Positions 1 to 5,028 of a stretch of 5,028 nucleotides of DNA are shown here, piece by piece. A program made the position numbers and the translations under genes. Source of the stretch: a virus. Taxonomy: Duplodnaviria > Heunggongvirae > Uroviricota > Caudoviricetes. Positions within the stretch are counted from its first letter, which is position 1. Every line of letters starts with the position of its first letter. The notes beneath the pieces were generated by a model that was not told where the DNA came from, did not search any database, and saw only the letters and a list, made by a program, of their open reading frames with translations. Location: the IMG/VR virus record IMGVR_UViG_2690315922_000020, one strand, 5' to 3'.

Positions 1-573
1 GTGAGCTTCCTATCTACTCAGCAAATACATGATCAATGTCTAGCAACAACACAAAAAGCTATTGAATCACTTGGATGGACTAATATCTCTGTAGGCGTTT
101 TGAGCGATGAAGAGAGACGCCAGCTTGAAGATGCAAGTTTACAAAGCCACTTGGACTGGCGATGGGCGATGCAGACCTATCGCGGTGACGCTGTAGATGG
201 AATACTGGATATAACGTTAAAGCTGATCGACCGTGATGAGCCCGAACAGCTTCATGCGGTTATCATTTGTAAATACGACTGGCGCCGTGAGCAATTCTCA
301 ATTTGCATGTTAGAAAACTTCATTTCAGATGAGGATACCGACCTAACAGGCAATGTGTTGATCATCGCACTTATTTACGCGACTACCTTCTGCCAGATCG
401 CGGAGCTTGACGACGTTTATATTCAAGATCCTACTGAAGATGCACAACCGCGTTACAGGAGCTACGGATTTGCCCAAGTATGGCATGACCACAGTAAGAT
501 GTCTGCAGATGTGCACGACATCCTCGACACCATACGACGGAAAGTGAATGGCATTGACCCAGTTGAAGAATGA
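1..573 (+). CDS. Hypothetical acidic protein, about 190 aa; 5' end may be truncated by the window edge
   Basis: Uninterrupted ORF from base 1 (GTG at the window edge, so the true start may lie upstream) to TGA at 571-573. Rich in Asp/Glu clusters (DEERRQLED, DRDEPEQ, SDEDTDLT, DPTEDAQ). No family recognised; a weak GNAT-motif-B-like 'RYRSYGF' is seen but the canonical R/Q-x-x-G-x-G/A loop is absent. Antisense ORFs 343..582 and 431..652 are treated as shadows. Confidence 0.5.
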   Translation: MSFLSTQQIHDQCLATTQKAIESLGWTNISVGVLSDEERRQLEDASLQSHLDWRWAMQTYRGDAVDGILDITLKLIDRDEPEQLHAVIICKYDWRREQFSICMLENFISDEDTDLTGNVLIIALIYATTFCQIAELDDVYIQDPTEDAQPRYRSYGFAQVWHDHSKMSADVHDILDTIRRKVNGIDPVEE

Positions 574-601
574 CAATCTCAATCAGCAGTCGATGGGCTG
601 T

Positions 602-630
602 TTGTTTAATGAACGCATTTGTTATAAAAT
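602..630 (+). promoter_or_regulatory. Candidate sigma70-type promoter upstream of the 57-aa ORF
   Basis: TTGTTT (602-607, 3/6 match to TTGACA), 17-nt spacer, TAAAAT (625-630, 5/6 match to TATAAT); lies about 30 nt upstream of the AAGAGG RBS. Pattern match only. Confidence 0.25.
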
Positions 631-663
631 TATCCGTAAAGTCTATAGCCAAAGAGGTTAACC

Positions 664-837
664 ATGATCAAACAACATAAAAAAATCACTTCTGATAAAG
701 CTATGGCTAGTGCAAGACGCTCTCTCGACTTCTGGGCTTCCATCGACGGCAACAAACTTGCCAAAGTTGGTCAGAAGGAAAAAGACATGGATATGGTCGG
801 GCCGAAGAAAGGTGTAAAGCCAGTAAGCCTCGGATAA
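664..837 (+). CDS. Small lysine-rich basic protein, 57 aa, unknown function
   Basis: ATG at 664 preceded by a strong Shine-Dalgarno AAGAGG (651-656) at 7-nt spacing; TAA at 835-837; followed 25 nt later by a hairpin terminator. Translation: MIKQHKKITSDKAMASARRSLDFWASIDGNKLAKVGQKEKDMDMVGPKKGVKPVSLG (13 K/R out of 57). Below the length cutoff of the supplied ORF track. Confidence 0.45.
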   Translation: MIKQHKKITSDKAMASARRSLDFWASIDGNKLAKVGQKEKDMDMVGPKKGVKPVSLG

Positions 838-861
838 TATTCATCATCCCTATCAAAAAAT

Positions 862-882
862 AAGGCTCCCATTGGGAGCCTT
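862..882. terminator. Rho-independent-type hairpin, potentially bidirectional
   Basis: Perfect 9-bp stem AAGGCTCCC (862-870) / GGGAGCCTT (874-882) with a 3-nt loop. An A6 run lies immediately upstream (855-860), giving a TTTTTT tail on the minus strand, and TTATTCAT lies downstream on the plus strand. Confidence 0.55.
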
Positions 883-889
883 ATTCATA

Positions 890-1042
890 TCATAACGGTT
901 TCCCGTTACCAAATTCGCTCTTCTCTTTGCTGAGCTGCTGTTTAGCATATGTGACCTTTCCCCAGGACGTAGGAGTCGTTAGCTGATCTGCTCCCCTTAA
1001 ACGAATGCAGCATAATATTAGAAAATTCCGCTCTTGGCACAT
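890..1042 (-). CDS. Speculative 50-aa minus-strand ORF ending at the shared terminator
   Basis: ATG at 1042-1040 with a weak AGGA 5 nt upstream; TGA at 892-890, immediately followed on the minus strand by the 862-882 hairpin plus T6 tail. Translation: MCQERNFLILCCIRLRGADQLTTPTSWGKVTYAKQQLSKEKSEFGNGKPL. No family recognised; could equally be a non-coding transcript 3' end. Confidence 0.2.
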   Translation of the reverse strand: MCQERNFLILCCIRLRGADQLTTPTSWGKVTYAKQQLSKEKSEFGNGKPL

Positions 1043-1286
1043 AGCAGTCCTAGAGACAGTGTCGTAAAGTTATGGAGGATCGGTGGGAGGAGGTAAAAAT
1101 CCTCTCATACAAAAATACGTAAAATCGATAACGGCTGATTTTCATTCAAACTCGTGCTATCGAATAGCACAAAGCCTTGCAATCCAGTGCAAAGCTTTGT
1201 GTGTATGAGTTTTTTCTCACATCACCAGGCAATCATCAAACTCCGTATTCCTGGCGTCATTAATTATGTAAGTGATCACCACGAAT

Positions 1287-1314
1287 ATAGCCAGTGCAGA
1301 ATAGCCAGTGCAGA
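1287..1314. repeat. Perfect 14-bp tandem duplication (ATAGCCAGTGCAGA x2)
   Basis: Read directly: 1287-1300 and 1301-1314 are identical. The unit is not a multiple of 3. It lies at the edge of a coding-like segment (1276-1491) that has mutually overlapping ORFs on both strands and no RBS. Confidence 0.9.
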
Positions 1315-1546
1315 ACTGTAACCATCATCATCTTCTGGCAGCGCTTCCCTTCTCCCGTTATCCAGATTAACCGGGTGGTGCTGAGGATGAGTCCGATATC
1401 GCTTGATCCTGAATTCCACATCTATAGCAAAGCGGAAGGATGTCTCAATGTCGTGGACACACAGTGTTACAGCCACAAATCTATAGCCTAAGAAAGGTTT
1501 ATTTTGTAATTAAAGAAGATTTTAAAAACCAGATTACTCATTCATA

Positions 1547-1575
1547 TAGACACCAATCCCCTACAGTCATAAAAT
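1547..1575 (+). promoter_or_regulatory. Candidate sigma70-type promoter for the acyltransferase gene
   Basis: TAGACA (1547-1552, 5/6 match to TTGACA), 17-nt spacer, TAAAAT (1570-1575, 5/6 match to TATAAT), in an AT-rich leader about 45 nt upstream of the ATG at 1618. Pattern match only. Confidence 0.35.
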
Positions 1576-1617
1576 GCCTCTTTTGAATTGCTTTATCTTC
1601 ATAACAAGAGGTTATTG

Positions 1618-2700
1618 ATGCTTCGCCACTTAACAGGACTCAGATTTATAGCTGCATTAATGGTTTATTTATGCCATTTAAATACAGACTATTTTGGTGT
1701 TTTTGTAAAAGAAATGTTTTCCCAGGGATTTATTGGCGTTTCCTTTTTCTTTATTTTATCTGGCTTCATTCTTTCATATTCATATGAAGACAAGCTAAAA
1801 AATGAAGTAACAAGTAAAAGACAGTTTATTCTTTTAAGATTGGCAAGAATTGTTCCAATGCATCTATTATTAGCCATGCCATTTATTTTACTAACCATTC
1901 ACTTAAAGAACTTTGATTTTTCAAAAACCTTAACAAATATTTTATTAATGCAAAGTTGGATACCAAAGGAGGATTACTACTTCTCATTAAATGGTGTATC
2001 ATGGTCTTTGTCTGATGAGCTGTTTTTTTATTTAATGTTTATTCCGTTGATTTATACATCAATTACAAAGAAAGTAATCACTGCAATATCAATTATAACT
2101 CTACTATTAACTATATATTTTTTAAAAATTATACAAACAGAAGAACTTAATCACTGGTTATATTATATATTCCCAGTAAGCCGCTTGGTAGAATTTATTT
2201 GCGGCATGATTATTTACGCTTGCTGGAAAAACAGCCGACAGCCGACAGCCGACAGCCGACAGCCGACAGCCGACAGCCGACAGCCGACAGCCGACAGCCG
2301 ACAGCCGACAGCCGACAGCCTTTTGTTTTTAATTTCACTATTACCTCTGCTAATAGCTATATATTATAGCAACAACATAAATAATAGTCTACGTTATTCG
2401 TTATATTATTTACTCCCCATGGTAATATTCTTTACTTCATGCATCTATCTAAGAAATGGAGTCATTCATACTATCCTCAGTTCAAAAACCCTAGAGCTAT
2501 TAGGGAAATCATCATTTATTTTTTATTTAATTCATCAACCCATTATATTATTTTGCTTTAAAATCTTTGGACATAACCCCGGACCACTCTATTTAATAGC
2601 GCTCCTTGTTATAATAACCATAGTCTCAATCATACTTTATAAATTAGTTGAGGAGCCTTTAGAGCTGATGCTAAGAAAACGAATTTTAGCAGTAAAATAA
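1618..2700 (+). CDS. Integral-membrane acyltransferase, family 3 (Oac/OafA-like O-antigen/LPS O-acetyltransferase type), 360 aa
   Basis: ATG at 1618 with AAGAGG (1606-1611) at 6-nt spacing; the track's upstream start at 1588 is a TTG with no RBS. Polytopic hydrophobic protein with family hallmarks: N-terminal R-x10-H in the first helix (LRFIAALMVYLCH), FFFILSGF, RLARIVP, and a C-terminal SSFIFYLIHQP motif. Very AT-rich, unlike the flanking tail genes. Contains the in-frame heptanucleotide tract listed separately. Stop TAA at 2698-2700, followed by a hairpin terminator. Confidence 0.85.
   Translation: MLRHLTGLRFIAALMVYLCHLNTDYFGVFVKEMFSQGFIGVSFFFILSGFILSYSYEDKLKNEVTSKRQFILLRLARIVPMHLLLAMPFILLTIHLKNFDFSKTLTNILLMQSWIPKEDYYFSLNGVSWSLSDELFFYLMFIPLIYTSITKKVITAISIITLLLTIYFLKIIQTEELNHWLYYIFPVSRLVEFICGMIIYACWKNSRQPTADSRQPTADSRQPTADSRQPTADSLLFLISLLPLLIAIYYSNNINNSLRYSLYYLLPMVIFFTSCIYLRNGVIHTILSSKTLELLGKSSFIFYLIHQPIILFCFKIFGHNPGPLYLIALLVIITIVSIILYKLVEEPLELMLRKRILAVK
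2231..2320 (+). repeat. Heptanucleotide simple-sequence repeat (ACAGCCG) x 12 plus a 6-nt partial unit, inside the acyltransferase CDS
   Basis: Read directly: 90 bp of perfect 7-nt periodicity with no degenerate units. GC-rich tract inside an AT-rich gene, flanked by A5 (2227-2231) and T4 (2321-2324). Encodes N-(SRQPTAD)4-S between two hydrophobic segments. Confidence 0.95.
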
Positions 2701-2703
2701 ATA

Positions 2704-2725
2704 AAACCGCGCTATTGCGCGGTTT
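2704..2725. terminator. Bidirectional rho-independent-type terminator between the convergent acyltransferase and tail operon
   Basis: Stem AAACCGCGC (2704-2712) / GCGCGGTTT (2717-2725) with loop TATT; T-rich tails on both strands (plus: TTTTATCTT; minus: TTTTATTTATTT). Overlaps the 3' end of the small minus-strand ORF. Confidence 0.6.
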
Positions 2726-2891
2726 TATCTTCAGGCTTGATGAATTTTTTACCGTCATATGACCAGCCAATACCAACATCTCCAACACATTTAACTATAT
2801 CCGCTTTTTCTGGCTTAAACTCTGACTTACCATCCCATACAACAAGATTTGTAACGACACCATTTTGTACGACTGCATAAATATCGCTCAT
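2712..2891 (-). CDS. Small protein (59 aa from ATG 2891; 64 aa if GTG 2906) translationally coupled to the tail fibre; candidate fibre chaperone/accessory protein
   Basis: The ATG at 2891-2889 overlaps the tail-fibre TAA (2893-2891) as TAATG. A GGGAG lies about 9 nt upstream. The track's start at 2906 is a GTG inside the fibre's last codons. Stop TAG at 2714-2712. Translation: [59 protein letters not shown]. Much shorter than canonical Tfa/U/G-type assembly proteins (about 170-200 aa). Confidence 0.5.
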   Translation of the reverse strand: MSDIYAVVQNGVVTNLVVWDGKSEFKPEKADIVKCVGDVGIGWSYDGKKFIKPEDKTAQ

Positions 2892-3991
2892 TACTGATAC
2901 TCCCACACAAGAATATATCCCTGATTTCCATTATTTCCTGTCGCTGGGCCTGATGACGCCTTATTGTATTTACCTGTCCCGCCAATACCGTATGTCCCAA
3001 GCATAGTAGTGGTTATACTTTCAACGCCAATCGCCTGATCATCACCAAGTCCAAGTGCCCCACATAAATTTGATCGTGAAACTGAATGGAACAGAATCCC
3101 TTGCCCTGTAGGAATTGGTGCTTCTGTTGCACTTCCCCCTGAAAATGGAGGTACCTGCTGAACTTGAGTTGATCCCCTTCCTCCCGGGCATACAAGCAAA
3201 TCACCAAAGCTTGTATTCCCGCCGTCACCTCCAGAGCCTCCTGGTCCTGTTCCTGCTACACCACCGCTTCCAATAGTTACTTGCACGGATTCAGGTATAG
3301 ACTGATAAAAAAATGCTTTAGCATATGCCCCGTTGGAACCGGCAGCACTTACACCACAGTTATTTGAGGCTGTTGCTGATAAATTGCCACTGGCACCACC
3401 ACCGCCAACGGCTTCCACTATAATTTTCGTTACACCAGGTGATTTGTGATAAGTCCCAGATGATCCAAATACCTGAACCCCCAAAAGCCTTCCTGTTCCA
3501 TCACCAAGTGTTAAATATTGTAGATTTTCCGATACGTTTTTTTTACTTAAAATTTCCCTACCATTTTGAGTCAGCGCTGTCATATCCATTGTTCCAGCAC
3601 CTGTAAAAAATGCCAGCCCATCCGGTATTCCTGTTAAGCTCGACAATGATGTCAGATTATCATTTTTATCCTGTTTATCATTCAGAATGTCTGTCATTCC
3701 CAGGTTTTCGAGAGCCGTTTGCACAGTGCCATCCGATTTGATATCGCCAAACGGATTCTTGCGGCTTAACAGCAGCGCACGAAGCGCGGTAAGAAGCTGA
3801 TCGTGCCGCCCCTTCTCCAGGCTGGCACCGGATGCCTCCACCACGCTGCAGAGTTCTTCCTGCAACATGTCAAAGTAGTCATCATCCAGATCGGTGGCAG
3901 GCGTGCCGGTCTGGGGGTTACCACGGGTAAAACCGTTCTTACCCGCGCCGAACTTATCCTTCTGCGCGGTTTTCGTGTCTATACGATGCAT
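2891..3991 (-). CDS. Phage tail fibre protein, 366 aa, with a conserved N-terminal attachment region and a glycine-rich C-terminal putative receptor-binding domain
   Basis: ATG at 3991-3989 with GGAG about 8 nt upstream, 3 nt after the stop of the DUF2313 gene. The N-terminal about 80 aa ([47 protein letters not shown]...) resembles the conserved N-terminus of prophage tail fibres as I recall it. The C-terminal half is rich in G/S/T/N ([44 protein letters not shown]). Its position after the baseplate-J and DUF2313 genes matches the Mu/e14-type order. Confidence 0.85.
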
Positions 3992-3994
3992 GGA

Positions 3995-4579
3995 TTACTC
4001 CGGATATTTAAAAATTACGTAGGTATGCGAAGGGCAGAGTTTGTTAAGCACACACTCGACAACGGTGTCGCCCCAGATACGCAGTGCGGAATCACAGGGA
4101 TCGCCACATGTCATCCAGGTGGTGTTGGTGGCGGCTGGCATGTTGACCTGCCAGTAATACCGCCATTCCGGCGCATTCACCGCGTCAGTACAGGCAGATG
4201 AGCAGGTGAACGTGCTTTTATCGTATCGCGTGATGGTGGCGTCTGGTCTGCCCAGGGCAGCAAGCTGTGCAAGGTAAAAATCCTCATTAATGCCGCCCGC
4301 CAGATTAATCTTCGCATCCAGCCGTTGCTGACGCTGGCGAAGGGTCTGTGTCCCTGTAGGAATACATTCATCCGGCAGGCCGCACAGACGCTCCCAGCGG
4401 TTTATCAGTTCAGTGGTGGTGCGCGGATCCAGCTCCCGCATCAGGGCATCCGCACGCTGATGAACGCGGGTTAATGACGGTGCCGCACCGGCAATCGCCG
4501 GATCGCTGGCTGACCACGCCGGACCGGGGGGCAACAGTGCCGACAACAGACGGATGTAATCATCGTTTGTCACGTCCAT
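3995..4579 (-). CDS. Phage tail protein, DUF2313 / YmfQ / Mu gp48-like, 194 aa
   Basis: Motifs [43 protein letters not shown] and C-terminal [10 protein letters not shown] match my recollection of the YmfQ/gp48 family. The ATG at 4579-4577 overlaps the upstream baseplate-J stop by 10 nt (ATGGACGTGA); its own stop TAA (3997-3995) is 3 nt from the fibre start. Confidence 0.85.
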
Positions 4580-5028
4580 GAAATCGTCCCCAGTACCGCC
4601 AGTTCATTTTTTGCAATGGAGATATTGTCTGCCGGTGCAAGCAACTGATGGCTGTATTCCCCGTTCGCACCGGAAATCGCTTCACTGATACGCGACACCT
4701 TCAGTTCTCCCTGCGGATAACCATCACGCAGCAGGAACGAACGCAACTCGGCGGTGATGGCAGCCCGTATTTCTGGTGTATCCGGCGTCACACGGATATG
4801 AAAATCCACCGTATGCGCCACCGGCCTGAACACATACAAATCAGAGCCTGCCACCGGGGCCAGTGGCCCGATATGTTGTCTTGCCGCCATTTCCGTTGAT
4901 TCTTCCGGAATGGGATTAATCAGGTCACTGCTGGCAATCATCACACTGTTGTGGATCACAAAATCAGGACACCCGTGTAGCCTCTTTCCATTGATTTTCA
5001 TATTCACAGGGTGATAGCCCATTATTGT
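4570..5028 (-). CDS. Baseplate J-like protein, C-terminal portion (gene continues beyond the window's right edge)
   Basis: The reading frame is open to the window edge (no stop in the 6 nt above the track's Met at 5022), and its position immediately 5' of the DUF2313 gene matches a JayE/Mu gp47-type baseplate protein. The C-terminal sequence (...[22 protein letters not shown]...[11 protein letters not shown]) fits that family by recollection. Stop TGA at 4572-4570. Confidence 0.75.

Follow-up and report, generated by a model that had tools for sequence, protein, structure and literature searches.

The two genes that open the window, the 5,028-nt stretch of DNA analysed here, belong to a previously undescribed family of two-gene modules, and comparison with their relatives supports reading them as a functionally linked, self-contained cassette. 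The large gene (1-573, plus strand) encodes an acidic protein of 190 aa that is predicted to adopt the GNAT (acyl-CoA N-acyltransferase-like) fold, and the small gene (664-837, plus strand) encodes a basic protein of 57 aa. The layout given in the initial annotation holds, with both ORFs on the plus strand and a 90-nt gap at 574-663. The host genome record is E. coli KSC1031 (L001), where an SfV-like prophage carries the pair about 370 bp inward of its thrW att junction; the pair is an att-proximal moron of this prophage, adjoining an O-antigen-type acyltransferase. No account of the family emerged from a literature search that used accession numbers and topics.

Conservation and linkage of the two genes

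The co-occurrence of the two genes, which the initial annotation had left to be checked in other genomes, is consistent among relatives. The small ORF is present and intact 3′ of the large gene in all 23 clade-A loci, and it is also kept in a plasmid variant clade in which the large protein is 35% identical. A basic ORF of like size follows the large gene in about 20 loci of the mEp460 clade and in phage Eeyore, and the pair as a whole is retained over three clades whose large proteins fall to about 20-25% identity. Profile alignment with hhalign shows that clades A and B have homologous large proteins (probability 99.8%). For the small partners of these two clades homology is not supported, the hhalign probability of 0.3% not being significant, and the small proteins are treated as positional analogues only. 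The opposite charges of the two products, acidic for the large and basic for the small, are maintained in both clades. The mEp460-type pair is found on at least 1000 E. coli contigs.

Decay of the pair is asymmetric, in that the large gene is frameshifted in one locus (L014) and truncated by IS903 in another (L129) while the small gene is intact. A disrupted small gene next to an intact large gene was never seen, an asymmetry that comprises two cases only. Substitutions in both ORFs are concentrated at third codon positions: the mean pairwise differences at positions 1, 2 and 3 are 0.32, 0.23 and 0.60 for the large ORF and 0.28, 0.26 and 0.52 for the small ORF (23 loci). This excess is a coding signature, which indicates that both are true genes.

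The large gene and its GNAT-fold protein

With a pI of 4.46, 35 D+E against 16 K+R and a net charge of about -19, the large protein is as strongly acidic as first described. The suspicion that its ORF might continue upstream of the window is dispelled by the full genome record, where an in-frame stop codon, TGA, comes 7 nt before the GTG start; the ORF is therefore complete. It is preceded by a Shine-Dalgarno sequence (AAGGA) 9 nt upstream of the start, and its homologues begin at the same codon position with either GTG or ATG, GTG being used in 12 of 21 loci. Further upstream is a conserved leader of 190 nt, which is non-coding because indels break all of its frames. Neither this leader nor the 574-663 spacer matches a family in Rfam.

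The initial annotation could place neither protein in a known family, which stands at the level of sequence but not, for the large protein, at the level of fold. Pfam (E up to 1) holds no family for either protein, and no Acetyltransf_* model matches the large one. NCBIfam (E up to 10) likewise has no match to the large protein, a profile search of PDB sequences returned nothing at E up to 10, and an exhaustive profile scan of 1.84 billion representative proteins recovered no more than 28 relatives, none of which led to an annotated family. The sole PHROGs match is a full-length one to the uncharacterised family phrog_4350 (E 3.4e-14, residues 5-180 against profile positions 3-175 of 178). The AF2 model of the large protein (pLDDT 88.9) has the topology β1-α1-α2-β2-β3-β4-α3-β5-α4-β6, which is that of the GNAT fold, and on this model the protein is a GNAT-fold (acyl-CoA N-acyltransferase-like) protein. 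In a Foldseek search against the PDB its best matches are the GNAT toxins AtaT, TacT3 and KacT (E about 1e-6 to 1e-5), with GmvT at rank 11. This likeness to the toxins is no better than that to NatD, RimI and SpeG and does not single out AtaT/TacT from other GNATs. A search of the BFVD viral folds retrieved generic GNATs only and no other known anti-defence fold.

Several residues of the large protein are conserved across the clades. Y152 and F157 are invariant over the three clades, down to about 20% identity, and E105 (on β4) and G156 are at least 90% conserved over the same range. Y152 lies four residues ahead of the invariant G-F, the usual GNAT position of the catalytic Tyr, and to judge from position E105 and Y152 may be GNAT catalytic-type residues, a general-base Glu on β4 and a Tyr on α4. 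The P-loop of GNAT motif A, R/Q-x-x-G-x-G/A at the β4-α3 junction, binds the CoA pyrophosphate (PMC7180214). In the large protein this loop is degenerate (D114-L-T-G117-N-V119) and does not match motif A. Across the family its first position varies and its last is taken by V, I or M; the central Gly alone is conserved in most members, and even this residue is substituted in some of clade B. The large protein could thus be a pseudo-enzyme or the user of a different donor.

The small gene, its protein and its expression

The small protein is strongly basic, as had been stated, with a pI of 10.08 and a net charge of about +6.6. Its AF2 model (pLDDT 69) predicts a helical hairpin, with helices at residues 11-26 and 29-43, between N- and C-terminal tails that are Lys-rich and predicted to be disordered. 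The 31 homologues of the small protein are 44-65 aa long and share an invariant core of L21, F23, W24, D28, G29, K31, L32, A33, V35, E39, K40, M42, D43, G46, P47 and K49. The good ribosome-binding site claimed for the gene is the Shine-Dalgarno sequence AAGAGG at 652-657 (plus strand), 6 nt 5′ of the ATG, and homologous spacers carry GGAGG or GAGG in its place. The start signals of the two genes therefore differ, with a strong Shine-Dalgarno sequence and an ATG for the small gene against the frequent GTG of the large one.

The spacer also contains a candidate promoter on the plus strand (602-630), in which a -35 element TTGTTT (602-607) and a -10 element TAAAAT (625-630) are separated by 17 nt. 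In the window it matches at only 8 of 12 positions, which is under the threshold of the consensus scan. The motif TTGnnn-17-TAnnnT occurs at the equivalent spacer position in 26 of 28 loci, most commonly as TTGTTA-17-TAGAAT, and several clade-B spacers have TGGTAGAAT. This conservation points to a putative sigma-70-like promoter belonging to the small gene itself. Regulation of the pair by the SOS response was rejected, since a conserved LexA box (CTG-N10-CAG) is missing upstream in 36 loci. The idea had come from four contexts in which umuC, umuD, SRAP, DinI or a remnant of HumD lies near the pair.

The hairpin at which the pair was first thought to terminate is real, but its T-run is on the wrong strand for these genes. 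It lies at 859-885 (inverted repeat I3) with a stem of about 12 bp, and its fold energies are -18.9 kcal/mol on the plus strand and -23.3 kcal/mol on the minus strand (z about -5; -5.1 on the plus strand). An A-run precedes the stem, which provides the T-run on the minus strand, and the plus-strand sequence after the stem is CAUAUCAU; the hairpin is therefore a canonical terminator for minus-strand transcription and for the pair at best a weak or bidirectional one. A consensus terminator scan of both strands did not list it. The hairpin is kept in Klebsiella and Buttiauxella but not in Proteus.

Comparison with known systems

Among the known systems nearest to the pair is gp23-gp24 of phage mEp460 (phrog_4350). 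The large protein is truly homologous to its counterpart there, with a profile-profile probability of 99.8% against the mEp460 clade, and the arrangement is shared, a large acidic protein with a basic ORF of about 57 aa behind it. The two differ in that the identity is only about 25-28% and the small partners are not statistically alignable. The UniRef cluster of the mEp460 homologue carries the name ‘N-acetyltransferase’. PADLOC-DB v2 (E up to 10) contains no defence model for either the window pair or the mEp460 pair.

The GNAT/DUF1778 toxin-antitoxin systems (AtaT-AtaR, TacT-TacA, KacT-KacA, ItaT-ItaR and GmvT-GmvA) differ from the pair in several respects. Their partner is an RHH/DUF1778 protein, whereas here it is a basic helical hairpin of 57 aa; the gene order here is reversed, with a 90-nt spacer and a putative internal promoter; and the large protein has a pI of 4.5, a degenerate P-loop and no detectable sequence similarity to the toxins. 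The GNAT toxins known so far are monophyletic (PMC7180214), and nothing found here places this family among them. No RHH/DUF1778 antitoxin is encoded upstream of the large gene, where the region is non-coding, and the downstream partner has no Pfam match. These differences speak against membership in the AtaT/TacT-DUF1778 group.

A second system to be considered is that of E. coli yjhX (topAI), which encodes a toxin of 85 aa, and yjhQ, which encodes a putative acetyltransferase of 181 aa acting as the antitoxin (PMC4666372). Like the present pair, it is a two-gene module in which a small protein is combined with a putative acetyltransferase of GNAT type, about 180-190 aa long. Unlike the present pair, topAI-yjhQ has the small toxin gene first, and the small protein is 57 aa here against 85 aa for TopAI. 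Membership in this family was rejected, the family profiles having aligned to K-12 YjhQ and TopAI with hhalign probabilities of only 0.8% and 0.2%. As for NatD/Naa40, RimI and Naa20/50, the large protein is about 10% identical to these enzymes, has lost the P-loop signature and has no Pfam Acetyltransf match, and enzymes of the NatD/RimI type have no counterpart of the dedicated small partner gene or of the mobile cassette.

Mobility and genomic neighbourhoods

The pair is a horizontally mobile module that moves among prophages, plasmids and chromosomal islets. A block of 1251 bp, spanning window positions -205 to 1045, shares 96.9% identity with a Klebsiella locus (L032) that is a non-phage chromosomal site, and the locus documents a recent transfer of the 1.25-kb cassette between a Klebsiella chromosome and the E. 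coli prophage. The distal part of the transferred segment (890-1045) contains a minus-strand ORF of 50 aa that ends just short of the hairpin. This ORF, possibly what remains of a gene, shows partial conservation in Klebsiella and Buttiauxella. The inserted segment is bracketed by two copies of a 49-nt imperfect direct repeat (D1), the first at L001:11705-11753 (window -295 to -247) and the second at 1171-1219 (plus strand), which are 78% identical and spaced by 1466 nt. In sister prophages that do not have the cassette, homology starts at window 1157-1166.

Elsewhere the pair is located at prophage ends, in chromosomal islets (Kluyvera, Pantoea), on plasmids and at a site beside integrases, and the phage homologues lie between int and xis in mEp460 and downstream of Q in Eeyore. 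One plasmid variant has a type I R-M system on one side and CBASS on the other; in two related plasmids the pair is upstream of the same CBASS operon, one of them also having a type I R-M system opposite. Type I R-M matches occur in 2-3 of 24 other neighbourhoods, where most neighbours are unrelated housekeeping genes, and most neighbourhoods of the pair consist of ordinary metabolic or regulatory genes. Neither a recurrent third gene nor a consistent defence-island neighbourhood or enrichment was found among 141 neighbouring ORFs. Within each genus the pair occupies one constant chromosomal site, in all four Klebsiella places examined and in the three shown for Kluyvera, and the constant Klebsiella site would equally fit a benign role of the housekeeping kind.

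Possible functions of the pair

The best explanation, which we hold tentatively, is that the pair may be a reverse-order module of the type II toxin-antitoxin-like or abortive-infection/defence type. The initial annotation had suggested a toxin-antitoxin-like or anti-phage system from context, and the idea gains from the linked mobile cassette, the fold shared with GNAT toxins, the promoter motif of the small gene, the asymmetric decay and the variant between R-M and CBASS genes. It loses from the lack of a PADLOC model, of a consistent defence-island context and of a DUF1778/RHH antitoxin. The large ORF did not turn out to be an ordinary structural or replication protein, nor the small ORF to be poorly conserved, either of which would have spoken against the idea.

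In such a module the small basic protein, with a promoter of its own and a strong ribosome-binding site, would be produced in surplus, and the large gene, often started by GTG, would probably be translated less. The small protein may bind the acidic GNAT protein through charge complementarity and restrain it, whether by inhibiting it, by mimicking its substrate or by serving as substrate itself. Were the partner lost or titrated away, for instance when the element disappears, under stress or on infection by a phage, acylation of basic target proteins by the GNAT enzyme would follow, with growth arrest or exclusion as the expected outcome. Aminoacyl-tRNA is the target of the known GNAT toxins. 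It is an unlikely target for so acidic a protein, as a net charge of -19 would argue against tRNA binding. The more specific proposal of a new class, in which an atypical GNAT-fold enzyme (acidic, with a degenerate P-loop and the conserved Glu and Tyr) is controlled by a separately transcribed basic hairpin protein of 57 aa and drives an acetylation-based toxin-antitoxin or abortive-infection response, with basic proteins instead of aminoacyl-tRNA as targets and growth arrest or phage exclusion as the result, is somewhat doubtful. Such a class would have no relationship to AtaT/TacT-DUF1778 and, to judge from the contigs with the mEp460-type pair, would be common in E. coli prophages.

A toxin-antitoxin or defence role would amount to a GNAT-based mechanism with a new type of partner, acting on a target that is probably new and not tRNA. 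The module is compact (about 0.85 kb) and an easily testable candidate, and its function would annotate a common ‘hypothetical’ prophage gene pair, the mEp460-type pair being present on at least 1000 contigs of E. coli as well as in a lambdoid phage that is well known. Even if the module is benign, its large proteins make up a sequence family with the GNAT fold that is new and escapes current profile libraries.

Another explanation, which we regard as unlikely, is that of a non-toxic enzyme with a dedicated substrate or cofactor. The GNAT protein would acylate the N-terminus or a lysine of the small Lys-rich protein, and the modified product, or the complex, would serve the host to its benefit in regulation or lysogenic conversion. 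In the small protein of the Eeyore type the C-terminal tail has Arg only, which leaves no universal specific lysine; a separate promoter for a substrate would be unnecessary; and so patchy and mobile a distribution is seen more typically in selfish or defence modules than in regulators.

Roles inverted as in TopAI-YjhQ are less credible again. The small protein would then be a toxin that binds nucleic acid or a host enzyme, and the GNAT-fold protein an antitoxin acting by sequestration or acetylation. Besides the topAI-yjhQ precedent (PMC4666372), the position of the larger protein upstream agrees with the usual antitoxin-first order, and neutralisation of a basic protein by an acidic one is conceivable. 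However, the pair has no sequence relationship to YjhQ or TopAI, and the stronger translation signals and own putative promoter of the small gene are unexpected in a toxin. Moreover, with the small protein as the toxin, the state of the two loci that have a disrupted large gene and an intact small one would be lethal or counter-selected.

A role in counter-defence or host takeover, with the GNAT protein acetylating a host defence or nucleoid protein or acting as an acidic decoy and the small protein as a helper, appears very unlikely. Known DNA-mimic anti-restriction proteins are strongly acidic, as is the large protein, and AcrVA5 is a precedent for an anti-CRISPR that is an acetyltransferase. 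The homologues in mEp460 and Eeyore occupy moron or early positions, and others are on plasmids. Yet many copies lie in chromosomal islets that have no mobile-element genes close by, including the constant sites in Klebsiella and Kluyvera, the place between an R-M system and CBASS is an odd spot for an anti-defence gene, and the likeness to known anti-defence folds does not go beyond the generic GNAT fold.

Finally, although small ORFs are frequent by chance (60 ORFs of at least 30 aa in the window), the reading of the pair as a lone hypothetical gene with a fortuitously associated or non-genic ORF is effectively refuted by the intactness of the small ORF and its coding-type substitution pattern, by its conserved Shine-Dalgarno sequence and promoter motif, and by its retention in the plasmid clade and its positional analogue in the mEp460 clade.

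Layout and Conservation of the Gene Pair

The ORF listing places a large ORF of 190 codons at 1-573 and a small ORF of 57 codons at 664-837, both on the plus strand and separated by a 90-nt spacer, which bears out the co-oriented arrangement described in the initial annotation. The contrast in charge described there also holds, with a strongly acidic large protein (pI 4.46, net charge about -19) and a strongly basic small protein (pI 10.08, net charge about +6.6). The window matches the chromosome of E. coli KSC1031 (locus L001), a porcine strain, at 99.9-100% identity; there, an in-frame TGA lies 7 nt 5′ of the GTG of the large gene, which an AAGGA Shine-Dalgarno sequence precedes by 9 nt. 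As homologues in 20 other genomes also start at this codon, with GTG or ATG, the 5′ end of the large ORF is complete and does not, as had been considered, extend beyond the window.

The large protein has 68 homologues, all in Enterobacterales, nearly all of 187-192 aa and every one named 'hypothetical', while 31 homologues of 44-65 aa were found for the small protein. In clade A, the window-type pairs, an intact small ORF lies 3′ of the large gene in 23 of the 23 loci drawn from fetched genomes and viral contigs, with a spacer of about 56-95 nt. Differences at codon positions 1, 2, and 3 (0.28, 0.26, and 0.52 for the small ORF; 0.32, 0.23, and 0.60 for the large) show a third-position excess in both. 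In a Klebsiella plasmid variant, which forms a third clade, the large protein shows 35% identity and bears an acidic C-terminal extension; a clearly homologous small protein comes next, with ...VNFWLSLDGSKVAKLGNKE....

More distantly, gp23 of phage mEp460 is 28% identical to the large protein (hhalign probability 99.8%, E 1e-29). In this clade B, a basic ORF, 53-63 aa long and known as gp24 in mEp460, lies 3′ of the large gene in about 20 distinct loci, and a basic small ORF, unannotated, is likewise found there in phage Eeyore. The mEp460-clade small proteins have the size, charge, and helix-turn-helix-like pattern seen in clade A, and carry a basic tail after an invariant E...G. Because profile-profile comparison of the two sets was not significant (probability 0.3%), they are positional analogues, for which homology is not claimed. 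An acidic large protein followed by a basic small one is, overall, a conserved architecture. The exact cassette is rare, occurring in two of 5426 complete E. coli genomes; the exact large protein is present on 632 contigs, and each of the mEp460-type proteins on 1000 contigs or more.

Prophage Setting and Mobility of the Cassette

The window covers the tail-fibre end of a prophage that is SfV-like and has a Mu-type baseplate; genes in the window include Baseplate_J, Mu gp48 (YmfQ family), a tail-fibre gene, and an Acyl_transf_3 O-antigen-type acyltransferase. The att junction, 372 nt 5′ of window position 1, is marked at L001:11573-11629 by 57 nt that duplicate the 3′ part of thrW (tRNA-Thr) and bases downstream of it, so that the pair is the gene pair closest to att. 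The junction adjoins a yagP-like LysR pseudogene and paoABCD, which is where CP4-6 sits in K-12.

The cassette appears to be a recent insertion. A 1251-bp block from -205 (in L001 sequence 5′ of the window) to 1045 shares 96.9% identity with a Klebsiella chromosomal site that is flanked by genes for a glutamine amidotransferase and an AraC-family protein and has no phage genes in its vicinity. In sister prophages integrated elsewhere without the cassette, homology to the window starts only at 1157-1166. Finally, imperfect 49-nt direct repeats (L001:11705-11753 and window 1171-1219; 78% identity, a palindrome in each) bracket the roughly 1.4-kb segment holding the cassette, which suggests insertion or recombination at the 49-nt repeat.

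Inside the transferred block, a 50-aa minus-strand ORF (...TSWGKVTYAKQQLSKEKSEFGNGKPL; 890-1042) is partly conserved in Klebsiella and Buttiauxella, terminates just ahead of a hairpin with a minus-strand T-run (859-885), and may be the remnant of a third gene. Also 3′ of the pair is a frameshifted S24/HumD (UmuD-like) remnant on the minus strand (1217-1428), within which a 14-nt tandem duplication (ATAGCCAGTGCAGA x 2.1) occupies 1287-1315.

Elsewhere, the pair is flanked in Kluyvera by pspF and an MFS transporter gene; it lies beside umuC in Pantoea, between int and xis and two genes from dinI in mEp460, and 3′ of Q in Eeyore. Plasmid-borne pairs occur in Enterobacter, Leclercia, and Chimaeribacter; on an E. 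kobei plasmid the pair adjoins SRAP with umuDC nearby, on a Chimaeribacter plasmid it adjoins an integrase, and on a conjugative Klebsiella plasmid it is flanked by a type I R-M system and a CBASS operon. Across 24 loci, 141 neighbouring ORFs gave 156 different Pfam families with no recurrent partner. As a LexA box was absent 5′ of the pair in all 36 loci checked, the proximity to the UmuD-like remnant, umuC, SRAP-umuDC, or dinI may be coincidence.

The variant of the pair on Klebsiella and Raoultella plasmids (L128:4980-6011 and L129) has a large protein of 261 aa, with a long acidic C-terminal extension; in the Raoultella copy the large gene is cut short by IS903B. The variant lies about 1 kb 5′ of a type II CBASS operon (CapV, CD-NTase, E2, MPN), and in pKLZT-2 also 3′ of type I R-M genes.

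Fold and Family of the Proteins

Pfam, NCBIfam, PADLOC, and PDB searches gave no sequence-level match, the sole one being phrog_4350, a family of unknown function to which the large protein belongs. Among 1.84 billion representative proteins, an exhaustive profile search returned only 28 relatives. At the sequence level the proteins thus remain outside those databases, as first thought, but the structure prediction proposed in the initial annotation assigns the large protein a GNAT (GCN5-related N-acetyltransferase) fold and the small protein two helices.

AlphaFold2 predicts the structure of the large protein confidently (pLDDT 88.9, pTM 0.87), and the model follows the GNAT order of secondary structure. 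Its top Foldseek matches in the PDB are the GNAT toxins AtaT, TacT3, and KacT, and GmvT comes 11th (E about 1e-6 to 1e-5, TM 0.5-0.6). Since SpeG, RimI, and Naa50 follow within tenfold, the model places the protein in the GNAT fold with no subfamily singled out. In UniRef, the cluster of mEp460-type proteins independently bears the name 'N-acetyltransferase'. The small protein is modeled with moderate confidence (pLDDT 69) as helices 11-26 and 29-43 with disordered Lys-rich tails.

L51, W53, Y152, and F157 are invariant in all three clades, and E105, L115, and G156 are at least 90% conserved. GNATs usually have a catalytic Tyr at a position such as that of Y152, four residues ahead of G-F, and the end of strand β4, where E105 lies, is a common general-base site; we take both to be putative catalytic-type positions. 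While fold and catalytic-type residues are conserved relative to the GNAT superfamily, the P-loop is degenerate: the signature R/Q-x-x-G-x-G/A (PMC7180214) is not kept, reading D-L-T-G-N-V in the window protein and varying in other members. Binding of acyl-CoA is for this reason no more than plausible.

We do not count the pair among the AtaT/TacT-DUF1778 systems, as it lacks an RHH partner, its gene order is reversed, the large protein is acidic, and no sequence similarity is seen. Searches of the literature by accession number and topic returned no description of the pair, which we regard as a two-gene module that is GNAT-based but has a partner of a new kind.

Expression Signals

An AAGAGG ribosome-binding site precedes the ATG of the small gene by 6 nt. 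Within the spacer, 26 of 28 loci carry TTGnnn-17-TAnnnT at a fixed position, commonly as TTGTTA-17-TAGAAT, and several clade-B spacers carry TGGTAGAAT. This conservation suggests a dedicated promoter of the small gene, in the window TTGTTT at 602-607 and TAAAAT at 625-630 (plus strand), a copy that matches 8 of 12 consensus positions and falls under the consensus-scan threshold. Ahead of the large gene, a leader of about 190 nt is conserved across E. coli, Klebsiella, Buttiauxella, and Proteus; it is non-coding, as every frame is broken by indels, and an Rfam search gave no family match. More distant loci have TTAACA-17-TATGAT about 35 nt ahead of the large-gene start codon.

The hairpin at which the pair was thought to end is real (859-885; dG -18.9 kcal/mol, z -5.1). 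The T-run belongs to the minus strand, which makes the hairpin a canonical terminator of convergent transcription and leaves it a weak one for the pair itself; a consensus terminator scan listed it on neither strand.

Proposed Function

The pair is a conserved, autonomous, mobile two-gene module, in which a GNAT-fold protein is joined by a small basic partner with its own expression signals. The anti-phage or TA-like role first suggested is in keeping with a conserved mobile pair, but neither a PADLOC match nor a recurrent neighbour was found. We infer, tentatively, a reverse-order, TA-like or abortive-infection-type module. In such a module, the small protein, produced in excess, would hold the acidic GNAT enzyme in check by binding it, and enzyme set free would acylate basic protein targets; its strong negative charge argues against aminoacyl-tRNA, the target of known GNAT toxins. 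These roles are suggested by the stronger translation signals and separate promoter of the small gene, the frequent GTG start of the large gene, and two natural disruptions of the large gene with the small gene intact, by a frameshift (L014) and by IS903/IS903B truncation on a Raoultella plasmid (L129). No locus showed the reverse.

It is less likely that the pair consists of a non-toxic enzyme and its dedicated substrate. Inverted roles in the style of TopAI-YjhQ are improbable, and membership of that family was rejected, since it has no homology to either protein of the pair. A counter-defence function is slightly more doubtful still, and chance association of the two ORFs is effectively refuted. 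The probability left over by these readings belongs to functions that cannot be named. The pair is a clean, testable candidate module found in well-studied phages.

Other Features of the Window

The acyltransferase gene (1618-2700, plus strand) contains in frame a perfect heptanucleotide array, (ACAGCCG) x 12.9, at 2231-2320. In KSC1031 and LHM10-1 the site contains only three imperfect units (ACAGCCG ACAGCAG ACAGTCG), which indicates a 63-nt expansion in the window. As slippage of a 7-nt unit would shift the frame, the array is a candidate phase-variation switch of the conversion gene. The tail-fibre ORF (2891-3991, minus strand) is continuous over 366 aa with a C-terminal glycine-rich domain (PF21722), while the KSC1031 RefSeq annotation has only a partial stfP pseudogene at this site and leaves the remainder unannotated.

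Follow-up and report, generated by a model that had tools for sequence, protein, structure and literature searches.

A coding heptanucleotide repeat in a prophage-borne acyltransferase gene of Escherichia albertii: a candidate contingency locus

Contingency loci driven by repeats are characteristic of Haemophilus, Neisseria, and Campylobacter. To our knowledge, they are rare in Escherichia, for which neuO is the textbook exception. This gene of prophage CUS-3 in E. coli K1 carries the heptanucleotide AAGACTC in 3 to 53 copies and is ON if the count is divisible by 3; it was OFF in 65.6% of 64 genomes (PMC13001214; PMC3046976). Among AT3 acyltransferase genes, oafA of Haemophilus influenzae is phase variable (PMC9558356), and a 7-bp deletion in oafA of S. 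Typhimurium changes the O5 factor (PMC5024487). In OafB and Oac, an R-x10-H motif in transmembrane helix 1 and an R-x-x-R motif at the cytoplasmic face of helix 3 are essential, and AT3 structures were unpublished as of that report (PMC9833829). The closest precedents for the locus described here are neuO and H. influenzae oafA. It lies in a 5,028-nucleotide stretch of DNA (hereafter the window) from an Escherichia albertii prophage, which is of the myovirus type, has a Mu/e14-like baseplate, and adjoins asrABC. We consider the locus probably to be a mobile contingency locus, in which slipped-strand mispairing turns a lysogenic-conversion acyltransferase ON and OFF. Its features are as follows.

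859–885: upstream hairpin, following ORFs of 190 and 57 amino acids and lying outside the cassette
1217–1476, minus strand: remnant of a HumD/UmuD-like (S24 peptidase) gene, which accompanies the cassette and delimits it on the left; the sharp GC drop starts just after it
1547–1575, plus strand: sigma-70 promoter-like site (TAGACA at 1547–1552, 17-nt spacer, TAAAAT at 1570–1575; 10 of 12 consensus positions)
1606–1611, plus strand: Shine–Dalgarno sequence AAGAGG, read from the sequence, 6 nt before the ATG at 1618
1618–2700, plus strand: AT3-only membrane acyltransferase gene, ATG start, 360 amino acids, in the ON frame in the window
2231–2320, plus strand: heptanucleotide tract, 12 units of ACAGCCG followed by ACAGCC, 71% GC, inside the coding sequence 1618–2700
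2699–2730: hairpin terminator at the right end of the cassette, common to the acyltransferase gene and the convergent fibre operon
2712–2891, minus strand: 59-amino-acid ORF directly downstream of the fibre gene, matching PHROG 14370 (5.8e-28; function not assigned)
2891–3991, minus strand: tail-fibre gene, 366 amino acids, with a glycine-rich C-terminal (tip) domain (Gly_rich_2, 1.3e-7; PHROG 863/1396 tail fibre)

The acyltransferase cassette and its prophage setting

Windowed composition showed about 29% GC at 1477–2700 against 44 to 55% around it, in agreement with the sharp AT-rich drop at about 1480–2700 described in an earlier, sequence-only reading of the window. The GC content was 29.1% in the stretch upstream of the gene (1477–1617) and 28.9% in the coding sequence minus the repeat tract (GC3, 27%), compared with 44% at 1–1476, 47.7% in the fibre gene, and 54.5% at 3995–5028; the 50 to 55% previously given for the tail genes is a little high for the fibre gene. 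The AT-rich block is uneven, with a 90-bp spike of 71% GC at 2231–2320 that explains the bins of 0.435 to 0.485 GC within it. The perfect 7-bp tandem repeat inside the gene was missed in the sequence-only reading.

On the left side of the cassette, the ORF at 1276–1476 matches NCBIfam HumD (8e-10) and a UmuD-like PHROG (2e-11); the S24 peptidase remnant is annotated as frameshifted and N-terminally truncated in all seven E. coli loci, and homology to the window begins at 1157–1166 in several loci. On the right side, the hairpin at 2701–2728 (2699–2730 on the minus strand) has folding energies of −18.9 and −20.5 kcal/mol (z −4.5 and −5.5), overlaps the last codons of the 59-amino-acid ORF, and is also present in Citrobacter; homology to a prophage without the acyltransferase gene resumes at about 2733. 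The hairpin at 859–885 is of similar energy (−18.9 and −20.0 kcal/mol; z −6.0 and −5.4) and lies about 600 bp upstream of the AT-rich block, with the HumD/UmuD-like pseudogene remnant between them. Thus, both hairpins proposed to bracket the segment (862–882 and 2704–2725) are real, and the latter ends the cassette, but the former is no boundary. The candidate promoter and strong ribosome-binding site ascribed to the gene were recovered as the 10/12 consensus site and AAGAGG at 1606–1611. Because a promoter scan gave more such sites in shuffled sequences than in the window itself, the promoter site should be read as a consensus match and not as proof. The segment 1477–1617 contains no GATC sites, and gtr-type epigenetic (Dam/OxyR) phase variation was rejected on this ground.

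The gene product exactly matches WP_059279478.1 (360 amino acids, E. albertii record). A start at TTG 1588, which came from a mechanical ORF call, was rejected because the ribosome-binding-site spacing and the lengths of RefSeq proteins favour ATG 1618. The HMM search that had been suggested as a check on AT3-family membership gave a clear match to PF01757 (Acyl_transf_3; E = 1.5e-30; score 106.8 bits, cut-off 31), covering residues 15–351 and profile positions 4–325 of 326. The protein also matches PHROG 3333, ‘O-acetyltransferase’ (3e-48), and its PHROG relatives are named O-acetyltransferase or O-antigen acetylase; in an NCBIfam search, neither the acyltransferase nor the fibre nor the small ORFs matched a named family. 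Both AT3 motifs are present as R9-FIAALMVYLC-H20 (R-x10-H) and R74-L-A-R77 (R-x-x-R). A family alignment of 53 sequences shows R9, R74, G296, S299, F300, Y303, H306, and E345 without variation and H20 and R77 conserved at 90% or more. The AlphaFold2 model is all-helical (pLDDT 91.5, pTM 0.90), with a helix order compatible with 10 predicted transmembrane helices plus a long loop at 96–125. A Foldseek search of the model against the PDB gave no match at E ≤ 0.001 (best E = 0.58, noise only), which fits the statement in PMC9833829 that AT3 structures were unpublished. The protein ends at residue 360, just past the last helix, with no C-terminal SGNH domain and no second Pfam domain; it is therefore AT3-only and falls outside the AT3-SGNH fusions (OafA, OafB, and OatA).

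The acyltransferase gene occurs in 7 of 5426 complete E. coli genomes, whereas the neighbouring tail genes match 2821. Prophages with a 97.6 to 97.9% identical fibre lack it, and it is absent from FDAARGOS_1059, O111:H2 12A, AW1.7, and WS4437A-1, which share the fibre tip. This comparison with related prophages lacking the insert, as previously recommended, shows that the gene is accessory (7/5426) and that near-identical prophages do without it. A missing AT3 match, or a gene that was core and of typical composition, had been named as grounds for giving up the moron reading; the AT3 match is significant, and the gene is neither core nor compositionally typical. The segment is a moron, a cargo gene gained by horizontal transfer, and the signature claimed for it holds in its 28.9% GC, its promoter-like site and terminator, and its absence from similar prophages. 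Repeat aside, an AT-rich AT3 moron is by itself ordinary. A Citrobacter ortholog is 78% identical. In a phage collection, a DNA search gave no match to the gene and the best protein relative, from Escherichia phage TL-2011b, had 35.5% identity, so the gene is in no deposited phage genome of that collection. A left-flank pattern had no matches among genomes taken one per species and three loci in metagenomes, of which the two read carry the common 3-unit tract. The locus was not reported in any publication found among open-access papers, which is weak evidence of absence. Decay is visible in several of the host prophages, in which fibre, tape-measure, and S24 genes have become pseudogenes.

Every copy of the gene found adjoins the same ORF of 59 to 61 amino acids and the same glycine-rich fibre tip; the small ORF was called in all related loci and is always linked to the acyltransferase gene. 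The part of the fibre gene at 2891–3766 moves with the acyltransferase gene between prophage backbones, with a mosaic break at about 3766, and the pairing of gene and tip holds on three baseplate backbones and in Citrobacter, where the fibre counterpart is 65% identical over residues 83–366. The tip itself was found in 12 of the 5426 genomes, and in 5 of these 12 complete genome records the acyltransferase gene is absent. The suggested functional pairing of fibre and acetylase is thus favoured by the constancy of the tip across three backbones and Citrobacter, but plain linkage also explains it and the tip stands alone in 5 of 12 records. The likeness in placement to serotype-converting phages was upheld, as the gene converges on the fibre operon in the way that oac converges on the Sf6 tailspike gene.

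The heptanucleotide tract and its natural alleles

Tandem Repeats Finder scored the tract at 180, with a period of 7, 12.9 copies, and a 100% match. Since 7 is not a multiple of 3, only unit counts divisible by 3 keep the frame. The tract codes for residues 205–235, namely, N, four SRQPTAD heptads, and SL, which AlphaFold2 modelled as coil (pLDDT about 57) between helices at 186–207 and 230–249. We therefore take the corresponding loop to be probably disordered and to connect putative transmembrane helices 6 and 7; helix counting would place it on the cytoplasmic side. A DNA secondary structure of the tract was rejected, as single-stranded folding was weaker than in shuffles (z +3.3). When viral contigs were screened for at least three perfect units, one true relative (15 units) and seven unrelated short tracts elsewhere came up, which indicates that the heptamer is no general mobile motif.

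Natural E. coli and E. albertii alleles have 3 to 12, 15, 17, 18, or 23 units. Alleles with 3, 6, 9, 12, 15, or 18 units encode a full-length protein of 339 to 374 amino acids in every case, and all other counts truncate it 5 or 17 codons past the tract; the out-of-frame products end in ...TAFCF* or ...QPFVFNFTITSANSYIL*, which are the two alternative frames of the window sequence. The frame state tracks the unit count modulo 3 with zero exceptions and was confirmed at the DNA level for 3, 4, 9, 10, 12, 15, and 17 units. E. albertii loci with 0 to 3 differences from the window over as much as about 4.9 kb of common flank have 4, 15, or 17 perfect units against its 12, and the two 17-unit loci have no flank differences over 4.3 and 2.8 kb. 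E. coli KSC1031 has two flank differences, yet carries a 3-unit imperfect tract. The locus thus has the sequence attributes expected of a contingency locus: a tandem repeat in the reading frame, a unit length indivisible by 3, and a count that is polymorphic among close relatives, with ON and OFF alleles and no other lesions. OFF alleles keep intact N- and C-terminal halves, which are called as two ORFs (P0132, 24 contigs). All of the evidence for switching is between-isolate polymorphism, mostly from draft assemblies.

The units expanded differ by lineage (ACAGCCG, ACAGCAG, and ACAGTCG), which implies recurrent, independent expansion. By far the commonest allele is P0003 (339 amino acids), found on 499 contigs and in all seven complete E. 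coli genomes, and its tract consists of three imperfect units, ACAGCCG ACAGCAG ACAGTCG. Such a short, imperfect tract should be stable; the locus would therefore act as a switch only in lineages with an expanded tract. The Citrobacter orthologue has a non-repetitive loop equal in length to the common nine-residue loop of E. coli.

The proposed switch and alternative readings

We propose that the tract is a slipped-strand switch that would make expression stochastic rather than constitutive. The acyltransferase gene would be transcribed in the lysogen from its own promoter to the terminator that it has in common with the convergent fibre operon, and the enzyme would take an acyl group from acyl-CoA in the cytoplasm and place it on an extracytoplasmic glycan. 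Slipped-strand mispairing during replication would add or drop 7-bp units, and full-length protein would be made only if the number of complete units, 12 in the window, is divisible by 3. Any other count would shift the frame just past helix 6 and lead to a stop 5 or 17 codons on; the truncation would remove helices 7–10 and six invariant residues, which would turn the enzyme OFF. The outcome would be a heritable, reversible, and stochastic ON/OFF modification of the surface within a lysogen population. The protein could tolerate such an insertion because the tract codes for a low-confidence coil between helices in an otherwise confident model.

It is very improbable that the differences in repeat number are sequencing or assembly artefacts. 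Most alleles do come from short-read drafts, and tracts of 17 to 23 units (125–167 bp) are near read length; however, the differences are in whole 7-bp units, which is atypical of platform error, several alleles recur on two to four independent contigs, the 4-unit OFF allele occurs in an E. albertii genome that is complete and, independently, on a metagenome contig, and the 17-unit allele was found in two separate assemblies. We also regard as unlikely, though less so, that the gene is decaying, that its tract is a VNTR varying neutrally in a permissive loop, where repetitiveness drives gain and loss of units and in-frame changes do no harm, and that the OFF alleles are dead pseudogenes in cryptic prophages instead of one state of an adaptive switch. 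This would accord with the dominance of the short, imperfect, ON allele P0003 and with the neighbouring prophage genes, which are often pseudogenes; moreover, the expanded alleles listed comprise 14 distinct ON and at least 9 distinct OFF alleles, and ON is no rarer among them than chance predicts. Against it, the 7-bp steps and the frame toggling are identical with or without selection, the perfect tracts of 12 to 17 units in identical flanks point to ongoing, fast, and hence reversible change rather than a one-off decay, and OFF alleles such as P0132 have no further lesions in either half; the number of OFF alleles is also a lower bound, since 15 of 45 cluster members were listed.

Two further readings accept the switch and concern what it controls. 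The acceptor may be a glycan other than O-antigen (LPS core, enterobacterial common antigen, capsule or exopolysaccharide, or periplasmic glucans), the association with the fibre being mere linkage and not a sign that the phage modifies its own receptor; we give this considerable weight, short of thinking it probable. AT3-only proteins use many acceptors, as WecH acts on enterobacterial common antigen and IcaC on PNAG (PMC9558356; PMC9833829), and the present protein is distant from Oac of Sf6 (28% identity over 155 amino acids). In addition, the hosts in which the cassette was found (E. coli, E. albertii, and, with the 78% identical orthologue, Citrobacter) are unlikely to have one O-antigen in common, and the fibre tip also exists without the gene. 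By contrast, the position and orientation of the gene copy those of known serotype-converting cargo, its PHROG relatives bear the names O-acetyltransferase or O-antigen acetylase, and the gene is always beside the same fibre tip, itself so rare among the complete genomes. It is decidedly unlikely, in our judgement, that the number of SRQPTAD heptads also tunes activity through the length of the helix 6–7 loop near the acyl-CoA entrance, as a rheostat like the poly-psi domain of NeuO. The activity of NeuO rises linearly with heptad number (PMC3046976), the in-frame alleles span 1 to 6 heptads, and prediction places the loop on the cytoplasmic side, which also holds the R-x-x-R motif. However, the model shows the loop as disordered, and the Citrobacter form and the common E. 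coli form, each with nine residues in the loop, function or at least persist.

Beyond the switch itself, we tentatively raise a broader idea, which is possible but doubtful as a whole: the locus may be a second, independently evolved mobile contingency locus of Escherichia, seen at several stages of its origin, from the non-repetitive nine-codon loop of Citrobacter through the cryptic 3-unit imperfect proto-repeat of most E. coli to the perfect, hypermutable arrays of 4 to 17 units in E. albertii. It might toggle acylation of the glycan bound by the co-inherited fibre tip, so that lysogens hedge between excluding related phages or escaping immunity (ON) and sparing cost or vulnerability (OFF), and heptad number might tune activity. 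Should a second prophage acyltransferase switched by a heptanucleotide, of an enzyme family unrelated to NeuO, be borne out, temperate phages would have reached stochastic surface modification by repeats more than once, and surface acylation would vary among the cells of a clone in some lineages of E. albertii and E. coli. Such heterogeneity would bear on serotyping, susceptibility to phages, phage therapy, and vaccine antigens. Annotation pipelines split OFF alleles into two ‘acyltransferase family protein’ fragments, which makes the locus easy to mistake for a pseudogene. How a contingency repeat emerges from a non-repetitive loop could also be studied in this natural allele series.

Comparison with known systems

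The likeness to neuO is one of mechanism. Both genes are prophage cargo at the tail or tailspike end, both contain a heptanucleotide repeat within the coding sequence and would be ON only at multiples of 3, and in both, three units code for a hydrophilic disordered heptad (RLKTQDS in neuO, SRQPTAD here). Copy number varies widely among isolates in both systems, and many isolates are OFF. However, NeuO is a soluble left-handed beta-helix of the hexapeptide-repeat type, a fold not shared by the polytopic helical AT3 protein described here, to which it is non-homologous. The repeat starts 2 nt past the start codon in neuO and lies mid-gene between helices 6 and 7 here, the units differ (AAGACTC versus ACAGCCG), and the acceptor of NeuO is known to be the K1 capsule. 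In most carriers of the present gene, by contrast, the tract is short and imperfect and is presumably stable.

Oac of Shigella phage Sf6, together with OacB, OacC, and OacD, resembles the enzyme in being AT3-only, with about 333 to 360 amino acids, 10 transmembrane helices (putative for the present protein), and both AT3 motifs. In each case the gene sits between int and a tailspike or fibre gene, points toward the latter, and comes with a terminator and a promoter of its own (a promoter-like site here); the order in Sf6 is tailspike, terminator, oac, int. The proteins are 28% identical over just 155 amino acids, however, and oac has no coding repeat in the annotated Sf6 record, which does not describe it as phase variable. 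H. influenzae oafA is an AT3 gene for a surface-glycan (LOS) O-acetylase that is switched by a simple-sequence repeat within it, as we propose for the present gene; it differs in being chromosomal, with a 4-nt unit, in a host rich in contingency loci. OafB (family II GtrC) of Salmonella prophage BTP1 is a prophage-borne, phase-variable AT3 O-antigen acetylase, although its switching is epigenetic (Dam/OxyR), whereas there is no GATC cluster upstream of the gene here. Salmonella OafA and OafB are AT3-SGNH fusions in contrast to the AT3-only protein of this locus, and the 7-bp event in Salmonella oafA is an isolated indel rather than a change in a long array.

Position and accessory status of the acyltransferase gene

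The window is the terminal 5 kb of contig BBVO01000019.1 in the Escherichia albertii assembly GCA_001514765.1, and the last genes of a myovirus-type tail operon lie on its minus strand.

Features of the window
1-573, plus strand: 190-aa ORF, PHROG 4350, function unknown
664-837, plus strand: 57-aa ORF, function unknown
859-885: hairpin
about 1217-1476, minus strand (opposite to the acyltransferase gene): HumD/UmuD-like gene remnant
1618 (ATG) to 2698-2700 (stop), plus strand: acyltransferase gene
2712-2891, minus strand: 59-aa ORF, end of the tail operon
2891-3991, minus strand: tail fibre, 366 aa, with glycine-rich C-terminal domain, tail operon
3995-4579, minus strand: Mu gp48/YmfQ-like gene, tail operon
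4570-5022, minus strand: baseplate J, tail operon

The sequence-only reading had described an AT-rich acyltransferase moron with its own candidate promoter and strong ribosome-binding site, bracketed by terminators. The GC content falls from 44% at 1-1476 to 29% at 1477-1617 and is 28.9% in the coding sequence without its repeat, compared with 47.7% in the fibre gene and 54.5% at 3995-5028. The expression signals were also found: a sigma-70 consensus match (10/12) lies upstream at 1547-1575, and AAGAGG stands 6 nt 5' of the ATG. Both hairpins are equally strong, but only one brackets the gene. Sitting between the two convergent stop codons and reaching into the last part of the 59-aa ORF, the hairpin at 2699-2730 folds at about -19 to -20.5 kcal/mol on either strand, whereas that at 859-885 is separated from the AT-rich block by ~600 bp and goes with the ORFs upstream of it.

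The acyltransferase gene was present in only 7 of 5426 complete E. coli genomes and had no match among the deposited phage genomes searched; the adjoining tail genes match 2821 genomes. In related prophages of two strains (FDAARGOS_1059 and O111:H2 12A), the fibre is 97.6-97.9% identical, the acyltransferase is absent, and homology to the window begins at 2733, just beyond the terminator. The proposed likeness in gene arrangement to serotype-converting phages is borne out by Sf6, in which the order tailspike, terminator, oac, int equals the fibre, terminator, convergent acyltransferase gene and, at some loci, intS/argW found here. Because the protein belongs to the AT3 family, and the gene is neither core (7/5426 genomes; fibre-sharing prophages without it) nor typical in composition, the moron reading holds; as an AT-rich AT3 moron the gene is genuine and unremarkable.

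Several further observations concern the neighbourhood. The 190-aa ORF showed no Pfam or NCBIfam match. Cassettes in E. albertii, KSC1031, E41, and the metagenome loci have both it and the 57-aa ORF alongside, but neither occurs in the argW or bioA contexts. The HumD/UmuD-like remnant contains a perfect 14-bp direct repeat (ATAGCCAGTGCAGA, 2.1 copies) at 1287-1315. The final 82 bases (4947-5028) are unlike every related locus: no E. coli match extends past 4946, where the reading frame of baseplate J also switches. This break coincides with the source contig's end and could reflect an insertion junction (e.g., an IS end) or an assembly edge. In an E. albertii locus (L008:1113-4499), NleG-like and OspG-kinase-like type III effector genes lie directly outside the prophage end, followed by asrABC. 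IS66-family elements occur near the cassette at different insertion points in two loci with the 4-unit OFF allele (L029:5007-7319, between the 57-aa ORF and the acyltransferase gene, and L030:3498-6113). RefSeq splits the fibre of several E. coli carriers (L001:14153-14449 and equivalents) into a partial 'StfP' pseudogene and a stretch left without annotation; the same sequence in the window, L029, L030, and L031 gives a single intact 366-aa fibre, and the pseudogene calls look like an annotation artefact of mosaic fibres.

Acyltransferase identity and linkage to the fibre tip

The Pfam Acyl_transf_3 model, suggested by the sequence-only reading as a check, matched the full length of the protein (1.5e-30), and the PHROG matches were families named O-acetyltransferase and O-antigen acetylase. 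The R-x10-H and R-x-x-R motifs, reported to be essential in AT3 proteins (PMC9833829), are present as R9-x10-H20 and R74-x-x-R77, and these four residues are invariant or nearly so in an alignment of 53 sequences. The AlphaFold2 model (pLDDT 91.5, pTM 0.90) is all-helical and lacks an SGNH domain; a structure search against the PDB returned no solved structure resembling it. The full-length match, the motifs, and the model together indicate an AT3-only enzyme like Oac of Sf6, although identity to Oac is only 28% over 155 aa.

In E. coli, the HumD/UmuD-like remnant, the acyltransferase gene, the 59-aa ORF, and the C-terminal two-thirds of the fibre (to window 3766) form a linked unit, found at at least five chromosomal sites (the pao locus, bioA-ybhB, argW-intS, near pphA, and beside another integrase) and on two baseplate backbones (YmfQ/baseplate J and DUF2612). 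Citrobacter portucalensis has a 78% identical orthologue adjoining a 61-aa ORF and a 65% identical fibre tip on a third backbone, Phage_Wedge1. The tip is rare (12 of 5426 genome records), and since 5 of these 12 lack the acyltransferase and 7 have it, the association is strong in one direction only. A functional pairing, in which one partner binds the receptor and the other modifies it, would account for this pattern; physical linkage of long standing would do so equally well.

In fused O-acetyltransferases, the domain joined to AT3 is SGNH. In the prophage of E. coli WS4437A-1 (NZ_CP035822.1; L034:2499-3095), which shares the fibre tip and small ORF with the window, a GDSL/SGNH-type esterase gene stands in place of the AT3 gene, flanked by intS and the small ORF; glycan (de)acylation cargo may enter this position repeatedly.

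A heptanucleotide tract and its natural alleles

Positions 2231-2320, missed in the sequence-only reading, consist of (ACAGCCG)x12 followed by ACAGCC (100% perfect, 71% GC, TRF score 180). Because 7 and 3 have no common factor, the tract gives an identical heptad whichever frame is read and is stop-free; only the downstream frame changes with unit count. The encoded residues 205-235 are N, four SRQPTAD heptads, and SL. In the AlphaFold2 model, residues 208-229 form a coil (pLDDT about 57) between helices 186-207 and 230-249, and helix counting from a cytoplasmic N-terminus, with R-x-x-R of helix 3 facing the cytoplasm, would make this a cytoplasmic loop linking predicted transmembrane helices 6 and 7. 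The ON frame continues as SLLFLISLL..., and the OFF frames end after TAFCF or QPFVFNFTITSANSYIL, each followed by a stop codon, so that OFF products lack helices 7-10 and the invariant G296, S299, F300, Y303, H306, and E345. DNA folding gave no stable secondary structure for the tract, and no Dam/OxyR signature was found upstream of the gene. The heptamer also occurs as 3-8-unit arrays in unrelated viral contigs (L022-L028; e.g., L024:9621-9676) without similarity to the gene.

Alleles were gathered by protein search and cluster look-up, and unit counts were back-calculated. Full-length proteins were 339, 346, 353, 360, and 374 aa; N-terminal fragments of 221-263 aa each carried one of the two OFF tails, and matching C-terminal fragments were 125-143 aa. 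The complete units numbered 3, 4, 5, 6, 7, 8, 9, 10, 11, 12, 17, 18, and 23, with a further 15-unit allele from a viral contig, and the count modulo 3 set the frame state without exception (confirmed in DNA for 3, 4, 9, 10, 12, 15, and 17 units). Three unit types, ACAGCCG, ACAGCAG, and ACAGTCG, have expanded in separate lineages, the first mainly in E. albertii and always perfect. The commonest allele is the 3-unit imperfect tract ACAGCCG ACAGCAG ACAGTCG ACAGCC, present on 499 contigs and in each of the 7 complete E. coli genomes that carry the gene. In the Citrobacter orthologue the loop has the same length and is not repetitive. Among expanded alleles, 14 distinct forms were ON. Distinct OFF forms numbered at least 9, spread over at least 21 contigs; this is a lower bound because the count draws on 15 of 45 cluster members and the split-gene C-terminal fragment occurs on 24 contigs.

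Tract state and flank differences counted against the window (left flank, 2230 bp)
E. albertii GCA_027566895: left 0, right 0 of 2059; 17 units; OFF
E. albertii GCA_027567315: left 0, right 0 of 578; 17 units; OFF
E. albertii CP117654 (complete genome): left 0, right 3 of 2626; 4 units; OFF
IMG/VR prophage L021: left 0, right 3 of 2626; 15 units; ON
E. coli KSC1031: left 0, right 2 of 2626; 3 units, imperfect; ON
Metagenome scaffold L011: left 0, right 10 of 2626; 10 units; OFF

All E. albertii copies lie at one site beside asrABC and are therefore alleles of one prophage. Judged from these alignments, tract length changes far faster than point substitutions build up. Window 1-2230 is 100% identical in E. 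albertii, E. coli KSC1031 (porcine, USA), and the metagenome scaffold (compared with L001, L011, L021, L030, L031, and L032), which, at the sequence level, implies very recent interspecies transfer of this prophage segment.

A candidate phase-variation switch and known systems

The locus combines an AT3-only acyltransferase gene having intact catalytic motifs with a perfect heptanucleotide array, whose unit-by-unit length polymorphism decides the reading frame. We are highly confident that the tract is hypermutable and toggles the frame, and consider it likely that it is a true phase-variation switch. Frequent, reversible length changes within a clone would come from slipped-strand mispairing; when ON, the gene product would acylate a surface glycan, most likely the O-antigen, and toggling could serve lysogen populations as a bet-hedging switch. 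This embedded candidate switch is the noteworthy part of the locus, for which no describing paper was found in the open-access literature.

Among AT3 proteins, H. influenzae oafA has a tetranucleotide-repeat switch and Salmonella OafB an epigenetic one (PMC9558356), and in Salmonella oafA a 7-bp deletion alters the O5 factor (PMC5024487). The nearest in mechanism is neuO of prophage CUS-3, which likewise has a heptanucleotide repeat in its coding region. It is ON at counts divisible by 3, three units encoding one disordered heptad; copy numbers among isolates are 3-53 (another study gives 2-93), about two-thirds of isolates are OFF, and +/-1-unit variants arise in culture (PMC13001214; PMC3046976). 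Unlike the acyltransferase of the window, NeuO is soluble, folds as a left-handed beta-helix and has its repeat at the N-terminus, which places the gene described here outside the NeuO family.

Follow-up and report, generated by a model that had tools for sequence, protein, structure and literature searches.

What does a perfect heptanucleotide repeat do in the middle of a prophage gene for a membrane acyltransferase? The original prediction, made from the DNA letters alone, was that this tract is a candidate slipped-strand switch for phase variation of a surface-modifying enzyme. The window, i.e., the whole stretch of DNA analysed here, constitutes the terminal 5,028 nt of Escherichia albertii contig BBVO01000019.1 (assembly GCA_001514765.1).

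The acyltransferase gene and its prophage

The gene in question adjoins the tail-fibre gene and occupies the end of a myovirus-type prophage of E. albertii, one with a contractile tail and a Mu-type baseplate. The features of the window are as follows:

1217..1428, minus strand: remnant of an S24 peptidase / LexA-like repressor gene (pseudogene; RefSeq annotation of locus L001, 5718-5929, mapped by alignment)
1547..1575, plus strand: weak sigma-70-like promoter candidate, TAGACA-17-TAAAAT, 10/12 (consensus scan only)
1606..1611, plus strand: Shine-Dalgarno-like AAGAGG, 6 nt 5' of the ATG at 1618 (read from the sequence)
1618..2700, plus strand: gene for an AT3-only membrane O-acyltransferase, 360 aa (Pfam, PHROG, exact-sequence look-up, AF2)
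2231..2320, plus strand: heptanucleotide tract, in frame (ON) (Tandem Repeats Finder, TRF; unit comparison with 23 other loci; protein alleles; AF2 loop)
2699..2730, no strand assigned: G+C-rich hairpin, 14-pair stem, T/A runs on both sides (terminator scan)
2712..2891, minus strand: 59-aa ORF, function unknown (PHROG 14370, E=6e-28)
2891..3991, minus strand: tail-fibre protein, 366 aa, with a glycine-rich C-terminal domain (Pfam Gly_rich_2; PHROG 863/1396 tail fibre, 1.7e-72)
3995..4579, minus strand: Mu gp48 / YmfQ-type baseplate wedge protein (PF10076, E=1e-26; PHROG 203, E=1.4e-84)
4570..5028, minus strand: baseplate J/gp47, C-terminal part; the gene runs beyond the end of window and contig (Pfam Baseplate_J)

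At several integration sites host genes lie on one side of the acyltransferase gene and tail-fibre, baseplate, tube and sheath genes on the other, and the 59-aa ORF invariably separates the tail-fibre gene from the acyltransferase in loci of E. coli, E. albertii and Citrobacter. The complete baseplate J/gp47 gene is present in loci L009 and L010, and the repressor remnant holds a 14-nt tandem duplication at 1287-1315 (TRF; copy-number check). Promoter-like sites in the region are fewer than expected from shuffled sequence, and the hairpin at 2699-2730 is a candidate intrinsic terminator common to two convergent genes. The start of the acyltransferase at 1618 is favoured over a TTG at 1588 because of the AAGAGG at 1606-1611, and RefSeq orthologues are annotated from the same ATG. 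From there to 2700 on the plus strand the ORF is uninterrupted (360 aa), so that the gene is at present ON, as had been proposed.

The encoded protein is identical to WP_059279478.1 of E. albertii. Its only Pfam match was to AT3 (Acyl_transf_3, PF01757; E=9.7e-31, 107.5 bits against a cut-off of 31, residues 5-341), and it matched PHROG 3333, O-acetyltransferase (3e-48), and 6705, O-antigen acetylase (5e-26). The AF2 model (pLDDT 92.3, pTM 0.90) is a stand-alone domain of about ten long helices, whose best fold matches in the PDB, albeit weak ones (E ~0.2, TM ~0.48), were the membrane acyl-CoA transferases GWT1 and HGSNAT. NCBIfam returned no family for any of five proteins and no equivalog for the acyltransferase. 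The two motifs characteristic of temperate phage-borne acetylases such as Sf6 Oac (OacA), SfII OacD and that of PhiV10, i.e., R/K-X10-H in TM1 and RXXR, are both present: R9 is invariant and H20 nearly so, with exactly ten residues between them, and RXXR occurs as RLAR, with R74 invariant and R77 nearly invariant. Those enzymes are likewise AT3-only with ten predicted helices, and the likeness to Sf6 Oac extends from R9-X10-H20 and R74-L-A-R77 to the position of the gene beside the tail-fibre gene at the prophage end. Enzymes of the Sf6 Oac type add acetyl groups to the O-antigen and prevent the phage that carries them from superinfecting (Sf6, PhiV10); they differ in that the sources consulted report no repeat-based switch for them. 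A tblastn search of the phage collection with the window protein did not match Sf6, the similarity being too low, and the best match, also the nearest annotated phage enzyme, was in TL-2011b (34% identity). The enzyme described here probably acetylates a surface polysaccharide, with the O-antigen as the most likely substrate.

The repeat and its reading frame

At 2231-2320, TRF and the raw sequence agree on 12.9 in-frame units of ACAGCCG (period 7, 100% matches, 0 indels), bearing out the perfect tract described in the original prediction, and a chance origin for such a 90-nt array is excluded. As a homogeneous tandem run, inside an ORF, of a unit whose length is not divisible by 3, it has the repeat structure expected of a contingency locus. 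It begins at codon 206 of 360, 613 nt into the 1,083-nt gene, and is translated as (SRQPTAD)x4 in the loop between TM6 and TM7. In the AF2 model this loop (residues 208-230, pLDDT ~57) lies between helices 186-207 and 231-249, in agreement with the earlier placement of the tract after the sixth transmembrane segment, and is modelled as disordered. Four helices separate it from R74-R77; RXXR marks the first cytoplasmic loop in Oac, and the tract loop is probably cytoplasmic as well. The homologous loop in the family has a median length of 7 aa and a maximum of 14 (n=74), versus 28 aa in the ON form here, the activity of which is putative. That phage AT3 genes might bear repeats as a general habit was rejected, as no comparable tract was seen in ~70 distant homologues.

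Two further candidates were set aside. The ORFs at 2210-2338 (minus strand) and 2199-2369 (plus strand) are by-products of a repeat that is open in all frames, and a mechanism based on a hairpin or other structured DNA was dropped, since the predicted fold of the single-stranded tract (-1.9 kcal/mol) is worse than that of 200 of 200 shuffles. A single-stranded tract devoid of structure is consistent with plain slippage.

The reading frame is kept at 3.9 units plus any multiple of three, and natural alleles that differ by three units gain or lose 7 aa. A change of +1 or -2 units gives a protein that ends ...QPFVFNFTITSANSYIL, and one of -1 or +2 units a protein that ends ...TAFCF; out-of-frame copy numbers thus lead to a stop 5 or 17 codons past the tract and to truncation after TM6. 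For the window gene the computed products are 235 aa at 11.9 units and 252 aa at 13.9 units. The frame arithmetic of the original prediction was right, with natural alleles exhibiting both wrong frames as well as the 7-aa steps. The truncated products are predicted six-helix membrane fragments without TM7-TM10 and without the family-invariant residues G296, S299, Y303, H306 and E345, all of which are encoded 3' of the tract, and they are probably inactive. In OFF alleles gene callers place a 125-aa downstream ORF that starts at a TTG in SLLFLIS; rescue of these alleles as a split protein was treated as unlikely, because no Shine-Dalgarno sequence was seen at that TTG.

Alleles among isolates and the origin of the tract

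Comparison of tract length across related genomes was the check that the original prediction had itself put forward, and it revealed wide variation between near-identical flanks, with both ON and OFF alleles. Among the copies compared, from E. coli and E. albertii isolates, prophage contigs and metagenomes, the tract ranges from 2.9 to 23.9 units, and the rest of the gene has 0-1 substitutions in 993 nt. There are 0 mismatches in those 993 nt between the window gene and copies with 3.9, 9.9, 10.9, 11.9 and 15.9 units. Over longer alignments the window differs from locus L014 (15.9 units) at 3 of 4,946 nt and from E. coli KSC1031 (3.9 units) at 6 of ~4,910 nt.

A census of alleles, drawn from partial cluster listings of mostly short-read draft assemblies in which the longest tracts could be mis-assembled, included among those listed at least 14 distinct in-frame alleles (proteins of 346-374 aa) and at least 11 distinct out-of-frame alleles, which between them cover both wrong frames. 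Protein clusters from E. coli and E. albertii contributed in-frame alleles of 6.9, 9.9, 12.9 and 18.9 units, and out-of-frame alleles from protein clusters had 2.9, 4.9, 5.9, 7.9, 8.9, 10.9, 11.9, 17.9 and 23.9 units; one 4.77-Mb E. albertii replicon is among the carriers of protein-cluster alleles, and alleles P0140 and P0143 are known at the protein level only.

The window is the terminal part of a draft contig, and assembly from short reads is liable to collapse long repeats or to give them the wrong size, which raises the question of whether the length or perfection of the repeat is an artefact of assembly or sequencing. This is very improbable: the tract is 90 nt long and 2.7 kb away from the contig end, the independent record L014 has a perfect ACAGCCG run of 15.9 units at the DNA level, and P0143, P0124, P0125 and P0140 imply, by inference from protein, perfect runs of 4.9, 6.9, 9.9 and 17.9 units, respectively. 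In addition, the length differences among alleles are exact multiples of 7, without exception.

Far more common than any other allele is P0003 (499 contigs), a short version with interruptions, made up of the units ACAGCCG ACAGCAG ACAGTCG ACAGCC. At the DNA level this type was invariant in 16 of 16 loci, including seven complete E. coli genomes in which the homologous site has 27 nt and two interruptions (3.9 imperfect units). Long runs of ACAGCCG, of ACAGCAG or of ACAGTCG occur, each in different lineages, i.e., all three units of the proto-repeat have undergone recurrent, independent expansion. Since each unit of the short allele has expanded in some lineage, the tract is a local amplification of the 27-nt imperfect proto-repeat already in the gene. 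The compositional contrast that had been pointed out is real (~71% G+C in the tract versus 25-31% in 200-nt windows of the acyltransferase gene), but the proposal that the tract is an inserted GC-rich module did not hold, in view of the proto-repeat at the same E. coli site and of the Citrobacter orthologue, in which the loop is of equal length and the repeat is absent.

The prevalence of the short allele, which is present in most isolates, means that a switch can exist in a minority of lineages only. It also lends substance to a reading in which the tract is an unstable VNTR with no adaptive role, in-frame changes being tolerated and out-of-frame ones amounting to one-way pseudogenisation of a dispensable cargo gene. 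The gene is rare: among 5,426 complete E. coli genomes there were 7 carriers, isolated from pigs and from human samples (stool, or rectal and anal swabs); a metagenome scan yielded just two loci, each with the basal allele, and neither a DNA search of the phage collection nor an exact-pattern scan of one genome per species gave a match. Some copies exhibit other decay, e.g., in locus L034 the tract contains additional point changes and a frameshift follows further on. The listed non-basal alleles comprised 14 ON in 19 contigs and 11 OFF in 25 contigs, and the resulting OFF fraction (57%) is near the 67% expected of random, unselected frames. Finally, a contingency repeat that starts at codon 206 of 360 is unusually placed, and such a mid-gene position is atypical of a tuned switch. 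OFF alleles could be one-way losses. Against this, they retain long homogeneous tracts with 0-1 substitutions in the flanks, so that the ON state is one slip away; three different units have expanded independently; and neuO, a proven switch, is also near random in its ON/OFF ratio (65.6% OFF). ON/OFF slippage is identical under the two readings, which differ in adaptive value alone, and a tract with no adaptive role is, on balance, unlikely.

A probable switch and its precedents

The variation from 3 to 24 copies, with intact and truncated genes in near-identical copies, gives the locus the likely appearance of an on/off switch and supports the original candidate. The tract is probably a hypermutable simple-sequence repeat that serves as a slipped-strand ON/OFF switch of a prophage AT3 O-acetyltransferase. 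Under this proposal slippage during replication would add or remove 7-nt units; in-frame steps would each alter the disordered TM6-TM7 loop by one SRQPTAD-type heptad per three units, and off-frame steps would bring translation to a stop shortly past the tract, with the loss of TM7-TM10 and the invariant residues. In Escherichia, 7-nt loops presumably escape MutS-dependent repair. By analogy with neuO, in which a 21-copy tract yielded ~7% non-parental lengths in culture, switching is presumed to be frequent and reversible within a clone. The acetylated sugar may be the receptor for the tip of the co-inherited tail fibre, in which case a lysogen population would contain cells of differing serotype and phage susceptibility.

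The precedent nearest to this locus is neuO, carried by prophage CUS-3 in E. coli K1; it did not figure in the original prediction. Both are cargo genes of Escherichia prophages that encode polysaccharide O-acetyltransferases (putatively so here) and contain an intragenic heptanucleotide VNTR; in both, every third copy number is ON and three units specify one polar, unstructured heptad, with T-x-D-S-R common to the two, and both have a wide natural range of copies and many OFF genomes (2-93 copies in neuO). [quoted passage not shown] CUS-3 is, moreover, a P22-like phage. As neuO and the AT3 gene are not homologous, their resemblance is convergent.

The NeuO heptad, RLKTQDS, forms an unfolded domain, and NeuO activity rises linearly with heptad number. 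This precedent raises the prospect that the repeat here is mainly a rheostat of loop length, the number of heptads tuning activity or stability and the frameshifts being a by-product. The shared T-x-D-S-R would accord with this, as would a graded series of 1, 2, 3, 4 and 6 heptads at the protein level and of 5 heptads (15.9 units) at the DNA level. However, the heptads here belong to a short loop that joins two helices of a polytopic membrane protein instead of to a free N-terminal extension, and with a family loop of 7 aa a longer one has as much chance of being neutral or harmful as of helping. A 7-nt unit also imposes two frameshifts for each in-frame step, a cost that a pure rheostat could avoid, and a rheostat as the main role is accordingly rated improbable.

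The ON/OFF switch has a further precedent, mentioned in the original prediction for family-3 O-acetylases and confirmed as real, in the GCAA repeats of Haemophilus influenzae oafA. This gene encodes an AT3-family lipooligosaccharide O-acetylase, and a simple-sequence repeat inside the gene, of a switch-capable length in only part of the strains (58% of 105 complete genomes), switches its expression; oafA differs in its tetranucleotide unit and in being a chromosomal gene of a species with many such loci. The oafA and oafB genes of Salmonella enterica also specify AT3 O-antigen acetylases, with OafB being phase variable and O5 lost through a 7-bp deletion in oafA. Their products have a two-domain AT3-SGNH architecture, the OafB switch is epigenetic and involves no repeat, and the 7-bp change was reported as a single deletion separating outbreak isolates, with no long tract.

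A broader interpretation is that the locus is a second, independent Escherichia "mobile contingency locus", in which a proto-repeat has been ignited repeatedly to confer stochastic acetylation of a receptor read by the tail fibre. This is put forward tentatively, as somewhat less than an even prospect, and the same caution applies to the other part of this joint reading, that the birth of such a locus has been caught at several stages, with a different unit in each lineage.

Repeat-driven phase variation is textbook material for Haemophilus, Neisseria and Campylobacter, but for E. coli neuO is, to our knowledge, the sole example studied in depth. According to one survey, E. coli avoids coding SSRs, and a 2025 review of phase variation covers the species only for invertible DNA and methylation switches, with neuO unmentioned. 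A literature search (E. albertii phase variation, acyltransferase VNTRs, the repeat sequence) found no paper on this locus, in line with the earlier impression that the tract had not been described, and it looks like a seemingly undescribed on/off switch of the kind known from neuO.

The tract explains why the acyltransferase gene is annotated as "partial" or split in many genomes, and its natural allele series, from a stable proto-repeat to 24 units, is material for studying how contingency loci are born. If this is a second heptanucleotide switch, in another acetyltransferase family and another type of phage, then the neuO solution is convergent and not a one-off. Together with neuO it would identify 7-nt units as a repeat class able to drive phase variation in mismatch-repair-proficient enterobacteria, and it would mean that an internal loop of a polytopic membrane enzyme is able to accommodate a switch of this sort. 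For the bacteria themselves, O-acetylation-dependent serotype, vaccine epitopes and phage susceptibility may, if the switch is real, vary within E. albertii and some E. coli strains.

The repeat and the protein it lies in

Repeat detection, the ORF and Pfam confirmed every detail of the original prediction of a perfect ACAGCCG tract of about 12.9 copies, in frame within an acyltransferase gene.

Features of the acyltransferase gene
2231-2320: ACAGCCG x 12.9, head-to-tail, 100% matches, zero indels (tandem-repeat detection)
1618-2700, plus strand: ORF holding the tract, open from ATG 1618 to stop 2700, 360 aa
6 nt 5' of ATG 1618: AAGAGG

WP_059279478.1 of Escherichia albertii has exactly this protein sequence, and the window forms the final 5,028 nt of contig BBVO01000019.1 (assembly GCA_001514765.1). 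Residues 5-341 match Pfam Acyl_transf_3 (E=9.7e-31; 107.5 bits, cut-off 31), and two phage families also match, one called O-acetyltransferase (3e-48) and the other O-antigen acetylase (5e-26). G+C content is 71% in the tract versus 25-31% in the gene. An AlphaFold2 model (77 homologues; pLDDT 92.3, pTM 0.90) has ten long helices, with the repeat product, residues 208-230, forming a coil (pLDDT ~57) between helices 186-207 and 231-249. The AT3 family motifs R9-X10-H20 and R74-L-A-R77 are present; RXXR belongs to the first cytoplasmic loop of Oac and, as four helices lie between it and the tract loop, the latter would be cytoplasmic too. Among 74 homologues this loop has a median length of 7 aa and a maximum of 14, and in the window allele it has 28. 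Frameshifted products end after TM6 and are very probably inactive, to judge by their loss of five residues that the family keeps invariant, G296, S299, Y303, H306 and E345.

Tract length and origin among relatives

The acyltransferase gene is present in 7 of 5,426 complete E. coli genomes (99.6-99.7% identity, at least four different integration sites), and all seven carry a basal, interrupted 27-nt tract of 3.9 units, ACAGCCG ACAGCAG ACAGTCG ACAGCC, whose 339-aa protein (P0003) occurs in 499 contigs of a large protein collection. Longer in-frame proteins of 346, 353, 360 and 374 aa correspond to 6.9, 9.9, 12.9 and 18.9 units, while many N-terminal proteins of 214-263 aa, ending ...TAFCF* or ...QPFVFNFTITSANSYIL*, represent the two wrong frames and correspond to 2.9, 4.9, 5.9, 7.9, 8.9, 10.9, 11.9, 17.9 and 23.9 units. 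That the tract is a pure loop-length rheostat is improbable. Isolates of E. coli and E. albertii supplied these alleles; one of them, a 4.9-unit OFF allele, sits on a 4.77-Mb E. albertii replicon. Five non-basal alleles were recovered as DNA, and none of them has a mismatch to the window across the 993 nt of gene sequence that flank the tract.

Non-basal alleles recovered at the DNA level (locus; length; phase; units)
Window; 12.9 units; ON; perfect ACAGCCG
L014; 15.9 units; ON; perfect ACAGCCG
L022; 11.9 units; OFF; ACAGTCG run
L009; 10.9 units; OFF; ACAGCAG run
L010; 9.9 units; ON; mixed units

Between the window and L014 there are 3 substitutions (4,946 nt compared) and a difference of three repeat units; between the window and E. 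coli KSC1031 (L001) there are 6 substitutions in ~4,910 nt and a difference of nine units. With 0-6 substitutions beside multi-unit length differences, tract length therefore evolves much more quickly than point substitutions build up. Comparing tract length across related genomes, a check suggested at the outset, thus revealed widely differing lengths on a near-identical gene, in both ON and OFF alleles. The tract is real; judged by its natural alleles it is hypermutable, and its length sets whether a prophage AT3 acetyltransferase gene is in or out of frame. That it is an artefact is hard to credit. Among the non-basal alleles listed, at least 14 are ON (19 contigs) and at least 11 are OFF (25 contigs). 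We consider it unlikely that this is just an unstable VNTR, its OFF states being no more than loss of the gene, and regard the tract as probably a true slipped-strand ON/OFF switch.

Public annotations hold dozens of 'partial' or split entries of the gene (P0132, P0133, P0142 and others), with 125-aa C-terminal and 214-263-aa N-terminal ORFs; these are OFF-phase alleles, and the annotation pipelines give no hint of a repeat behind them. Across ~4.9 kb (window 1-4946, compared with L001 and L014), just 3-6 substitutions separate the E. albertii prophage end from E. coli copies, which implies that the phage, or its end, was exchanged very recently between the two species. One further locus, L034 (= L016; IMGVR_UViG_2529293142_000029), has a tract at ~2243-2269 broken by two further point changes (ACAGCCG ACAGCAG AAAGTCG GCAGCC, giving SRQQKVG) and a later 1-nt frameshift that truncates its protein at 282 aa; P0021 has that same SRQQKVG loop in an intact protein of 339 aa.

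Three heptad flavours occur in the proteins, SRQPTAD from ACAGCCG, SRQQTAD from ACAGCAG and SRQSTVD from ACAGTCG, and the basal allele contains precisely these three units. All three have undergone expansion in at least one lineage, and expansion was therefore repeated and independent. A Citrobacter orthologue (78% identical, in the same three-gene module) has a loop of equal length with no heptamer periodicity worth naming, which, together with the basal proto-repeat at the site, argues for amplification in place and against the inserted module originally envisaged. None of ~70 more distant phage-borne AT3 genes has a comparable tract.

Probable slippage and its precedents

The single-stranded tract has no secondary structure, which makes simple slippage during replication of a homogeneous direct repeat the natural mechanism by which 7-nt units would be added or removed. 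MutS-dependent repair in E. coli handles loops up to ~4 nt, so heptamer slips would escape it, and this may be why both Escherichia cases, this tract and neuO, use 7-nt units.

The closest case is neuO of prophage CUS-3, an E. coli O-acetyltransferase gene that is likewise prophage cargo and likewise holds a heptanucleotide VNTR. Every third copy number leaves it ON; copy number spans 2 to 93, 65.6% of complete genomes have it OFF, and the heptads, which are unfolded, tune activity. Colony-derived cultures with a 21-copy tract contained ~2% shorter and 5% longer variants, and the instability of a 12-copy allele was enough to hamper protein production; neuO, being of the same genus, is the best guide to the slippage rate here. 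The two genes are not homologous, however, NeuO being a soluble LbH enzyme, and the neuO unit is AAGACTC, in a tract 2 nt after the start codon, whereas ACAGCCG encodes an internal loop. The heptads TADSRQP (window) and KTQDSRL (NeuO) share T-x-D-S-R in the same cyclic order; the shared T, D and R stem from a GAC core common to the otherwise different 7-mers, and the S codons differ. The likeness may be coincidence or shared constraint (no stop in any frame; a polar, unfolded peptide).

The precedent for repeat-mediated variation of family-3 O-acetylases mentioned at the outset is real: H. influenzae oafA is an AT3 gene switched by a GCAA repeat; Salmonella OafB differs in having an epigenetic switch. 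In the literature searched, whose incomplete coverage makes this absence of evidence only, no paper on the present locus turned up: the repeat sequence is in none of the papers, and searches on E. albertii phase variation and acyltransferase VNTRs yielded neuO work alone.

A cargo gene at a prophage end

Minus-strand genes downstream of the acyltransferase converge on it.

Surroundings of the acyltransferase gene
1-573, plus strand: 190-aa ORF, PHROG 4350, function unknown; between host genes and repressor remnant
664-837, plus strand: 57-aa ORF, no family; between host genes and repressor remnant
1287-1315: 14-nt tandem duplication (ATAGCCAGTGCAGA x2) inside the S24/LexA-like repressor gene remnant
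Downstream: 59-aa ORF, function unknown
Downstream: tail-fibre gene, glycine-rich C-terminal domain
Downstream: Mu gp48-type baseplate wedge gene
Downstream: baseplate J gene

On longer related contigs (L010, L011) the contractile tail continues with gp46, gp45, tape measure, tube and sheath, and L009 has a similar tail-gene set. Upstream lie the repressor remnant and two small ORFs, then host genes. Lysogenic-conversion genes are usually placed at a prophage end and, with tail and baseplate genes on one side and host genes on the other, the acyltransferase sits as cargo at one end of a myovirus-type prophage. A cassette at ~1157-3766 (repressor remnant, acyltransferase, 59-aa ORF and the C-terminal three quarters of the tail fibre) is common to prophages with differing baseplate genes (L003, L004, L006, L007); similarity to those with DUF2612-type baseplates ends within the tail-fibre gene at ~3766. 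The order acyltransferase, 59-aa ORF, tail fibre recurs in a Citrobacter prophage remnant (L024/L025).

The two upstream ORFs are present in some, not all, related prophages (L001, L004, L009, L010). The 14-nt duplication is polymorphic, with two copies in most related loci, a form of the remnant annotated 'frameshifted' by RefSeq, and one in L006, L017, L018 and L022. Further upstream on the window's own E. albertii contig, at a distance of 4-7 kb (L008, 1113-4499), type III effector genes, two of NleG type and two of OspG-kinase type, lie immediately past the anaerobic sulfite-reductase-like genes bordering the prophage end.

Stand-alone AT3 enzymes of temperate phages (Sf6 Oac, SfII OacD, PhiV10) acetylate O-antigen and block superinfection by the carrier phage. 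Co-inheritance of a receptor-binding tip and a glycan-modifying enzyme supports the idea, without proving it, that the acyltransferase may modify the receptor of its own phage. The mechanism is textbook, with a near-twin, neuO, in the same genus; this locus goes further than neuO in three respects: its enzyme family, the placement of the repeat within an internal loop of a polytopic membrane protein, and a tract whose birth from a proto-repeat can be seen.

Follow-up and report, generated by a model that had tools for sequence, protein, structure and literature searches.

The small gene and its operon

The window, the whole 5,028-nucleotide stretch of viral DNA that was analysed, carries on its minus strand baseplate genes, a tail fibre gene and, directly after the latter, a gene for a protein of only 59 amino acids. 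The features are as follows.

2699..2730, minus: terminator hairpin, with a 14-pair stem (6 G-C pairs) and a T-run; the TAG of the small gene sits in the loop
2712..2891, minus: small gene, 59 aa, homologous as a stand-alone protein to the N-terminal, fibre-binding domain found in tail-fibre assembly proteins
2889..2893, minus: TAATG, shared by the fibre TAA and the small-gene ATG
2900..2904, minus: GGGAG Shine-Dalgarno sequence, 8 nt 5' of the ATG and within the last fibre codons
2891..3991, minus: tail fibre gene, 366 aa, matching PHROG tail-fibre families and ending in TAT CAG TAA
2918..3454, minus: distal, glycine-rich module in fibre residues 180-358, Pfam Gly_rich_2 (PF21722)
3995..4579, minus: YmfQ / Mu gp48-like baseplate protein (Pfam Phage_Mu_Gp48, E 1e-26; 'YmfQ family protein' in RefSeq)
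4570..5022, minus: baseplate J/gp47-like protein, truncated at the window end so that its C-terminal part is present (Pfam Baseplate_J, E 1.8e-5; RefSeq annotation)

The gp48-like neighbour shows that the fibre gene comes at the end of an operon of Mu-like baseplate genes. The fibre ORF is unbroken both in the window and in a related locus (L001), and its N-terminus, the part for baseplate attachment, is StfP/Mu S-like, with a weak match to the Mu fibre S (5yvq_A/8ju3). The predicted glycine-rich tip is present: glycine makes up 22.5% of the last 200 residues, and the Gly_rich_2 match (E 1.3e-7) reaches 32.3 bits against a curated cut-off of 24.3. The partner fibre is subject to systematic mis-annotation in RefSeq. 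In strain KSC1031, the tape-measure gene of the same prophage is frameshifted, such that the module may not currently be used there.

The reading frame of the small gene can open at GTG 2906, to give 64 aa, or at ATG 2891, to give 59 aa, and closes with the TAG at 2714-2712. An ORF of 59-64 aa with an ATG overlapping the fibre stop codon had been described in the original prediction, and this is confirmed by the TAATG at 2893-2889, read directly from the sequence. The ATG at 2891 is best taken as the real start, because homologues start 1-5 residues ahead of a conserved YA motif, RefSeq calls the 59-aa form (WP_024244096.1, a 'hypothetical protein' identical to that of the window), and GGGAG lies 8 nt upstream (ATATTCTTGTGTGGGAGTATCAGTA-ATG). 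The shared pentamer points to translational coupling of fibre and small gene. Among non-redundant related loci having an upstream gene, an overlap of 1 nt or 4 nt is found at 15 of 25 junctions with stand-alone forms and at 11 of 13 with fused forms. The product has a mass of 6.5 kDa and a pI of 5.1, and neither a signal peptide nor a transmembrane segment is found in the 59-aa protein.

A terminator scan found one site, compared to 0.2 expected from shuffled sequences. This hairpin probably closes the tail operon and is probably bidirectional, also serving the convergent acyltransferase gene that ends at 2700. As predicted, from the fibre stop to the terminator the small gene is the sole plausible ORF. 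The canonical tail-fibre assembly protein (Tfa) of 170-200 aa is likewise absent, as was claimed: the 59-aa protein has no Pfam match to Caudo_TAP (PF02413) at E<=1, and it ends 6 residues past the N-domain, with no room for the conserved C-terminal Caudo_TAP region.

Protein family and domain architecture

The small protein matches PHROG 14370, a family of unknown function, over its full length (E 5.8e-28, with its residues 1-59 aligned to positions 1-63 of the 63-position profile). An exhaustive HMMER search groups its homologues into 362 clusters at 50% identity, and dN/dS against diverged relatives (dS up to 1.2) is 0.19-0.27, indicating purifying selection on the core of the protein. Given these three results, the ORF goes beyond chance and is a real conserved gene, neither noise nor a decayed gene. 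Lack of conservation in relatives had been named in the original prediction as grounds for refuting it; the clusters and the dN/dS values point the other way. Nearly invariant positions are Y5, A6, V13, N15, W19, D20 and G21.

A match to Pfam DUF5874 is confined to residues 33-53 and scores 17.5 bits, below the gathering threshold of 27.1, and scans of the small protein with NCBIfam and PADLOC returned no match. Using the small protein and the family consensus, tblastn against 50,697 cultured-phage records gave none at E<=1, a search in which a query of ~56-59 aa is probably of low sensitivity. Two giant proteins (3241 and 2728 aa) were rejected as family members, given that their similarity is confined to a short 'ILVWDGVADFKP'-type motif and does not include the domain.

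The module of ~55 aa also forms the N-terminus of Caudo_TAP proteins of 127-137 aa and of DUF4376 proteins of 175-198 aa. Residues 1-55 of the query align with residues 1-55 in both groups; in the 127-137 aa proteins, the remainder is Pfam Caudo_TAP (E 1e-11 to 2e-32). The N-module of one PF02413-positive protein (P0019) is 57% identical to the window protein (E 1.8e-11), two more (P0022 and P0023) align likewise, and members of 129-133 aa carry the NCBI name 'tail fiber assembly protein'. Kinship with assembly families is found through the N-terminus of PF02413-positive proteins, and not by a PF02413 match of the 59-aa protein itself. The proposal of a new accessory factor is borne out only in part: modules of this sort are already known, although the stand-alone form is unannotated in databases. 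The link between Tfa N-domain and glycine-rich tip made here is absent from the entries for PHROG 14370 and WP_024244096.1.

Stand-alone proteins account for 92 of 146 family representatives and roughly 60% of the domain-family clusters, and they are mixed with extended forms on the domain tree. State changes on that tree number 35, versus 43.6±2.6 with shuffled labels, a tree of 55 residues being too noisy to count independent losses or gains of the C-domain. At the level of non-redundant lineages, 29 of 43 are stand-alone, with lengths of 54-71 aa and verified stop codons, and they come from Alpha-, Beta- and Gammaproteobacteria.

The architecture bears on whether the ORF is a fragment of a degraded assembly gene, as had also been proposed, in which case it would be the non-functional 5' part of a Caudo_TAP-type Tfa gene that lost its 3' half, for example at the insertion of the acyltransferase moron. 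Close homologues with the C-domain do exist, P0019 among them, and the final residues of the window protein diverge from codon 54 on, which is exactly where the acyltransferase insertion joins. In a few prophage copies that are otherwise near-identical, conserved positions also show singleton non-synonymous substitutions (D20G in L029 and L030, for example), which are compatible with relaxed constraint in some cryptic prophages. However, a 68-aa form without the moron is likewise stand-alone, as are the lineages and representatives counted above, which interleave with extended forms. A tblastn search with 15 Tfa C-terminal halves found no Caudo_TAP remnant downstream of the small gene, whether in the window, in L001-L003 or in the other stand-alone loci; every match is an intact Tfa gene in its own right that belongs to another cassette. 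Purifying selection acts on the core, and both the Shine-Dalgarno sequence and the coupling are preserved. Decay is largely refuted by these results and is a very unlikely explanation.

Predicted fold and known fibre chaperones

The fold of the 59-aa protein was modelled by AF2 with a 77-sequence MSA, and Foldseek was used to compare the model to 350,542 PDB chains. A single-sequence AF2 model was rejected as unusable (pLDDT 56). The MSA-based model (pLDDT 83) is all-β with no helix, with strands at residues 3-9, 12-19 and 31-35 plus two short ones, and with low confidence for residues 54-59. The best fold match in the PDB is Pam3 7ypx_a, a chain whose 162 aa match gp25 (TMq 0.66, prob 1.00, rmsd 3.0 Å, E 0.033, 24% identity), for a 59-residue model of a size where TM-scores discriminate less. 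The second match is the Mu chaperone TfaMu (5yvq_B, TMq 0.50). PDB matches to 'Cake' designer propellers were rejected as insignificant per repeat. Searches of the PDB by sequence, with the protein and with the family profile, gave no meaningful match and reached neither Pam3 gp25 nor TfaMu. The link to these two proteins is at the level of fold only.

In Pam3, residues 1-55 of gp25 form a β-sandwich that grips the fibre gp24 where its TNF-like part meets the glycine-rich one, and residues 64-162 trimerise (PMC9608196). Gp25 raises the solubility of gp24 and does not occur in virions (Wei et al. 2022, PMC9608196); gp24 itself resembles S16 gp38 (PMC9608196). Gp25 and its fibre associate in a 3:3 ratio. 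The window is similar in that its small gene comes right after a fibre with a helical N-terminus and a TNF-like/glycine-rich tip, within a Mu-like minimal baseplate module, and encodes an all-β domain of ~55 residues. The partner fibres are homologous in sequence. In contrast, gp25 (PDB 7YPX) continues into a C-terminal four-helix domain that forms a trimeric bundle, whereas the window protein stops after the β-domain, lacks an α-helical trimerisation domain and has no detectable sequence similarity to gp25.

Caudo_TAP proteins (lambda Tfa, Mu U/U', P2 G and those of the E. coli TfaE/TfaP type) share with the small gene the slot after the fibre gene, often with start/stop coupling, and the small gene stands in the U/U' position within invertible cassettes. 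It lies directly downstream of the fibre gene and is co-transcribed with it, judging by the TAATG overlap, the Shine-Dalgarno sequence and the terminator that follows, and its alignment with PF02413-positive proteins identifies a fibre-specific N-terminal domain. It differs by the lack of the defining C-terminal region, being a third of the usual 170-200 aa. A classical Tfa, such as the 196-aa protein of L007, uses another N-domain (Caudo_TAP_N) and serves tips that do not look glycine-rich.

TfaMu binds the distal fibre tip, and its N-terminal domain (5YVQ chain B), the region matched in fold, is larger than the window protein and has additional helices that take part in binding the fibre (North et al. 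2019, summarised in PMC9608196). Although the baseplate genes of the window are Mu-like, the Mu fibre tip is not glycine-rich. The T-even gp38 adhesins (S16 gp38, PDB 6F45) do have a polyglycine-rich receptor-binding module at the fibre tip; there it is a separate protein that caps gp37, whereas in the window the glycine-rich module is built into the fibre, and the small protein has no such richness in glycine.

Glycine-rich fibre tips and the proposed role

The gene directly upstream of the domain has at least 20% glycine in its last 200 aa in all 38 non-redundant loci having an upstream gene. The median glycine fraction of these segments is 0.28-0.29, versus a background median of 0.085, and only 1.4% of background segments reach at least 0.20. 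Gly_rich_2 is matched by 29 of the 38, and a profile of all 38 fibres matches residues 62-284 of the Pam3 fibre gp24 (7ypx_A) with E 4.3e-18. In a reverse test, with glycine-rich fibres chosen by fibre motif alone, the domain directly follows 52 of 105 evaluable fibres (24 stand-alone, 27 extended and 1 cut). The domain is not obligatory for glycine-rich tips, given that about half of the motif-selected fibres have no detectable member after them.

The small gene also travels with such tips in two invertible fibre-tip cassettes. A Hin/Gin-type invertible segment in L007, with inverted repeats at 4416-4431 and 6285-6300 and an adjacent invertase, sets a glycine-rich tip plus small gene opposite another tip plus the classical 196-aa Tfa. 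L037 is arranged on the same principle, and there the tip module of the window itself is the one in the expressed orientation. In both, the small gene occupies the slot that is held by the Tfa gene of the opposite cassette.

The site of the small gene at the operon end, beside moron-type cargo such as the acyltransferase and unknown ORFs, together with the lack of any function assigned by databases, might suggest an unrelated regulator, lysogenic-conversion or anti-defence factor that merely lies there. The linkage to glycine-rich tips is strict, however, and holds in unrelated phage backbones and inside the invertible cassettes; fold and homology point to Tfa N-domains, and the PADLOC scan and the searches for a signal peptide or transmembrane segment were negative. 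An unrelated protein is therefore highly improbable.

The 59-aa protein is probably a minimal tail-fibre assembly chaperone, made up of the N-domain alone and lacking the trimerising C-domain. A minimal chaperone for the glycine-rich tip was among the original proposals, and it draws strong comparative and structural backing from the Tfa N-module homology, the Pam3 gp25 fold, the gp24-homologous fibres and the tip linkage; from these we infer the chaperone activity itself, as well as binding, stoichiometry and release or retention in the virion. The proposed client is the distal part of the fibre, with the glycine-rich module (residues 180-358) as the predicted binding site. The protein would be only the β-sandwich 'gripper' that recognises the distal TNF-like/glycine-rich module, as in a two-domain Tfa, and would be made in step with the fibre through the TAATG coupling and its own Shine-Dalgarno sequence. 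Each fibre subunit may take up one copy laterally on its nascent glycine-rich module, whose repetitive loops of glycine would be shielded and ordered up to the formation of the trimer. Given that the helical C-terminal domain is missing, the fibre itself would bring about trimerisation through the helical region at its N-terminus. In the model based on TfaMu and Pam3 gp25, the conserved C-terminal domain has the key trimerising role. Because current models give trimerisation to this domain, the N-domain alone might be insufficient or act differently.

A related reading, in which the small protein stays on the mature fibre as a permanent accessory and contributes to or modulates receptor binding, overlaps with that of a minimal chaperone, since both need tip binding. 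The chaperones of Mu and Ur-lambda do stay in mature virions and aid recognition of the host receptor (PMC9608196; PMC8174754), TfaMu is the second-best fold match, and tip and small gene are swapped together as one host-range cassette. Against this, Pam3 gp25, the analogue nearest in structure, lies over the receptor-binding loops (PMC9608196) and is not part of the virion. Parts that contact receptors are, moreover, usually hypervariable, but the small protein is well conserved. Permanent retention is thus unlikely.

More tentatively, and with a chance somewhat short of even, stand-alone gripper-only proteins may be a widespread, unannotated class of fibre chaperones in Proteobacteria and many metagenomic viral contigs, acting as monomeric clamps that fold glycine-rich tips without a C-domain. 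If so, the C-domain, now seen as the mechanistic core of Tfa, would be an optional add-on that is gained and lost repeatedly, and a tip plus a 55-aa clamp would be a minimal portable host-range cassette. The conservation of a gene for the fibre-gripping half alone, always in the company of glycine-rich tips, suggests that the 'essential' other half of tail-fibre chaperones is dispensable. Tail-fibre chaperones decide the folding of engineered or swapped receptor-binding tips and therefore set limits to the engineering of host range in phages and tailocins. With a large natural family in which just the 55-residue tip-binding domain is retained, the C-domain trimerisation model becomes directly testable; should the N-domain alone suffice, glycine-rich fibres would have their smallest portable 'tip + helper' cassette defined, and many small 'hypothetical' ORFs (PHROG 14370 and relatives) would gain a function. 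The arrangement recurs in the alphaproteobacterium Labrys (L006), where Mu-like baseplate genes, gp48 and a Gly_rich_2 fibre are followed by a 54-aa homologue with an overlapping start.

The small gene and its family

The window corresponds to the right end of the tail module of a Mu-like/e14-like E. coli prophage, with its closest match in strain KSC1031 (99.9% identity across 2600-4100). On the minus strand, a baseplate J-like gene is followed by a YmfQ/Mu gp48-like gene, the fibre gene and the small ORF.

Tail genes, small ORF and terminator
4570-5022, minus strand: baseplate J-like gene, C-terminal part
3995-4579, minus strand: YmfQ/Mu gp48-like gene
2891-3991, minus strand: fibre gene, 366 aa
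2893-2889, minus strand: TAATG, fibre stop and small-ORF ATG, two bases common to TAA and ATG
2712-2891, minus strand: small ORF, 59 codons from the ATG at 2891, TAG stop at 2714-2712
2730-2699, minus strand: hairpin of 14 pairs followed by a T-run, with the small-ORF stop codon in its loop

The fibre gene ends in ...TAT CAG TAA. The original prediction had described an ORF of 59-64 aa with its ATG on the fibre stop, followed by a terminator, and the ORF, the TAATG junction and the hairpin bear this out in every detail. A 64-aa version starting from the GTG at 2906 is unsupported: the conserved YA motif is preceded by just 1-5 residues in homologues, the RefSeq product WP_024244096.1 has 59 aa, and a GGGAG lies 8 nt 5' of the ATG. 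The hairpin probably serves as terminator for the tail operon as well as for the convergent acyltransferase gene, which ends at 2700.

The small ORF is a real, conserved gene. The conservation that the original prediction had set as a test is present: PHROG 14370 (unknown function) matches along the whole protein (E 5.8e-28), 362 family clusters come out at E<=1e-3 when 1.84 billion representative proteins are scanned exhaustively with HMMER, and the 53-codon core is under purifying selection, with dN/dS of 0.19-0.27 against diverged enterobacterial relatives (dS 0.13-1.18). The family consensus reads YAxVxNGxVxNxxxWDGxxxWxPxxG...IGWxYDGxxFxxP, in which Y5, A6, V13, N15, W19, D20, G21 and G42 are nearly invariant. 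Two very long proteins with multi-stretch matches in the scan, P0027 (3241 aa) and P0159 (2728 aa), have in common with the family just a short repeated 'ILVWDGVADFKP'-like motif, not the whole domain, and so are not family members.

The 59-aa and 68-aa forms found in E. coli are identical to codon 53 and diverge from codon 54 on; the tail is therefore dispensable and residues 1-53 form the core. At the point of divergence (2712-2733, minus strand), prophage variants cease to be homologous and the acyltransferase insertion starts. Given this coincidence, and the stop codon in the hairpin loop, the insertion of the acyltransferase cargo gene has rewritten the last codons of the small gene.

Kinship to tail fibre assembly proteins

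Among the best 150 of the 362 clusters, 88 are stand-alone proteins of 50-80 aa, 34 have 111-145 aa and five have 157-198 aa. The match in the longer proteins always covers residues ~1-55; it is followed by Pfam Caudo_TAP (PF02413) in proteins of 127-137 aa (E 1e-11 to 2e-32) and by DUF4376 in those of 175-198 aa, and one extended homologue, P0019, runs on into a classical lambda-Tfa-like ending. A profile search, a type of check suggested in the original prediction, gives, besides small 'hypothetical' proteins, 129-133-aa matches called 'tail fiber assembly protein' by NCBI, from E. coli, Enterobacter and Yersinia. Caudo_TAP itself gives no match to the small protein in a Pfam scan. As the matched part is residues ~1-55 of Tfa-named and Caudo_TAP proteins, homology identifies the small protein at the sequence level as the N-terminal module of one Tfa subclass, separately encoded. 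For Tfa proteins, a build of two domains is already known.

Such a gene could be the remnant of a larger Tfa gene, and the original prediction had listed a fragment of a degraded assembly gene among its options. However, with the C-terminal halves of 15 extended homologues as tblastn queries, no Tfa C-terminal remnant turns up 3' of the small gene, be it in the window, in the related loci L001-L003 or in the other stand-alone loci, and all matches are separate, intact Tfa genes of other cassettes, which argues against degradation. Stand-alone and extended forms are interleaved in a domain tree, with 35 state changes versus 43.6±2.6 for shuffled labels, in a tree that rests on 55 residues and is too noisy for counting events.

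Linkage to glycine-rich fibre tips

From 99 loci with the domain, 43 remained after reduction at <80% identity: 29 with stand-alone forms of 54-71 aa, whose stop codons were verified, and 14 with extended forms. Synteny links the domain to glycine-rich fibres: at all 38 loci with a co-oriented upstream gene, the last 200 residues of its product are at least 20% glycine (medians 0.28 and 0.29), against a background with a median of 0.085, in which 1.4% of 416 ORF segments reach 0.20 or more. Gly_rich_2 (Pfam PF21722) is matched by 29 of the 38 upstream genes at E<=1e-3, and the junctions are mostly 1-nt or 4-nt overlaps. In the reverse direction, where fibres were picked solely by DNA encoding the fibre motif FTSSGTYTP, the domain immediately follows 52 of 105 evaluable fibres (24 stand-alone, 27 extended, 1 cut). 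Several of the remaining fibres are followed by proteins that, by eye, resemble divergent versions of the domain, and others by a second glycine-rich fibre or unrelated genes. The domain thus shows specificity for glycine-rich tips, although these can have other neighbours too.

Proteins of 96-155 aa that follow glycine-rich FTSSGTYTP-motif fibres (L129, L166, L118/L124/L139, L140, L199) escape the N-domain HMM, and their N-termini, by eye, resemble divergent versions of the family motif, as in 'MKTYARIDGGRVVEIIEP...VYDGHTFSEYVPP'. The count of 362 clusters therefore probably falls short of the whole family.

Tip and small gene are also co-inherited. The small gene is present in only 12 of 5,426 complete E. 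coli genomes, whereas ymfQ and the N-terminal part of the fibre occur together in ~1,800 of them; distal fibre and small gene thus make up a cassette that is rare and exchangeable, set in a common backbone. The E. coli locus L007 carries a Pin-type invertase next to a segment between inverted repeats at 4416-4431 and 6285-6300, whose core, AAACCAAGGTTT, resembles the Hin/Gin hix/gix core. One orientation presents a glycine-rich tip and a 71-aa family member, and the opposite one a different tip and a classical Tfa of 196 aa that has both a Caudo_TAP_N and a Caudo_TAP domain. At L037, the window's own tip module, joined to a different fibre N-terminus, stands in expressed orientation with a 68-aa family member (64% identical); the opposite side has a silent tip fragment (112 aa) and a Caudo_TAP protein (140 aa), together with an invertase. 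At both L007 and L037, the small gene and the convergent Tfa gene overlap at their 3' ends by ~23-29 nt. In Kluyvera L004 and L005, the small gene adjoins a Pin-type invertase, 3' of a glycine-rich ORF (34% Gly). Inverted repeats of at least 16 nt were not detected in L004 or L037. More distantly, a Mu-like baseplate operon of the alphaproteobacterium Labrys (L006) has at its end gp48, then a Gly_rich_2 fibre of 414 aa, and last a family member of 54 aa, with its start overlapping the fibre stop. From these arrangements, wherever a tip is glycine-rich, the small gene takes the position of Tfa. The stand-alone family tied to such tips has no annotation in PHROGs, Pfam, NCBIfam or RefSeq, and no description was found in the searchable literature, the coverage of which is incomplete.

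The Hin/Gin-type invertible fibre-tip switches of these enterobacterial prophages span L007 3801-6700, L037 1835-4582 and L004/L005 3804-6365, and set a glycine-rich tip with its small gene against a different tip with a classical Tfa. Directly after the small gene, L006 (5233-7214) also encodes a second Gly_rich_2 protein of 536 aa and then, overlapping, a 123-aa protein without a family match, which may be another type of helper for tips rich in glycine.

Predicted fold, possible role and neighbouring genes

AF2 without an alignment gives a poor model of the small protein (pLDDT 56); with a 77-sequence alignment the model is confident (pLDDT 83, pTM 0.62) and consists of β-strands only, three of them at 3-9, 12-19 and 31-35 and a further two that are short. 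Among 350,542 PDB chains, Foldseek ranks first 7ypx_a (TMq 0.66, probability 1.00, rmsd 3.0 Å, 24% identity), a chain of 162 residues in the fibre entry of cyanophage Pam3 whose length fits the chaperone gp25, and second the fibre chaperone of phage Mu, 5yvq_B (TMq 0.50); no other chain exceeds probability 0.15. The best fold matches in a viral model library are uncharacterised phage proteins of 59-150 aa and a few named tail (fibre) assembly chaperones. On the fibre side, Gly_rich_2 matches residues 180-358 of the window fibre, and a profile built from 38 fibres upstream of family members matches Pam3 gp24 (7ypx_A, residues 62-284, E 4.3e-18), a TNF-like plus glycine-rich part homologous to the partner fibres. 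Thus, both members of the window pair correspond to the Pam3 pair. The same profile matches PDB 9d93_Qa, solved as 'Tail wing brush, gp33' (E 1.7e-7), and the glycine-rich module is therefore also part of an appendage, with known structure, of another phage.

In Pam3, gp24 is made soluble by co-expression of gp25, which trimerises through a helical bundle of residues 64-162 and is absent from virions (Wei et al., PMC9608196). Unlike gp25, the small protein lacks the trimerising helices. It is nonetheless likely to be a tip-binding, Tfa-type helper. Produced in step with the fibre, it would bind the TNF-like/glycine-rich module on its lateral face, one-to-one, and shield the repetitive glycine loops during folding. 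Binding would probably occur through β2 and the W-D-G turn, because these are the most conserved parts and β2 is also among the main fibre contacts of gp25 (PMC9608196). Given the missing helices, trimerisation would rest on the fibre itself, which is plausible in that the N-terminal helical bundle of the Pam3 fibre already gives most of the trimer interface (PMC9608196). The chaperone leaves in Pam3 and stays in Mu, and either fate is possible for the small protein.

In RefSeq/PGAP, the fibre is annotated over just its first 99 codons and labelled 'protein StfP, partial pseudogene' (window 2891-3991, minus strand; L001 9292-10392; L003 6292-7392); the glycine-rich rest has either no annotation or that of a separate 'hypothetical protein'. 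The fibre ORF is unbroken over 366 codons in the window and L001; the pseudogene call is an annotation artefact that masks this fibre type in E. coli genomes. In KSC1031, RefSeq has a frameshifted partial S24-family peptidase (LexA/CI/UmuD-like) remnant at window ~1276-1491 (minus strand), and the tape-measure gene is also frameshifted, so that prophage copy may be defective.

Cargo genes and repeat tract
1-573, plus strand: cargo ORF of 190 aa, beyond the acyltransferase; PHROG 4350, unknown function, E 3e-14
664-837, plus strand: cargo ORF of 57 aa, beyond the acyltransferase; unknown function
1618-2700, plus strand: acyltransferase gene, with a heptanucleotide tract inside
2232-2320, plus strand: perfect tract, (CAGCCGA)x12 then CAGCC, encoding repeated SRQPTAD

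The 190-aa ORF has no match in Pfam, NCBIfam or PADLOC, and the 57-aa ORF none in Pfam or PADLOC. The heptanucleotide is present in 15 copies in a related viral contig (L022) versus 12 in the window, and most alleles (L001, L003, L023-L032) have a degenerate 3-copy version that is presumably stable. The reading frame is kept with 12 and with 15 copies, and one copy more or less would shift it. The perfect tract thus makes this cargo gene a candidate for slipped-strand phase variation, encoding a putative surface/O-antigen acyltransferase.
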